Below are positions 1 through 64,000 of a DNA stretch of 64,000 bases, piece by piece (within the stretch, counting starts at the first letter, position 1; every line of letters begins with the position of its first letter). Source of the DNA: Deinococcales bacterium (GTDB lineage: Bacteria; Deinococcota; Deinococci; Deinococcales; JAAFIG01). The notes beneath the pieces were generated by a model, which searched no databases, was not told the origin of the DNA, and saw nothing but the letters and a program-made list of their open reading frames with translations. Location of the stretch: contig JAYWGM010000094.1 of NCBI GenBank assembly GCA_043778225.1, positions 32,001 to 96,000 of the forward strand, written 5' to 3'. The position numbers were made by a program, and so were the translations under genes.

Positions 1-301
1 GCACCAATCCAGCCCGAGGCAGTGCCAACCACCACGCATTGTTGTACCAAGCCACACTCGAGATTCGCAAAGGGGCTTCAAACCAACCATGCCCCGTTTG
101 TCCACGAATTGCAGCTCGAGAAAAAACCGCCGCCATACTTGAGTTGGCTGCCACACAGACTGCATCGCCGTTGGGATTGACCACCAGACTGGCAATGCTA
201 TTCAGGCTCGAGCTTTGACTGGCTTGGGTGGCTTGGACTGGAACGCAAGCCGATAAAATTATCAACACCAGCAAAGCTGCTTTGGCATTTTGCCTTGGCA
301 T
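1..301 (-). CDS. Hypothetical lipoprotein (partial, runs off window start)
   Basis: Manual translation from ATG at 301: MPRQNAKAALLVLIILSACVPVQ..., hydrophobic signal with LSAC lipobox, open to position 1. Confidence 0.65.
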   Translation of the reverse strand, partial: MPRQNAKAALLVLIILSACVPVQATQASQSSSLNSIASLVVNPNGDAVCVAANSSMAAVFSRAAIRGQTGHGWFEAPLRISSVAWYNNAWWLALPRAGLV

Positions 302-305
302 ATCA

Positions 306-481
306 GGGTGATGACCCCTACGGTTTTTTGGTTTGTGTAGGGGCGAACCTTGTGTTCGCCCTGCTTTAGCCTGTGTTCGCCCTGCTTTAGCATTTTGCAA
401 CAGCCTTGGCGAGTCAGGGTAGACACGGGCGACCCTGCCCGATAGGTGCGTGTTTTGGGTCAAGAAAGGGTCTACCCCTAC
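306..481. repeat. Cluster of GTAG-type REP-like palindromes
   Basis: GTAGGGGCGAACCTTGTGTTCGCCC (337-361,+), inverted partner 417-481 (-), short copy 306-321 (-); 20-bp duplication TGTGTTCGCCCTGCTTTAGC. Confidence 0.75.
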
Positions 482-515
482 GGCTGGATAGGCTCTGTTG
501 TTCTGATTCGGCTTA

Positions 516-1802
516 TTAGAGGCGTTCACGCAGCACCTCCACAATTTGCTCTAGCTGCATAAATCTTGAGCCTTTAACAAGGATGGTATCGCCGTTTTGA
601 ATATCTGGTAAAAAACGCTGCTTGGCTTCGGTGGTGCTGGCATACCAAAGCGCATCTGCGCCGTTCTCGAGGGCGGCTTGAGCTAAGGCATCGCCGTGTT
701 CACCAATCGCAATCACAAGGTCAGCAAGTTGCCCAGCCGTTGCCCCAACTTCGCTGTGGTAGCGGCGGCTGTCAACACCAAGTTCGCGCATATGCCCTAA
801 AATTGCCACCTTGCGCCCAGAAAAGCGTGCAAGGGTCTCGAGACTGGCGGTCATCGAAAGCGGATTGGCGTTGTAAGCATCGTCTATTAGCGTAATTTTA
901 CCACGTTCAATCTTCAGCCGCCCACCGGGGATTTGGCTGTTCTCGAGCCGATTTTTGGCGGTCTCGAGCGCAATTCCATAGTGTTCTGCCAGCGCCAGTG
1001 CCAAGACTGCACTTTCGGCAATCTGCAAACTTGGGGTCTCGAGACGGATTGACTGCCCATGGTAGCTAAAACTGACCGCTTCAGCACTGACTTGGACATT
1101 GATGGCGCGGTGGCTGCACGACTCGAGGAAACCATAACTGTTGGTGTTTGGGTATCGGTGCGCCGTATTTCCAGCCACCAAATTATATGGGGCTTGAAGA
1201 ATTCGACCTTTTTCGTACTGCACCGTTTCGACACTGCCTAAAAATTCGGTGTGCGCCGCGCCAACTGCCGTAATCACGCCAACATTGGGCGCAACCAGTG
1301 CCATCAGGTCGTCCATTTCACCAATTCGGTCTATGCCCATTTCAATCACATGGGTGCTGTCGGCAGTCACCTCGGAGAGCAAATAGCACGCCAAGTAATT
1401 GAGGGTATTGAGGTTGCCGGGCGTACACGAACAATCCAGCGCACTCGAGACCAGACTTTTGGCGGTGGTTTTGCCTGCCGAACCAGTGATGCCGATTATT
1501 TCGGCTTGGGTTGAGTCGCGGTGCAACCTTGCCCAACTTCGTAAGGCAACCGTGGCATCTGGCACACGCACGGCTCGAGGCACATCCTGGTCGGTCAAGA
1601 TAAAAGGCGCACCCGCCTCGAGGGCAGCCTCAATAAAGTCATTGCCATGCCGGGTTGCCCCTTGGAGGGCAGCAAAAGCGGTATTTGGGTCGCACTCCGA
1701 ACTGACAAAACTGATTCGCTGGGCGGGTCGGGCATCGCTCGAGATGGTGGCATGGAGTTGTTGGGCATATTGGTGAGGGTCAATCATTTGCGCCTCGAGC
1801 AT
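516..1802 (-). CDS. murF: UDP-N-acetylmuramoyl-tripeptide--D-Ala-D-Ala ligase
   Basis: GITGSAGKTT, EMG, DDAYNANP and LVKGSR motifs; dcw context. Confidence 0.95.
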   Translation of the reverse strand: MLEAQMIDPHQYAQQLHATISSDARPAQRISFVSSECDPNTAFAALQGATRHGNDFIEAALEAGAPFILTDQDVPRAVRVPDATVALRSWARLHRDSTQAEIIGITGSAGKTTAKSLVSSALDCSCTPGNLNTLNYLACYLLSEVTADSTHVIEMGIDRIGEMDDLMALVAPNVGVITAVGAAHTEFLGSVETVQYEKGRILQAPYNLVAGNTAHRYPNTNSYGFLESCSHRAINVQVSAEAVSFSYHGQSIRLETPSLQIAESAVLALALAEHYGIALETAKNRLENSQIPGGRLKIERGKITLIDDAYNANPLSMTASLETLARFSGRKVAILGHMRELGVDSRRYHSEVGATAGQLADLVIAIGEHGDALAQAALENGADALWYASTTEAKQRFLPDIQNGDTILVKGSRFMQLEQIVEVLRERL

Positions 1803-1804
1803 AC

Positions 1805-1851
1805 TTGAGTATCATGTGTAAGTGATTCATCATTGAGTATCATGTGTAAGT
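1805..1851. repeat. 19-bp direct repeat x2 (28-bp period) upstream of murF
   Basis: TTGAGTATCATGTGTAAGT at 1805 and 1833. Confidence 0.85.
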
Positions 1852-1862
1852 CACTCATGGTT

Positions 1863-3290
1863 TTATTTTTTAACGCACGGCACAGGAGCAATCCCATAAC
1901 GTGCGGCGGTCTCGAGGACAAGTTGACGAAAGACTGGGGCAGCACCCAACGAACCGTGGACATCTTTTTTCGGCGCGTATAACTGCACCGCGATAATCAC
2001 TTTGGGGGCTTGCACTGGAAAAAACCCAGCAAACAAGGCATGGTAACGACTGGCGGATTTTTTGCCGTTGTACCAAGTCTCGGAAGTCCCAGTTTTGCCA
2101 CCGACACAATAATTTGGCACTTGGGCGCGTTTTACGCCTTCATTGACCGTATACTCAAGCATTTCGCGGGTGGTGCGGGCGGCGCTTTCCGAAATCACTT
2201 GGACTGGCTTAGGAATGTCTTGTCCCTCAAATAATTTGGGGGTAATCAGTTGCCCATCGTTGACCAAAACGCTAAAACTGGTGGCAAGTTGCAGGGCAGT
2301 GCTGGTAAAACCTTGCCCAAAGCTGTGGGTTGCAAAGTCTCGAGGTCGCCAAGTCTGCCAGTCGGATAATTCGTTGCGCTCGAGGCTGGGGTCGTTTTTC
2401 CAAGTCTTTTGTCCAAAACCAAATTTGACCAAATAATCATGCAGTTTCTGCGCCCCCAATTGGTCGGCAAACCTCGAGATGCCAACATTGCTCGAGTAGC
2501 GCAGCACTTCTTTGAGTGTCAGGTTTGGTTGGTGTTCAATCGCATCGCGGATGGGTGGCGCGTTGCGGTACGGGCGCTGCATTGGCGCGTAAATCGGCGA
2601 GTCTGGGGTTGCCATACCCTCGTTGACCAACATACTGGCGACCAGCGCTTTAATCGTGCTGCCGGGGTCGAAGGTATCGCGGAAAGCCCGATTTTTCCAG
2701 AGACCTTCGCGTGAAGCTTGCCAATTGCTCGAGTCAAAGCCCGGCGCATTGGCAATGGCTAATGCCCGACCTGTTTTTGCCTCGAGAATCACCACCGTGC
2801 CACCCTCTGAACCAGTTGAAAGCATCGCATTCTCGAGCGTCGCTTCGGCACTGGCTTGCATAATCGGGTCGAGGGTTAAGACCAAATCTTGTCCGCGCTC
2901 GAGTCGGGCATTTTGGAATTTTTCGATGCCATACAAACCAGTATTGTCGTCGCCAACAAACCCCAGTACGCCAGCCGCCAAACGCCCTTGGGGGTAAAAG
3001 CGCTCGAGGTTATCTTTTTTGCCTGTGCTTTCGGCTAAGGTAATAAATCCATCTTCGCCGCGCAGTAAAACCCGCCCACGCCGCACATCCTCGGATATTT
3101 TAGGCACAAATGGCAATCCCAAAGATAAACCCGTAAACTCAAGCCAAAGCACAACCGTAAAAAATGCCAAAACCGCACCAACCAAACCAAAGCGCCAAGG
3201 TTGACTCTGGGCAGGCACGACCTCAATTGGGGTAAAAACCTGCTCGAGCGCAGTTGGAAGGTGTTCAGTTTTGTCTTGGGTCTGAATCAT
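1863..3290 (-). CDS. ftsI: Class B penicillin-binding protein (FtsI-like)
   Basis: STIK, SSN and KTG transpeptidase motifs; N-terminal TM helix; follows ftsL. Confidence 0.9.
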   Translation of the reverse strand: MIQTQDKTEHLPTALEQVFTPIEVVPAQSQPWRFGLVGAVLAFFTVVLWLEFTGLSLGLPFVPKISEDVRRGRVLLRGEDGFITLAESTGKKDNLERFYPQGRLAAGVLGFVGDDNTGLYGIEKFQNARLERGQDLVLTLDPIMQASAEATLENAMLSTGSEGGTVVILEAKTGRALAIANAPGFDSSNWQASREGLWKNRAFRDTFDPGSTIKALVASMLVNEGMATPDSPIYAPMQRPYRNAPPIRDAIEHQPNLTLKEVLRYSSNVGISRFADQLGAQKLHDYLVKFGFGQKTWKNDPSLERNELSDWQTWRPRDFATHSFGQGFTSTALQLATSFSVLVNDGQLITPKLFEGQDIPKPVQVISESAARTTREMLEYTVNEGVKRAQVPNYCVGGKTGTSETWYNGKKSASRYHALFAGFFPVQAPKVIIAVQLYAPKKDVHGSLGAAPVFRQLVLETAARYGIAPVPCVKK

Positions 3291-3617
3291 TTATCTCCAC
3301 TGGGTCTCGAGGGTTATTTTTTGCGGAACTTCTAGAATTGGCTTAGGGGCTTTGAAAGGCTTAAACTCAAGTTGCAAGCTGTCGGCACTTGAAAAAGGAA
3401 TCATGTTGTTGCTAAAAGCCCAGCGCCGCACCCGAGTTGGACTCTCGAGGTTGGCAAGTTGCAATTGTAATTCAGAGCGTTCTGCCATCAGGTCAGCCGT
3501 CTCGAGTTGTAAATCCGATAGGTTTTGCTGGCTGTCTCGGGTGGCAAAACGCACCCCAACCAAGAGCAGCACCAAAGCTGTATAAAACAACATAAAACGC
3601 TGAATGCGCTCGGTCAT
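3291..3617 (-). CDS. ftsL: Cell division protein FtsL-like
   Basis: TM helix plus coiled coil ending LESPTRV; between rsmH and ftsI. Confidence 0.75.
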   Translation of the reverse strand: MTERIQRFMLFYTALVLLLVGVRFATRDSQQNLSDLQLETADLMAERSELQLQLANLESPTRVRRWAFSNNMIPFSSADSLQLEFKPFKAPKPILEVPQKITLETQWR

Positions 3618-4507
3618 GGTCGAATCACCGTACCGATTCGCAGCTTAGCGCTTCTGGAACGCGAATTCTCGAGCAGTTCAGACTCACTTGCCTCAAGTGG
3701 CTTTTTCGTGGTCGGCTCAAGCTCAGAACGCATAAAGCGCTTAACAATTCGGTCTTCGAGCGAATGAAAACTAATCACCGCTAAACGCCCGCCGTCTTTA
3801 AGAATCGTTTTGGCTGCCACCAAACCAGCTTCTAATGCGCCCAATTCGTCGTTGACATAAATTCGCAAGGCTTGAAAAGTGCGCCGGGCTGGGTGAATCC
3901 CTCGTGCGTGCTGACCGGGGTAAGCGCTTTTAATGATTGTGGCAAGTTGGATGGTGCTGTTTAATTCGGTTTTCTCGCGGGCTGCCACAATCGATCGAGC
4001 AATGCGCCGCGAATGCCGCTCTTCGCCATAATCGTAAATAATTTGTGCCAATTCCTCGTAGTCCATGGTGTTGACCACATCGGCAGCACTCTCGCCCTGT
4101 TGCGACATTCGCATATCCAGTGGCGCATCGGTATGAAAAGAAAAACCACGCATCGAATCATCGAGTTGGAAACTCGAGACCCCCAAATCGAGCAACACAC
4201 CATCCACTTTTTCGGGGATAAGCACGGCTAAATCCCGAAAGTTGCCTTGACGGGTTTCTAAACCAATCAAATTGGCTTCGGCAGCCCGTGCTAAAGCAAA
4301 TGGGTCTTGGTCAACACCAATCACTTGCGCCCCAGCCGCCAGCAACAAGCGCGTATGCCCAGCCCCGCCCAGTGTGCCATCCACAAAGAGCTTTCCAGCT
4401 TTTGGCTCGAGACCAAGCAGCACTTGGTTTGGCAGCACAGGCAAATGAGTCAACTCAGACGAAACGTCTGTTTGCCTTTTAACCCTTTGCCCTTTTACCC
4501 TTGCCAT
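3614..4507 (-). CDS. rsmH: 16S rRNA m4C1402 methyltransferase
   Basis: DGTLGGAGH, DLGVSS, FQALRIYVN, ISFHSLEDR motifs. Confidence 0.97.
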   Translation of the reverse strand: MARVKGQRVKRQTDVSSELTHLPVLPNQVLLGLEPKAGKLFVDGTLGGAGHTRLLLAAGAQVIGVDQDPFALARAAEANLIGLETRQGNFRDLAVLIPEKVDGVLLDLGVSSFQLDDSMRGFSFHTDAPLDMRMSQQGESAADVVNTMDYEELAQIIYDYGEERHSRRIARSIVAAREKTELNSTIQLATIIKSAYPGQHARGIHPARRTFQALRIYVNDELGALEAGLVAAKTILKDGGRLAVISFHSLEDRIVKRFMRSELEPTTKKPLEASESELLENSRSRSAKLRIGTVIRP

Positions 4508-4947
4508 TAGCCCACCAACCTTCGCAGCACTTCGGGCAGGTCATCTTGTTTGGGTGGCTGCATTTGAACTTCAGCAATAATCGTGTTCCATCGGTCTATA
4601 TTCCACAGTTCAAGCCGTTTTGGTGCGCCAGTCACAACCACATCACCCTCGAGCGCCGCATAGCCACGCAGGGTGCTTGGAATAGTAATCCGAAAAGCGT
4701 TATCTAAACGAATTTTCTGAGCGCCACTGTAAAAAAAACGCATAAAATCCCGACCAGCTTTGTCGTTTAAGGGTAAATCCTCGACCGCACTTTCGATGCG
4801 CTGCCACTCGGACAACGGAAAAATATAGACGCAACCCTCAAAGCCTCGAGTCAGCACCATGCCATCCTCGACAAACTTACGAAAGTCCGGTGGCATCACC
4901 ACCCGACCTTTGTCATCAATTGCGTAAGGGTATTCTCCGAAGGGCAT
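4507..4947 (-). CDS. mraZ: Division/cell-wall cluster repressor MraZ
   Basis: DDKGR and D..FRITIP AbrB-type repeats; start refined to MPFGEY at 4947. Confidence 0.95.
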   Translation of the reverse strand: MPFGEYPYAIDDKGRVVMPPDFRKFVEDGMVLTRGFEGCVYIFPLSEWQRIESAVEDLPLNDKAGRDFMRFFYSGAQKIRLDNAFRITIPSTLRGYAALEGDVVVTGAPKRLELWNIDRWNTIIAEVQMQPPKQDDLPEVLRRLVG

Positions 4948-5061
4948 CTCCCACCCATTCCCACCCTGCTTAGATTCGCTGCTCGAGACCACCTCGAGCA
5001 ATAACACGACCAGCAAAAGGTGAATCGTTCTCGGAAGAGAATATCACGCTTTGCCTAGTTT

Positions 5062-5087
5062 TACCACTCAGCCCCACAAATCCCCAT
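5062..5087 (-). promoter_or_regulatory. MraZ operator (dcw box)
   Basis: Minus strand TGGGG-N5-TGGGG-N5-TGGTA with 10-bp period upstream of mraZ. Confidence 0.75.
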
Positions 5088-5215
5088 TTAAGAGGCATTT
5101 TTCACATTGTTTTCCCACTTGAGCTAAAAACTTAGAATCTGAATCAAGATAACTAAAGCCGTGCTGAACGAATTACTTGATGCGATTATACACCAAACCC
5201 AGTTATTGCCAACTT

Positions 5216-5962
5216 CTAAACTGCTCGAGTCGGCAACGGAACAATCATGCCACTTGCATCTGTGCCAATCCAGACTTCAACGCCATACAATTGACGCAGC
5301 AAGTCCGAATTCAGCACCTCGAGTGGTGTTCCATCTGCCACGACCCGAGCCTCACCGAGCGCAATCACGCGATTTGCTCGGGCTGCATAAGGAATATCAT
5401 GGGCAATAAAAACCACACACGCTCCAGCCTTGGCTCGAGTTTGCAGTGCCTCGAGTAAGCGCATTTGATAACGTGGGTCAAGCCCAGCCAAAGGTTCATC
5501 AAGCAGTAAAATCAGTGTGGCTCGAGCCAGTGTCATGGCTAACCAAGCGCGTTTGGCTTCGCCAGTCGAAAGCTGGGTGATTGGTTTTTCGATCAAATCC
5601 TCGAGTTCCATGGCAGCAACCGCCTCGAGAAAAGCGCTTTGACGAGGTTCTGCCAGCAAAATCAATTCACGCACCGACAACGGGAACGGCACACTCGAGT
5701 ACGCTGGTAAAAACGCCAATTTGGAAGCCACCACACCTTTAGATAAGCCGCGAATATCTGTTCCCTCGAGCAGTATCGAGCCATCCAAATGCTGTAACTC
5801 GCGCAGCCCCGCCAAAGCAGCCAGCAAAGTGCTTTTACCAGCCCCATTAGCGCCAATAATCGCCGCCACTTCGCCAGCTTTGAACTCGAGTTGCACATTT
5901 TGTACAATTACTCGAGCAGCGCGGCGAATCGTGATGTTTTGGGCAGTCAAGGGTAAAGTCAT
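5216..5962 (-). CDS. ABC ATPase, BtuD/FepC family
   Basis: GANGAGKS Walker A, LSTGE signature, LLLDEP. Confidence 0.9.
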   Translation of the reverse strand: MTLPLTAQNITIRRAARVIVQNVQLEFKAGEVAAIIGANGAGKSTLLAALAGLRELQHLDGSILLEGTDIRGLSKGVVASKLAFLPAYSSVPFPLSVRELILLAEPRQSAFLEAVAAMELEDLIEKPITQLSTGEAKRAWLAMTLARATLILLLDEPLAGLDPRYQMRLLEALQTRAKAGACVVFIAHDIPYAARANRVIALGEARVVADGTPLEVLNSDLLRQLYGVEVWIGTDASGMIVPLPTRAV

Positions 5963-5991
5963 AAATCCTTTAGAATATACCTTGAAAAATT

Positions 5992-6010
5992 GGACATTTT
6001 GTCCTAGAAT
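5992..6010 (+). promoter_or_regulatory. Leaderless TA promoter with palindromic operator
   Basis: GGACATTTTGTCC palindrome abutting TAGAAT (6005-6010), 6 nt before the GTG start. Confidence 0.6.
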
Positions 6011-6016
6011 AAAGCT

Positions 6017-6328
6017 GTGAACGTCATCGCTCCAAAAGCCATTCGGGATTTTGTGCAGCGTTACCCAGAAGCCGATGAAGTGCTGCGCGATTGGTACAAC
6101 ACGCTACGAAAATCCGAGTTTCAAAACTGGGCAGAACTTAAAGCCACCTTCTCAAGCGCTGATGTCATTCCTAACCAACAAAGTGGTTTACTGGTGATTT
6201 TTGACATTGGTGGAAACAAATACCGCGTGGTGGTCAAAATAGATTTACAAAGCAACTTTGCCATGATTCGTCATATTTTTACCCATCTTGAGTACACCAT
6301 TTGGAATAAAAAAGGAAAACCCTCATGA
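6017..6328 (+). CDS. higB: HigB-family toxin
   Basis: L.DWY...FDIGGNKYR...TH.EY pattern. Confidence 0.9.
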   Translation: MNVIAPKAIRDFVQRYPEADEVLRDWYNTLRKSEFQNWAELKATFSSADVIPNQQSGLLVIFDIGGNKYRVVVKIDLQSNFAMIRHIFTHLEYTIWNKKGKPS

Positions 6329-6723
6329 ATATCTCGCAAGCCCTTGAGTCGTGGACAGGATTATACAGCGCCAACATTCGCAAACCCGAAAGCGAACATC
6401 AGTACCTTGAATTGCTCGAGTTTATGAATCATTTGACTGACCATTACAACACCGACCTCGAGCCACACCGAGGACTTTGGAATTTAGTGGCACAGTATAT
6501 GTTTGAATGGGAACAAGCCAACGAACCAAAAATCCCTGAATCCGAACCGCATCAGATTTTACAATTTTTGATGCAGCAACACCACTTAAAAGCAAAAGAT
6601 TTCAAGGATGTGATAGACCAGAGTCTACTCTCAAAAATCTTATCGGGCAAACGAAAAATTAGTAAACACATGGCTCAGATTTTTGCGAAACGTTTTGATA
6701 CATCACCAGCCATGTTTTTATGA
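6325..6723 (+). CDS. higA: HigA-like HTH antitoxin
   Basis: LQFLMQQH...LSKILSGKRKIS XRE-type HTH; overlaps toxin stop. Confidence 0.88.
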   Translation: MNISQALESWTGLYSANIRKPESEHQYLELLEFMNHLTDHYNTDLEPHRGLWNLVAQYMFEWEQANEPKIPESEPHQILQFLMQQHHLKAKDFKDVIDQSLLSKILSGKRKISKHMAQIFAKRFDTSPAMFL

Positions 6724-7725
6724 AGCCCGTCTCGAGAGAACCATCAGGTAAATCCCGCCCAGCACCGTCGTAAATGCCCCAGCCGGAATTTCGTTGGGAG
6801 CAAGCAAGGTGCGCCCCAAAACATCCGCCAAGCTGACAAAAATCCCACCCAGCAAGGCACTGGCGGGCAATAACTTACGGTAATCTGTGCCAAAAATGGC
6901 TCGAGCCAGACTGACTGCCAATAAGCCGACAAAACCCATTAAACCGCTTGTGCCAACCGCCACACCGGTCAGCAAAGCTGCCAGCATCAAAACCAAATTT
7001 CTCGAGCTTTTGGCATTCAGACCCAGATTTTCGGCTACGTCGTCGCCCAGTTGCAAAAGGTTGGCGGTGCGCCCAAGCATCAGCCCCAGACCAAGACCAA
7101 AGACCGCAAACGGCAGCATCAGCCAAAGTTGACTTGTGCCAAGCGCATAAAAACCACCCACCACCCAGCCCAGTACATTGGCACTGGAGGGGCTTTGTGA
7201 AAGCGCCAGCAGCAACGCCAACCCCGCAAGGCTAATCGAAGCCAGTGCCACACCAATTAAGGCGCGACGCTCGCTCGACCGTTCAAACGACAATTGACTT
7301 AAAAGCCAAACCGCAAACCCCGCACCCATGCTGGCTAAGACTGGCGTACCAAAACCCGCCATGCCAATTTGTTGCAACAAGACCGCACCAAGCGCCGCAA
7401 AACCTGCTAAGCCCAGCAAGTACGAATCTGCCAGACTGGTACGAAACCCAGCTTGTAAAAGTGGACCGGTCATGCCCAAACTCGAGCCGACCAGCAACGC
7501 TAAAAATACTCGAGGCGCACGAACTTCTGACAGAATTTGGGCGGCAGTCACATCAGCTTGACCAACAACCCATGCCAGCAGGGTTTGAACTGAAATAGGA
7601 TATGAACCAAGCGCTAACGAAACACCAAGCACCAAAAGTAAAACCAGGATCAGCACAAAAAACCAAAGACGACTCGAGCCATTGGTGTGGCTCGAGATTC
7701 GAGAAAATGGTTTGGGCGTTGTCAC
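6718..7725 (-). CDS. ABC permease, BtuC/FecCD family
   Basis: R.PR, LGDD.A..LG, GFVGL, EIP.G..T motifs. Confidence 0.92.
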   Translation of the reverse strand: MTTPKPFSRISSHTNGSSRLWFFVLILVLLLVLGVSLALGSYPISVQTLLAWVVGQADVTAAQILSEVRAPRVFLALLVGSSLGMTGPLLQAGFRTSLADSYLLGLAGFAALGAVLLQQIGMAGFGTPVLASMGAGFAVWLLSQLSFERSSERRALIGVALASISLAGLALLLALSQSPSSANVLGWVVGGFYALGTSQLWLMLPFAVFGLGLGLMLGRTANLLQLGDDVAENLGLNAKSSRNLVLMLAALLTGVAVGTSGLMGFVGLLAVSLARAIFGTDYRKLLPASALLGGIFVSLADVLGRTLLAPNEIPAGAFTTVLGGIYLMVLSRRAS

Positions 7726-7748
7726 ATTGATAACCTGTCATACAAGCA

Positions 7749-7810
7749 GGGAGACCACTTCTTGACTCTAAAGATGCACCTTCGGGCTGAGTCGCAAGGG
7801 TCTCCCCTAC
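7749..7810 (-). repeat. GTAG-type REP with 37-nt insert in its loop
   Basis: GTAGGGGAGACCCTT-[insert]-GTGGTCTCCC on minus strand. Confidence 0.75.
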
Positions 7811-7827
7811 TTTTTAGCCTTACGATA

Positions 7828-8733
7828 TTATTGCTTGGGGTAAAGAAGCGCAATTAAGGTCTCGAGCGTTTCGACTGCTCTTGGACCCGGAGCGGTCACA
7901 AATGGGTCGGAGCTAAGGATATGGACACGGTTATTTCGCACCGCATTGAGGTTTTTCCACGCCGCACTTTGCTCAAGCCGCTCGACTGGGCTTGGAGCAA
8001 CTGCGCCCGTGGCGGTCACAGCCCGAAACGCCACAATCACATCGGGGTTAGCTGCCACGATTTGCTCTAAACTTAAAACCACAAAACCGGGTTGACGTGG
8101 GTCGGCGCTGGGCGTGCCTTTAGCAACATTATTTGCGCCAGCTTGCTCGAGCAAGTCGCCAATATAGGTTTCGTCGGTGGTGCTAAAAACCTGTCCACCA
8201 GCCGCCAACAGCGCCAGAACTTTGGGCTTAGTCACTTTGCTAGGTACTTTTGCCAGAATTCGCTTGACTCGAGACTTCAAAAAATCCAAACGGGCTTGAG
8301 CATACGATTCGCGCATCGTTAATTTGCCAAACAGCGTGTAGGTATCGTAGACATCTTTGAGGCTCGAGTCTGGAGTGACGATTAAAGGCATTGGCAGCGC
8401 ACCAAGTTGACGCGCCGAAGCTGCTGTTGTGCCAACCGAACCAATGAGGAGGTCTGGGCGCAGTCCAAGAATTTTCTCGAGGTCTGGGCGGTAGGCACTG
8501 CCCACTTCGGGGATACGCAAGGCAGCATCTGGATGGGTGGCACTGCTTGGGCGACCGATAGGATTTGCGCCGATGTCCACCAGAATTTCGGTGGCGGTTA
8601 AGGACAACGCCACAATTCGTTTGGCTGGGGCATTGACACTAACAGCCCGACCAAGACCATCACGAACTTGAATTGGTGCAGCTAACGCAAGCCCCGCTAA
8701 AAGCGTGGCACTGAGTAAAAATAATTTTTTCAT
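7828..8733 (-). CDS. ABC substrate-binding protein, BtuF/siderophore family
   Basis: Signal peptide MKKLFLL, AKRIVAL, E.I..L.PD and PGPR motifs; start refined to 8733. Confidence 0.9.
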   Translation of the reverse strand: MKKLFLLSATLLAGLALAAPIQVRDGLGRAVSVNAPAKRIVALSLTATEILVDIGANPIGRPSSATHPDAALRIPEVGSAYRPDLEKILGLRPDLLIGSVGTTAASARQLGALPMPLIVTPDSSLKDVYDTYTLFGKLTMRESYAQARLDFLKSRVKRILAKVPSKVTKPKVLALLAAGGQVFSTTDETYIGDLLEQAGANNVAKGTPSADPRQPGFVVLSLEQIVAANPDVIVAFRAVTATGAVAPSPVERLEQSAAWKNLNAVRNNRVHILSSDPFVTAPGPRAVETLETLIALLYPKQ

Positions 8734-8860
8734 ACAAACCTCGAAAGAATAAAAACGAAAGCCGAAAACAGCACAGTACAGCATTCAGGTTTTCAGACTC
8801 CTGAATGTCCCCATTCAAACCTGTTTGAGGCTACAAATTGTCACAAAAGTGTCGGGTTAA

Positions 8861-9106
8861 TTAGAACCCATAATACCATTCTCGGAAACCAGCTTGAATT
8901 GGAAAGTCCAAGAACAAATAGCCGTGTTTATTTTGCTGCATCAAACCTTGAATAGCCTCTGGCTCGAGCCATTGCAACGCCAGTAAATCTGAAGCGATTT
9001 GAGTCATTAAAAACGTGGTTTCTGGAGTAGACTCGAGCCGTGCCGCCAAAGGAATTTTCTGGTCAATCAACTCGGTTTTGTAATTCAGACCACGTGACAA
9101 AATCAT
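8861..9106 (-). CDS. Hypothetical protein (possibly frameshifted N-terminus)
   Basis: ORF fills the gap between fmdE-like gene and the binding protein; frame open upstream to about 9176. Confidence 0.45.
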   Translation of the reverse strand: MILSRGLNYKTELIDQKIPLAARLESTPETTFLMTQIASDLLALQWLEPEAIQGLMQQNKHGYLFLDFPIQAGFREWYYGF

Positions 9107-9195
9107 CGTCAGTAAACCCGCTTTAAGTTCGGTTTTGGTTTCTGGTAATTCAAAAATGTTGATTCCAAAAATAATTCATGCCAACATTATGCCAC

Positions 9196-9819
9196 TTAAA
9201 CTGCCCAGTACGAATCCCCAGCACAAGACTGACACAGGACTTTGCCGCCTTGCAGCACTTCACGACCATTGAGAATTTCTTCAAAACACGTTTCGCAAGT
9301 GACTCGAGCGCCAGCCTGTGAAATCAGTCGCTCGAGTGAAAAAGTCAGGTTCACTGCTTGCAGCACCAATAATTCTGAATCTGGCAAAACCTTGTATCCC
9401 TCGAGGTAGGCGCTCCATTTGGAAAGGTAGGGAAATAAAGCTCTGGCATTGGCTCGAGCCTCAGGGTGCGGTGCAATTCGGATTGCCAAACTCGAGCGGG
9501 TGTCTATAAAGGTTGCTGCGACCTTGCCGTAATCCATTAAGCGCAGGGTGCGCCGCCCAAGCCAGCAGCCAGTTGCCACGCTCAGACCATCGGCAAAGCA
9601 ACCATCGGTTTCGGTCAGAACCAGCAAGCGCTTATCGGAACGGGGTAACTCGAGACCCAGCCTCTGACCTGCCAAAAGCCCCATCCGAGCGCCCAGCACT
9701 TGGCGTGGGCAGATGTGGCGGTGTAATTTGCCAGATTGCTCGAGCATGGCGTTTAGGTCTTGATTTTTATTGGTTTGAGAGTTGGGTGAGGTAAGCCCCA
9801 CCCCTACGGAATTATTCAT
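9196..9819 (-). CDS. FmdE-family protein with C-terminal zinc finger
   Basis: HRHICP..VLG.R, ETDGCFADG, C..C..E...C..C; true start may be later (9747). Confidence 0.9.
   Translation of the reverse strand: MNNSVGVGLTSPNSQTNKNQDLNAMLEQSGKLHRHICPRQVLGARMGLLAGQRLGLELPRSDKRLLVLTETDGCFADGLSVATGCWLGRRTLRLMDYGKVAATFIDTRSSLAIRIAPHPEARANARALFPYLSKWSAYLEGYKVLPDSELLVLQAVNLTFSLERLISQAGARVTCETCFEEILNGREVLQGGKVLCQSCAGDSYWAV
9784..9807 (-). repeat. GTAG-type REP-like hairpin
   Basis: GTAGGGGTGGGGCTTACCTCACCC on minus strand. Confidence 0.6.
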
Positions 9820-9829
9820 GATTGATCGC

Positions 9830-11296
9830 TTATGACTCTGGCGCTTTACGTTTTTGCAGTGCCATCACACGTTGCGCCACGACTTCGATTGCACCTTCGA
9901 CAGCAGCATCGAGGCTTTCTCCGTCTATGACCGGTACGCCAACGGCTCGAGCCAAGCGCTCAACATATTCTTGGAGGTTGCGAATGTCCTCAAAATGCTC
10001 GAGGTAACGCTGCATTGGGCGGTGCTTATTGGTTTCGGCATCTCGAGAATAAAAACGTTGGCGGTGTGTATCTGCCGAGTGAATCGCCACGACCATTGGC
10101 ACGACAATCACATTTTCAAATAAATCCACTGGTAAATAGCCCGGAACAATGTGTGCGCCCTCAATAATCATGGTGCTGTGTTCTTTCGAGGCACGTTCGA
10201 TGATGGCTCGCACCCCCACCGAAACTTGTTTTACTTGGTCACGAAAACCATCCAGCAGTTGTTCTCGAGTTGGCTTGATGTGCTGCCGACCACCACCACG
10301 CTTAAATTGGGCTTCTTCGATTGGCTCGAGGGTTGCTGTCCAAGCATCAAAGGTACTCGAGTGCAGGGCGGGCAGGAGTTCTTTACTGACCATGGCTCGC
10401 ATCACTTGGCGAATAGAATCCGAGGATTCGACCCGAGTAATCCCCAAGCGGTAGCCAATTTCGGCTGCCAGCACGCTTTTACCTGTGCCGGTCACACCGC
10501 CAATCAGAATTAAAATCGGTTTTTCTGGACGGCGAATCGAGCGCAACAAAACATAGCGCCGTGCCACTTCTTCGCCAGCTTCGGCAGTCAAAGCTGTGGC
10601 AACAATTTTACGCACCCGATCTCGAGTCACCACCAGTTCGTTTTGCTCGAGCAAGTCTAACTCAATTTCTCGAGCAATCTGATGTGCCAAAGCTGGGTTT
10701 AAGCCCGTTGCCATCAGGCTTTGCGCCAGAATTCCCTTAGAAAACGGAAAACTTACGCCATCGTCATCCTCGAGAACCATCACTTGGGTGGCTCGTTGGT
10801 AGCGCTCTAAATAGGCATCTTTGCGGTCTTCACCGTAGACCCGCATGATTTCCTCGAGCGTGATGTTTTCTAAACTGGCGCGAGAAATTTCTGAAATACC
10901 AGAAACCCGCAGTTGTTTTTCGAGGTCTTTGGCAAAACCAAAGGCATCCTTAATTGGAATTCCTGCCAGTTCCAGGCTTCTGGAGAGTAAACCTTTACTA
11001 AACGGAATGGTGCGTTCGCCATCACGCACAATCACATCCTCGAAAGCTGTGGTTTGGCGCTCGAGTTTCTGAGCCGCCGCCACACCCAAAACGCTTTGGG
11101 TTTCCTCGAGAATAATTTCTTTGAGCGTTTGTGGGTCAATCATTTTGAGTTTTTTGTCCACCAAACTCTGCTCGACCCGCCGCGCAATCACCATGGCTGA
11201 TTCACGGGCAATATCGGCATTGAGTAAGGATTCGACTACTAAGCCCTTGGAGAAAAAGAAATCGTGACCCCCACTTGAAACATGAATCTCGCGCAT
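9830..11296 (-). CDS. ATP-cone repeat / 2-phosphoglycerate kinase-like protein
   Basis: Three (F/P)FSKG ATP-cone repeats plus GGVTGTGKS P-loop and IIEGAH; TACAAT-N6-ATG start at 11296. Confidence 0.85.
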   Translation of the reverse strand: MREIHVSSGGHDFFFSKGLVVESLLNADIARESAMVIARRVEQSLVDKKLKMIDPQTLKEIILEETQSVLGVAAAQKLERQTTAFEDVIVRDGERTIPFSKGLLSRSLELAGIPIKDAFGFAKDLEKQLRVSGISEISRASLENITLEEIMRVYGEDRKDAYLERYQRATQVMVLEDDDGVSFPFSKGILAQSLMATGLNPALAHQIAREIELDLLEQNELVVTRDRVRKIVATALTAEAGEEVARRYVLLRSIRRPEKPILILIGGVTGTGKSVLAAEIGYRLGITRVESSDSIRQVMRAMVSKELLPALHSSTFDAWTATLEPIEEAQFKRGGGRQHIKPTREQLLDGFRDQVKQVSVGVRAIIERASKEHSTMIIEGAHIVPGYLPVDLFENVIVVPMVVAIHSADTHRQRFYSRDAETNKHRPMQRYLEHFEDIRNLQEYVERLARAVGVPVIDGESLDAAVEGAIEVVAQRVMALQKRKAPES

Positions 11297-11322
11297 AAAG
11301 CTATTGTATACATACTTGGGCG

Positions 11323-11763
11323 TTAGAAATGGATTTGCCGATAAACCAGATACGCCAGTAAACACGTCTTGACCGACCAAGCAATGGTGCGAATCCAGTT
11401 GCTCGAGACTAAAATCTGGTGCGCCTGTGCATTAAAGCCAGCACTCAAAATACTGTGTTGTGGCACTTGCAAAAAAAACGTACTCAGCCACACCACACCA
11501 ACCAAAACAGCACAGACCCAAGGACACCAAAATGGCACTTCTTTGAGGCTCGAGCCAAGAAAAAGACCAGACAAGACCAACTCGAGCAGCATTGGCACAA
11601 GCACAATCCCCGAGATTCTTAGCGAGTGCGCCGCTTCAAAAGCACTAAAGTTAGCGCGGTCTGCCATCTCAAAAAGTGGATAATGCACCACTTGAATTGT
11701 CCAGATAAGACCCGTCAGGTACGCCCCGACAACCAGATTTGCCAGCAGTACAAGTTTGTCCAT
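11323..11763 (-). CDS. Conserved 4-TM membrane protein
   Basis: GLIWTIQVVHYPLF, QVPQH..L, NWIRT..W; start refined to MDKLV. Confidence 0.75.
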   Translation of the reverse strand: MDKLVLLANLVVGAYLTGLIWTIQVVHYPLFEMADRANFSAFEAAHSLRISGIVLVPMLLELVLSGLFLGSSLKEVPFWCPWVCAVLVGVVWLSTFFLQVPQHSILSAGFNAQAHQILVSSNWIRTIAWSVKTCLLAYLVYRQIHF

Positions 11764-11837
11764 GATTTCAAAATACGTTCTTGGTAGGAAGGATTCAAGG
11801 GCGAACACGACGTTTTGAGCAGATGGTGGTTTTTTTG

Positions 11838-11875
11838 CTCGAGACACGCTTTCAGGCTTTAAGCCAAGGCTCGAG
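11838..11875 (+). repeat. CTCGAG-capped direct repeat, copy 1
   Basis: CTCGAG-ACACGCTTTCAGGCTTTAAGCCAAGG-CTCGAG. Confidence 0.9.
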
Positions 11876-11908
11876 AATGATAAGGATACAAGTACAGTCT
11901 TGAATCTA

Positions 11909-11937
11909 TTGTTATGTGTAACGATATACGTTATAAT
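11909..11937 (+). promoter_or_regulatory. Sigma70 promoter with palindromic TA operator
   Basis: TTGTTA-N17-TATAAT, with TAACG-N5-CGTTA palindrome; ATG follows at 11943. Confidence 0.7.
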
Positions 11938-11942
11938 TCAAT

Positions 11943-12236
11943 ATGATTATCGGGTTTCGTAATTCTGGGACAGACGATATTTTTAATGGATTGGATACAA
12001 AAGCCGCTCGAGCAACCTGCCCAGAAAATATTCTTCGGGTTGCACGACGAAAACTTGACCAGATAAACCAAGCTATTGACTTACGGGATTTGTTCGCACC
12101 GCCGGGTAATCGTCTCGAGCCACTAATCGGAAATCGGTTAGGGCAACACAGTATTCGTATTAACGAGCAATTTCGGATTTGTTTTATCTGGACTCAAAAC
12201 GGTGCGACAGACGTAGAAATAACGGATTATCATTAA
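11943..12236 (+). CDS. higB: HigB/RelE plasmid-killer family toxin
   Basis: ARRKL..I...PPGNRLE.L.G...GQHSIRIN.QFRICF.W...DVEITDYH. Confidence 0.93.
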   Translation: MIIGFRNSGTDDIFNGLDTKAARATCPENILRVARRKLDQINQAIDLRDLFAPPGNRLEPLIGNRLGQHSIRINEQFRICFIWTQNGATDVEITDYH

Positions 12237-12257
12237 GCAAAAAAATAAGGAGTTAAA

Positions 12258-12566
12258 ATGCGAATTCCAACCAACCGAACCCCAACCCATCCAGGCGAAA
12301 TGTTACTCGAGGATTTTCTTGTGCCACTCGGCATGACCCAACAAGATTTAGCCCAGCGATTACACGTTTCTTATCCACGAATTAACGAATTAATTCATGG
12401 TAAACGTGGTGTAACTCCAGATACAGCTTTGCGTTTAGCCAAATTATTTGGCACAAGCCCTGAGTTTTGGTTAAACGGGCAATTGGCATGGGATTTATTT
12501 CAAGCCATGCACTCAGCAAAAATGCTTGGAGTGGCAGAAATCCAGCCGCTCGAGCAGATGGCTTAG
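12258..12566 (+). CDS. higA: HigA (VapI) antitoxin
   Basis: HPGEML.EDFL..., RG.TPDTALRL..., FWLN.Q..WDL. Confidence 0.93.
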   Translation: MRIPTNRTPTHPGEMLLEDFLVPLGMTQQDLAQRLHVSYPRINELIHGKRGVTPDTALRLAKLFGTSPEFWLNGQLAWDLFQAMHSAKMLGVAEIQPLEQMA

Positions 12567-12569
12567 TTA

Positions 12570-12605
12570 CTCGAGACACGCCAAAGGCATAAGCCGAGGC
12601 TCGAG
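12570..12605 (+). repeat. CTCGAG-capped direct repeat, copy 2
   Basis: CTCGAG-ACACGCCAAAGGCATAAGCCGAGG-CTCGAG. Confidence 0.9.
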
Positions 12606-12610
12606 TAAGT

Positions 12611-13045
12611 TTACTTCGTATCAAGCAACTGCAATACTTGTGAAATTTTCAAGACTAAAAGTTTTTCACTTGGATTCACCAAACTCTGATACAAATCTTG
12701 GGTATTTTGTGAAACCAGCCAATCGGCTTTATTTTTAATCGCAATCCCAATAATCCAATCATCATCAGCGTCAGGTGAACGTTTCCCCATTCGACGATTA
12801 GCAACAAAGACCGCCCGTTGTCGCAAAATCAGCAACAAATCCTCTAAATCTTCGAGTGCAATGTATTGTCGTGCATCTCGAGTTTGAAAATACTGTTGCA
12901 CAACCCCAATCAACTCTTCGATTTGCAAAGCCGATGTCAGCAGCACAAAACGTTTCATTCGCCAAAAGTACATTAGGCGTTTTGCGCCAACACCACCGAG
13001 CAAAAACGAAACGTAAACATTGGTGTCAAAAACGACTTGGAGCAT
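12611..13045 (-). CDS. PIN-domain (VapC/PIN_3-like) toxin
   Basis: VVFDTNV, E.L, D.DD.., VS.N..DL. Confidence 0.9.
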   Translation of the reverse strand: MLQVVFDTNVYVSFLLGGVGAKRLMYFWRMKRFVLLTSALQIEELIGVVQQYFQTRDARQYIALEDLEDLLLILRQRAVFVANRRMGKRSPDADDDWIIGIAIKNKADWLVSQNTQDLYQSLVNPSEKLLVLKISQVLQLLDTK

Positions 13046-13260
13046 TAACCACGACGATAATTTTGCACAGCCATTACTGCTAACATATCGGCTTCGTCAT
13101 CAGGCATGGAATCTTTACCCATCAGACGGTCAAAAGCAGCTTCGGTCTTAGCGATAACCAACAATCTTTCTATGGCTTGGGAAGTGTTAAGCCCATACTG
13201 CATTTGATACGCCTCGAGTTGAGAAGCAATTGGTTGCTCGAGTTGAAGAGTTCGTAACAT
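13045..13260 (-). CDS. Putative antitoxin
   Basis: Small ORF translationally coupled to PIN gene; TACAAT-N6-ATG start at 13260. Confidence 0.7.
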   Translation of the reverse strand: MLRTLQLEQPIASQLEAYQMQYGLNTSQAIERLLVIAKTEAAFDRLMGKDSMPDDEADMLAVMAVQNYRRG

Positions 13261-13283
13261 ATGGGCATTGTAGCAGAGTTTTA

Positions 13284-13320
13284 CTCGAGACACGCCAAAG
13301 GCTTTAAGCCAAGGCTCGAG
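13284..13320 (+). repeat. CTCGAG-capped direct repeat, copy 3
   Basis: CTCGAG-ACACGCCAAAGGCTTTAAGCCAAGG-CTCGAG. Confidence 0.9.
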
Positions 13321-13372
13321 AATAGTGTGAGGGATGAGAATATGGTTGAAAAGATTGAGGTTAGGCTGTCTA

Positions 13373-13780
13373 TCAGGTAAAAGAGATATTATTTTTTGTT
13401 AGCACCCTCTTTAATTCACTTTCTAGTAGCGCCCTATTTTCGTATAACGCAATTATGAAAAAACCACTTTTGCTTTGATTAGTTTTTGTACAATACAAAG
13501 CGTCTGATTTATCTTCAAAACCGTCAACTTGAATAACATTGGTGAAAAACACTTTTCTTTTGAAAATTAATGTTCTAATTGCAATATAATCATCATGTAT
13601 CTCAAGGGTGTTAGTCAAAATTGTGCTGCAACCAATTATAGTTGCAAAAATACCTAAAGGAATCATGTGATCAACTTGAGTAGAATCAGCAGTGAAATAG
13701 TAAATACTGCCACCTAAAGTAATAACTAGAGTCAAAAAAAAGAAGAAAATCTTCACTGATTTTTTAGGGCTAAATTTCAC
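13373..13780 (-). CDS. Hypothetical 2-TM membrane protein (AT-rich, possibly bPH-like)
   Basis: Two TM helices then a beta-rich domain; visibly AT-rich. Confidence 0.65.
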   Translation of the reverse strand: MKFSPKKSVKIFFFFLTLVITLGGSIYYFTADSTQVDHMIPLGIFATIIGCSTILTNTLEIHDDYIAIRTLIFKRKVFFTNVIQVDGFEDKSDALYCTKTNQSKSGFFIIALYENRALLESELKRVLTKNNISFT

Positions 13781-13835
13781 TTATTGCTCCTAGAGTTGCC
13801 TTGGGTGGGAATTTACCCACCCATTCCAAATTATT

Positions 13836-15110
13836 TTATTTCTTCGCAGCCTCGAGTATCACGCTCTCGAGAACATCGGCGGCAAATTTGGCATCTTCGG
13901 CTGTCAGCACAAGCGGCGGCGCGAGGCGTATGGCGTGGCTGCCAGCGCCAAGTAATATCAAGCCTTTCTCGAGGGCAAGTTTTTGTACCATATCGCGCAT
14001 TTCTGGGTTCTCGAGCTTAGAAGTGGCATCTTTGACAAATTCGAGTCCAATCATTAAACCGCGTCCGCGCACATCGCCGAGTTCTGGCACTCGAGCTTGC
14101 ACGGCTTTCATGCGCTCAAGCAAATACGCGCCTTGCACATTGGCATTTTCCATTGCGCCATTCTCGAGAACATCCAGTGTGGCTAGGGCGGCGGCGCTCG
14201 AGACGGGGTTGCCGCCAAAAGTTGTGCCGTGTGCGCCCGGTCCCCAAGTTGAAATGCTGTCTTTGAACATCACCGCGCTAATTGGGTAGCCACTTGCCAA
14301 GCCTTTTGCCAGTACCACAATGTCTGGCTTGACGTTATCGGCTTCACAAGCTAGGAATTGCCCAGTGCGCCCAACGCCTGTTTGCACTTCATCGGCAACC
14401 AACAAAATTCCGTGTTTGTCGCAGACTTCGCGCAGTTGGCGCATAAATCCGACGGGTGGCACAATGTAGCCGCCTTCGCCTTGGATTGGTTCGACAAAAA
14501 TCGCGGCGACTTCTTCGGCTGGGGTGGTGTGCTTAAATAAATACTCGAGATGCTCGAGTACCATTTGGCTGGTGCGCGGGTATTTATATGGCTGTGGGTA
14601 CGGTGCATGAAACACACCCGGCACGAGGTTGCCAAAGCCTTTGCGGTACTTAGACACACTAGCGGTTAGGCTTAACGCGCCCATGCTGCGCCCGTGGAAA
14701 CTGCCTGTGAACGCAATGTAGTACGGGCGTTTGGTGTGATACCGTGCTAATTTCATGGCGGCTTCGATGCCTTCTGTGCCAGAATTGCCAAAGAAAACAC
14801 GATAATCCTCACCGACGTGTTTTTTGAGGCGTTCGGCAAGTTCAATCTGAGGCTCGGAAGCAAAGACCGCAAAGCACAAATGCTGCACTTTGGCAGCTTG
14901 TTCTTGGACAGCTTTGACCACGGCTGGGTGAGCGTATCCCGTGGTATTAACGGCAATTCCAGCCATCATGTCTAAAAATTTATTGCCGTCTAAGTCGGTC
15001 AGCCAGCAGCCCTCTCCGTGCGATACAACCATCGGAAAAGAGACTGCATTGGAGGTGCTTAAAGAATTGGCATAACGTTCGAGTATTGCTTTTGATTTGG
15101 TAAAATCCAT
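13836..15110 (-). CDS. Class III PLP aminotransferase (ArgD/GabT-like)
   Basis: NSGTE, FHGR, EPIQGEGG, DEVQTG.GRTG, AKGL, GTTFGGNP. Confidence 0.95.
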   Translation of the reverse strand: MDFTKSKAILERYANSLSTSNAVSFPMVVSHGEGCWLTDLDGNKFLDMMAGIAVNTTGYAHPAVVKAVQEQAAKVQHLCFAVFASEPQIELAERLKKHVGEDYRVFFGNSGTEGIEAAMKLARYHTKRPYYIAFTGSFHGRSMGALSLTASVSKYRKGFGNLVPGVFHAPYPQPYKYPRTSQMVLEHLEYLFKHTTPAEEVAAIFVEPIQGEGGYIVPPVGFMRQLREVCDKHGILLVADEVQTGVGRTGQFLACEADNVKPDIVVLAKGLASGYPISAVMFKDSISTWGPGAHGTTFGGNPVSSAAALATLDVLENGAMENANVQGAYLLERMKAVQARVPELGDVRGRGLMIGLEFVKDATSKLENPEMRDMVQKLALEKGLILLGAGSHAIRLAPPLVLTAEDAKFAADVLESVILEAAKK

Positions 15111-15282
15111 GAGAAAACCGCCTTTGTAAACCCGAGTAGCCTCGAGCCGAGAGAATTAGAAACGAGGAGGCAGTGGTTCATTGGCGGGTCTATTGAACCG
15201 CTCGTGCCACTGAAACCCGCGCCTAATCGTAGCGACCTCATCAGCTAAATTGTACTCGAGAAAACGTTAAAACGTAACCCCG

Positions 15283-16164
15283 TTAGCGGCTGACCAAGGT
15301 TTTAATCGCTCGAGTGGCGTTGTTGGTGTTTGGCACAGGATAATCTGGGTCGCCTTGTTGGTCGTCTGGGCGCACAAAAACCCTCGAGTCCACTTCGATT
15401 GGCATCGGTGGGCGCAGTTTTTCACGCCTTGGCTTAGCGGGAATACCATAAGCAATCGTGTGTGGTTCGATGTCTTTGGTCACGACGCTCATTGTGCCAA
15501 CAATCGCATCATCGGAAATCGTGCTGCCCGCCAAAATAGTCGAGTGGTAGGTGATTCTTGCGCCAGCCCCAATCGTGGTGTGCTTTAAGGTCACATCGCT
15601 GGTCTCGAGTGGGCTATGGGTGTGGCTATAAATGTTGGCATAATCAGAAACCGAAACATGGCTGTGCAGCGTCACACCGCCGATGTCGTCTATAAAGACA
15701 TTGCGGTGCAGGGTTACGTCATCACCAACACTGAGGTTATAACCAACACTCAATTGCACCCCCGGAAAAATCTTGACGTTTTTGCCGCAACGCAAAAAAA
15801 TATGCTGTGCTAAAACCCGCCTAAAAGCAATTCCAAACGCCATATTATGCGCCGCAGGGCTGAGGTCGAAATTGTACCAGAGCCATAAAAGCGGTTTAAC
15901 TTTGGCGAACTTTACTTTGTCCAAGATTTGGTAATGCTCTGCCTCGAGCAAGATATTATTCGGGTCTAAGTTGAGTGCCACCCACGGCAAACGTGCCTCG
16001 AGTTCGGGATAGGTTGTACCGTATAAAAACTGAGCGAGTAATTCACGACACAACAAAGCGCGGTTGGTGTTTGCATCGGATAGTTTTGCGGTTAAGTCCT
16101 GCAAATAAGTATCGAATGCACTAGAAGCGCTTTGGGTGATGTGTCGAGTCTCGAGCCAAGCCAT
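15283..16164 (-). CDS. Hexapeptide-repeat acyltransferase
   Basis: Left-handed beta-helix repeats, G.PAK ending. Confidence 0.85.
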   Translation of the reverse strand: MAWLETRHITQSASSAFDTYLQDLTAKLSDANTNRALLCRELLAQFLYGTTYPELEARLPWVALNLDPNNILLEAEHYQILDKVKFAKVKPLLWLWYNFDLSPAAHNMAFGIAFRRVLAQHIFLRCGKNVKIFPGVQLSVGYNLSVGDDVTLHRNVFIDDIGGVTLHSHVSVSDYANIYSHTHSPLETSDVTLKHTTIGAGARITYHSTILAGSTISDDAIVGTMSVVTKDIEPHTIAYGIPAKPRREKLRPPMPIEVDSRVFVRPDDQQGDPDYPVPNTNNATRAIKTLVSR

Positions 16165-16281
16165 GCGGTTAGCTTACGGAATTTACTTGGCAACTCGAGT
16201 ATTGAAGGTAACGCAGCCAAAGAAATCTCCAGCATAAAGTTTCTCATGGTCGTTTTTAGGATTTAAGTGCATACTAAACCC

Positions 16282-16980
16282 ATGAGACGATTTATTGTTG
16301 CTGTGGTGTTTTTGGGTTCGCTGACTTTTGCTCAGGAAGGCTTTATCTCGAGTTACCACCCATATCCGAGCGCCAAAAAAATTGCGTTGCGAAACTGCAT
16401 CAATAATGCCACTGGTTTTGTCTGTCCACACGGACGGGTCTTGGTGCGTCGCACTGCACAAGGCGAGCAAATTGTGAATCTAGATTTATTTGGGCGGCGC
16501 TACCCAATTCGTTTTGCAACCATGCCGAGTTTTGTCTCGAGTGTCTGGCAAGCCGACCTCAATTTAGACCGCAAAGCCGACATGATTATTAAATTAAACT
16601 GGGGCGGCAATGGTATTATTGCCGATGGTAACCTGACCGTTTTTGCGCTCTCGAGTACAAGTGGTTACAAGCTAACCACCATCAATACCATTACTTTTGA
16701 CCCGAACGCCCTGATTTATTTGCGTGGCAAGCCGACCATTCTGCACACTGCTTTGGTGGGTGTCACTTTTCCTAGCAGTAAAAAATTTGCCGAGCGCAAC
16801 CATAACTATTGGGTTTTTCATCCGCTCGAGATTCGCGGTGCTAGACTCTCTAAAAACCAAGCTGCCACTTGGGTGCAGTACACCTACATACCAAGTCATC
16901 GGGCTGCCCGCTTAACCAAGACTCAAAAAAGTACAGCCTTGCGGCTCGAGCCAATTCAATTTTTTGAAACGATGAAATAA
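16282..16980 (+). CDS. Hypothetical secreted protein
   Basis: Signal peptide MRRFIVAVVFLGSLTFA; ADLNLDRKAD FG-GAP-like loop. Confidence 0.65.
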   Translation: MRRFIVAVVFLGSLTFAQEGFISSYHPYPSAKKIALRNCINNATGFVCPHGRVLVRRTAQGEQIVNLDLFGRRYPIRFATMPSFVSSVWQADLNLDRKADMIIKLNWGGNGIIADGNLTVFALSSTSGYKLTTINTITFDPNALIYLRGKPTILHTALVGVTFPSSKKFAERNHNYWVFHPLEIRGARLSKNQAATWVQYTYIPSHRAARLTKTQKSTALRLEPIQFFETMK

Positions 16981-16991
16981 GGACTCCAGTC

Positions 16992-17888
16992 ATGGTAGTT
17001 TTAGGCACTGTGCTGAACTTTATGCGCCGCGCTTGGACTCCTCCGGTCACCCAAATAGACCTTGAGCGAGCCTTGAAGCAACTTGGTCTAAACAACCAAA
17101 CCCCACTGATTGTTCACTCGAGTTTATCGAGCCTTGGCAACATGATTGGCGGCGCAAAAAGTGTCCTCAACGCCCTCGGGCGCTACTCGAGTACCTTGGT
17201 GATGCCCACTTTTACTTATTACACTTTGGTCTGGCCTGCCGCTTATCGCAACGAAGATTGGCCCATCTCACCCGGCGAGGATGGACCACCGTTTCGTCCA
17301 GACAGCCCTGTCTCGAGAGACATCGGACGAATCCCACAAGTCTTTCTCGAGCAAGCCGGCGTGCTTCGCAGTCAGCACCCGACCCTTTCTTTTGGCGCTC
17401 GCGGAGACGATGCTGCCCTGATTTTGGGGGTGCAAACCCTCGAACACCCCTATGCCCCGATTGGCGTTCTCGAGCAGCTTGATGCTTGGGTGCTGCTTTT
17501 GGGGGTAGACCACCGCAGCAACACCAGTCTGCACTACGGCGAATTTATGGCGGGTCGCCCACTTTTGGAGCGCTGGGCAAATACCAAAAATGGGATGGTA
17601 CGCACCTTCTATCCCAATTGCAGTGCTGCCTTTAATGGAATCGAAGGCAGTCTAAAAACCTTACGCAGCCTTGACTTGGGTCATGCCACGCTGCAAGTGG
17701 CTCGAGTACGCGATGTTGTGGCAGCCACAGGGCGGTTAATCAATAATCATCCAGAAGCGCTGCTGTGCAGTTACCCCAATTGCCGTTGTCAAAATGTGCG
17801 GGCAAAAATTCGCCGTGATGGCATTCGGGCAAGGCGCGACACTCGGCTCGAGGAATGGTTGGGAACACAGCAACTCGAGGCGGTATGA
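16992..17888 (+). CDS. AAC(3)/YokD-family N-acetyltransferase
   Basis: IVHSSLSSLG, LVMPTFT, RS.HP..SF, LLGV....NTSLH.GE. Confidence 0.9.
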   Translation: MVVLGTVLNFMRRAWTPPVTQIDLERALKQLGLNNQTPLIVHSSLSSLGNMIGGAKSVLNALGRYSSTLVMPTFTYYTLVWPAAYRNEDWPISPGEDGPPFRPDSPVSRDIGRIPQVFLEQAGVLRSQHPTLSFGARGDDAALILGVQTLEHPYAPIGVLEQLDAWVLLLGVDHRSNTSLHYGEFMAGRPLLERWANTKNGMVRTFYPNCSAAFNGIEGSLKTLRSLDLGHATLQVARVRDVVAATGRLINNHPEALLCSYPNCRCQNVRAKIRRDGIRARRDTRLEEWLGTQQLEAV

Positions 17889-17968
17889 AGCCCGAAACTC
17901 GAGGCGGCGTAAAGCCCGAAACTCGAGGCGGTATGAAGCCCAACACTCGAGGCGGCGTAAAGCCCGAA
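17873..17968 (+). repeat. 24-bp tandem repeat x4 of the gene 3' end
   Basis: ACTCGAGGCGG(TATG/CGTA)AAGCCC... at 17873, 17897, 17921, 17945. Confidence 0.95.
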
Positions 17969-17969
17969 G

Positions 17970-18581
17970 CTAGGCTTGGCTGACTTTTTGCTCGAGTAAA
18001 TCCCCGATTTCGGCAGCCCCGAGTAAATCGTTACCCCGTTCAAAAGCGGCTTTACTTTGCAGCAGCATGGCTTTACGCATGGTTGGGTTAGCAGCCACTT
18101 CGCCCAGCCCACGGTAGGCACAGGCTTGGGCAATCTGGTCGCCAGCCAATTGGGCTTGCTCGAGTGCCACCCCAAGCCACTGTCGTGCTTGGGGCAACTG
18201 CCCGAGCTTAGCGTAAATAATGCCCTGCTCAAAAGCATTGGCACTGACCGCCAGTGGTGGATTCTCGAGCTTGGCAATAATTTTGGCTTCTTGGGCAAAA
18301 ACCTCGAGGGCTGTTTGGTACTGTTCTGCCATGCGCTCGACCATCCCAAGCTGATGCAGTGCCGCATACTCGCGCCCAAAATCTTGTTGGCTCTGCGCCT
18401 CGAGCCACAGCAAGTCACATTCGCTTCTTGCCTCCTCAAAGCGCCCTGTGCGTGCAAAGACATAAACCAAGCCCATCCGAGCCACCGCCGCTAAACTTGG
18501 CTCGAATCTGGCACGACGAAACTCGAGTTCGGCTTGTGCAAAATCCTCGGCTTCAAACGCCGCCCAAGCTCGAGCCAACAT
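17970..18581 (-). CDS. TPR-repeat protein
   Basis: Helical TPR pattern (ALHQLGMV..., AYRGLGEV). Confidence 0.85.
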   Translation of the reverse strand: MLARAWAAFEAEDFAQAELEFRRARFEPSLAAVARMGLVYVFARTGRFEEARSECDLLWLEAQSQQDFGREYAALHQLGMVERMAEQYQTALEVFAQEAKIIAKLENPPLAVSANAFEQGIIYAKLGQLPQARQWLGVALEQAQLAGDQIAQACAYRGLGEVAANPTMRKAMLLQSKAAFERGNDLLGAAEIGDLLEQKVSQA

Positions 18582-19253
18582 TTAGATACCAGGAATCGGT
18601 AATCCCAAAGCTGCAATCGCACTGAGCATACCGCTAATGATTGGACTGCGAACTGCTCCAAGTAAACCCGTAAAAGACAGCACCAAAAAAATTCCCATAA
18701 AACCAAATGGGGTGCGGCTCATCCATTGCTCGAGATTGCTTAGAAAACTTTTGACTTTACTGTTGCCAACCGCAAATAAGGCTCGAGCGCCATCGAGCGG
18801 CGGAATCGGAAAAATAAAAATAGCCGCCAAAGAAATACTGTTAAACGCCCCAAGCATAATGCCCAAAACCAAAGACCGCAGGCTGTCGTCGCTGCCCGAA
18901 AGCTGGGTAATAAAACTGGCGACCAGCATCAGCACAAATGCCCAAAGCAGCATCGAGATTGGTCCAGCCAACCAGACAGCGGCTTCTTTAGCATACTGAC
19001 GGTTGTGTAGGCGCACGGGTACAGAAGTTGGAACTGCAAAACCAAAAATAGCCAACCAAATCCACGAGAAGCTATCCAAGTGCAGTGTCGGGTTGCTGGT
19101 GCTGGCAAAGCCGCGCTGCTTGGCGCTTGGGTCGCCAAAGGCATTGGCAAGTAAGGCTTGAAAGACATTGTGCAAGACAATGCCAAACGCCAAGACAAAG
19201 AGCGCAATTAGGTACGCCAGAGGGTCTTGTCCGAGGTATTGAATAAAAAACAT
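18582..19253 (-). CDS. Site-2 protease (M50)-like membrane protein with degenerate HExxH
   Basis: A..FGD, LAGP, PIPPLDG; HNVFQ in place of HExxH. Confidence 0.8.
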   Translation of the reverse strand: MFFIQYLGQDPLAYLIALFVLAFGIVLHNVFQALLANAFGDPSAKQRGFASTSNPTLHLDSFSWIWLAIFGFAVPTSVPVRLHNRQYAKEAAVWLAGPISMLLWAFVLMLVASFITQLSGSDDSLRSLVLGIMLGAFNSISLAAIFIFPIPPLDGARALFAVGNSKVKSFLSNLEQWMSRTPFGFMGIFLVLSFTGLLGAVRSPIISGMLSAIAALGLPIPGI

Positions 19254-19391
19254 AAGTACAAATAGGCTAACACGTCAAGCCTCGAGACTCGAGGGGTGAA
19301 AGTTCCATTTCAAAGTTTCAAAAGCTCCATTTGAACTGGGGTCATTTTGCCCGATTCGCATTTTGTGCCTAAAAATGTGTACGATACAAAA

Positions 19392-20093
19392 GTGAACGCG
19401 CTCGAACTCCTCGGCACGATTCAAGCGATGGACTTGGATTTAGACAAGCTACGACTTGATGAAGACAGCATTCCTGGTGAGTTAAAAGCCGCTCGGGAAG
19501 ATAAAACCAGGCATCATGCCAAACTCGAGAAACTGCGCCAAGAGCATCTGGCAGTGCGGCGTAAGTTATCTGAAGCCGAGTTAGAACTGGCGGCGCTTGG
19601 CGAACAACTTAAACGTGCCGAACACGACCAACAGCACTCCTCGAGCGCCAAAGAGCAAGGGCAGTACGCCAGCCGTGTGGTTTCTTTGCGTGGCGAAATC
19701 AATGACCTGACCGACGACAGCTTGCCACTGACCGAAAAACTCGACGACTTAAATGCCCAAATCGAAGACATTGGTTTACTGCTCGATGAAGTCGAGCCAA
19801 AACTCGAGCATTTAGAAAGTCTGGATGACGACCGCATCAAAGAACTACAAAAACAGTTTGCGGTTCAACAAGCCAAACGCGATGCCCTAGCGGTCGGCGT
19901 GGACGAGAAAGTCTTAAAAGAATACGATCATGTCCGCAAAGCCAAAAAAGGCATTGGTTTTGTCAAGGTTATCGCTGGTAAATGCGGCGGTTGCAAAGTC
20001 CAATTAACCCCTAATTTGGTACAGCGCATTCGGGCTGGGCAATTTCCGGTTAAATGTCAATCGTGCGGTCGGATTCTTTCACCTTCGGTCTAA
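19392..20093 (+). CDS. Coiled-coil protein with C4 zinc ribbon (DUF164-like)
   Basis: Long coiled coil plus CGGC...CQSCGRIL; TACGAT-N6-GTG start. Confidence 0.88.
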   Translation: MNALELLGTIQAMDLDLDKLRLDEDSIPGELKAAREDKTRHHAKLEKLRQEHLAVRRKLSEAELELAALGEQLKRAEHDQQHSSSAKEQGQYASRVVSLRGEINDLTDDSLPLTEKLDDLNAQIEDIGLLLDEVEPKLEHLESLDDDRIKELQKQFAVQQAKRDALAVGVDEKVLKEYDHVRKAKKGIGFVKVIAGKCGGCKVQLTPNLVQRIRAGQFPVKCQSCGRILSPSV

Positions 20094-20096
20094 GTT

Positions 20097-20555
20097 GTGG
20101 AGCTTGCGTTGTTTGCCATTCGTCGAGCCTTAAAGCGCGATCTTGATTCATTGCTCGAGGTTTGTCTGGCGTGGCAAGGCGCACCGGCTGTGGCAAATCC
20201 GCAACGTTTACGCGAATTGCTCGAGCAAGCCCTTTCGGACGACGACAGCACCATTTATTTGGCGTTTACCGATTCGGTTGTGGCTGGCTTTGCCCACATC
20301 ACCTTTCAGGCACGCCCAGTCCGACTTGGCTGGCGCTGCACAATCGAAGAGCTTCATGCGCTGCCAGAGTACACTGGAAGCCTCGAGCCACGGCTTTTAG
20401 AAGCGATTGTCCACGAATGCCAACAGCGCGGCGATGTGATTGCGCTGTATTTACTGACCCAGCCCGACCTCGAGCCACACCAACTCGAGTTTTATGGCTC
20501 GCTGGGTTTTAAGGAACGTGGGCGTGAAGTCTTGATTTATGGTGGACTGACATGA
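20097..20555 (+). CDS. GNAT-family acetyltransferase
   Basis: IRRA...D, VAGFA, IEEL, FYGSLGF. Confidence 0.8.
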   Translation: MELALFAIRRALKRDLDSLLEVCLAWQGAPAVANPQRLRELLEQALSDDDSTIYLAFTDSVVAGFAHITFQARPVRLGWRCTIEELHALPEYTGSLEPRLLEAIVHECQQRGDVIALYLLTQPDLEPHQLEFYGSLGFKERGREVLIYGGLT

Positions 20556-20968
20556 ATTACGCGGCGCTCTTGGCGGTGCTGGTTGCCTTGAGCTTGGCAT
20601 TTCCTGTTTTGGTGCGGGTTGCCAATGCCAATGGTCTGCCGCAGTCCTACAGCCTTGTGGCGGCAGCGCTTGGAGCGATTTTTGTGCTGGCTTGGTTTTT
20701 GATTCGCCAACGGGTCAATCGTTACCGCAGCCTCAGCGCTCGAATTGAAAGTATCAAACAAAAACTGCTCGAGAACCCCGAAGTGGTTGGGTCATATTTT
20801 GACCAAAACGAACACTTAGGCGATTTACTGGTCTCTACCAATCGCCGTCGTGAGGCGTTGGGTGTTTTTGAGCAGTATTTGGAACTCGAGAAAAAATCGG
20901 GCAAAGACTTACCAAAACTCGAGGACAAAATAGCCAAGCTCAAAGCCCATTTGGATGAATTAAGCTGA
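20552..20968 (+). CDS. Hypothetical 2-TM protein with TPR-like tail
   Basis: Two hydrophobic helices; coupled to upstream gene. Confidence 0.7.
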   Translation: MNYAALLAVLVALSLAFPVLVRVANANGLPQSYSLVAAALGAIFVLAWFLIRQRVNRYRSLSARIESIKQKLLENPEVVGSYFDQNEHLGDLLVSTNRRREALGVFEQYLELEKKSGKDLPKLEDKIAKLKAHLDELS

Positions 20969-21030
20969 ATGCTGGAGCAGACCTTCTCGAGAAATTCACA
21001 AATCAAGCTATTCTGGTATAAAATACCACC

Positions 21031-21726
21031 ATGCGCTGGATTTTATTGCTTCTGTTCTCGAGTTTTGCCTTGGCAGCCGATTTATCCGATGCCAAAGAAT
21101 TGTACAAAGATGGCGAGTTTTTACGTGCCGCTAAAATGGCGGCTCGACTCGAGACTTCCGAAGGGTTTTCGTTTGCGGCTCGGGCTTTAGCCGAACACGC
21201 CAACACCCGTCCTCGAGATGAGCGCGATGCTTTGTACAGCACCTGTGAGGGCTACGCCCGTCAAGCGGTAGCCCTCAATCCAAAAAACCCCGACGGTTAC
21301 TTTGAAATTGCTGTGGCAGTTGGGCAGTTAGCCAATCTGCGCGATGCCAGCTATGCCATCTCGAGCGGTGTGCCAAGTCAGGTGCGCGATAACCTCAACC
21401 AAGCCCTCGAACTGAGTCCGCGCCACTGGTTTGCGATGGTCGTCTTGGCGCGTTGGCACGCCGAAATGGCGGCTCGAGGCATCGGTTGGCTTTACGGTGC
21501 AAGTGGCGAAAGAGCCATTGAATTGCTCGAGTTAGCCATTAAAACCGCACCAAAAAGAATTCTGGTGCGGGTCGAAACGGCTTTGGCACTGTTGGTTTTG
21601 GACAAGCAAAAATACCGTGACCGAGCCAAGCGTGAACTCGAAGTGGCAGCTAAGCTCGAAGTCGTAGATGCTGCCGAGCGCCGACAATCAGAACGAGCCA
21701 AACGCGAACTCGAGAACTGGCGCTAG
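21031..21726 (+). CDS. Secreted TPR-like protein
   Basis: Signal peptide; A.ALNP, ALELSP TPR turns. Confidence 0.8.
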   Translation: MRWILLLLFSSFALAADLSDAKELYKDGEFLRAAKMAARLETSEGFSFAARALAEHANTRPRDERDALYSTCEGYARQAVALNPKNPDGYFEIAVAVGQLANLRDASYAISSGVPSQVRDNLNQALELSPRHWFAMVVLARWHAEMAARGIGWLYGASGERAIELLELAIKTAPKRILVRVETALALLVLDKQKYRDRAKRELEVAAKLEVVDAAERRQSERAKRELENWR

Positions 21727-21761
21727 ATTCCAAATCTCGAGAACTGGCGCTAGATTCCAAA
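21709..21761. repeat. 26-bp tandem duplication at a convergent gene junction
   Basis: CTCGAGAACTGGCGCTAGATTCCAAA at 21709 and 21736. Confidence 0.95.
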
Positions 21762-22931
21762 CAGCCCACTGGCGGCTTTTTCGACCGGTTGCCCACTCGA
21801 GCCACTAAAAACATTAACCTCTTCGATAAAACGCTGAAACAAATAGAAACTGTCGTGCGGTCCTGGACTGGCTTCTGGATGGTACTGAACACTAAAAACA
21901 GGATAACGCAAATGTGCCATGCCCTCGAGACTATTGTCGTTGAGGTTAATGTGGGTGGTCATAAAATGGTCTTTGACGGTTTGGGCATCTACGGCATAAC
22001 CATGATTCTGGCTGGTGATTTCGACTTTACCGTTGATTAAATTTTTGACTGGCTGATTGCCGCCCCGATGCCCATATTTCATCTTAAAAGTCTTGCCGCC
22101 GACCGCCAAGCCCAAAATCTGATGCCCAAGGCAAATCCCAAAAGTTGGCAGTAAACCAAGCAGTTTCCAAGCGGTGTCGTGAGTATAAGCTGGAGCGCTT
22201 GGGTCGCCGGGACCGTTTGACAAAAATAAGCCCTGTGGATGCAATGCCATAATCGCAGCCGGCGTGGTGCTGGCTGGTACAACAATCACTTCTGCGCCAA
22301 TGCCCGCTAGTTTTTTAATAATCATGTGCTTAATGCCAAAGTCCATAAAGACAATGCGCTTGCCCTTCTCGAGCGTCGGATAAACATACGGTATTTGGGT
22401 CGTGACTTCGGGCATCATGTCGCGTCCATCAATGTCGTCGTGAAATTTGGCTCGAGCCACCAAACGGCGCTCTTCTTCGGGGCTGAACTCGCCAAATGGG
22501 TCTTCTGGGTGGGTGTAGGAACGGTGCGAGACCACACCTTTGACCACGCCACCTTCGCGCAGTCGGCGCACCAAGGCTCGAGTATCTATGCCCTCGATGC
22601 TGACCACGCCGTGTTGCTTGGTGAAACTCTCTAAGGCATCGGTTGCCCGAAAATTAGAGTGGTGCTTGGTGAATTCTCGAGCAATAAAACCACGCACATA
22701 GGGTTTATTGCTTTCCATATCGTAGACCGTAATGCCGTAATTGCCGATGTGCGGGTAAGTCATGCAGACAATCTGCCCGTTATAACTTGGGTCGGTCATG
22801 ATTTCTTGATAACCAGTCATGCTGGTGTTAAAAACCACTTCGCCAATCGTTTCGCCGCGTTTACCGGCAGCATAGCCACGGTAGACCGTTCCATCCTCGA
22901 GTGCCAGTACCGCCCGTTCACGTTTAAGCAT
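21750..22931 (-). CDS. carA: Carbamoyl-phosphate synthase small subunit
   Basis: [40 protein letters not shown]. Confidence 0.98.
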
Positions 22932-23166
22932 GGGTCAACTCACTTTCAGAAAAAGTAATCATATCGGTTAAAACTTGGCGCTTAGGAACATCATCACGAT
23001 GCGTTAAATCCCAAAGCCGTTCAGCCATGGAAGCGTGCAAATATAATTCATCGGTTTTTGGATCATGTAAATAAGGTACTTGTTCAACCAAAATTAAACG
23101 CCCATCTATAACTTGAGAGTAATCACGGAATTCAATTTCAAAACCTTCGATGTCTTTGTGCATCAT
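22924..23166 (-). CDS. YgiT-type zinc-finger-like small protein lacking cysteines
   Basis: [16 protein letters not shown] resembles YgiT V.NVP..C..CGE..F. Confidence 0.55.
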
Positions 23167-23244
23167 GCTTCACCTCTGATTCCGATTCTAAACCCTGTCT
23201 GCTAAGAGTCAAGGTCGGGTTCGTTAAAACCTCACTCCTCGAGT

Positions 23245-23282
23245 GCCGTGTATTTATACAAAATTCTGCATAAAAATGCAAA
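23245..23282 (-). promoter_or_regulatory. ARG box (ArgR operator) with weaker second box
   Basis: TGCAT-TTTT-ATGCA (23267-23280) matches the ARG consensus; upstream of carA. Confidence 0.6.
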
Positions 23283-23285
23283 TTT

Positions 23286-24287
23286 TTAATCCACGAAAAC
23301 CGCCTCGAGCAAGTCCGCTGCAAAACGCACGGTATTTCCGCGCACCTCAAGCCAATCCGATAAAGGCTTGTTAACACCACCAATGTTCACCATGTCATTC
23401 TTAGAAACCCCATTGGTCTTTGTCCATAGAAGCCACGCTTTAATGTTGCCCTTATATTCTTTTTTCTTAATTGTATCCAAATAATCACTTGCTCGACGAA
23501 AAAACTTAGGCAAAATAAGCTGCCCAGCCGCATCTATGTCAGCTTGTGACTTCAAAACAAAATCAGATGATTTATCTATTGCCCAAACGCCGCGCTTACT
23601 GGCTCGAGCCTTGGCACTGACTTGGCGTAAATAATCGCGCTGTAGGGCTGGGGTACTCGAGTAAACGGTGTAGTATGCCAAACCGTTTTTAAGCATCACC
23701 ACATTGAGGCTTTTCTCGAGGATAGCATCGGTGATTTCGATTCTCGAGCCATCCTCAAAGACATTGGCAAACTGCCCGACGATGGCATAAGCAATCGGAC
23801 GACCATTGCCTTCAGCAGCTTGCGACAAAATTACGCCACGAATTTCTTTGGGCGTACTTTGGCGCACGATTCGGTTCTCGAGCTTGATATTTGTAAACCC
23901 CATTTCTTGCAGCAAGACATCTCGAGACTTTGCACCAAGCGGTTGCTCGAGCGACCCATAATGCAGTTCTGGCGCGTCTATCCCTTCAAAACGCAGTTGC
24001 ACACTGCCATCTGCCGAGACTTTGATTCGGCTTGGATTTTTGAGGGTAAACAGTAATTTCTGGTTATCTGGCTTAAAACGCACGCTATCACCATCGGGAG
24101 ATTTACCAATAATCACAAATGCACCTTTTAAGACTAAAAAACCTTTGGCTTTTTTGTTGATGGTTGGTGTGGAGCTTGGAATTGGACTCGAGTCTTTTGA
24201 TTGAATCTGTGGCTGAAATAAAAATAAAGCAACTGCTCCAACCAAGACAATCAAAAGCGGCACAAGCCACGGGAGGCGTAAAAACAT
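23286..24287 (-). CDS. Thermonuclease (SNase-like), membrane anchored
   Basis: DGDS, R.EGIDAPE, GR..AY, N..M...GLA, A....RGVW. Confidence 0.85.
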   Translation of the reverse strand: MFLRLPWLVPLLIVLVGAVALFLFQPQIQSKDSSPIPSSTPTINKKAKGFLVLKGAFVIIGKSPDGDSVRFKPDNQKLLFTLKNPSRIKVSADGSVQLRFEGIDAPELHYGSLEQPLGAKSRDVLLQEMGFTNIKLENRIVRQSTPKEIRGVILSQAAEGNGRPIAYAIVGQFANVFEDGSRIEITDAILEKSLNVVMLKNGLAYYTVYSSTPALQRDYLRQVSAKARASKRGVWAIDKSSDFVLKSQADIDAAGQLILPKFFRRASDYLDTIKKKEYKGNIKAWLLWTKTNGVSKNDMVNIGGVNKPLSDWLEVRGNTVRFAADLLEAVFVD

Positions 24288-24315
24288 AGGCGCTACAATA
24301 CCGTATAATCAGTCC

Positions 24316-24879
24316 ATGCTTGCCGAACGCTCAAACCCAATCATTGAACCGACACGGTTCAAATTTAGTTTTGAAATGTTTGAATCCTTGAGTGAAAATG
24401 GGCATTTTGTAGATAAAATAGTCGAATTGTTGAACGGAGAAATACTTGTGAAAGGACTTCAATCCGACGACCATGCTTACGCCATTCAAAACCTGACCGA
24501 TATTTTTTATGCTGTTCTGAGTGAGCAAGCCACAATTCGGGTTCAGTTACCTCTGGTTCTCGAGTCTCCTCCTCCAGATTTTGTTGTACCAGATATAGCA
24601 CTCTTAAAACTTCCAAAATTACAATATAAAACCCGTACTGCAAGCTCGAGCGATGCGCTTTTGGTGGTCGAAATCAGCAATTCAACACTGGACTACGACC
24701 AGACTACAAAACTCGAAGCCTATGCCAGAAATATGATTCCCGAATACTGGATTTATCACCTAAATACCAATCAACTCGAGGTCTGCTCAGAACCGAACGC
24801 TCAGACTTATGCCTTGCGTCGGATGCTTAAACACGGACAAGTTGCTGAAATACTTGGCTCGAGCCTAAAGTGGTGGTGA
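24316..24879 (+). CDS. Uma2-family endonuclease
   Basis: ELLNGEI, PDI, LVVEIS.STL.YD..KL..YA...IPEYW. Confidence 0.92.
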   Translation: MLAERSNPIIEPTRFKFSFEMFESLSENGHFVDKIVELLNGEILVKGLQSDDHAYAIQNLTDIFYAVLSEQATIRVQLPLVLESPPPDFVVPDIALLKLPKLQYKTRTASSSDALLVVEISNSTLDYDQTTKLEAYARNMIPEYWIYHLNTNQLEVCSEPNAQTYALRRMLKHGQVAEILGSSLKWW

Positions 24880-25318
24880 CCGCCTTAAAGTAGGTGCGGT
24901 ACTCGAGGTCTTCACGCATAAATCCCATGCGTTCATAGAGTTTTTGCCCAGACAAGTTGGTGTGGGCTGTCTCGAGAACCACGCCTTTTGCACCGCTTTC
25001 TTTGGCGTGTGCTAAGGCTCGTTCAATCAGGCGTTCGCCGACGCGCTGCCCTCGAGAGGCTGGGATGACGTACAAATCGTTGAGAATCCAAAGACGCTGC
25101 ATTCCAACACTGGTAAAACTTGGAAAAAGCTGTGTAAACCCAAGTGGCACATCGTTCTCGAGCGCCAAAAAAAGCACAGTTTCGCGCAGCAGCAAACGCT
25201 GGCGAAGAAATTCTCGAGCCGAGGTTATATCGGAGGCTTGACCATAAAAAACGCGGTAGGCATCGAATAGCGGCGCGATTTGCTCGAGATGATCTAAGGT
25301 GACACTGATGATGTTCAT
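24827..25318 (-). CDS. GNAT-family acetyltransferase
   Basis: GFTQLFP.F, LNDLYV, RG..VG, N...Q.LYE.MGF. Confidence 0.92.
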   Translation of the reverse strand: MNIISVTLDHLEQIAPLFDAYRVFYGQASDITSAREFLRQRLLLRETVLFLALENDVPLGFTQLFPSFTSVGMQRLWILNDLYVIPASRGQRVGERLIERALAHAKESGAKGVVLETAHTNLSGQKLYERMGFMREDLEYRTYFKAVTTTLGSSQVFQQLVRV

Positions 25319-26130
25319 GGGCGTTCCTCCAAAGCATGAATTAAGGTGAGGACAGTCTCGAGGTCAGCGTTTTGAGTTTGCGGCGCATACTCAGTCACAG
25401 CAAAACTGATAACTTCAAACTGCTTTTTAAGGCTGTGAATAACTGCCAAAAGACTGGTCAGGTCTAATCCATCTGGCTTTGAGAAACTTGCACTGGCAAA
25501 ACTTTTTTGCACATCCAAATCCAGATGGACGTGGATTTTAGAGTATCCAGCTTTGGCAATTGCTTGGGCTAAACTGCTTGGGTCAGCTTGTAATTCGGTC
25601 ACACTCGAGATATGGATTTTATGTGTCCGAACATACTCGAGTTCGGGTGTGTCAAAATCTCGAGCGCCAGCTAAAAAAACTTGTCTAGGCACAATCGGAT
25701 GGGGGTTGAATGCCGCAAAATCTGGGTCTGAATCGCCAAGATTAGCCCGCAGTACCATGCCATGAAAATGACCGCTTGGACTCGAGATAGGTGTATTCAA
25801 ATCAGCATGGGTATCCAGCCAAACCACAGCTAAATCCTGACCATAAAGCTGGCTTGAGTGTGCCAAGAGTACATAATCGCTCGAGCAATCGCCACCAAGC
25901 AAGGCAATTCGAGTTTTTCCATGCAAAGCAGTTTTGAGTAGCTTCATTGCCTCAAGTAATTCTGGTTTAGCTTTGATAAAATCAGTTTTCTCGAGATTCG
26001 CGTGCTGGGAAACAGGAATCTCGAAACCAGCATGATTAAAAGCAGCCAGTAAAGCATCACAGCCATTTGGCACAAAAGTTTTTACGCCAGCCCCCATCCA
26101 CAACGGAAAGAAAATTCGTTCGTAATTCAT
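25315..26130 (-). CDS. Arginase/ureohydrolase-family protein
   Basis: GGDCS, DTHADLN, HGM, HLDLDV, E Y.P. Confidence 0.88.
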   Translation of the reverse strand: MNYERIFFPLWMGAGVKTFVPNGCDALLAAFNHAGFEIPVSQHANLEKTDFIKAKPELLEAMKLLKTALHGKTRIALLGGDCSSDYVLLAHSSQLYGQDLAVVWLDTHADLNTPISSPSGHFHGMVLRANLGDSDPDFAAFNPHPIVPRQVFLAGARDFDTPELEYVRTHKIHISSVTELQADPSSLAQAIAKAGYSKIHVHLDLDVQKSFASASFSKPDGLDLTSLLAVIHSLKKQFEVISFAVTEYAPQTQNADLETVLTLIHALEERP

Positions 26131-26150
26131 GTTTTATCCTTTTTACCTTT

Positions 26151-27056
26151 TTACCTTTTTACCTTGCTATTCTGCGCCCAAGCTATAAAGCCCATACCAA
26201 TAAAAATAATGGGCAAGGCAATTAGGGTTCGAGTTTCGATTTTCTCGTTAATCAGCCATGCGCCTAAGCCGATTGCCACCAGTGGATTGATGTAAGCATA
26301 ACTGGTTGCCACCGCAGGACGGGTTTTCTCGAGCAAAAAGGTGTAGGCACTGTAGCCAATCATACTGCCAGCCACCACAAGGTAAAGCCAAACCCACCAA
26401 GCATTGGCATTGGGCATTTGCCAAGTTTCGCCCAGTACAAAACTAAGCGGTAAAGCTGCCAAGCCACCCGCCAACATTTGAATACTCGTAGACATCAAAC
26501 CACTTGGCATCTCGAGTTTACGGCTGAGGATACTGCCAAACGACCAAAGCATTGGTGCGGCAAATTGAATCAAAATTGCAGGGTTACTCTGAATGTTGCC
26601 ATCGAGCGTTAGAATTGCCACACCGCAGACCCCAATGCCCATACCAAGCCACTCAAGTTTGTGCGGGCGATTCCCCCAGAGCGTACTCCACAAGCCAGCC
26701 CAAAGCGATGTGGTGGCAATAATCGTGGCGCTCAGTCCACTTGGTGCGCCCCATTTTAGGGCGAGTGTGGTTAAGCCGTTGCCACCAATCACCAAAAATA
26801 AGCCTATGAGCGCCGCGTTTCTGGTCTGGATAGCATTTGGTAATTTGCCACCTCGAGCCAGTAAAATACCAAGCATTAAAAGCCCCGAAAAAATAAAGCG
26901 AATGGCATTGAGTTGAAAACTGGCAAAGCCGCCCGGTTGCACAGCTTGGCGAATCCCAAGGTAGGTGCTGCCCCAAATAAAGTAGAGTGATACCAAGGCT
27001 AAAATAATCAAAAGCGTGTCTCGAGATTTTACGGGTGCAACCAGAGCAGAATTCAT
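26151..27056 (-). CDS. yedA: DMT/EamA exporter (YedA-like)
   Basis: Y.IWGSTYL, SYAYINP..A; about 10 TM helices. Confidence 0.88.
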   Translation of the reverse strand: MNSALVAPVKSRDTLLIILALVSLYFIWGSTYLGIRQAVQPGGFASFQLNAIRFIFSGLLMLGILLARGGKLPNAIQTRNAALIGLFLVIGGNGLTTLALKWGAPSGLSATIIATTSLWAGLWSTLWGNRPHKLEWLGMGIGVCGVAILTLDGNIQSNPAILIQFAAPMLWSFGSILSRKLEMPSGLMSTSIQMLAGGLAALPLSFVLGETWQMPNANAWWVWLYLVVAGSMIGYSAYTFLLEKTRPAVATSYAYINPLVAIGLGAWLINEKIETRTLIALPIIFIGMGFIAWAQNSKVKR

Positions 27057-27124
27057 GGCTAACAATATGTGACAAATAGGCTTTTCGTCAATACACCATT
27101 GGGCTTATGTGTTAGAATCCGAAT

Positions 27125-27583
27125 ATGATTCAGCTAGATGAAACCGACCGAGCCATTCTGCGAGAGTTACAACAAGACTGCCGACAGACCTATGCCGACA
27201 TTGCCACCAAGGTTGGTTTGAGTGCCGCAACCGTTCATGCTCGCGTCAAGAACCTCGAGAAGCGCGGTGTAATTAGTGGTTACGGCGCTCGAATCAACGC
27301 CCCAAGTGTTGGTTTAAGTACCTTGGCTTTTATCCAGTTGCGGCTCGAGAATAACTCCAACAGTTTAGCAGTTGCCTCGAATCTTATTCAGTTACCCGAA
27401 ATCGAAGAATGCTACAGCGTGGCAGGAGATGTAGACGCGATCCTCAAAGTTCGCACTTCTAACCCACACGAACTCGAGATGCTGCTCTACCGAATTAAAA
27501 ATGTTCCTGGCGTAACCCGCACCAACACCCTTGTGACTTTATCCACTTTATTCGAGCATCAGCCAATTGAACCAGTCGCCTAG
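27125..27583 (+). CDS. Lrp/AsnC regulator
   Basis: LD..D..IL..LQ HTH, ECY.VAG..D; divergent from yedA. Confidence 0.95.
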   Translation: MIQLDETDRAILRELQQDCRQTYADIATKVGLSAATVHARVKNLEKRGVISGYGARINAPSVGLSTLAFIQLRLENNSNSLAVASNLIQLPEIEECYSVAGDVDAILKVRTSNPHELEMLLYRIKNVPGVTRTNTLVTLSTLFEHQPIEPVA

Positions 27584-28146
27584 TCTTCTTGGGGCGGTAG
27601 ATTCTTGTATAAATCCGAGAGTGTAAAACTGTACTCGAGACTCGGAAAATGCAGCATATCATCAGCCGTAAAGCGTTCGTACAACCACTTACTTTCACTT
27701 CTCGAGAAAACTTCAGCAACTGCTTCTGATTGTGAAAGCAGCACATACTGCTCTAAACTCGGAATGGTTTGGTACTGCTCCCACTTTTCGCCACGGTCAA
27801 TCGCTTCGGTGGTGCTTGATAAAACTTCGACAATAATGCTTGGGCGGTGAATCGTGCGGCTCGAGTCAAGGCTCGAGTTACAAGTCACAACCACATCGGG
27901 ATAGTAGCCTTTGCCATTTGGTACTTTTGTAATCACATCGTTACTGTAAGCATAACAGCCTTTTTCGATGGCGACCTCAAAAAATCGCATCAAACAACGG
28001 TTGGTCACAAAATTATGGCATTTTGTTCCTCCGGGCATGACAAATAGATTACCATCCACAAACTCATGGCGCACATCCGAAGTCGTCTCGAAATGCACAT
28101 AATCCTCGAAGGTCAATTGGGTTTTGACAGGTAAGGCTCGGAGCAT
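27580..28146 (-). CDS. Uma2-family endonuclease
   Basis: HEFVDG, YPDVVV.C, IVEVLS..T...DRGEK...Y. Confidence 0.93.
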   Translation of the reverse strand: MLRALPVKTQLTFEDYVHFETTSDVRHEFVDGNLFVMPGGTKCHNFVTNRCLMRFFEVAIEKGCYAYSNDVITKVPNGKGYYPDVVVTCNSSLDSSRTIHRPSIIVEVLSSTTEAIDRGEKWEQYQTIPSLEQYVLLSQSEAVAEVFSRSESKWLYERFTADDMLHFPSLEYSFTLSDLYKNLPPQED

Positions 28147-28188
28147 AACAGCAGTATACTCGAGCCTTATCTGAATTAGAATAAGCTC

Positions 28189-29286
28189 ATGAAACCTAAT
28201 CCATTTCGTATCGAACAATTTTATGCCAAGTACGAATTTAGCACGCCCTATATGCTCTCGAGTTCCGATGCCGAATCGCGTAGCGTCGCAGAATTATTGG
28301 CTTTTGAACCGAGTGCCAAGCTCGAGCAGCTTTGGCTTGGCTACACCGAATCAAGTGGTGCGCCATACTTGCGCCAGACGATTGCTGGAATTTACCAAGC
28401 CATAACCCCAGACGATGTACTGGTGTTCTCGAGTGCTGAAGAAGGGATTTTTGTTTTTTATAACGCCCTGATTGCCGCCACCGACCATGTGATTGTCGAG
28501 TCGCCGTGTTATGAATCGGCATTTGAAATTGCCCGTTGTACTGGTGCAAGTGTCTCGAAATGGCAACGAAACTTTGAAACGGGCTGGGCGCATGACTTGA
28601 CGGCTTTAGAAAGGCTTATTCAAAAAAACACCAAAGCCATTTATATCAACACGCCACACAATCCAACTGGCACAAACATGACTTTGGATACGCTTAACGC
28701 TGTGCTGAATTTGGCTCGAGAACACGGCATCTATGTTTTTTGTGATGAAGTCTACCGAGAACTCGAGCATGACCCACACACCCGTTTACCAGCCGCCTGC
28801 GATTTATACGAAAATGCGATTTCGCTTGGTTCAATCAGCAAGGCTTATGGCTTGCCGGGTTTGCGCTTGGGTTGGTATGCCAGCCGCAACCGCCACGTAT
28901 TACAAGCGGCTCGAGATTACAAAGATTACACCACCATCTGCTCGAGCGCACCTTCCGAATTTTTAGCCGATTTAGCGCTGCGTCACCGCGATATTTTACT
29001 CGAGCGCAATTTGGGTCTGGTGTTGCACAATCTGCCGCTACTCAAGGCTTTTATCACCCGTCACTCGAGCTTGTTTTCGTGGGTCAAGCCAACTGCCAGC
29101 CCAATTGCATTTCCACGTCTCGAGATGCCAAATATAGAAGCATTTTGTGAAGCCGCCGCCTTAGAAGCTGGCGTACTGCTCTTGCCAGGTGCAGTTTACG
29201 ACCAACCAAATCACTTACGGATGGGCTTTGGACGGCGCAATATGCCCGAAGCATTGGCGCAACTCGAGGCATTTTTAGAACGGTAA
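28189..29286 (+). CDS. Class I/II PLP aminotransferase
   Basis: NTPHNPTG, DEVY, SISKAYGLPGLRLGW. Confidence 0.95.
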   Translation: MKPNPFRIEQFYAKYEFSTPYMLSSSDAESRSVAELLAFEPSAKLEQLWLGYTESSGAPYLRQTIAGIYQAITPDDVLVFSSAEEGIFVFYNALIAATDHVIVESPCYESAFEIARCTGASVSKWQRNFETGWAHDLTALERLIQKNTKAIYINTPHNPTGTNMTLDTLNAVLNLAREHGIYVFCDEVYRELEHDPHTRLPAACDLYENAISLGSISKAYGLPGLRLGWYASRNRHVLQAARDYKDYTTICSSAPSEFLADLALRHRDILLERNLGLVLHNLPLLKAFITRHSSLFSWVKPTASPIAFPRLEMPNIEAFCEAAALEAGVLLLPGAVYDQPNHLRMGFGRRNMPEALAQLEAFLER

Positions 29287-29339
29287 CTCGAGTTTCTGGC
29301 ATTACAAAATTTCAAAGCCACACAGCGTAGACTCGAGCC

Positions 29340-30185
29340 ATGATGCGTTTTGCTTGGCTCGAGATGGGCGTTTTACAACTGCACGGCTCGGACAGAATTC
29401 CATTTCTGCATGGACAATGCACCAACGATGTACGTGGCTTGGCAATTGGTACAACCTGTCGAGCCTTAATTTTGAATGCTAAGGGGCAAATCGAATTTGA
29501 TATTACAGTTTTGCGCCGCAGCGATGACCTAATGGTTTTTTGCCCGCTTGGTCTCGAGGAAGTTTTATTCGAGCGTTTGAAGCGCTATATTATTTTTGAT
29601 GATGTGCAAATGGTTGTTAGCACTGATTGGCGTTTGCTGCATCTGATTCCAGACCTCGGGACAAGTGCTGCTCCTCTCGACCTCGGGACAAGTGCTGCTC
29701 TCCCCTACCTCGAGACAAGTGCTGCTCATTGGGAATCAAATCGCGGTTTTGGGATTGGGCAAGATATTTTATTTTCTGTATCCGAATTGCCAACGCTCGA
29801 GAATGCACGACCGCTCGAGAATTTAGAATTGGCTCGAGTAGAAGCTAGTTTACCCCAAGCCCACAGCGATGCTTTTTTAGGCTTGCTGCCCCAAGAATGT
29901 GGTTTAGAATTTGCTGTCTCGTATAAAAAAGGCTGTTATATCGGGCAAGAAATCATGGCAAGACTCGAGGCTCGAGGTACGAGGCGCTATGAATTGCGCC
30001 GAGTGCGATTAGCCAATGCCGTGGCTCGAGGTACAAAAATCAAACTCGAGCAACGCGAGGTCGGGCAGTTGGGAGCGGTCATTCAAGACGATGCTGCTTT
30101 TATAGCCTTGGCGGTGCTGCGCCGTGACCTCGCGCCAGAGGCTGCCTTACTCGCAGATTCAGTTGCTTTGCGACTCGAGCGGTAA
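29340..30185 (+). CDS. ygfZ: YgfZ/GcvT-family folate-binding protein
   Basis: FL.GQ.TND and KGCYIGQE motifs. Confidence 0.9.
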   Translation: MMRFAWLEMGVLQLHGSDRIPFLHGQCTNDVRGLAIGTTCRALILNAKGQIEFDITVLRRSDDLMVFCPLGLEEVLFERLKRYIIFDDVQMVVSTDWRLLHLIPDLGTSAAPLDLGTSAALPYLETSAAHWESNRGFGIGQDILFSVSELPTLENARPLENLELARVEASLPQAHSDAFLGLLPQECGLEFAVSYKKGCYIGQEIMARLEARGTRRYELRRVRLANAVARGTKIKLEQREVGQLGAVIQDDAAFIALAVLRRDLAPEAALLADSVALRLER

Positions 30186-31025
30186 AACAGCAATGATTTG
30201 GGTTGGATAAACAGCAGGTTTTGCTGTGGACTCGAGCGAAACCATGACCATACGGGTTTGGGCTGGCACAACAAAGTCTGGGCTTAATGGCTCAAAAATT
30301 TGTAATGGCTGCGGGGCGTTGTCCGATGGATTCATAACCCAGATTTGCCAGTGCATCCCTTGGGGCTTATCGGCTCGCAGGTGTAAACGCCATTGATTTT
30401 GGTTATAGCGTTCGATTCGGGCAACAGCTTCGGGTTTGGCTTGCTGCCGAATGCGTTTTAGAATTTGACTCTCAAGCCCAGCCACAGGTTGGCTGGGTAA
30501 AAGCAGTTGAGTTGCCACTTCGATGCCAGCCGATTCTTCTTGGCGGACTCGAGCCTCGAGTAAGACCAGCACTTTTTGGGCAAACTGCTCGAGTTTTTGG
30601 ATTTGTGGTTCGGTAAATGGTCGGGTTTGATGGTCAAAAACACAGACTGTGCCAACCGCACAACCTTCGGAATTGATAATCGGTGCGCCAGCATACGCCA
30701 GTATTTGGGCTTCTTGCAGTGGCGGCATATCAGCAAAGCGTGGCTCGCGCCGCACATTGGGTACAGCTAAAGTGGTGGCTTGGTAAATCGTGTGGGCGCA
30801 CGTTGCCCATTCGCGCTGATTGACGCTGATTTGTGTCCCAAACTTGGCTTTGAACCAGTGGCGGGTTTGGTCTATAAAACCAATAATCGCGATTGGGGCT
30901 TCTAAGGCTGCCGCAACTTCGGCTGCCAAAATATCAAACTGATGTTCTGGAGGCGTATCGAGGACAGCATAAGCATAAAGCGCCTCGAGTCGGGCTGTTT
31001 CGTTGTAAGGCACAGGAGCAATCAT
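30159..31025 (-). CDS. GAF domain plus RskA-like anti-sigma C-terminus
   Basis: E..RL.AL..Y..LDT GAF start, YAGAP, G...GT.CV.D; C-terminal WQIW..., VSLE; coupled to sigma gene. Confidence 0.75.
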   Translation of the reverse strand: MIAPVPYNETARLEALYAYAVLDTPPEHQFDILAAEVAAALEAPIAIIGFIDQTRHWFKAKFGTQISVNQREWATCAHTIYQATTLAVPNVRREPRFADMPPLQEAQILAYAGAPIINSEGCAVGTVCVFDHQTRPFTEPQIQKLEQFAQKVLVLLEARVRQEESAGIEVATQLLLPSQPVAGLESQILKRIRQQAKPEAVARIERYNQNQWRLHLRADKPQGMHWQIWVMNPSDNAPQPLQIFEPLSPDFVVPAQTRMVMVSLESTAKPAVYPTQIIAVLPLESQSN

Positions 31026-31588
31026 AATTCCACCAATCTTTGGGTTGACCCACCAAGCGCATTGGCTAATTTCTCGAGACCCAAACGCAGTCTGGATTTA
31101 ATTGTACCCAATGGTAGCTCGGTTTTTTTGGCAATTTGCGAATGACTCAGACCCGCAAAAAATGCCAGTTCAATTAATTCGCGTTCATGGGTATTGAGAA
31201 CCCCCAACGCTCGGCTAATCATGGCTTGCTCGAGTGGGTCTCGGTTTGGCTCAAGGCTGTATCGCTCGAGGTTTTCTTCTGGATAATCGGTACGCCGTGC
31301 AGCACGGCGGCGCAAGGCATCTATGCTGGCATGATGGGCAATCGTCATCAGCCAACTGGCGGCACTGCCGCGCTGTTCAAAAAAACCATTGGCACGTTCC
31401 CAAAGTTTAACAAAAACCTCTTGGGTGACATCATCGGCTTCGGACTGGCTGCCAAGAATACGCCGTGCCAAAGAATGCACCCGACTCGAGAAGCGCCGAT
31501 AAAGCTCCGCCAAGGCTTTTTCGTTGCTTAAAGCGACCTGTGCCAGCAAAAACTCATCCGTGCTGTCGTCGGTGTCAAAATTCACCAT
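31022..31588 (-). CDS. ECF sigma factor (SigK-like)
   Basis: D..QE.F...W, WL..IA...ID, G.SH.QIA...PLGTIKSR.R.GL; TATACT-N6-ATG start. Confidence 0.93.
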   Translation of the reverse strand: MVNFDTDDSTDEFLLAQVALSNEKALAELYRRFSSRVHSLARRILGSQSEADDVTQEVFVKLWERANGFFEQRGSAASWLMTIAHHASIDALRRRAARRTDYPEENLERYSLEPNRDPLEQAMISRALGVLNTHERELIELAFFAGLSHSQIAKKTELPLGTIKSRLRLGLEKLANALGGSTQRLVEL

Positions 31589-31662
31589 TGGCAAAGTATA
31601 CGTGTTTATGCCAAGAAATAAGAGCATCAAAAAGTATACGCAGGCTTAGCCCACTTTGGATG

Positions 31663-32586
31663 TCAGTAGCCCATCGCCTGAATGCTGCCCAAACTCAGTT
31701 CTTCTTCTCGAGGCGGCGCACGGCGCTGGTCAAGATGCCAGCCTTGGGGTAAACGCGGAGCTTCACGGAGTTTGCCCGATAAACGTTTACGCAGCGTATC
31801 GAGCTTAGCTAAGTTCTCGAGCAATAAACTTGGGTCATTGCGGGGAATGCGAATTTCTGCGCCATCCTTGGTGTGTCCGATGTCTGGGATTCCAGCGTAC
31901 TCGAGCGTAATGGTTTTGGTCTTGGTGGCACGCACCAGCACCCACTCGAGCCAATCAAATTCGACTGGCTGCATTGCCAAATGGCGGTCGCGCAGTCCTT
32001 CGGCTTCAAAACGCGGAGCGCTGGTGTGAATCTCGAGGGTGGATTCAAGCGGCAGCCCATCCAAGTATTTTTCGGGGTTTTCGCCACGATGGGCAGCACT
32101 GACTCGAGCATGGGCAATATCCAAAAGCAGTGGCGCTTGGCTGATTTCTAGAGCGGCTGTAATCCAAGCTGGGTCAGAAATAAAAAGCGGGCGCTCTGAC
32201 CAAGCGTACTGCGCCACATTCTCGAGCGCGATTTCTAAGCCAGTTGCCTCGCGCAGCACTTCTATATTTTCGGCTAACCGCTCGAGTGCAGCCCCGGGGG
32301 TCAGGTTGTCCATGTCTTCGGGCTGAAAATCCAAATGAACCGATAAGTACGGCGTGTTGCTGGTGGCAATCCAATTTTTTAGGCGCTCGAGTTTTGGTGG
32401 TGCTGCCATGCCAACTCGCCAATGGTCGCCGCAACCATGCAGCAAGACTGGGCGCAAACCACGAGCGCTCTCGAGTTGGGTGTCCATGTTGCGCTCGAGG
32501 GCAACTTTGACGTAATCCAAGGGTGGATTGATTTTTCGCAATAAGCTACGAAGGGCGCTTGAATCATTGGCAGCGAGGGCAATCAT
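31663..32586 (-). CDS. DUF692-like (MNIO) TIM-barrel metalloenzyme
   Basis: LLHG, SVHL, LENV, LLLDIAH, EIH, DRH, TLEY metal-ligand pattern. Confidence 0.75.
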   Translation of the reverse strand: MIALAANDSSALRSLLRKINPPLDYVKVALERNMDTQLESARGLRPVLLHGCGDHWRVGMAAPPKLERLKNWIATSNTPYLSVHLDFQPEDMDNLTPGAALERLAENIEVLREATGLEIALENVAQYAWSERPLFISDPAWITAALEISQAPLLLDIAHARVSAAHRGENPEKYLDGLPLESTLEIHTSAPRFEAEGLRDRHLAMQPVEFDWLEWVLVRATKTKTITLEYAGIPDIGHTKDGAEIRIPRNDPSLLLENLAKLDTLRKRLSGKLREAPRLPQGWHLDQRRAPPREEELSLGSIQAMGY

Positions 32587-32662
32587 ATTATTCTCCGTTA
32601 CTACTTTGAGTTATTTACACACTATACTCTTTTGAGTAAGATGCGTGAGAAGCAGTCTGGTG

Positions 32663-32691
32663 TTGACAATTTTTTACCTCAGTGCTACCTT
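32663..32691 (+). promoter_or_regulatory. Sigma70 promoter of sugar operon
   Basis: TTGACA-N17-TACCTT with extended TG. Confidence 0.7.
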
Positions 32692-32739
32692 ATAAAAACA
32701 AACATAATTTAGTGAATTAAGAAACTTATTGGGGTATCT

Positions 32740-33918
32740 GTGCGAACAAACAAAGGTGACCAAAGCACTGTCCGTCGGCTTAACCGTCGGCTAATTCTCA
32801 ATCATATTCGGCAAGCTGGGCAGACCAGTCGTGCCAGCCTTGCTCAGATTACAGGGCTGAGTCCAGCCGCCGTAACGGGCGTGACCGCCGAGTTAATTTC
32901 CGATCAATTCTTGCTAGAACGCACCCTTGGCGAATCCAGTGGTGGTCGTCCGCCAATTCTTTTAGATATAGATTACACGGCTCATTATGCCATTGGTATG
33001 AAACTGATGGAAACCCGTCTCGAGGCGGTACTGACCGACCTTTCAACCAAGGTTCTCGAGCATCTGAGTTTACCGCTCGAGTCGCATTCACCACTTGGCG
33101 TAGCCGATTTAATCGCCAAAGCCAGCCAGCAATTATTGGTTTTGGCGGGGGTCAGTAAAGAGCGTTTAATTGGTCTGGGGCTTGGTTTAGCGGGTGTGGT
33201 GGATGCCAGCAGTGGTATTTGTCATTCATCAGCATACTTGGGTTGGCAAGAAGTGCCGATTGCCGATTTGATTCGTCAGCGTTTAGGGGTTGCTGTTTGG
33301 GTGGACAACGATGTCAATGCTTTTGCGGCGGCCGAGCGCTTATTTGGACATGGTAAAAGCGCTCAGAATTTTTTGGTGGTCACTTTAGGGCGTGGCATCG
33401 GTGCGGGTTTGGTCTTGGGTGGCGAGTTATACCGTGGGCGCGATGGTGGGGCTGGAGAACTCGGGCATACGTTAAGCGAACTCAATGGGCGAGGTTGTGA
33501 ATGCGGTAATTTTGGTTGTCTGGAAGCCTATGCTTCCGAACCTGCCTTGGTGATGCGTTACAATGAACAATGCCCCGACGCACCATTGGCAGATATTGCT
33601 GCCTTCTTAGCTTGCCAAGATGAATTAGCCACCGAACTTTTGCTGGATGCCGCCAAGCGGGTTGGGCGAGCGCTGGCGCAGTTGGTCAATATCCTTAATC
33701 CAGAAATGATCATGATTGGGGGCGAGGGAGTACGTTTGGGCGAAGTTTTTTTTGACCAAATGAAAACCACTCTGCTCGAGCATAGCTTTAATGGGCTGGC
33801 AAAAAATCTACCAATACAAATAGACGCTTGGGGCGATGATGCTTGGGCGCGTGGAGCAGCCAGTTTAGCCCTACAACGGGCTTTTGATTTTGCTTCGATG
33901 AAGGACAGCTATGTATGA
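32740..33918 (+). CDS. ROK-family transcriptional repressor
   Basis: N-terminal HTH, GGRPP, NDVN, GELGH, C.CG..GCLE. Confidence 0.95.
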   Translation: MRTNKGDQSTVRRLNRRLILNHIRQAGQTSRASLAQITGLSPAAVTGVTAELISDQFLLERTLGESSGGRPPILLDIDYTAHYAIGMKLMETRLEAVLTDLSTKVLEHLSLPLESHSPLGVADLIAKASQQLLVLAGVSKERLIGLGLGLAGVVDASSGICHSSAYLGWQEVPIADLIRQRLGVAVWVDNDVNAFAAAERLFGHGKSAQNFLVVTLGRGIGAGLVLGGELYRGRDGGAGELGHTLSELNGRGCECGNFGCLEAYASEPALVMRYNEQCPDAPLADIAAFLACQDELATELLLDAAKRVGRALAQLVNILNPEMIMIGGEGVRLGEVFFDQMKTTLLEHSFNGLAKNLPIQIDAWGDDAWARGAASLALQRAFDFASMKDSYV

Positions 33919-34783
33919 ACGTGGCTCGAGACGTTTAGCAACCTTGGCTTTTTTTCTGTTACCCAGTGTGCTTGGTGTGGCGGTGTTTTTGCTTGGTCCG
34001 ATTGTGGCAAGTTTAGGGCTGGCATTTACCAATTGGGACTTACTAACCACGCCTAGCTTTGTTGGATTGCAAAATTTTGTGGCACTCAGCCAAGACCCAG
34101 AGTTCTGGCAGGCGCTTTTTCATACCCTGACTTTTATTGTTTTTTATGTGCCACTGGTTCTTATTTTAGGCTTGCTGATTGCGGTGTCCTTAAATGGTCG
34201 GATTGCGGCTCGAGGGCTATTTCGGGTGCTGTATTTTTTACCCGTGGTGACCTCATGGGTGGCAGTGGCACTGGTTTGGAAGTGGTTGCTTAATCCCAGT
34301 TATGGACTGATTAACAACGCGCTGTTGCTGCTTGGTATCACGGGTCCTGCTTGGTTATTTGACCCAGCTTGGGCAATGCCTTCAGTCATTATGACCAGCT
34401 TATGGAAAGACCTTGGATTTGTGATGACCATTTTGCTGGCAGGTTTGCAAGGCATTCCAAGCGAGTACCTCGAGGCGGCTCAGATGGATGGGGCAAGTGG
34501 CACACAGCGCCTTTGGTTTGTGGTGCTGCCTTTGCTTGCCCCAGCTTTGTTTTTTGCCCTAACCATCAGTTTAATCAATTCTTTTCAAGTCTTTGATCAA
34601 GTCTATGTCATGACTGGTGGCGGACCTGCGGGGGCAACCACAGTTTTGATTGAACGAATTGTCAAAAATGCCTTTTCGTACAGCCGCATGGGTTATGCCT
34701 CGGCGATGTCATGGGTTTTATTCTTACTGGTGTTTTTGTCCTCATTTTTGATTTCTAAAATTCGCGCACGGTGGGCAGCATGA
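33911..34783 (+). CDS. Carbohydrate ABC permease
   Basis: EAA.MDGA loop, MTGGGP. Confidence 0.95.
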   Translation: MYERGSRRLATLAFFLLPSVLGVAVFLLGPIVASLGLAFTNWDLLTTPSFVGLQNFVALSQDPEFWQALFHTLTFIVFYVPLVLILGLLIAVSLNGRIAARGLFRVLYFLPVVTSWVAVALVWKWLLNPSYGLINNALLLLGITGPAWLFDPAWAMPSVIMTSLWKDLGFVMTILLAGLQGIPSEYLEAAQMDGASGTQRLWFVVLPLLAPALFFALTISLINSFQVFDQVYVMTGGGPAGATTVLIERIVKNAFSYSRMGYASAMSWVLFLLVFLSSFLISKIRARWAA

Positions 34784-35613
34784 AAGCCCGATTGAACCCC
34801 TTGGATTGGCTGCGTTTGCTGTTGGTCTCGGTTGGGGCAATCGTGATGTTTTTTCCATTTTTATGGATGCTTTCGACCTCGCTTAAATCTGGTGCATCGG
34901 TGCTGACCATGCCGCCGCAACTGATACCGCAACCACTGACACTCGAGCCGTACAGCCAAGTCACCCAGACTTTTCCGATGCTGCGGGTTTTATTTAATTC
35001 TGTATTTGTGGCATTGCTAAGCACCCTCGGGCAGTTGATTGTCTGTTCGATGTCTGGTTATGCCTTTGCCCGTTTTACTTTTTTTGGACGCGATACTTTG
35101 TTTTTGGTCTACCTTGGCACTTTAATGATTCCCTTTGCTGTGACCATGACTCCGCTCTTTATTATCGTCAAAACACTGGGTTGGACAAATTCGTATTTAG
35201 GTTTAATCGTGCCAAGTATTTTTAGCGCGTTTGGTACATTTCTAATGCGACAATTTTTTCTGGATTTACCCAAAGAACTCGAGGAAGCGGCTGTACTTGA
35301 CGGCGCAAGTACAATTCAGGTGTTCTTCAAAATCATGCTGCCATTATCGGGTCCTGCCCTTGCAACTTTGGGGGTGCTGTCTTTTATGGCATCGTGGAAT
35401 AATTTTTTATGGTCGCTCTTAATTGTCAGTGACCGCAACCTGATGACCTTACCACTTGCCTTATCTACGCTGCAAAGTGTTTATCCCGGGCAGACCCAAT
35501 GGAATTTAATCATGGCAGGTGCAGTGATTACGGTACTGCCAATGTTGCTGGTATTTTTGTTAGCGCAACGTTGGGTTGTGGCGGGTATCACCACCAGTGG
35601 ATTGAAGGGGTGA
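34780..35613 (+). CDS. Carbohydrate ABC permease
   Basis: EEAA.LDGA, WN.F.W. Confidence 0.95.
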   Translation: MKARLNPLDWLRLLLVSVGAIVMFFPFLWMLSTSLKSGASVLTMPPQLIPQPLTLEPYSQVTQTFPMLRVLFNSVFVALLSTLGQLIVCSMSGYAFARFTFFGRDTLFLVYLGTLMIPFAVTMTPLFIIVKTLGWTNSYLGLIVPSIFSAFGTFLMRQFFLDLPKELEEAAVLDGASTIQVFFKIMLPLSGPALATLGVLSFMASWNNFLWSLLIVSDRNLMTLPLALSTLQSVYPGQTQWNLIMAGAVITVLPMLLVFLLAQRWVVAGITTSGLKG

Positions 35614-35714
35614 TGTGATGACCTGAGCAACCTATTTTACTTGGTTTTTTTGGAACGTAAGTCATTGCGTTTTGTGGTTTGGTGTTGTCGTTTTTCGCCC
35701 ACTCAGGAGGTTCT

Positions 35715-36944
35715 ATGAAACGTTTATTGGTTATTGCTCCACTCGTCGCGGCTGGTTTGGCTTTAGCTCAACAAGGCACAACCCTAAAGTTCTTTTCTTT
35801 TACCACCGATGCGGGTCATGTCAAAGCCCTCGAGTCGGTCATTGGGCAGTTTGAAAAAGAAAACCCCGGGGTCAAGGTACAGTACACCACCGCACCTTTC
35901 GACAGCTACTTTACCAAGTTGCAAACCGATTTAGCGGCTGGGCAAGCACCAGATGTCTTTGAACTCAACTACGAAAATTTTGTGACTTTTGCTTCTAAAA
36001 ATACCTTGCGCGAACTTGGCTCATCCATGAAAAAAGATGGTACAGACAAGGCAGATTTGTTCTATCCGGCTGCCTTAAATGCCTTTAAGTATCGCGGGGT
36101 GCAGTACGGCTTACCGATGACCTTCTCGACTGTGGTCTTGTTTTACAACAAAGACTTATTCGACAAAGCTGGTGTGGCATACCCGAATAAAAACTGGACT
36201 TGGAAAGACCAACTCGAGGCAGCTAAAAAACTGACCGATGCCCCCAAGAAAGTCTGGGGAGTGTTTCAGCCGGTGCAATTTTGGGAATTCTACAAAGTCG
36301 CAGTTCAAGCTGGCGGCGGCTTAAAAGTTAGTCCAACGGTGCAAATTGACACCCCCAAGAACCGTGAAGCCCTGCGTTGGTTGGTGGACAAAAGCCTAAC
36401 CCACAAAGTCATGCCAACCGCAGCCCAAATGAGTGGAGTCGGTGACGGCGATATGTTTGTCAACGGACAACTTGCGATGATTCATACTGGAATTTGGATG
36501 TTTGATACTTTTTCCAAAGCCCCCTTCAAATGGGATATTGCCCTCGAGCCGGGCGGTGCAAAACGTGGCACTCACTTTTTCTCGAATGCGGCTGTGGTCA
36601 GCAAAACCAGTAAAAATGCGGCGGCTGCCTATAAATGGGTGAAATTTCTGGCTGCTAGTCCATTTACTGCCAAGACCCGAATTGACACTTCTTGGGAATT
36701 ACCAGCTTTATCGCTCGGTCAGCGCAGCAATGTAGCGGCGTACCTCGAAAAACCCATGCCCGCCAACCGTGAAGCCGTCTTTGAATCGTTGCAGTTTGCA
36801 GTCACACCACCCGTGGTCGAGAATCAATCGCAATTACAAGATATCATCAATCAAGAACTTGAGGCAGCCAAACTCGGAACGAAAACCGTCGAACAAGCCC
36901 TCTCGAGCGCCCAACAACGGGTTGTGGCACTGCTGAAAAAATGA
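35715..36944 (+). CDS. Sugar ABC substrate-binding protein
   Basis: AGGAGG RBS, signal peptide, FYNKDLFDKAG. Confidence 0.93.
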   Translation: MKRLLVIAPLVAAGLALAQQGTTLKFFSFTTDAGHVKALESVIGQFEKENPGVKVQYTTAPFDSYFTKLQTDLAAGQAPDVFELNYENFVTFASKNTLRELGSSMKKDGTDKADLFYPAALNAFKYRGVQYGLPMTFSTVVLFYNKDLFDKAGVAYPNKNWTWKDQLEAAKKLTDAPKKVWGVFQPVQFWEFYKVAVQAGGGLKVSPTVQIDTPKNREALRWLVDKSLTHKVMPTAAQMSGVGDGDMFVNGQLAMIHTGIWMFDTFSKAPFKWDIALEPGGAKRGTHFFSNAAVVSKTSKNAAAAYKWVKFLAASPFTAKTRIDTSWELPALSLGQRSNVAAYLEKPMPANREAVFESLQFAVTPPVVENQSQLQDIINQELEAAKLGTKTVEQALSSAQQRVVALLKK

Positions 36945-37996
36945 ATACCGAGTCTACGGTGCGTCTCCTCCTTGCCGAACAAACGCAAGGGGGAGCATTC
37001 TCGGCTTGTCCAAGTTTTTCGCAGTACCCATACTGTTGGTTACGGGATGCCACTTTTGTGGCGTATGCCCTAGATTGTTACGGACAACACAGCGCCGCCG
37101 AGCGCTATTACCTTTGGGCTGCCCAGACGATTGCTCGCCAAGAGGGGCAAATTGAAAAACTTATCCATCTGCGTTCTCGAGGAGCGCCAATTGCTGAACA
37201 CGAATTTTTGCCAACTCGATTTTCCTTGTCTGGTGAACCGCTTAAAGATAACTGGCCCAATTTTCAGCTTGATGGTTATGGGCAATGGCTTTGGGGTTTA
37301 GGGCAGCACCTAAAACTGTCTGGGCAAAGCACCATCCCTAGCCAATTTCAAGCCGGGGTCAACAGCACTTTGGCTTATTTGGCAGCCTTTTGGAACGAGC
37401 CATGTTACGACTGCTGGGAAGAATTCCCGTTTCGTTGGCACACCTCGACACTGGTTTCTTTGTATGGCGGCATCAAGGCTATTGGCGAATTTATACCAAG
37501 CCAACTGGATTTAGCCGAGCAAATTAAAACCTTTATTCTCGAGCATTGCGTGCAAGAAGGGCATTTGGTCAAGTTTGTCGGTTGTCCAATTCCAGACTCG
37601 AGTTTACTCTGGAGCGCCGTACCATTTGGTTTATTTGAAGTCACCGACCCGATTTTTCTAGCCACCTTAGAGCAAATCGAAAGCAGATTGTTGCGCTCTG
37701 GGTTGCGCCGCTACGAATTTGATACCTATTACGGTGGTGGGCAATGGATTCTACTCTCCGCTTGGCTGGGCTGGGTTTATGTGCGTTTAGGACGCACCGC
37801 AGAAGCCGAACAACTGCTCGAGTGGATAGAGACTCAAGATGAGGCTGGATTACCCGAACAAGTCAGCCAAGAACTTCATGCACCCGTCTACCACGACTAT
37901 TGGCGTAAAATGTGGGGGCAACCCGCTAAACCCTTGTTGTGGTCTCATGCGATGCACCTAATTTTCAAACAAGAACTCAAAAAAGGAAACCCATGA
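36941..37996 (+). CDS. GH15-like glycosidase (isomaltose glucohydrolase-like)
   Basis: Y.YCWLRD, QLDGYG, DCWEE, LPEQ, PLLWSHA. Confidence 0.88.
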   Translation: MNTESTVRLLLAEQTQGGAFSACPSFSQYPYCWLRDATFVAYALDCYGQHSAAERYYLWAAQTIARQEGQIEKLIHLRSRGAPIAEHEFLPTRFSLSGEPLKDNWPNFQLDGYGQWLWGLGQHLKLSGQSTIPSQFQAGVNSTLAYLAAFWNEPCYDCWEEFPFRWHTSTLVSLYGGIKAIGEFIPSQLDLAEQIKTFILEHCVQEGHLVKFVGCPIPDSSLLWSAVPFGLFEVTDPIFLATLEQIESRLLRSGLRRYEFDTYYGGGQWILLSAWLGWVYVRLGRTAEAEQLLEWIETQDEAGLPEQVSQELHAPVYHDYWRKMWGQPAKPLLWSHAMHLIFKQELKKGNP

Positions 37997-40350
37997 TTCG
38001 ACATCAACCTTATGGCATTGACGACCCATATAAGCGCTTACCAACCGAACGCAATCCGCGTGACCCACAACCAGACGATATGGTTCAAGTTTCATTTCAG
38101 ACCGACCCTAAAGTTGCAAAAGCATGGCTCAGTCTCGAGACCCATGGTCAGCCTCAAGAAATTACGGCGCAGTCGGTAGGTGGTGTGGACTGGATTGTAC
38201 AACTCGGACAAGTCAAAACTGGAGCGTACAGCTATCAAATCCATACCGACTCGAGCCGCAGCGAGGTTTTTTATTTTGAAGTGGGTGCTTGGTTGGAGTT
38301 AGTAAGACTGCAAAGTATTCAAGTCAATCAAACCAGCCTTGAACTGAGACTCGAGGATAGCCACGGTCAAACCAAGCAACTCAGCCTCAGTTTCCCAAGT
38401 CTGGGTGCTTGTCGTTTACAACTTGGGCAAGCTGCCAGTGGTTTAGTCTGTCGCGCCGAAACGATTGGCGAACAAACCCATGTTTATGCCGATGGTATCG
38501 AAATTTGTATCAATCATCAAGCACTGATGTTACAAGCCAAGCACCCAAGCGCCACAGCATGGCAACTCGAGGCTTCTTTGGCATGGCGTTGGCTCGAGAC
38601 TCAAGGGCAAATTTCTAAAACCGAAGCCACTTTTTATCCCAATTTGGATGAAGCCCTGTACGGACTTGGGGAGCGTTTTAACCAAGCCAATAAACGCGGT
38701 CAAGAACACGATATTCGGGTTTATGAAGAATATAAAGAACAACAAAACCGCACTTATTTGCCTGTGCCGTTAGTCGTTTCATCAAACAGCTATGGGCTGT
38801 GGCTAAATGCCAGCGAACCAAGTCTGTTTGACCTAAAAAGCCAGCCCTGCCGCATTGTTCTCGAGCAACAACCAAGCCACGTCTCGCGCTTTGATTTACA
38901 TTTTTTGGTTGGACAAAAACCCTACGACATCACCCGAATTTTTACAGCTTTAACCAGTGAGATTGCTGTGCCACCCGCTTGGGCATTTGGTCCTTGGATG
39001 TCCAGCAATGATTGGAACAACCAAGAAAAAACCGAAAATGCCATTCGTACAACCATTGCCAAAAATATCCCTGCAACTGTTTTGGTTCTCGAGGCTTGGA
39101 GTGATGAATCTACTTTTTATGCTTTCAATGATGCCAAATACACACCTAAAACCAGTCAAGAACCACCAAAACTGAGCGATTTTGAATTTGCTGGACGCTG
39201 GAAAGACCCTAAGAAAATGATTGAAGAATGCCACCAACATGGTATTCGAGTGCTACTTTGGCAAATTCCAGTTTACCGCGCCACTGCCGATGACCACGCC
39301 CCAAATCACACCAGAATTCAGCACCATGCCGACCAACAACATATGCTTCAAAATCACTTTGCGGTAAAAGAAGCCGATGGCTCGAGTTATCGCTGTAAAG
39401 GCTGGTGGTTTACCGGCGGTTTGGTCATGGATTTTACCAATCCCAAGGCTCGAGATTGGTGGTTTTCCAAACGCCAATACTTATTTGAAGACCTCGGCAT
39501 AGACGGCATGAAAACCGATGGCGGCGAACACCTCTGGGGGCGCGACTTAAAAATGCACGACGGACGACGCGGACTCGAGATGTTTAACGCTTACCCCAAC
39601 GAATATGTGGGTGCATACCACAACTTTATTCAAAAACAAACCAAAGACAATGGCATCACGTTCTCGAGGGCTGGTTTTACAGGCAGCCAATGTTACCCAG
39701 CCCACTGGGCTGGTGATGAAAACAGCACGTGGAGCGCTTATAAAGCCTCGATTCAGGCTGGACTATCGGCTGGTTTAAGTGGTATTTCGATCTGGAGTTG
39801 GGATATTGGCGGTTTTAGTGGCGATATTCCGACCGTAGAATTGTATGCTCGGTCATCTGCCATGGCGTGCTTTTGCCCAATCATGCAGTACCATTCTGAA
39901 TTTAATTCTGCCAAAGATAACCGCGACCGAAGCCCGTGGAACATCGCCGAACGGCACAACGACCCCCGCGCCCTCGAGATTTACCGCTTTTATGCCCAAC
40001 TCCGCATGAAAATGCTCGAGACCCTGCACAGTCAAGCCATTAGCCTGAGCCAAGCTGGATTACCCCTGATGCGCTACCCGTACCTCGAGTACCCAGAAGC
40101 CAGAGATTTTCTTGCCCAAGACCCAGATGCCTACCTATTCACCGAAGATTTACTGATTTGCCCTGTGGTTGAAAAAGGGGCAAGTACCCGAGAGGTGAAA
40201 TTACCGCCCGGTCAATGGGTAGATTTTTGGTCTGGAGCAGTTTTTATTGGGCTGAATAGCCTAACCATGCCAGCCCCGCTCGAGCGAATCCCTGTATTTG
40301 TACGCGGCGACAGCCCAAGATTATCGTGGTGGCTGAGTTTGGTTGCTTAA
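37993..40350 (+). CDS. GH31 glycosidase (cycloalternan/alpha-1,3-isomaltosidase-like)
   Basis: YGLGERF, GMKTDGGE nucleophile, WAGD, DIGGF, MQYHSE. Confidence 0.92.
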   Translation: MIRHQPYGIDDPYKRLPTERNPRDPQPDDMVQVSFQTDPKVAKAWLSLETHGQPQEITAQSVGGVDWIVQLGQVKTGAYSYQIHTDSSRSEVFYFEVGAWLELVRLQSIQVNQTSLELRLEDSHGQTKQLSLSFPSLGACRLQLGQAASGLVCRAETIGEQTHVYADGIEICINHQALMLQAKHPSATAWQLEASLAWRWLETQGQISKTEATFYPNLDEALYGLGERFNQANKRGQEHDIRVYEEYKEQQNRTYLPVPLVVSSNSYGLWLNASEPSLFDLKSQPCRIVLEQQPSHVSRFDLHFLVGQKPYDITRIFTALTSEIAVPPAWAFGPWMSSNDWNNQEKTENAIRTTIAKNIPATVLVLEAWSDESTFYAFNDAKYTPKTSQEPPKLSDFEFAGRWKDPKKMIEECHQHGIRVLLWQIPVYRATADDHAPNHTRIQHHADQQHMLQNHFAVKEADGSSYRCKGWWFTGGLVMDFTNPKARDWWFSKRQYLFEDLGIDGMKTDGGEHLWGRDLKMHDGRRGLEMFNAYPNEYVGAYHNFIQKQTKDNGITFSRAGFTGSQCYPAHWAGDENSTWSAYKASIQAGLSAGLSGISIWSWDIGGFSGDIPTVELYARSSAMACFCPIMQYHSEFNSAKDNRDRSPWNIAERHNDPRALEIYRFYAQLRMKMLETLHSQAISLSQAGLPLMRYPYLEYPEARDFLAQDPDAYLFTEDLLICPVVEKGASTREVKLPPGQWVDFWSGAVFIGLNSLTMPAPLERIPVFVRGDSPRLSWWLSLVA

Positions 40351-40389
40351 CAGAAGTTGGTCTTCTGGCATTGGTGGTAACTTAGGGAC

Positions 40390-41523
40390 ATGGCAATCCC
40401 AACCCTGCACATCAACCCAGAACTTGAGCAAAGCATCCACAACGGTCATCCGTGGGTTTACCATAATCATTTGCCACGCCATGACCTCGAGACTGGCGAG
40501 TGGGTGCGTGTCCAAGCTGGACGCGCCACGGCTTATGGGCTGTACGATGACAACAGTCAGATTGCGATTCGGCTTTTTGGGCGCGAAGAACCAAGCAGTG
40601 CCGTGATTGCCCAAAAAGTCTACGCGGCGCTCGAGTGGCGCAAAGAAATTTTTGACTCAAGCACCAATGCTTACCGCTTAATCAGTGGCGAGAACGATTT
40701 TTTGCCCGGAATTACGGTGGATAAGTACGAGCGTTTTGCGGTGCTGCAAACTTATGCTGACTGCCTCGAGACGATTGTACCGGATGTGGTCAAAGCCTTA
40801 GGTAAAAGTGGCTTCAAAGGCATTTTGCGGCGCGACGAAAACAAAGAACTGACCGCACTCTGGGGAACTTTGCCACCGCCCGAAGTCACGATTCTCGAGA
40901 ATAATCTTAAAATCATTGCCAACCTCTACGACGGACAAAAGACGGGTTTATTTTTAGACCACCGCGATAACCGCGCCGCCCTCGAGAAGTTTAGCAAGGA
41001 CAAATTGGTCTTAAATTTATTTGCTTACACTGGGGCTTTTAGTTTGTATGCGGCTCGAGGTGGCGCAACCCAGATTACCAGTGTGGACATTGCTTCTGCC
41101 GCGATGCGCGATGCCGCTCGCAATTTTGACCTGAACGGCTTTGACTCGAAACAACATGAATTTATTGCGGCTGACTGCTTTAAGTTGCTCGAGCAGTATG
41201 TCCAAGAAGGCAAACAATTTGATTTGGTTATTTTAGACCCGCCAAGCCTAGCCAAGAGTAAAGACAACCGTTATGCGGCGGCTCGAGCCTATAAAAAACT
41301 TAATGCCTTGGCAATTAAATGCACTCGAGCAGGCGGATTACTTGCCACTGCCAGTTGCACCAGTCAAATCTCGCCCGAGGCATTTAAGGAAATTGTTCTC
41401 GAGGCAGCTGGCGATTGCAAACGGCAACTGCAAATTGTCCAAGAAAACGGGCAAGCGATGGATCATCCTGTTGCGTTTTTTGAAGGGCGATACTTAAAAT
41501 TTGTATTGGCTCGAGTGCAATAA
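40390..41523 (+). CDS. RlmI-like SAM-dependent rRNA methyltransferase
   Basis: GHPWVY, GQKTG.FLD.R, LNLF.YTG.F, DPPS, YLK. Confidence 0.9.
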   Translation: MAIPTLHINPELEQSIHNGHPWVYHNHLPRHDLETGEWVRVQAGRATAYGLYDDNSQIAIRLFGREEPSSAVIAQKVYAALEWRKEIFDSSTNAYRLISGENDFLPGITVDKYERFAVLQTYADCLETIVPDVVKALGKSGFKGILRRDENKELTALWGTLPPPEVTILENNLKIIANLYDGQKTGLFLDHRDNRAALEKFSKDKLVLNLFAYTGAFSLYAARGGATQITSVDIASAAMRDAARNFDLNGFDSKQHEFIAADCFKLLEQYVQEGKQFDLVILDPPSLAKSKDNRYAAARAYKKLNALAIKCTRAGGLLATASCTSQISPEAFKEIVLEAAGDCKRQLQIVQENGQAMDHPVAFFEGRYLKFVLARVQ

Positions 41524-41579
41524 AAAAGGCTCGAGTTCAGTCAGCTTGCGTTAGCACCACGACTGGGGCAATCAATAGC

Positions 41580-41606
41580 ATACGGCAACTAGCCGTATGT
41601 TATACT
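41580..41606 (+). promoter_or_regulatory. TA operator palindrome and -10 box
   Basis: ATACGGC-N5-GCCGTAT then TATACT-N6-ATG. Confidence 0.7.
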
Positions 41607-41612
41607 TTTAGG

Positions 41613-41888
41613 ATGTCAATCTCCAATCAAACCGAACGAATTGAAATGCGTGTCCCAGCCAGCAATAAAAGTAGTCTGCAACGGGCTGCGGTGCTGCGTG
41701 GACAAAGCCTGACCGATTTTGTCCTCCAAGCTGCGCTTGAGTCGGCAATCCAAACCATTCAAAAACACGAAATCATTCAACTGAACCAAGTCGCCTCGAG
41801 TACCTTTTACGAACTGCTGCAAAACCCACCTAAACCAAATGCTGCCCTCAAAAAAGCTGCCTCTGCTCATGCCAAACGCTATGGATAA
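41613..41888 (+). CDS. DUF1778 (RHH) antitoxin
   Basis: RIEMR...AA...G.SLTDF...A...PP.PN.AL. Confidence 0.92.
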   Translation: MSISNQTERIEMRVPASNKSSLQRAAVLRGQSLTDFVLQAALESAIQTIQKHEIIQLNQVASSTFYELLQNPPKPNAALKKAASAHAKRYG

Positions 41889-42384
41889 AGCCTTAGGATT
41901 CGAGCCTTTTGATGCTAAAATCCATGACCGAAACGGATTTATCTGTAACGAACCCAGCCTGACCAGATTTATTCAAGAGCAAGCTCGCAAAGAACAAGAA
42001 AGTCGGACGTGCAGTATTTTTGTGCTGACCGACGGTACAACCATTGTGGGTTACTACACCCTTTCAAATACCACGGTTCAACTCGAGGGCTTGCCCACCA
42101 ATCACAGTAAGCGTTTACCAAAATATCCAAATGTCCCAGCCACCTTACTTGGGCGTTTAGCCGTCAATCAGGCTTTTATGGCACAAGGTTACGGAAGAGA
42201 TTTACTGTTGGACGCACTAAAACGAGCCTACTCGGTCAGCCTCGAAGTGGCATCATGGGCAATTGTGGTGGATGCACTGCACGAAAAAGCGGCTGGATTC
42301 TACTCGAGATACGGCTTTGTGGCGCTTGAGGGACAACCGATGCGTTTATTTTTACCGATGGCAACGATTGGGCAATTATTCTAA
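41881..42384 (+). CDS. GNAT toxin (AtaT/TacT-like)
   Basis: HDR.GF, GYYTL, P..LLGRLAV, G.G..LL.DA, VVDA, FY...GF. Confidence 0.92.
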   Translation: MDKALGFEPFDAKIHDRNGFICNEPSLTRFIQEQARKEQESRTCSIFVLTDGTTIVGYYTLSNTTVQLEGLPTNHSKRLPKYPNVPATLLGRLAVNQAFMAQGYGRDLLLDALKRAYSVSLEVASWAIVVDALHEKAAGFYSRYGFVALEGQPMRLFLPMATIGQLF

Positions 42385-42395
42385 AAAAAGGCTGG

Positions 42396-42425
42396 TACTT
42401 AAAATTTGTACTGGCTCGAGTCTAA
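42396..42425 (+). repeat. Orphan duplicate of the methyltransferase 3' end
   Basis: 42396-42421 matches 41491-41516 at 25/26 nt. Confidence 0.9.
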
Positions 42426-42917
42426 TTACCTCGAGAAATCCCAAGAGACCAGTTTGCCATTTTTGTACGGCATCACCCCAGAAAAGATGCGCGGGTCTTG
42501 GTCAAAAACCAGTGGCAAAAAATGTTTATCGCCTTCCCAGAGCGGATAATCGCCAGCCAGTAGCTTAGAAATTTCGACCCACTCGAGTGTGCCTTCGGGG
42601 TTCTCGAAAGTGATGTTGCCCGTGTAGCCTTTTGCCACAAAAATAAAGCCAAACCAGTCTTCGTTCGCCTTACCAAAACCAGACCAGTTGATTGTGCCAC
42701 GCAGCGTTATGTTCTCGAGAACAACCCCAGCTTCTTCTAAAAATTCGCGGCGCAAACCAGAAACCACGTCCTCGAGTGGCTCGAGTTTACCGCCCAGCCC
42801 ATTGTATTTTCCAAGGTGGGCATCCGAACTGCGTTTATGACGATGCACCAGCAAGACTTTTTGATTGTCGTCAGAAATTAAGTAACCAAGTGTGGCAAGA
42901 ATTGGCGTGTAAGGCAT
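42426..42917 (-). CDS. Nudix hydrolase (8-oxo-dGTPase-like)
   Basis: GGKLE.......RREFLEEAG Nudix box; WEGD. Confidence 0.93.
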   Translation of the reverse strand: MPYTPILATLGYLISDDNQKVLLVHRHKRSSDAHLGKYNGLGGKLEPLEDVVSGLRREFLEEAGVVLENITLRGTINWSGFGKANEDWFGFIFVAKGYTGNITFENPEGTLEWVEISKLLAGDYPLWEGDKHFLPLVFDQDPRIFSGVMPYKNGKLVSWDFSR

Positions 42918-42931
42918 GGCTCGAGTTTACG

Positions 42932-43273
42932 TCAGAACGACCGTTTGCGTTTAGCCCGAATTGCTCGTTGTGCCTCGAGTGCTAAAGCATCGGCTTGGTT
43001 TTGGGTCAAATCATCGTTCTGACCATTATCGGATAAAATCAAATCCCAGTCTTTATCTTCTGAATAAGGAACAGAGTACAATTCTTCCAATTCCGAACGG
43101 TATTGACCCCAATCCATAAATTCGTAATAGGCAGTCATGGCAGCAAAATAATGACTGGCTTCACACGTCCAAATTAGCTCCGCACCGTCACTCACACAAT
43201 CCCTTGCCGTAGCGTTAAAAACAGGGATGAAAGTCAGGCTACCATCTTTTTCTTGCCAAAGTTCATGTCGCAT
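42932..43273 (-). CDS. Hypothetical protein
   Basis: ORF overlapping upstream stop; W..EA....AM..Y..FM.WG.Y. Confidence 0.65.
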   Translation of the reverse strand: MRHELWQEKDGSLTFIPVFNATARDCVSDGAELIWTCEASHYFAAMTAYYEFMDWGQYRSELEELYSVPYSEDKDWDLILSDNGQNDDLTQNQADALALEAQRAIRAKRKRSF

Positions 43274-43649
43274 ATCGTTTCAAGTAATTTGGACTTGCCA
43301 CACGCAATTTATCCACTGCAATTTGCCGCAGCACTCCAAGCGCACCGCTCGGCACAACCCCAGCCCGAATCCGACTCGAGAGGAGTGAATTTAAGCGCAG
43401 CACTTCTTGGTCTAACGCTTCTCGAGAATCTGGTATTTCCAATTCAGTCTCGAGCAACCCAGCTAAGGCAATTGCTTCGGCACGCAAAAAACCCTCCTCG
43501 AGATTCGAGCGCTCGAGCATAGACAAAGCATTCATGGCAACCAGAGTCCGAAATTTTAGCCGAGCATCGGTAATCGTTGGCAGAATTTCAGTCTCGAGGA
43601 ATTCGCGCACTGCTAAAGCAAGTTCAGGATTATTAGGGCGTGGTTGCAT
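43263..43649 (-). CDS. DUF6285-like partner of phosphotransferase
   Basis: MQ.RP...EL..AV.EFL...VA.NAL...KL.V..P.Y. Confidence 0.8.
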   Translation of the reverse strand: MQPRPNNPELALAVREFLETEILPTITDARLKFRTLVAMNALSMLERSNLEEGFLRAEAIALAGLLETELEIPDSREALDQEVLRLNSLLSSRIRAGVVPSGALGVLRQIAVDKLRVASPNYLKRYAT

Positions 43650-43689
43650 ACAGAAAGTATAAGGTAGAAGTGTTCACGGGGTTTACTTT

Positions 43690-44679
43690 TTACCTTTTTA
43701 CCTTTTCACCCAAAAGCTCTAAAATCTCGAGTTCCATTTCGGCACTTAATCGCCCGAGTACAGCCAGTTCTACGCTGAGTTCAAAACCATCCAAATGGCG
43801 CTTGGCTTGGGTTAGGGCTGCTACTGCCCATTTGACATTGCCCATGATTTCCCAGTAGTGCAGGGTTTTGAAAGTAATATCTCGGTTAGTCAACGTATTG
43901 TAGTGCGCCAAGTAAGGCTCGAGTTCACCGATGCCGCCAAGATGCAAATGGTCTTGTCCAAATCGCCATGCGCGAATTAAAGTCCAAGCCAAGTCCTCGG
44001 CTGGGTCGCCTAAGTGGGCAAATTCCCAATCCAGCACCGCCGTTAGTGTGGTCTCGGAAAGCATTAAATTACCGATTCTAAAATCGCCATGCGTTAGAAC
44101 TTCGCCGTGACTTGGCGGTTCATGGGTTTTTAGCCAGTGCAGTGCAAGTTCTATGGTTGGGTGTGGTTCGGCTACACTGTCGAGTTCGGCGTACAACCGC
44201 GCAATGCTGCGCGTCGCTCCAGTGCCACTGCCAGAATTGGGCAGAAAATCGAGGCTCGAGGAATCCACAGCATGAATTTTGCTGAGTTCTTCTGCCATGC
44301 GCTTGGGCAGTCCGGCTCGAGCCACGCTAAATTCTGGGCGGCTGACAATCCGCCGCCCCACGGCTTCGCCACGTACACGCTCGGAAATAAAAGCTTCACG
44401 CCCAAGCACATCTGGCAAATACGCCATTGGTTTTGGCACGGTCACACCAGCCGCAAAAGCCGCTTCAAGAACTCTGAATTCCTGCTCTAAAGTCAATTGC
44501 TCAAGGTTCATAGCGCCGCCACCAGCACGGCGCATAATGAGTTCTAAGTTCTGACCGTTTTGCTCGAGGTCAAGCAGCCACGCTTCTTTGCTTGCACCAC
44601 CCGCCAAGAGTTGCAATTTTAGGATACTCGAGTTGGGAAAAAGCGGCTCGAGTAAGACCGCTAGGGTTTCGGGTTTCAT
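43690..44679 (-). CDS. APH-like phosphotransferase (ACAD10-type)
   Basis: GGAS.E, HGDFR.GN, LDWE.AH.GDP.EDL. Confidence 0.92.
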   Translation of the reverse strand: MKPETLAVLLEPLFPNSSILKLQLLAGGASKEAWLLDLEQNGQNLELIMRRAGGGAMNLEQLTLEQEFRVLEAAFAAGVTVPKPMAYLPDVLGREAFISERVRGEAVGRRIVSRPEFSVARAGLPKRMAEELSKIHAVDSSSLDFLPNSGSGTGATRSIARLYAELDSVAEPHPTIELALHWLKTHEPPSHGEVLTHGDFRIGNLMLSETTLTAVLDWEFAHLGDPAEDLAWTLIRAWRFGQDHLHLGGIGELEPYLAHYNTLTNRDITFKTLHYWEIMGNVKWAVAALTQAKRHLDGFELSVELAVLGRLSAEMELEILELLGEKVKR

Positions 44680-44702
44680 GATGGTCTTAGTTTACCCGAG
44701 AT

Positions 44703-46814
44703 TTACGGCTTACCTCGGGGGACGTTAAATCGTTCAAAAAAACCAGCGTACACAAGTTCAAGAAAATCTTTTTCAGGTAGGCGCTGCTCGAGAAAATCAG
44801 TCAGTTCCTTGGGTTCTTTTTGCTCTTCGATTAAGCGCTTTAAGCCCAAGAATTGCAAACCTGTTAAAGCCCCTTTGGTACTTAATGCCAGAATTTGGGT
44901 CACTCGAGCTTCGAGGTTTGGTGTGATATTGCTAACTGTTGCAATCATGGCGGGTACTTCTAGTTTTTTGATTCCAGCCACCAAACCATTTGGCATTTGG
45001 AATGACTGCACACCTTTTGGAGATGTGACGATAAGTTGCTCGTTGTTAGAGCTAAAAACTGCTTGCGAACGGCTGTCAAAATTGGGAAGCTCGAGCAGGT
45101 TTTTACCCGTTGCTACTTCTTGAACATAGGCAGTCGAGCCAAGACTGACCAGTGCCATCGAAGCATCCGCCGAAACAGTATGCACCATGTCTGGTTTGAG
45201 CATTTCAGCTTGGGTTTCTAAACGTAATTTGCCACTTAAATCCCAGATTAAAAAGCTATTTTCAATCCGATTAGAAATAAGCACCATGTTGTTATTAGCA
45301 AATGGAATGAGCCTTGGAGAAAAATAAAAATCTGCTTTCGGACTGATTATTTCATTGATTATTTTGCCTGTTTGTGCATCCCAGACAATGGTTTTTCCTG
45401 TTTCGTCAAGGCTGATAATTTGCTTTTGATCAAATGAAAAAACAGCCGCCGCAATGTTGACTTGATGCGCTAACTTGAGTTTTTCTGCGCCTGAAGTTGC
45501 ATTCCAGAGTCGCACAGTTTTATCCGCCCCAACACTTAAAATGCTTTGCCCATCGCTCGAGAAAATGGCTGATTCCATTTCGCCATCATGACCATTTAAG
45601 GAAGTCACCAATTCACCTGTTTGGCTGTTCCAAACATCACCGTGGACTTCACTTGCCGTGACAAAAACAGTGCTGTCTGGCGAAAAGTCAGCTGTGTTGA
45701 GCGGTTCGTCAATCTCAAAGCTCAAAATTTCTTTGCCATCTTCGGCAGAATAAATCCGCACATCCTGCAAACCTGTGCTGGTCAGAATTTTCTTGTTGTC
45801 GCTAGAAAAAACCACCGAATTGGTCTTAAACGAATGCCCAATCAAGTTCTGCAAGACCTTACCCGTTTTGACTTCCCAGATTTTAGCTGTTCCATCGCGG
45901 CTTGCCGAAATAATTTTTTGATCGGTTGCCCCAAAACTGAGCGCATAAAGCGAAGCCTGATGCCCTTTGAAAACACGCAATTCTTTTCCAGATTTTGCAT
46001 CCCAGAGCCGAATGGTTGTGTCTTGACTACCCGATACAAATTTGCTTTGGTCTTGACTGACCGCCAAGGTAAAAACCGAATTGGTATGCCCTTTAAGTTT
46101 CATCACTTCTTTACCCGAAGCAATGTCCCAAATCCGCACAAATTCATCACTTGAAGCCGTCACGACCCTCGAGTTACCCGCAATAAACACACCAGCATAG
46201 ACAGACTCTGTGTGCTTTAATGAACGCACCAGCTTACCTGTTTTGGTATCCCAGATTCTCGAGGTTTGATCATCACTCGAAGTTACAAGGCGCGAACCAT
46301 CCTTAGAGAACTCAGCTTCAAACACATAATCGGTGTGTCCTTTTAAGGTCAGCAGCACCTTACCCGTAACAGCATTAAAAATAAGAACATCCTCTTGATT
46401 GGCGGCACTGGCAGTAAACCGCGTGCCATCGGGCGAGAATCCGGCTGCTCCTGAACCAGTCTCTATGGCTTGAATCAGTCCACCTGTTTTGGCATTCCAT
46501 AAACGAGTTGTATCATCAGAACTGTTTGACAGGATTCTCGAGCCATCCTTAGAAAAAAAAGCCGAACTGACCCCCGAAGAACTGGCTTGGATTTTTAAGC
46601 CCGTTTTTCCAGTGGCTGTATTCCAAAGTTGAATCGCTCCATCTGTCCCTGCCGTTAATGCCAAACTTGCATTGGAGTTAAAGCGAGCAAAGTTGACCAC
46701 ACCACCCAGCGAAGCTGTAAACCACGTCGGTTTCTCGAGTTTAGGCACAGCCACTTGGGCAGCCCCGATACTCAAAAAAGCAACCAGCCCCAAACCAAAC
46801 AATAACTTTTTCAT
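44703..46814 (-). CDS. Secreted WD40-repeat protein
   Basis: Signal peptide; many GH...FS.DG...S.D.T.R.WD repeats. Confidence 0.92.
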   Translation of the reverse strand: MKKLLFGLGLVAFLSIGAAQVAVPKLEKPTWFTASLGGVVNFARFNSNASLALTAGTDGAIQLWNTATGKTGLKIQASSSGVSSAFFSKDGSRILSNSSDDTTRLWNAKTGGLIQAIETGSGAAGFSPDGTRFTASAANQEDVLIFNAVTGKVLLTLKGHTDYVFEAEFSKDGSRLVTSSDDQTSRIWDTKTGKLVRSLKHTESVYAGVFIAGNSRVVTASSDEFVRIWDIASGKEVMKLKGHTNSVFTLAVSQDQSKFVSGSQDTTIRLWDAKSGKELRVFKGHQASLYALSFGATDQKIISASRDGTAKIWEVKTGKVLQNLIGHSFKTNSVVFSSDNKKILTSTGLQDVRIYSAEDGKEILSFEIDEPLNTADFSPDSTVFVTASEVHGDVWNSQTGELVTSLNGHDGEMESAIFSSDGQSILSVGADKTVRLWNATSGAEKLKLAHQVNIAAAVFSFDQKQIISLDETGKTIVWDAQTGKIINEIISPKADFYFSPRLIPFANNNMVLISNRIENSFLIWDLSGKLRLETQAEMLKPDMVHTVSADASMALVSLGSTAYVQEVATGKNLLELPNFDSRSQAVFSSNNEQLIVTSPKGVQSFQMPNGLVAGIKKLEVPAMIATVSNITPNLEARVTQILALSTKGALTGLQFLGLKRLIEEQKEPKELTDFLEQRLPEKDFLELVYAGFFERFNVPRGKP

Positions 46815-46918
46815 GTTGACTCCTTATCCTAGAGCCTCATCTTAATTCATTATTGAATTTTGCGACAGCAATGACTGCACAAGCCAAAGCCGAAACGCCT
46901 TGGCTCGAGTATTCTGGA

Positions 46919-48106
46919 TTACTTAGTGCTGGTGATGACCATGCCTTGGTTTGTGCCAAGCCAAATGTTATTGGCATCGAGGGCAAAACCCGAATGCAAT
47001 TGGGCTTCTGGCGCAAGCCCACGCACCGTAGCGGTTGTGTCTTTCCAAGTCTCGCCGCCGTCCACAGTTGAAAGTAACAATGGATTGCTGACCCCAACCT
47101 GCCCAACCGCCCAGCCGTTCTTACCGTCTGGGGCAAAGAAAATGCCATTAAAACGAGAATCTGGTCGCATCGTTGGTAACTTAGCAGCTTTCCAAGTCGA
47201 GGTTGCCGTTTTTCTGGCATCGTTGGTGAAGTAAATAAAATCTGTTTTGCCATAAAAAACAGCGGCTTTGTTACTAAACGTAAAGCATTTGTCACTCGAG
47301 ATACAGGTCACGCCATACGGTGTATCGCCGTCTTGGGTATCTGGTAGGGCAGCCCGATAAAAACGCTTGCCGCCGTCGCTCGATAAACACACGCCTTCTT
47401 TGTCTGGAGCAGCCCTTGAGCCACCACTGGTTGGATATGCCAGAATGCCAAGGTCTGATGCAATGTATACACTTTGCAATGGCGGCGGCACAGCTGCCAA
47501 ACCGGGTAAGGAACTGCACAAGGTTTTGTTGCTCTCGCGCCAGAGTTGAAAGAATCCATCGGGTGCGCTTTCTGGCGACCAAATCGAAGTCCAGAGCGCA
47601 CCAGCACTGGGTTCATCCAAACTTTCGGTAATAAAAGCCTGAACGCCTAAGACCCAACGGTCATCTTTAACACCAATGCCAGATTGATAATTTAAGCCAC
47701 CTGGGGTTTTACCGAGGCTACTGACACTCCAATTGCCAATACCGCCCTTGCTCGAGATAAGTGCTTTGGACACATTGGTTAATGCCATGATTTTATCGCC
47801 AGCTTTGGCAAATCCAAAGAAATTAATATCGCCCAGCAAACCGACTTTGCTCGAGTTAGCAGCATCAGAGCCATCCACCAATTTTGCGCCCGCGCTTTGC
47901 CCATTGCTGGCATAGACTTTTCCGCCACCAGAAACAGCCGTGGCGACCACACAACTTTTTGGATTAACACAGTAAATACCTGTCACCCGTTCTTTGGGGT
48001 CGGTCAGCTTAAAGGACTTAAACTCGAGGCTTTGGGAGTTGGCAACTGCTAGTAGTACCGTAGCCAAACCAAGAATTGCGCTGAGACCAAGTGGTGTGTT
48101 TTTCAT
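46919..48106 (-). CDS. Secreted beta-propeller protein (BNR/Asp-box)
   Basis: Signal peptide; SSDGGK.F and TVDGGETW Asp-boxes. Confidence 0.8.
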   Translation of the reverse strand: MKNTPLGLSAILGLATVLLAVANSQSLEFKSFKLTDPKERVTGIYCVNPKSCVVATAVSGGGKVYASNGQSAGAKLVDGSDAANSSKVGLLGDINFFGFAKAGDKIMALTNVSKALISSKGGIGNWSVSSLGKTPGGLNYQSGIGVKDDRWVLGVQAFITESLDEPSAGALWTSIWSPESAPDGFFQLWRESNKTLCSSLPGLAAVPPPLQSVYIASDLGILAYPTSGGSRAAPDKEGVCLSSDGGKRFYRAALPDTQDGDTPYGVTCISSDKCFTFSNKAAVFYGKTDFIYFTNDARKTATSTWKAAKLPTMRPDSRFNGIFFAPDGKNGWAVGQVGVSNPLLLSTVDGGETWKDTTATVRGLAPEAQLHSGFALDANNIWLGTNQGMVITSTK

Positions 48107-48129
48107 AATTTACTCCTTTATTGCTTTGG

Positions 48130-49746
48130 TTACGGATTACCAAGGTTAGGTCGTGTAGAAAAACCACCAGTCACAGCATTCTCGAGTGGCGTACCCGAGC
48201 CATAATCGGTGGCACTGGTACTGACACTCCAAGTGATGCTGCTACCAGCTAGGTAGGCGGTGGCAGGTGTGTAGGTCATTTGTTTGCAATTGAGGAATTC
48301 GCCACTAAACAAAACGCATTCGGGATTCCACGTGATTGTTCCAGCTTTAAGAACATTGTTATTGCGAACCTGAAGGGCTGCTTGGGTTAGGGCTTTGTTC
48401 ATGTCTTCGGAGAACGTCATAACAATTGGGGCAGTCATACTCGAGAAACCAAAACCACTGGGCAAAAAGCTCACCACTCGAGGTGGAGCGTTACCACTTG
48501 TGAACTTAAAACCATAAGCAGCTTGTAAGGTATTGCCAACAATGTCGGTAGCACTCATGCCCAGTGTAATTGTGTACAGCGTTTGTTGGTCTAAGCGAAT
48601 ACTGGGCTGGCAATTGGCGCTCGAGTCCGAAACCCAAGTCCAAGTGCAAGCAATACTGGGTTGACTGACAAAAGCACTTTCGACACTGGTGCGGTTCATG
48701 GCTTTACTAAAATTTAAGGTAATCGACGCACTAAAAAGCACATTGGTTTGGGCATCGGTTGGTGTGAAGCTGACCAGTGCAGGTTTAATCGTGTCTTGAA
48801 CTGTAGTGAACCGTGATGCTAATGGGCTGGTTAGTGCAATTCCCGCCGTACTCTGGGCGGTCAAAGCAAGTGTAAAATCGTACTGCGTGGCAAATGGAAA
48901 TTCGGAATTTGGCGTGCAAGTCGCGGTTTGGTCATTGTCCAGCCACACCCACATACAAGCAATAACAGGCACGCTCGAGAAGGCAGTTTCAACACTGGTT
49001 TTATTCATGGTTCTCGAGAAACGCAAGGTAATTTTGCTGTTCAGGGCAACATCTATGGCATTATTAGCTGGTGAACTGCTCGAGATACTTGGCGGGGCGC
49101 TCAAGCTCGAGAATTGCAAGGTGGTCGCGCCGCCCAAATCGTTTCCAGCCACGTCTTTTCCTGCCAGTGCAATTGTGTATGTAGTGTCAAATTGCAAAGC
49201 TGGCGTGACAAAACTGACCACGGTATTGCCAGTATTCCAAGTCGCAGCACCCAGCGTTAAGCCATTACTTGAGGCTGTGACGGTGCTGATGTTCATGGCT
49301 TTACTAAACGTCAGTTGGACTTGGGCATTCAGGGCTATCGCCGTGGCATTAAGCAGAGGTTGGCTCGAGACCAAGGTCGGCGCAGTCGTATCAGGAGCAA
49401 TCGGTGTAGCCGAAAGCAAAGCGGTACTGCTCGAGGTGTTACCCGTAGCATCGGTTGCCTCAAGTTTGAAAAAATATGTTATGCCATTGGTTAAACCCGT
49501 TTTTTCAAATTGTTTTGCAGTCTTGGCAATGGTTTCAGTTGCATTTTGAGCCGTGGCACTGCTGCCCCAACGCAATGTGTACTTGTCTAAATCAGGTTCG
49601 GTGTTTGCAATCCACTCGAGTTTGACTCTCCCCTCCCCTGCTATGGCTTTGAAGCCTGTTGGTGTGGCTGGTGCAGTGATGTCTGGCGTTGGCGTAGGAG
49701 TACAAGCCAGCAAACTGACCAATAAAAACAAGAATGGTTTTTTCAT
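48130..49746 (-). CDS. Lipoprotein with Fn3 and about 4 Ig-like (Big_5-type) domains
   Basis: LLAC lipobox; repeated P.....I.L.FS..MN. Confidence 0.85.
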   Translation of the reverse strand: MKKPFLFLLVSLLACTPTPTPDITAPATPTGFKAIAGEGRVKLEWIANTEPDLDKYTLRWGSSATAQNATETIAKTAKQFEKTGLTNGITYFFKLEATDATGNTSSSTALLSATPIAPDTTAPTLVSSQPLLNATAIALNAQVQLTFSKAMNISTVTASSNGLTLGAATWNTGNTVVSFVTPALQFDTTYTIALAGKDVAGNDLGGATTLQFSSLSAPPSISSSSPANNAIDVALNSKITLRFSRTMNKTSVETAFSSVPVIACMWVWLDNDQTATCTPNSEFPFATQYDFTLALTAQSTAGIALTSPLASRFTTVQDTIKPALVSFTPTDAQTNVLFSASITLNFSKAMNRTSVESAFVSQPSIACTWTWVSDSSANCQPSIRLDQQTLYTITLGMSATDIVGNTLQAAYGFKFTSGNAPPRVVSFLPSGFGFSSMTAPIVMTFSEDMNKALTQAALQVRNNNVLKAGTITWNPECVLFSGEFLNCKQMTYTPATAYLAGSSITWSVSTSATDYGSGTPLENAVTGGFSTRPNLGNP

Positions 49747-49758
49747 GATTCCCCCGAG

Positions 49759-51804
49759 TTACGGAACACACACAATGTTTCTGATAACCACGGATTTACG
49801 TCCCTCGTTGTTCTGGGGGTCTTTGGCAACCAAAGTCACGCGGATATTGACGTTATAGCCATTTAAGCAATTCAAGCCAAGTGCCGCCGTTAAATTCACT
49901 TGCCCTTGGGCATTTAGTGTCAGTGGTACATCAGTCCCAAAGTTACCGCCACTGGTATTCTGGAAAGCGCCAAACCAAGTTAAAGTTACAGCATCACCTG
50001 CGGGGTCGGTAGCACTACCTGTTAATCGAATCAAAGCCCCATCGGTAACTGGTGTGGTAGCAGTCGGACTTGAGATACTGACTGGATTTGGTGGAGGATT
50101 GGCTGGTGCAGGTAAAACATTGATCACCACGGTTTGCGAATTGGTCAATCCTTGCGGGTCGGTAGCCGTAACGGTTAAGGTACGATTCCCAACACTCGAG
50201 AATACCTTGCTAATTTCACAACCAGTTTGCGGGAAAGCATCGGTGGGGATGCTACTTGTCCACGCAATGCTCGAGCAAGCCAATTCGTCGTTGGGTTCGT
50301 TGATGTCTCGAGCATTTGCTGAAAAGTTATAGCTCAAACCCTGATAAATGACCGAGGCGCTGCTTGGGTCAGAAACATTTAATTCTGGCGCAGAATTGCT
50401 GACGGTAATCACTTTGGAGCGTGTGACCGTTTCGCCGTCTGAATCGCGGACTTTTAGGGTAATTGTGCGTGCGCCAACCGTACTAAAGACCTTACTGGTT
50501 TCTCGAGTGCTTGGAATTGCACCATCGCTGGCTAAACTCGAAGTCCAGGTATAAGTCAGGTTTGTCCCATCTTCTAAGTCGGTGGCATTGCTCGAGAAGA
50601 ACGTATTGCGGTTCAGGGCGCTTGTATCTAAAACACTAAAATCAGTGATGCTTGGCGGGCTGTTTGGTGAACTGGCAATCGGGAAACGCTTTTCAAAAAC
50701 TCGGGTGCTGTATTCTTTTTCAATGCCCCATTTATCTATTTCGACCCCAACATCTATACCGATTCCACCGTCAAGTTTCCAGAATGGTTTGCGCGGGACT
50801 TGGGCATCAAAAGCCACAAAAACTTCTGGGCGAACAAATAATCCCACGGCTTCGTAAAGCAGCAACTCGAGCGTCACATTGGCAAAGGCTTCGGCGTTAA
50901 TTGCAAAACTAATTTGGCTCGAGTCAACGCTAAATTGGTTGCTGACTTGGCTGATGTTGCTCCATTCTTCGTTGTATTCTGCCCCAGCTTTAATCACCAA
51001 AGTTTGGCTGACACTGACATCTATTGCACCGTTCGCCGAACCACGCACCCCGATGTCGAGCTTGACCACTGGGCGAATTACGATTGGCACTGGACCGATT
51101 GAAAAAGTGATGGGACGGAAACGAACTTCGCCAATACGGATTTTTTTGACAACATTAAAATCCACTTTGCCTTTTAAGGTCAGGTTGGTTTTTTGGGTAA
51201 AACTGGCTTCGGCTAGAAAATCAAAATCGGGCGGGAAGAAATCAATATCCCAGTCAAAACGAACACTGGTTGCAAGGTCGAGTAAACCACTCAGCACCAC
51301 TTGGTCGGTGGTTGTGGTGGTATCGCCGTCTTTATCGAACAGCACTTTATTAAAACTAAAAGTTGGATTGGTGGCTTGGGGACGCAACTTTGGGGTGTAC
51401 GTCACGCCACTGGCTAATTGGGTGCTTTCGATGTCGGCTTCGGACAAGGCTCGAGTCACATCTAAGCTGCCTTTTTGAATCGCTTCGCGCAAAGTAGCTG
51501 GGGCAGTCTCGAGCATCGTTTTACCATTTTCGGTTTTAACGCCAATTACTTTGCGTAAAAAACCATTTGGAGCGCTGGTGGTTGGCGCACTGACCACGAC
51601 ATCGCCAGTTGCTATTGGCTGCGTTCCAGCAAAAGTCAGGCTGTTGGGCTGGACAGTCTCGAGGGCAGCCAGCACAGGGGCGGTCAGCACTTTGGTGGTG
51701 CTAGGAATAATCACTTCTGCGGGTGGCAATGGCGGAGTGACACAAGCCGCGATAACACCACCTAGACCAAAAATCAGAACGGTATTTTTGAACCAGCTTT
51801 TCAT
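49759..51804 (-). CDS. Lipoprotein with C-terminal PKD/Ig-like domains
   Basis: IAAC lipobox; repeated D.ED...W.SS...G...TL.V.D. Confidence 0.82.
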   Translation of the reverse strand: MKSWFKNTVLIFGLGGVIAACVTPPLPPAEVIIPSTTKVLTAPVLAALETVQPNSLTFAGTQPIATGDVVVSAPTTSAPNGFLRKVIGVKTENGKTMLETAPATLREAIQKGSLDVTRALSEADIESTQLASGVTYTPKLRPQATNPTFSFNKVLFDKDGDTTTTTDQVVLSGLLDLATSVRFDWDIDFFPPDFDFLAEASFTQKTNLTLKGKVDFNVVKKIRIGEVRFRPITFSIGPVPIVIRPVVKLDIGVRGSANGAIDVSVSQTLVIKAGAEYNEEWSNISQVSNQFSVDSSQISFAINAEAFANVTLELLLYEAVGLFVRPEVFVAFDAQVPRKPFWKLDGGIGIDVGVEIDKWGIEKEYSTRVFEKRFPIASSPNSPPSITDFSVLDTSALNRNTFFSSNATDLEDGTNLTYTWTSSLASDGAIPSTRETSKVFSTVGARTITLKVRDSDGETVTRSKVITVSNSAPELNVSDPSSASVIYQGLSYNFSANARDINEPNDELACSSIAWTSSIPTDAFPQTGCEISKVFSSVGNRTLTVTATDPQGLTNSQTVVINVLPAPANPPPNPVSISSPTATTPVTDGALIRLTGSATDPAGDAVTLTWFGAFQNTSGGNFGTDVPLTLNAQGQVNLTAALGLNCLNGYNVNIRVTLVAKDPQNNEGRKSVVIRNIVCVP

Positions 51805-51928
51805 GGTTGCTCCTTGAAGAATCTGGGTCATCTTGAACAAAGGCTGTCCTAATTCCTAGAGCCGATGTCCTAAAATGTCCCAAGCGCTCATCACTACTTC
51901 TTGGGCAGCCTGTGGCGTACAGTTTGCT

Positions 51929-54031
51929 ATGTTGCCATTGCCCCAGCCCCAAACCAGCCAAGCAGTGGCTCGAGTGGTCTGGTGGTTGTCTGCGGGCGTA
52001 GCCGTGGCGTTATTTTTTGTTTTTTCGCTCTATTTTTGGCATTTTGCCACGACCACACCGTGTTCTCGAGCCGATTGTTCTGAATTGCTTGGTTGGCTGG
52101 GTCAATTTGGTTTGGGGATCGAAGTTTTTGCACTGCTCTACCTGACCAGTTTTGTTGTCCCGACACTGATTTGGATCACGCTGGCATTTTGGGTTTTTTT
52201 GGCACAGCCACGAAAAATCTGGAGTGGTATTTTCTCCTTGGTTTTTTTAATTGGTTGGTATGGCGAAATCAACAGCCAGTATTTAAGAGGTTCATTGCCA
52301 CAAGCGATCAATTACAGCCTCGAGTTGGTTGGTGTGTTTGGCTCGAATACCGAGGTTTTTAGTGCTTATCTGCGTGGGATTCTTAAAATGCTTGCCGATA
52401 ACTTGCTGGTGCTGATGGTTTTTGCTTTTCCAGATGGCAAGTTATATCCGCGCTGGTCAAGGTTTTACTTGGTTATTTTGGCGGCGCTGTCGCTCGGCTA
52501 TTCGATGCCATTTTTGCGCGAGACCCCTTGGAATTATGCTCGCTTGGTTTTTCCGTTTAATTTTTTCATCAATCTATTGTTGCTGCTTGCCCTGATTTGG
52601 GGCTTATGGTCGCGCTACCGTCATAACTCCGAGGCAGTGCGCTATCAAATTCGTGGCATTTTTCCAATTATGATTGTGAATGCCGTTATTTATAGCCTCG
52701 ATTTGATTTTTGGGGTACTGCTCAAACGTGGTGTTTTCTCGAGCAACGCCCTGATTGAGCCACTGGGCGACTTGTTGATTAATTTCCTCAACAGCTTTGG
52801 GATGATTTGGTTAGCGGTTGCGGTCGCCCAAATCATTGTGCGTCAGCAATTATTTGATATTCGCTTTGTCTTAAACCGAGCCTTGGCTTATGGCGCAGTG
52901 GTGGTCAGCGCGGCTGTGGTTTATGGCTTAATTATTGGAGGCTTAAACAGTGTATTTCGGCAAACCGAACTGTGGTTATCGGTGCTGGCAACCGGTGTTG
53001 TGGCGGTTTTGTTTCATCCGATGCTGGTACTTTTTAGGTCAGCCGCCAACCGACTTTTTTATGGCGAACGCCACGACCCATACCGTGCCATTTCTAACCT
53101 TGGGCGGCAACTCGAGGCGGTCTACAAACCCGACGAATTGGCTTTAACGATTGTGCAAACTGTAGCCACGACCCTGCGTTTACCCTATGTGGCACTGACC
53201 ACCAAGCAACCCACGGTGGCAATCGGCACACCCATCGGGCAGATTCTCGAGTTTCCAATGTGGGTTAAAGGGCAGAACATCGGTGCATTGCTGGTCTCGA
53301 GTCGGTTTATTGGCGATTCATTCAACAGGACAGAAATTCGGCTGCTCGAGGATTTGGCTTCAAGGGCTGCAACCGCCGTATACGAAGCCTTTTTGACCCA
53401 AGAAGTGCAAACCAGTAAAGAAGCGATCGTCTTTGCCCGAGAAGAAGAACGCAAACGGATTCGCCGCGATTTACACGATGGACTTGGACCTGCTTTAGCC
53501 AGTCTTTCTATGAATCTACAAATTTCTAAGCAACTGATTGTTAAAAACCCAACTCGAGCCGAGGAAATGATCAGCACCTCGGCGCAAAGTGTTCAAGAAG
53601 CCATGACCGACATTCGTCGTTTGGTCTACGGGTTGCGTCCGCCAGCCCTCGACGACCTTGGTTTAGAAGGCGCACTGCGTCAACAAATCGGTCAGATGCT
53701 TGGCATAACCACCACCATTTACTTTTCCGCCCTCGAGCCACTGCCAGCCGCCGTTGAAGTCGCCATCTACCGAATTACCTGCGAAGCCCTAAATAACATT
53801 ACCAAACACGCCAAAGCCACCGAAGTTAAATTTAATTTGTACCACGATGAAACTGGCTTACTGCTCGAGATTTCTGACAACGGCATTGGTTTACTCGAGT
53901 CTCGAGCGAGTGGCATTGGCTTACATTCAATGCGTGAACGAGCGACTGAACTCGGTGGAAAATTCGAGCTTAGTTCAAATAACGGGACTCGGGTGATTGC
54001 ATGGCTGCCCGTGCGAAAGGACGAAAGATGA
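51929..54031 (+). CDS. Multi-TM sensor histidine kinase (HisKA_3)
   Basis: EERKRIRRDLHDG, EAL.N..KH, DNG.G, G.GL..M.ER; start uncertain (51875 or 51929). Confidence 0.93.
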   Translation: MLPLPQPQTSQAVARVVWWLSAGVAVALFFVFSLYFWHFATTTPCSRADCSELLGWLGQFGLGIEVFALLYLTSFVVPTLIWITLAFWVFLAQPRKIWSGIFSLVFLIGWYGEINSQYLRGSLPQAINYSLELVGVFGSNTEVFSAYLRGILKMLADNLLVLMVFAFPDGKLYPRWSRFYLVILAALSLGYSMPFLRETPWNYARLVFPFNFFINLLLLLALIWGLWSRYRHNSEAVRYQIRGIFPIMIVNAVIYSLDLIFGVLLKRGVFSSNALIEPLGDLLINFLNSFGMIWLAVAVAQIIVRQQLFDIRFVLNRALAYGAVVVSAAVVYGLIIGGLNSVFRQTELWLSVLATGVVAVLFHPMLVLFRSAANRLFYGERHDPYRAISNLGRQLEAVYKPDELALTIVQTVATTLRLPYVALTTKQPTVAIGTPIGQILEFPMWVKGQNIGALLVSSRFIGDSFNRTEIRLLEDLASRAATAVYEAFLTQEVQTSKEAIVFAREEERKRIRRDLHDGLGPALASLSMNLQISKQLIVKNPTRAEEMISTSAQSVQEAMTDIRRLVYGLRPPALDDLGLEGALRQQIGQMLGITTTIYFSALEPLPAAVEVAIYRITCEALNNITKHAKATEVKFNLYHDETGLLLEISDNGIGLLESRASGIGLHSMRERATELGGKFELSSNNGTRVIAWLPVRKDER

Positions 54032-54666
54032 ACGATATTGGTGTTTTAATCGTGGATGACCACTTGGTCTTACGCAGTGGTCTGCGCTTGCTGCTCGAGT
54101 CTGAACTTGGCATCGAAATAGTGGCAGATGCCGCCAATGCCGAAGATGCCTTAACACTTGCTTCCCAACTGCAACCCGATGTGATTTTAATGGACATTCA
54201 ACTGCCCAAAATGAACGGCATCGAAGCCACACGGCGCATCAAAAGCACCAATCCCAGAATTCAAATTTTAATGCTGACCATGTTCCAAGACGATGATTCG
54301 GTTTTTGCCGCGATTCGGGCTGGCGCACAAGGCTACTTATTAAAAGGCGCAAGCCAACTCGAGATTGCCCAAGCCATACGCGGCGTGGCTCGCGGCGAAG
54401 CGGTCTTTGGGGCAGGCGTTGCCGAACGGGTTCTAAAGTATTTTGCGGCAGCTCGCCCAGTTGCCTTATTCCCAGAACTCACCACTCGAGAACGCGAAAT
54501 TCTCGAGTTAATCGCGCAGCGTTGTTCTAACTCAACCATTGCTACGAGGCTCGAGTTAAGCCCTAAAACCGTGCGGAATTATGTCTCGAATATCATCTCA
54601 AAATTACAAGTTGCCGACCGATCAGAAGCCATTTGGGTCGCAAAAAACGCCGGCATTGGCTCATAA
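54028..54666 (+). CDS. NarL/LuxR response regulator
   Basis: VDDH, D.ILMD, LT.RE.EIL HTH. Confidence 0.95.
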
Positions 54667-55626
54667 CGCCAGTGTCTTTGCCAGTTCGCGCAACTCGAGC
54701 GAAACATCTTTGCGTTTGGTCCATGTATCCTCGAGTGGCACATGAACGATACTGCCCGCCACAACCCCAATCATCACATCGCTTTTACCAGCCATCAGGG
54801 CTTCGACCGCACCATAACCCATTTGCGAAGCCAAGATTCTATCCCGAGCGCTGGGGCTGCCGCCGCGCTGCACATGACCTAAAATACTGACTCGAGCATC
54901 TAAGCCAGTCGCCGCCGAAATGGCTTCCATGACTTTAATCCCGCCGCCTTCGTAGCCTTCGGCAACCACAATAATACTCGAGGCTTTACCCTTGGCGGCA
55001 CTCGCCCGAACAATTTCCACGACTTGCTCGAGGGTTTCTGGGCGCTCTGGAATCAGTACATCCTCTGCGCCACCCGCAATGCCGACATCCAGAGCAATAA
55101 ACCCAGCGTGTCTGCCCATAACTTCAATAATAAAAAGCCGCTCGTGACTGGCGGCTGTGTCACGAATACGGTCAATGGCTTGTAGGGCTGTGTTGACGGC
55201 AGTGTCGTAACCAATCGTATAATCTGTGCCGTAGAGGTCGTTGTCTATTGTTCCGGGTACACCGATGACCGAAAAACCCTGTTCTTGGGACAAAAAATGA
55301 GCGCCGTGGAAACTGCCATCGCCGCCAACCACGACCAAGCCTTCGATTCCCGCGTTTCGCAAATGATTCGCAGCTTGGGCGCGTCCTTCGGTGGTCATAA
55401 ACGGTTTGCAACGGGCAGTTAGTAAAATCGTACCACCACGTTGAATCGTATTTGCCACATCTCGAGCGCCAAGTTTAATAAATTCGCCTTCCATCATTCC
55501 AGCGTAGCCACGTTTGACCCCCATGACTTCGATATTGTGGGCGCTGGCGGTGCGTACCACAGCGCGGACGGCTGCGTTCATGCCGGGCGCGTCGCCACCA
55601 CTGGTTAAAACTCCGATTCGTTTCAT
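54661..55626 (-). CDS. pfkA: 6-phosphofructokinase
   Basis: [27 protein letters not shown]. Confidence 0.98.
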
Positions 55627-55692
55627 ATTCCCTCCACAAAATTCTCGAGGCGCATTGTGACACGTTGCACCTTGCTTGGTACAAACACTCGT

Positions 55693-56520
55693 TCAGACTC
55701 GAGTTTCCGACACGACTTTCAGCGCAAGGTCATAGGCAGCGTTGCGTTCCATCCCAAGCTGTTGCAGTTTGGCACGAATCTCCTTGACCCGCAGTCCAGC
55801 ACTGGCATAATCGAGGGCTTTTGAACCATAATCGAGGCTTGGCTCGAGCGCCACCAGATTTGGCGCAAGCATCAGCACGATTTCGCCTTTGACTTCGCCG
55901 CTAAAGTGCTGGCTTGCACTTAAAAGTGTGCCGCGAAAGATTTCTTCGTGCAGTTTAGAAAGTTCTCGAGCCACAGCACAACCCCGAGTTGCGCCGCACA
56001 GTTCTATCAACTCGAGCAGGGTCACGTGTAGGCGGTGTGGGCTTTCATACAGCACACTGGTGACGCTCGAGATGCTAATTTCCTCGAGTCGTTGGCTGCG
56101 TTCGCGTCCAGAGCGCGGCAAAAACCCATGAAAAGTAAAGCGTCCGCTTGGTAAGCCCGAAAGCGTAACGGCGGGTATCAGCGCATTTGCACCGGGCAGG
56201 GCTTCGACCCGAATACCCAACTCGAGCGCAATCTGTACCAATTCTGCGCCGGGGTCAGAAAGTCCGGGGCTGCCAGCGTCGGAAACAAAAGCCACTCGCG
56301 GGTATTTCTCGAGGACGTGTTTGGCTCGGGTCAGCATCGTGTGGGCATCGAGCCGTTCGAGTGGCTTAGAAATTCCAAAATGGGTCAGTAAGCGTCCAGA
56401 GTGCCGAGTGTCTTCACAGGCGATACAATCCACGTTTTTGAGCGTCTCGAGGGCGCGTAAGGTGATGTCGCCTAGGTTGCCAATCGGTGTGGGGATAAGG
56501 TAAACAATACGTTGAATCAT
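55693..56520 (-). CDS. rsmI: 16S rRNA 2'-O-methyltransferase
   Basis: TPIGNL.D, CEDTR, SDAG.P..SDPG, YESP.R, REL.K.HE. Confidence 0.96.
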   Translation of the reverse strand: MIQRIVYLIPTPIGNLGDITLRALETLKNVDCIACEDTRHSGRLLTHFGISKPLERLDAHTMLTRAKHVLEKYPRVAFVSDAGSPGLSDPGAELVQIALELGIRVEALPGANALIPAVTLSGLPSGRFTFHGFLPRSGRERSQRLEEISISSVTSVLYESPHRLHVTLLELIELCGATRGCAVARELSKLHEEIFRGTLLSASQHFSGEVKGEIVLMLAPNLVALEPSLDYGSKALDYASAGLRVKEIRAKLQQLGMERNAAYDLALKVVSETRV

Positions 56521-56702
56521 GTAGTGGGTGACGGATTTAATGGAATTCGCGCTGCTTTCTTTTTCGGCGCAAAAGCACTGGTGATTGTGGCGCGTACCAG
56601 TTCGCCATCACCAACAGTCACGGTCACAACCGCACCTTCGGGCAGTTTGCCACGCTCGAGAACAATCACGCCATCTTTGACCACACCGCGATAGGCTTTC
56701 AC
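56517..56702 (-). CDS. Small conserved protein (DUF104-like beta motif)
   Basis: G.V..GVIVL...LPEG..V.V; TAGAAT upstream; overlaps rsmI start. Confidence 0.7.
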   Translation of the reverse strand: MKAYRGVVKDGVIVLERGKLPEGAVVTVTVGDGELVRATITSAFAPKKKAARIPLNPSPTT

Positions 56703-56730
56703 GCTTTCTATTCTAGCAGTTCTAAACTTA

Positions 56731-56795
56731 GATGCAATGAGTTAGGAGTTTTGCGTCCCTTGATACAATGAGTTAGGGGGTTTTTGCGTCCCTTG
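56731..56795. repeat. About 32-bp tandem repeat x2 in divergent promoter region
   Basis: GAT(G/A)CAATGAGTTAGG...TTTTGCGTCCCTTG twice. Confidence 0.85.
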
Positions 56796-56833
56796 GTCAA
56801 TCCCGCACATCATCTGACAATTTTTGGGTTACG

Positions 56834-57316
56834 ATGTTAATTATGGAAGAGGTCAATCAGCGTTTGTTGCAGGAACGAGCTAAGCGATTAGCCAAAGAAA
56901 GCGTTCAGGACAATGAAATCCCACTCGAGATGGTGCTTTTACAGGTTGGCGACGAACAATATGCGCTCGAGCTTACCCGCCTCAAAGCTGTGCTGCCTGC
57001 CGAAGTTACGGCTTTACCACTTGCACCGCGAACTGTGGCTGGGGTGATGAATGTGCGTGGTGAGATTGTCAGTGTCTTGGATTTGGCGGCTTTACTTAAA
57101 TTTGAACGCGACGAAAAAGCTGCTGCTTCGGTGGTTTTGACCGAAACCAAGTTCGGAGCGATTGGCTTACGAATTTATGGTGTACCAGAGTTGTATCAGG
57201 CTTTCCAAAGCCAACTTTCGCCAGCTTTGTCGGGGCGCGATTCGGTGCGCGGCGTTTTTGAGGGTCGGGTGGCTTGGCTCGATGTCGATGCTCTGTGCGC
57301 TGGGTTGGACTTATGA
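56834..57316 (+). CDS. cheW: CheW
   Basis: T.LP.AP..V.GV.NVRGEI.SV.DL. Confidence 0.92.
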
Positions 57317-59484
57317 ATAAGCTCGAGACTTGGTTTCATAACCAGCCTTTGTTAATCAAGTTGATTTTACAAAGTATTTTGATTCTGATACCGCTTTTTT
57401 TAATTTCTGGCTTTTTTATTGCCAATTCAATCAACACCGTGGTGACCCGTTCGGCTGGAAATCAGGTGCGGCAATTGGCATTTGAAGCCAGCGACAAATT
57501 AGACCGCAATCTTTTTGAGCGTTACGGCGATGTTCAAGCCTACGCTAAATCTTCGGCTGCCACCAGCCTTGACCCAGCCCAAATCGAGCGCTGGATGGAG
57601 ATTATGTTGGCGACTTATCGCCCGATTTATCGTCTGATGCTGGTGGCGGATAAACGTGGGCGGGTCATTAGTACCTATGGCGTGGATAACGACAACATGA
57701 ACCCAAGTTCGGCTTGGAAAAAACTGGATACCTCGAGTTTACGCGGCTTGGATGTCAGCCAAGAATCGTGGTTCAAACAAGCCAGCAGTGGTAACCTGCC
57801 CGATGGCTCGGCGGTGGTTCATGATGTGGCTCGAGACCCGATTATGGACAGCCTATATGGCGCGGAAAAATCGGTGGCGATGACTTTTTCTGCCCCAATT
57901 CGCAATCCTGCTGGGGCAGTGATTGGTGTTTGGCACAATTATTTTAATTGGGAAGTCGCCAAAAATATCATTCAAGAAGTCCAAGACCGAGCCGCCAAAG
58001 ATGGGTACTCGAGTACCCGCTTTTTAATTTCAGCCGACAATGGTTTACTGCTCTACACGCCAACTGGCAAATATACTTTTACCAGAAGTATTCGCCAAGA
58101 AAAGTTTGCTTCCTACGAGGCTTCGCGCCAGGCTGGCGAAGGCTTTGTCAGCGCCAGAGATTTTTCAAATCCAGAACTGACACTGGCTTCGCCCGGTCTG
58201 GTCGGTTTTTATGTTTCTCGAGGCTACTCGAGTTATTCGGGCTTAAAGTGGATTGTTTTGGCAAGTCGTTCGATGGGCGAAGTTAAAGCCGAAGGCGCAA
58301 CCCTGAACCAAATTCTGACGGTTTTACGTTTAGGGGCTTTCTTGAGTGTCATTCTGGTCTTATTTGTGGCAACTCGCTACATCAGGCGGCAAGTGACTGG
58401 CTTGACCAGCAGCGCGGCTGGGTTGGCGGTTGGGCATCTGAACCAAGAACTCGGGCGGGTCGGGCAAGACGAAATAGGGCGTTTGACGGCTTCGTTTCAC
58501 GACATGGTGGCGTATCAGCGTGAAATGGCTGGGGTTGCCAATGCGATTTCTCGAGGTGATTTATCCAAGTCAATCGAACCAAAATCCGAAACCGACGAAC
58601 TTGGTGTGGCATTTGCGACCATGACCAAAAACTTGCGCGAGTTACTGAGCGCCGTTAATCAAGGCAGTTCAGCCGTGGCGGCGGCTTCGACCCAAATTCT
58701 GGCAACTTCGGCACAACAAGCCAGTGGGGTGCATCAGCAAAGTGCGGCGGTGGCACAAACCAGTGCTACCATCGAAGAAGTCCGCAGCAGTTCTGACCAA
58801 GCGGTTGGCATTGCGATGTTGGTCTCCGAAAGCGCCGCAAGCGCCTCAGAAGTTGCCACGGCTGGCGTAGAAGCTGCCAACGAAGCCAATCAAGGAATGT
58901 CCGAGATTCGCGCTCGAGTCCAGCAGATTGCTGAAAATATTTTGGCGCTTTCGGAACAAACTCAACAAATTGGCGAAATTATTGCGACCGTCAACGATAT
59001 TGCTGACCAGAGTAATTTATTGGCGCTGAACGCCGCCATCGAAGCCTCGAGGGCTGGCGACCAAGGCAAAGGTTTTGCGGTGGTTGCCCAAGAAATTCGG
59101 CTGCTTTCCGAGCAATCTAAAGGCGCAACTGCCCAAGTCAAATCTATTCTTGGCGAAATCCAGCGTGCCACCAACAGCGCCGTCATGACCACCGAGCAAG
59201 GGATTAAAGTCGCCGATGCTGGGGTGGACAGCATTGCCAAGGTGCTGAGTGTGATTGAGGGCTTACAAGAAGCGATTCAACACGCTTCGCACAATGCCCA
59301 ACTGATTTCGGCTTCAGTCCGTCAACACAGTGCTGGCATGGAACAAATCACTGGGGCAATGCAGAGCATTGGCAATGCCACCAAAGATAATTTATCGGGC
59401 GCTCAACACACCCGCGATGCCGCCCAAGAACTAGCGGCACTCTCGAGCCGTTTACGCGGTATGGTAGAGCAGTACCAGACTTAA
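57313..59484 (+). CDS. Methyl-accepting chemotaxis protein (Cache, HAMP, short MA domain)
   Basis: [21 protein letters not shown] HAMPs, [19 protein letters not shown]. Confidence 0.95.
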
Positions 59485-59576
59485 TGGTAGAGCAGTACCA
59501 GACTTAATGGTAGAGCAGTAACAGACTTAATGGTAGTGCAGTAACAGACTTAATGGTAGTGCAGTAACAAACCTAG
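59461..59576 (+). repeat. 23-bp tandem repeat x5 of MCP 3' end
   Basis: ATGGTAGAGCAGTACCAGACTTA-like units at 59461, 59484, 59507, 59530, 59553. Confidence 0.95.
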
Positions 59577-59587
59577 AGGTTAAAGCC

Positions 59588-62134
59588 GTGATTGATACCC
59601 ACACCCTTGGACTTGAATTTGCCCTGCACCTCGAGGCATTGCAACAAGCCATTGATTTCTCAAGCGCCCATTTGGCACTGCACCGAGCAAGGGTTGCCGG
59701 CAGAGCCTCGGGGCATGAACTTGAGTTGTTTCTAAAAGCCCTCGAGTCAAACACAGCCACAGCGACTACACCTTTAGAAACCGTCTGGCTCGAGGCTTGG
59801 ACAGCCCATGGCTGGCGTGGCATGGCAGCACTTGAAGTGGCAACGCGGCTCGAGTCGTTGCGTGCCGCAACCGACCCAGACAGCGCCAAACTCGAGCTTC
59901 ATCGGGCGCGGGTGGCATTGCAAAGTGCCAATACCAACGATGCCCTTGCAGGGTTTTTAGCCCAACTCGAGGCTGGGGTATCTGCACCAGCCAATAACCA
60001 ACAAGCGGCTGCGTGGCTCGAGGCGTACCAGCCACGCGACAGCGCCATACGGCAAATTTTTGATAAAGAACTCGCCGAGCGCCTTGTGGCACTGCGTCAA
60101 GCCAAAGACCCAAAGACCATGCGCCTTGAGTTGCACCGTTTGCGGGTGGCAGCCCGAGTGGTCGAGGATGCCCTCGAACCACAAATTTTACGTTTGGAGC
60201 GTGGCGAAAGCACCACCGTCAGCGACCCACGCCTCAAAGCAGCCCTGCCCGTGACTCGAGCCACCCCCGAGGTTCGCCCAGAAGATTCTCGACTGGATAA
60301 AGCCCCAAGTTTGGTTTCGCAAAGCATCATCCCGCCCGTCCAGACCCGTTCGACCGACAATGCGGCGACTTTGGATGGTTCGGCTCGAGCCGTTGCCCAG
60401 GAGAGCGTCCGTGTTTCGGTGGCGCGTTTGGATTCCTTATTGGCACAAGCGGGCGAACTGACGGTTGGGCGAATTCGCATCGAAGAACGGCTGCGCGATT
60501 TACGCGATTTATTAAGTCGGCGCAACTTGGAGCGTCGTAACTCGAGGCATTCACGCACCCTGCGGCGGCGTTTACAAAGTTTAGCCGAAGAAAACCGCGA
60601 TGTCGCTTCGGTGCTGGGTTTACTCGAGACTGGCGAAGAGAGTACAAGGCGGGCGCTTGACCGCCTTGAGGATGTCTTAAACCGCTTAACTGGCGATTTG
60701 GCGCAATTGCGTACCGTCAACACGACCATCGAAGATGAAGTTTTGAGTGTGCGGCTCCTGCCTGCCGCGATGCTTTTTCCGCCGCTCGAGCGGTTGGTGC
60801 GCGACCTTGGTCAGCAACTTGGTAAGCAAGTGCGGCTGATTACTTTGGGTGGCAGCATCGGTATTGACCGCAAAATTCTCGAGGGGCTGCGCGATCCCTT
60901 AATGCACATGATTCGTAATTCGGTAGACCATGGCTTGGAATTGCCGATTATTCGCCAAGAACTTGGCAAGCCTACCGAAGGCACAATTACTTTGTCGGTC
61001 AACTCGAGTGGTGGCATGGTGACGCTGCTGTTGTCCGATGATGGGGCTGGCATGAACGCGCAAAAAATCCTGCAAAAAGCTGAGCAAAAAGGGATTATCC
61101 AAAGTGCTGCCAGCTACGACCCAAAACTGGCACTCGACCTGATTTTTGAACCCGGTTTTAGCATGGCAGCCGCCGTGACCGATGTTTCTGGGCGTGGCGT
61201 TGGCATGGACGTGGTGCGGCAAAATATCCGAGCTTTAAGCGGCACGGTTGGGGTTCAAAGTCAAATCGGTCAAGGCAGCCATTTTGCAATGCGCGTTCCG
61301 GCACAACTCGCCACCGTGCGGGTTTTACTAGCGCGAGTCGGTCACGACACCTTTGCGATTCCAACTGCCAGCGTTGAACGTACTGGACGGGTCAAAGTCG
61401 AGGGGATTCATCAACTCGAGGGGCGCAGTGTGATTATTCTCGAGGGTCGTCCTGTGCCATTGGTCGAACTTGGTGGGGTCATGGATGTGCCATTTGAAGC
61501 TGGCGAGTCTTGGCAGCCTTATTTTATCCTGCGCCGCGACGACGACCGCTTGGCGTGTACTGTCGACGCGATGCTTGGCGAACAAGAAGTGGTGGTCAAA
61601 AAGTTATCGTACCCGCTCGAGAAATTCGCGCCACTCGAGGGGGCGGCTGTGCTGGGCAGTGGGCAACTGGTTTCGATTCTTGCCAGCACCCACTTAATCG
61701 AACGTGGCTTGCGCCGCGAAATTCGGGTACGCCGCGAACTCAAACTTGCGCCAACGATTGCGGCTCGAGTGCCACGAATTATGGTTGTGGACGACAGCAT
61801 TACCAGCCGAACTTTAGAGCGCAGCATTCTCGAGGCGGCGGGTTTTGAAACCATCACGGCAGTTCATGGCGCACAAGCCCTTGATTTTTTACGACGCGGC
61901 GAACACGTTGATTTGGTGGTCTCGGATGTCGAAATGCCAGAACTCGATGGCTTTGGGCTGACGGCAGAAATTCGCCGTGACCCACGCCTAGCGCAAATCC
62001 CCGTGATTCTCATTACCAGCCTAAACGCCCCAGAACACAAAGAACGCGGCGCAATGGCTGGCGCAGATGCCTATATCGTCAAAGGAGAATTTGACCAAGG
62101 GGTCCTGCTCGAGACGATCAATCGGTTGTTATAA
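59588..62134 (+). CDS. cheA: Hybrid CheA (kinase-CheW-REC) with atypical N-terminus
   Basis: H..RNS.DHG.E, DDG.G, SGRGVGMDVV, CheW domain, C-terminal receiver. Confidence 0.93.
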   Translation: MIDTHTLGLEFALHLEALQQAIDFSSAHLALHRARVAGRASGHELELFLKALESNTATATTPLETVWLEAWTAHGWRGMAALEVATRLESLRAATDPDSAKLELHRARVALQSANTNDALAGFLAQLEAGVSAPANNQQAAAWLEAYQPRDSAIRQIFDKELAERLVALRQAKDPKTMRLELHRLRVAARVVEDALEPQILRLERGESTTVSDPRLKAALPVTRATPEVRPEDSRLDKAPSLVSQSIIPPVQTRSTDNAATLDGSARAVAQESVRVSVARLDSLLAQAGELTVGRIRIEERLRDLRDLLSRRNLERRNSRHSRTLRRRLQSLAEENRDVASVLGLLETGEESTRRALDRLEDVLNRLTGDLAQLRTVNTTIEDEVLSVRLLPAAMLFPPLERLVRDLGQQLGKQVRLITLGGSIGIDRKILEGLRDPLMHMIRNSVDHGLELPIIRQELGKPTEGTITLSVNSSGGMVTLLLSDDGAGMNAQKILQKAEQKGIIQSAASYDPKLALDLIFEPGFSMAAAVTDVSGRGVGMDVVRQNIRALSGTVGVQSQIGQGSHFAMRVPAQLATVRVLLARVGHDTFAIPTASVERTGRVKVEGIHQLEGRSVIILEGRPVPLVELGGVMDVPFEAGESWQPYFILRRDDDRLACTVDAMLGEQEVVVKKLSYPLEKFAPLEGAAVLGSGQLVSILASTHLIERGLRREIRVRRELKLAPTIAARVPRIMVVDDSITSRTLERSILEAAGFETITAVHGAQALDFLRRGEHVDLVVSDVEMPELDGFGLTAEIRRDPRLAQIPVILITSLNAPEHKERGAMAGADAYIVKGEFDQGVLLETINRLL

Positions 62135-62197
62135 CTCGAGACGATTAACCGCTTGTTGTAACTCGAGACGATTAACCGCTTGTTATAACTAGAAACC
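62108..62197 (+). repeat. 27-bp tandem repeat x3 plus partial copy of cheA 3' end
   Basis: Units at 62108, 62135, 62162, each starting CTCGAG and encoding LETINRLL*. Confidence 0.95.
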
Positions 62198-62280
62198 ACT
62201 CGAGTCATACTCCCTTTGCTTTACTATCCAAAAGTCCATATCTCTTTTCCCTCCTCCTAAGGTACACTCCCTAACGCTTT

Positions 62281-63420
62281 ATGCAGCCATCCAATCCCCA
62301 AAAACGAATCCGCGTCCTTGTTGTGGATGATTCCAGTGTGCAGCGTCGAATGCTGGTCAGTCTGCTTGAATTGGATGGTGGTTTTGAAGTCGTTGGGACT
62401 GCCAGCAACGGAGCAGAAGCTGTGCCAATGGCATTGCGCTTGCTGCCCGATGTGATTACCATGGATTTACGAATGCCGATTATGGATGGTCTGGCTGCTT
62501 CTGAAGCCATTATCGAACAAGCCCCAATTCCAATTCTGATGGTCACTTCCAGTGTCTCTAAAGACGACCAGCGTTTGGTTGCCAAAGCGATTGCGGCTGG
62601 GGTGCTGGCAATTATTGCCAAACCCAACATCCACACCGATACGCACGAGTTTTTAAGGATGGTGCGTGGTATCTCGAGGGTCAAAGTGATTCGCCGCAAA
62701 CCACAACCCAGACCAGCCCCAAACGCCCTGTCACGCACCGTCATTGCTGAGCCGATTACGCTGCCCTTTGAACGGCGGGCAGGCTTGGTGGCGGCTCGAC
62801 TCAGCCCCGCGATTTTGCCGAGCAGCATCTCAAGGGTCAATGTCATTGGGATTGCCTCGAGTACCGGTGGTCCGCAAGCCCTCGAGCCACTTTTAACCCG
62901 CTTGCCGAGCGATTTTCCTGTACCAATTATTATTGTGCAGCACATTGTCGAGGGTTTTGCTGCCAGTCTGGTCGAGTGGCTGCGCCCGTTGTGTGCTTTA
63001 TCAATCGAACTTGCGCCAATTGGACAAGCCGTGCGCCCCGGTATTTGGATTGCTGGCGGCGGTCATCATCTGGTGGTGCGCGAAGGACTTTTTCATTCGA
63101 GTATGGAAATGCCCGTCTCGGGACAGCGCCCCAGTGGTACGGTGCTGTTTCGCAGTCTGGTGCGCGAATACCGCAACAATGCAGTCGGTGTGGTTTTATC
63201 GGGCATGGGCGACGATGGAGCAGCCGGACTCGAGATGATGCACAAAGCGGGTGCAGCCATCCTTGCCCAAGACGAAGCCACCAGTGTGATTCACAGTATG
63301 CCAAGCAGTGCCATTCGTAAAGGTGTGGTGCATCATGTCATGCCACCGCTCGAGATTGCCAATACTTTAATCGATTTTGCCAGACGTGCCAGACCAGATT
63401 GGCAGCCACCACCGCCTTGA
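62281..63420 (+). CDS. cheB: CheB methylesterase (REC + esterase)
   Basis: VVDDS receiver; SSTGGP, VQH, SGMGDDG. Confidence 0.95.
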   Translation: MQPSNPQKRIRVLVVDDSSVQRRMLVSLLELDGGFEVVGTASNGAEAVPMALRLLPDVITMDLRMPIMDGLAASEAIIEQAPIPILMVTSSVSKDDQRLVAKAIAAGVLAIIAKPNIHTDTHEFLRMVRGISRVKVIRRKPQPRPAPNALSRTVIAEPITLPFERRAGLVAARLSPAILPSSISRVNVIGIASSTGGPQALEPLLTRLPSDFPVPIIIVQHIVEGFAASLVEWLRPLCALSIELAPIGQAVRPGIWIAGGGHHLVVREGLFHSSMEMPVSGQRPSGTVLFRSLVREYRNNAVGVVLSGMGDDGAAGLEMMHKAGAAILAQDEATSVIHSMPSSAIRKGVVHHVMPPLEIANTLIDFARRARPDWQPPPP

Positions 63421-63516
63421 GCCTAGCCAAAGGTACAGCGCCAATAAATTGCAATCGATTACACTTAACCAAAGATTATTGGCGCAGATAAAAAAGAATC
63501 TTTTGGGGAGAACAAC

Positions 63517-64000
63517 ATGAAAAAACGTTGGTTATTTGGCGCGGGTTTAGCCGCGCTTGTGGCAGGATTGGGTTTCTCGAGCAGCATTGCTCAAGTTCAA
63601 GGACTTAAAATTATTGCCCCTGCCGCAGTTGGTGGCGGTTGGGATCAAACGGCTCGAGCCATCAAAGCGGTACTTGAATCCACCAAGTTGGTAACTGATG
63701 TGGATGTGGTCAATGTTCCAGGGGCTGGCGGTACAGTTGGTTTAGGACAGTTTGTTGGCTTAAAAGGCGACGAAAATACCCTGATGGTCATGGGTTTAGT
63801 CATGGTTGGCGCAATCCAGACCAACAACTCCAAAGCCAATCTTGATATGGTCACACCGATTGCCCGTTTGACTGGCGAATACGAAGTGATTGTTGTTCCA
63901 GCCAGCAGCAAAATAGATAACTTAACCGAGTTTTTAGCAGCTTGGAAAGCCAACACTGCTAATTTTATTGTGGCAGGTGGTGGGGCTGGTGGCACAGACC
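63517..64000 (+). CDS. tctC: Tripartite tricarboxylate transporter binding protein (partial)
   Basis: Manual translation: MKKRWLFG...[14 protein letters not shown]...NVPGAGG.VG. Confidence 0.88.

Follow-up and report, generated by a model that had tools for sequence, protein, structure and literature searches.

We judge it somewhat probable that the direct repeat R, which separates toxin-antitoxin (TA) modules in the uncultured Deinococcales bacterium studied here (G000, assembly 4.03 Mb), is a boundary scar and a portable short homology of a chromosomal TA-module stack, i.e., not a site of a dedicated integrase. Three copies of R lie in the window, i.e., the whole stretch of 64 kb that was analysed. 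The modules between the repeats vary from species to species, integron features are absent, and small modules flanked by direct repeats are general in G000. What we infer beyond these observations is a duplication step on module insertion and the enzymes involved in it.

The first-pass annotation had reported three co-oriented repeats of 36-38 nt, and we could reproduce both their coordinates (Table 1) and their spacing of 732 and 714 nt from the sequence. A degenerate pattern applied to the whole assembly of 4,029,277 bases finds exactly three sites, i.e., the R copies, with zero hits of the R pattern on the reverse strand and zero for a control pattern. By chance, the full pattern is expected 0.00 times in the 64-kb window. 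Neither blastn-short nor a profile search run on the window without filters returned further full-length copies. A dispersed REP-like element is ruled out by copy number, i.e., three copies at one locus.

Table 1. Annotated features of the R array and its flanks, in window coordinates.
Feature	Position	Strand	Remarks
Remnant like the higA 3' end (TTTGAG-CAGATGG...)	11814-11837	+	directly left of R copy 1; by-eye comparison
R copy 1	11838-11875	+	38 nt, 'TTT' variant; 35.3 bits with profile R1
higB promoter-like site TTGTTA-17-TATAAT	11909-11937	+	10/12 matches
higB toxin, 97 aa	11943-12236	+	HigB-like, PF05015, E 2.1e-12
higA antitoxin, 102 aa, HTH_3	12258-12566	+	PF01381, E 2.3e-12
R copy 2	12570-12605	+	36 nt; 50.1 bits with profile R1
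PIN-domain toxin, 144 aa	12611-13045	-	PIN_3, PF13470, E 4.2e-14
Putative antitoxin, 71 aa	13045-13260	-	ATG at 13260; upstream of PIN, overlaps PIN start
R copy 3	13284-13320	+	37 nt; 45.6 bits with profile R1
Right extension of R copy 3	13321-13329	+	AATAGTGTG
AT-rich orphan membrane-protein gene	13373-13780	-	in segment 13321-13835, variable end of array
Hairpin after aminotransferase stop	13802-13823	-	read from sequence
Class-III aminotransferase, conserved right-hand anchor	13836-15110	-	PF00202, E 4e-126

When compared with the arrays of its congeners (G001, G003 and G005, see below), R measures 36-39 nt, has sharp edges and forms a uniform unit in 17-19 copies. Its right half, including CTCGAG, is identical in all aligned copies (17/17), and the 8-9 nt of the interior centre vary among copies (AAAGCATA, AAGGCATA, AAGGCTTTA). 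Polymorphisms at positions 8-11 tend to track the upstream module and those of the right part the downstream module, in a set of copies too few to fix the crossover point inside R. The extent of homology differs as well: some copies extend to the left into the end of higA and some to the right (AATRGYGTG), and the right flank of the R array reads AATGGTGTG.... The long form of R starts within the last codons of higA (12549-12566), at a third CTCGAG. The remnant left of R copy 1 was compared with the true end of higA (12549-12569), and a CA(A/G)ATGGCTTAGG remnant is also present left of the leftmost R in the arrays of G001 and G005.

The repeats had been described as CTCGAG-capped. While the caps are present, they are far less distinctive than they seemed, since the word is hyper-abundant genome-wide: the window holds 433 occurrences vs. 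8.56 expected, and in the whole genome there are 24,877, where the palindromic hexamer second in frequency reaches 2,854. Our literature search on CTCGAG as a highly iterated palindrome found no report. Folded as single-stranded DNA, R reaches -5.9 to -7.1 kcal/mol, mostly by pairing of the CTCGAG caps. Most of its palindromy resides there too, i.e., the interior without caps is at most 4/8 complementary. The consensus folds with -5.8 kcal/mol and shows a compensatory change in 0/10 pairs. A structured RNA or ssDNA element was ruled out by this weak fold and the absent covariation.

The two intervals between the R copies hold, as annotated before, HigBA (+) and antitoxin-PIN (-): Pfam supports HigB, HTH_3 and PIN_3, and the 71-aa partner of the PIN toxin, for which orthologues begin at the same Met, has no match in Pfam or NCBIfam. 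The modules of 0.69 and 0.68 kb consist of toxin and antitoxin genes alone, and the PIN toxin orthologues in G001 and G003 are 94% identical. Correctly described were also the divergent, convergent and co-directional gene contexts of the three R copies. Regarding the proposal that each module has its own promoter, a promoter-like site was found for higB (conserved upstream of higB in G001:C314), and for the PIN operon the sequence shortly before the ATG at 13260 reads TGCTACAAT, which we take by eye as a candidate promoter with an extended -10.

To the right of the last R, the segment 13321-13835 has a GC content of 0.326 and contains no CTCGAG in its 515 nt. Its orphan gene shows no family match (Pfam, NCBIfam) and only 4 close relatives, and the whole end segment is swapped for unrelated DNA in G001, G003, G005 and run X3. 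The hairpin following the aminotransferase stop is likely the terminator of that gene; it is kept in G003 and G007 and missing in G001. The aminotransferase orthologues beside the G001 and G003 arrays are 96% identical.

We built an R profile from 17 copies and ran it on 19 genomes of the family. Strong matches are confined to four genomes (G000, G001, G003, G005), all congeneric, and all matches lie within arrays. The repeat is thus not dispersed, neither in G000, where all three copies are found here, nor in the relatives. Wherever the R array and the aminotransferase gene are on one contig (3/4 genomes), the array lies downstream of this same gene. Array size increases from 3 R in G000 over 4 in G001:C456 to 5 in G003:C106, with copies co-oriented within each array and spaced by 422-872 nt. 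The module order is higBA / PIN in G000, 56-aa gene / PIN / MazF in G001 (the 56-aa product being a membrane protein), and PIN / MazF / RHH+113 aa / 126 aa+HTH in G003. Two further arrangements are found in G005, whose two array contigs could stem from two strains (contamination 4%). An independent metagenome run provides a RelE-like end / R / higBA junction plus a different end segment. In G003, the proteins of 113 and 126 aa have no Pfam or NCBIfam match; 'RelE-like' and 'Gp49-like' are our guesses for them. To derive these orders from one colinear ancestor, a module duplication is needed. Furthermore, one module together with R is found elsewhere on a chromosome (second locus, G001:C314). 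Across three species, the MazF module shares 97.5-98.7% identity, i.e., more than the adjacent aminotransferase gene (91.2%), which suggests that it was recently exchanged between species. Variable cassettes at this locus, as anticipated in the first-pass annotation, are therefore what the relatives show, and tandem accretion, with each added module regenerating the site, is a fair description.

A pattern search in 41 genomes of the order gave real copies in G001 and G003 alone; the other matches, each with one mismatch, occur about as often as those of a reversed-pattern control. Public metagenomes yielded three stretches with the right two-thirds of R, i.e., single chance matches in unrelated DNA (GC 0.49-0.69) without the left half, and viral contigs yielded 0 matches. 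Rfam found 0 families, both in the arrays of the relatives and at the paralogue locus. Weak profile matches (G003:C64, G005:C476, G007:C407, G000:C80) were rejected as partial chance matches, some of them within coding sequence, and a stretch 3' of ftsZ in G000 that might be a decayed R is not claimed as one (only 4.3 bits, E 5.9).

The R array is a serial case of a more general pattern in G000. At least nine other loci of this genome carry small modules (PIN, ParD/ParE, XisH/XisI and others), bracketed by direct repeats that measure 34-76 nt and are specific to their locus. In two of the pairs the copies are 100% identical, several of the repeats duplicate a gene start, and one forms variable arrays in 5 congeners. 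That is, like modules are flanked by unrelated, locus-specific repeats, which argues against one dedicated recognition site. As part of the scar model, and with the same slight leaning in its favour, we take the insertion process to be independent of sequence. Apart from this, the module-bounding repeat of C32 reads like an intrinsic terminator on the minus strand (7-bp stem and T run).

Given the scar model, R would originally have been the sequence just after higA, with the long form including the last codons of that gene. Each module entry would have duplicated the ~36-nt junction, such that every module came to lie between two R copies. Ordinary recombination or single-strand annealing between direct copies could then delete, reorder and swap modules, and swaps between species might follow DNA uptake. 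The stretch from the last R to the aminotransferase stop may act as a separate landing zone for recent AT-rich, CTCGAG-free imports. The varying extent of R homology agrees with target duplications that are 'long and variable', as defined by Furuta et al. 2010 (PMC2853133). On the other hand, the 36-nt unit is reused up to 5 times with unchanged register and also turns up at a second locus (G001:C314), for which random duplication would need a preference for that spot.

A single R between intact flanks, i.e., an empty site, was found in none of the relatives examined, so we infer the target duplication at the R array. In G002 and G006, unrelated genes follow the aminotransferase and R is absent, the contig of G007 stops about 100 nt past the aminotransferase gene, and the left flank of the array is rearranged in G001, G003 and G005. 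Clean empty sites were also absent for three other repeat-flanked modules (C80, C32, C48), where the flanks of the relatives are rearranged.

We then compared the array to known classes of elements. In agreement with the earlier annotation, no recombinase was found among the 66 ORFs scanned in the window. An IntI model (TIGR02249) exceeds its cut-off in 0/3 genomes (G000, G001, G003; best 56.9 bits vs. cut-off 265), and no serine recombinase was found in G000. Its three tyrosine recombinases are one Xer-like core gene and two phage-type integrases. The Xer-like gene is present in 8/8 congeners, including four without a strong R match, and the 451-aa phage-type integrase, which we tracked across the genus, has relatives of just 32-46% identity in genomes both with and without R. 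A recombinase that co-occurs with R was not found; both genes are seen in genomes with and without R. As every genome here is a metagenome bin (completeness 89% for G000), a recombinase gene may have escaped assembly.

The statement that R lacks attC-type ends holds, i.e., searches of +/-60 nt on both strands gave a RYYYAAC/GTTRRRY core pair for 0/19 R copies; this rejection of attC is motif- and fold-based. The suggested integron-like capture system is thus unsupported, with no IntI, no serine recombinase, no attC cores, and a weak fold without covariation. What the arrays do share with CALIN is at least two co-oriented sites with cassettes between them. Measured against dif/pdif sites, the arms of the R consensus reach at best 7/11 complementary positions in an 11-(6 to 8)-11 layout, and the copies are direct rather than inverted. 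A link to IS200/IS605 or RAYT elements was rejected as well, as the only Y1 transposase gene in G000 (on C28) is flanked by no R-like sequence. With regard to insertions with long target duplication, the array modules show direct repeats >30 bp around cargo without mobility genes, and stop/start spanning with variable length is seen in the long R that covers the higA end and in the differing extensions.

The same observations were weighed for other explanations. R may be a site-specific recombination site of ~34-36 bp similar to lox or FRT, with imperfect inverted arms on either side of an asymmetric centre, on which a recombinase encoded elsewhere (e.g., Xer-like) moves modules as circles. 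We consider this unlikely, and equally so its corollary that TA cassettes form a non-attC 'mini-integron' here in Deinococcota, a platform that would not have been described before. A real recombinase site would fit the co-orientation, the invariant right half and a lox-like 13-8-13 geometry of R, for which 9/13 positions are complementary. The uniform length and sharp edges of the copies, the shuffled module order along with a module and R at a second locus, and the genus-wide Xer-like gene point in this direction too, and true integrons, too, often come with clusters of sites that have no integrase nearby (CALIN; PMC4889954). Still, the interior beyond the caps is not palindromic, fold and covariation are weak or absent, no recombinase tracks with R, and the Xer-like gene is equally found where strong R matches are missing. 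Other loci bound the same kind of module with quite different repeats, and the central 8-9 nt differ among copies. Such differences would impede the strand exchange of a tyrosine recombinase. A bolder variant of the site-specific reading makes the CTCGAG caps, a word hyper-abundant across the family, the actual cleavage and joining points.

It appears quite improbable to us that CTCGAG itself is a break-and-join point, where staggered breaks or microhomology joining duplicate the interval from one CTCGAG to the next. Of the CTCGAG-directed recombination suggested earlier, the presence of the word at both R ends (in nearly all copies) stands, but a wider test does not extend it, since outside R only 3/28 direct-repeat boundaries coincide with CTCGAG vs. 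1.2 expected, which is not significant. In favour are also the third CTCGAG at which the long-form R begins, the homologous stretch shared by G001:C456 with the ftsZ-DUF1905 spacer in G003 and G005, which stops right after a common CTCGAG, and the homology of the 56-aa module to its paralogue on G000:C2 that begins at one. Yet, with one CTCGAG per ~160 nt some coincidences are expected, and CTCGAG is missing from the edges of the two youngest duplications, which are 100% identical. We give very little weight to R as a cis element (insulator, operator or weak terminator) that each module needs and that has no role in recombination. Beside the terminator-like repeat of C32, which would support it, R is found between genes of all three relative orientations, its fold is weak with no T run and no compensatory changes, the modules carry internal promoters, and a shared element on unrelated modules would be left unexplained.

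Reading R as a boundary scar, we can relate the array to several known systems. In Neisseria, the minimal mobile elements (Saunders and Snyder) reportedly are variable genes between conserved chromosomal genes, which are said to be exchanged through transformation followed by homologous recombination and to need no dedicated enzymes. Compared to these, only the right flank of the R array (the aminotransferase) is conserved, and internal repeats separate the modules. Integron attC sites are roughly 57-141 nt long (R: 36-39 nt) and have inverted core sites, i.e., RYYYAAC (R'') and GTTRRRY (R'). Unlike integrons, the three R-bearing genomes searched have no IntI over the cut-off, and R has neither such cores (0/19) nor more than a weak hairpin. 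Common to integrons or CALIN (PMC4889954) and the R array are co-oriented array-specific repeats, single small cassettes, content that differs between relatives, TA cassettes with own promoters in either orientation, and no nearby integrase.

For Acinetobacter, Mindlin et al. 2019 (PMC6449649) describe pdif modules of ~0.7-3 kb, including a 768-bp toxin-antitoxin module. Like R modules, these are discrete, bounded by short conserved sites, shuffled between contexts and without a recombinase of their own. In contrast to R (36 nt, all direct), dif sites span 28 bp (11-6-11), their inner arms are palindromic and the flanking copies inverted, and pdif modules reside on plasmids (PMC6449649) while the R array is chromosomal. 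Insertions with long target duplication, as presented in PMC2853133 including a Thermus case, resemble the R array in being small selfish units without a mobility gene between direct repeats >30 bp that often span a stop/start codon. Their examples come from naturally transformable lineages and from Thermus, and several single-insertion examples are found in G000 itself. The cargo differs, i.e., restriction-modification genes there vs. TA pairs here, and the R array serially reuses a 36-nt target (3-5 copies) and differs between four species.

Among the reports listed by our literature search, titles and abstracts describe no integron in Deinococcus, and by titles and abstract starts, none of those listed for repeat-bounded toxin-antitoxin cassette arrays describes the R array. 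To our knowledge, TA modules are regarded as mobile, while their movement without own recombinases is poorly documented. If R were a recombinase site after all, it would represent a new cassette-capture system in Deinococcota. Independent of this, the genus offers a series that leads from single modules in fresh, 100%-identical duplications over two- and three-copy arrays to an array of 3-5 copies that is different in each of four species. This series suggests that cassette stacks resembling integrons can arise from insertions that need no integrase and leave long target duplications.

In the window, three co-oriented 36-38-nt direct repeats with CTCGAG caps (here R) delimit two intervals. The first-pass annotation assigned one toxin-antitoxin module to each interval, and coordinates as well as Pfam families agree with this (see table). 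The higB promoter (TTGTTA-17-TATAAT) is located within its own module, and we read a predicted extended -10 (TGCTACAAT) for the PIN operon a few bases 5' of its ATG; the 71-aa partner of the PIN_3 toxin has no Pfam family match. Beyond the orphan segment follow a hairpin and the stop codon of a class-III aminotransferase gene (13836..15110, minus strand). A full R is expected 0.00 times by chance (shuffles), and no further copy occurs elsewhere in the assembly of the source genome G000, i.e., a metagenome bin of 4.03 Mb (107 contigs, 89% complete, GC 48.7%). The window corresponds to G000:C94:32001-96000. A second toxin-antitoxin pair at 6017-6720 (HigB_toxin PF09907 and a 132-aa partner without family match) separates the ATPase gene from the permease gene of an iron-siderophore-type ABC transporter, with no flanking repeat obvious by eye.

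Coordinates and content of R copies, arrays and other repeat-flanked modules. Bare coordinates are window positions; C denotes contigs (of G000 unless another genome is named), L extracted sequence stretches. Arrays are read in the window's orientation.
Feature	Location	Content
R copy 1	11838-11875	co-oriented with copies 2 and 3
R copy 2	12570-12605	co-oriented; 732 nt from copy 1
R copy 3	13284-13320	co-oriented; 714 nt from copy 2
Module 1 (+)	between R copies 1 and 2	higB (PF05015), higA (HTH_3); Pfam
Module 2 (-)	between R copies 2 and 3	PIN_3 toxin, 71-aa upstream partner; Pfam
Segment 3' of R copy 3	13321-13835	515 nt, GC 0.33, 0 CTCGAG; orphan membrane-protein gene inside
End segments	13321-13835; L034:2292-2661; L033:9404-9923; L042:1352-1704; L056:2956-3874	
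Array, 3 R copies	G000	membrane-protein gene, R, higBA, R, PIN-antitoxin, R, orphan 1, aminotransferase
Array, 4 R copies	G001:C456	DUF1905 gene, R, 56-aa tail-anchored basic protein, R, PIN-antitoxin, R, 84-aa protein + MazF/PemK (PF02452), R, orphan 2, aminotransferase
Second locus, 1 R copy	G001:C314	
Array, 5 R copies	G003:C106	dispersed repeat, R, PIN-antitoxin, R, MazF, R, RHH-like 97 aa + 113 aa, R, 126 aa + HTH antitoxin, R, orphan 3, aminotransferase
Array, 3 R copies (1 weak)	G005:C178	end of 113-aa-like gene, R, 56-aa gene, R, MazF, R, orphan 4
Array, 3 R copies	G005:C585	gatB, R, internally deleted PIN-antitoxin, R, RHH + 113 aa, R, ...
Variant 1	X3	end of 113-aa-like gene joined via R to higBA
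Variant 2	X3	13329-13834 swapped for 477 unrelated bases, reaching exactly to aminotransferase stop
36-nt repeat	C32:72147	PIN + partner
C32-type repeat family	C32:72147-72900 (L078, L094); L095, L096, L098, L100	
57-nt repeat	C80:62698	ParD/ParE; repeat duplicates gene's start
Three repeat copies	C40:11096/12983/14121	XisH/XisI and PIN
72-nt repeat	C44:75812	two PIN genes
37-nt repeat	C27:30397	XisI/XisH
49- and 46-nt repeats	C81:1544 and 2228	PIN
56-nt repeat	C91:11839	two small genes, one with weak HTH match
36-nt repeat, 100% identical	C48:18861	Schlafen/AlbA_2 gene
49-nt repeat, 100% identical	C75:46761	module not identified
Further repeat-flanked small-module locus	C101:135015/135923	

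The caps are far less distinctive than they seemed, since CTCGAG is hyper-abundant in both the window (433 observed vs 8.6 expected) and G000 (24,877, about 9-fold the next palindromic hexamer); the caps thus need discounting, and R is defined by its 24-26-nt interior plus caps. An alignment of 17 copies (A1), from which the sequence profile was also built, shows a mean column identity of 86%. The right-hand ...AGGCTCGAG is invariant and the right cap identical in 17/17 copies. The left cap (columns 1-6) varies in five copies, each time by a C-to-T change (CTTGAG four times, TTCGAG once), which could reflect either deamination of methylated C or asymmetric constraint. In one copy of the congener G005 (C585; L043:3276-3312), the change from AAGCCGAGG to AAACTCGAGG creates an extra CTCGAG within the repeat and lets one see, on a small scale, how this word multiplies. 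About half of the copies are directly followed by AATRGYGTG.

With regard to recombination machinery, the suggested integron-like system is not supported by the data: the best integron-integrase score in G000, G001 and G003 is 56.9 bits vs a cut-off of 265, and attC core motifs within 60 nt of R occur at 0/19 copies, which also confirms that R has no attC-type ends. As stated earlier from the sequence, the window holds no recombinase (0 among 66 ORFs scanned). G000 encodes no serine recombinase, one Y1 transposase of IS200/IS605 type that is unrelated to R, and three tyrosine recombinases. A Xer-like one (350 aa) is found in 8/8 congeners, with or without R. The other two are phage-type integrases; relatives of the 451-aa one, the sole one tracked across the genus, are 32-46% identical and found in genomes with and without R. 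Folded as single-stranded DNA, R is weakly structured (-5.9 to -7.1 kcal/mol), chiefly via its caps; 0/10 pairs of the consensus fold show compensatory change, and the interior without caps has no palindromy. The best dif-like 11-(6 to 8)-11 layout reaches 7/11 complementary positions, a 13-8-13 layout 9/13.

We searched the profile over 19 genomes of the family. Strong matches are confined to four congeners (G000, G001, G003, G005), while G002, G004, G006 and four other genera gave none. A weak partial match in G007 (19.2 bits) looked like chance on inspection. Neither a public metagenome scan nor a viral-contig scan added real copies. In G001 and G003, the array is found 3' of the orthologous aminotransferase gene (protein 96% identical); in G002 and G006 this gene is directly followed by unrelated genes, without R. 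The left side is not conserved between genomes: in G003 and G005, the genes on the left of the window's array are next to a peptidase gene that in G000 is on another contig. A second R locus in G001 (C314), situated between yigZ and an orphan gene adjoining ftsZ, comprises higBA with an R copy (22.5 bits) on its 3' side and, on its 5' side, a degenerate R (11.8 bits, E 0.025) accompanied by a higA-end remnant. In G003 and G005, ftsZ has a DUF1905 gene as its neighbour, which in G001 borders the R array (L108:240-300, L109 (rc), L034:413-446). The homology ends immediately after a shared CTCGAG, which places the array at a rearrangement breakpoint. Just left of the G003 array is an ~80-nt element with a GC-rich hairpin (L033:12973-13055, rc 53-134 of C106). 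Copies of it recur on at least six contigs of G000. The element is a small dispersed repeat, and the C106 contig probably broke because of it. All genomes are metagenome bins, in which repeats tend to break contigs, and the G003 array, the G007 locus and the G001 contigs all end near arrays. The two G005 array contigs may represent two strains.

We also searched G000 for short direct repeats lying 250-2000 nt apart and assigned the content between them by Pfam. Small modules bounded by direct repeats that are specific to their locus (34-76 nt) are common, and several of these repeats duplicate a gene's start; the C48 repeat, as we read the first residues, duplicates that of an aldehyde dehydrogenase-like gene. 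The C32 repeat is bracketed by CTCGAG, forms arrays of differing content in five congeners and, on the minus strand, looks like an intrinsic terminator (7-bp stem and T run). Since unrelated repeats flank modules at many loci, the process is independent of one recognition sequence. Insertion with long target duplication, for which Furuta et al. (2010, PMC2853133) include a Thermus case and repeats often spanning a stop or start codon, is thus suggested as a general habit of G000.

These locus-specific repeats changed our reading of the mechanism. We lean, by a modest degree, towards R being a propagated junction scar that was originally the 3' flank of higA and now also acts as portable short homology. 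That is, R would start as sequence 3' of higA and spread as a scar, and modules would be deleted, reordered and exchanged through its copies. The motif (CTCGAG)CA(A/G)ATGGCTTAG, which represents the last codons of higA, precedes the leftmost R of three arrays as well as the R copy after the true higA. Against a scar count that the same 36 nt recur in register as many as five times, as well as at a second locus, and that the right half is very well conserved; a further weakness is that no empty site was found. These three observations keep alive the rather unlikely rival that R is a site-specific recombination site. We consider recombination directed by CTCGAG itself to be quite improbable: several junctions end exactly at this word, but outside R only 3/28 repeat boundaries do so (1.2 expected), and the two youngest duplications lack it at their edges.

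The expectation of variable cassettes in relatives is confirmed, i.e., content differs among G000, G001, G003, G005 and X3, an independent freshwater sequencing run from 2025 read as assembled contigs. Judged from the module orders, deletion alone could not have produced all of the arrays from a single colinear ancestor, unless duplication of a module is assumed. The 56-aa protein (L034:483-868, L042:257-642) is very basic at the N-terminus, has a membrane helix at the C-terminus and could be a small membrane toxin. Its gene has an upstream leader with several hairpins, the module shows no Pfam or Rfam match, and a paralogue without R adjoins a polymorphic-toxin-like region on another G000 contig (C2; L060:3956-4126).

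The toxin-antitoxin modules carry the CTCGAG signature of the genome (2.9-6.3 per kb, GC 0.42-0.47) and are on this basis old residents of the lineage; the 56-aa module shows 0-2.6 per kb at GC 0.48. The five segments 3' of the last R are each different, AT-rich (GC 0.33-0.38) and CTCGAG-poor (0-1), such that the slot adjoining the aminotransferase stop seems to serve as a landing zone for DNA imported recently. Finally, the MazF modules of G001, G003 and G005 (97.5-98.7% identical) and the PIN modules of G001 vs G003 (95.3%) are more alike than the adjacent aminotransferase gene (91.2%), which suggests that both were exchanged recently between species.
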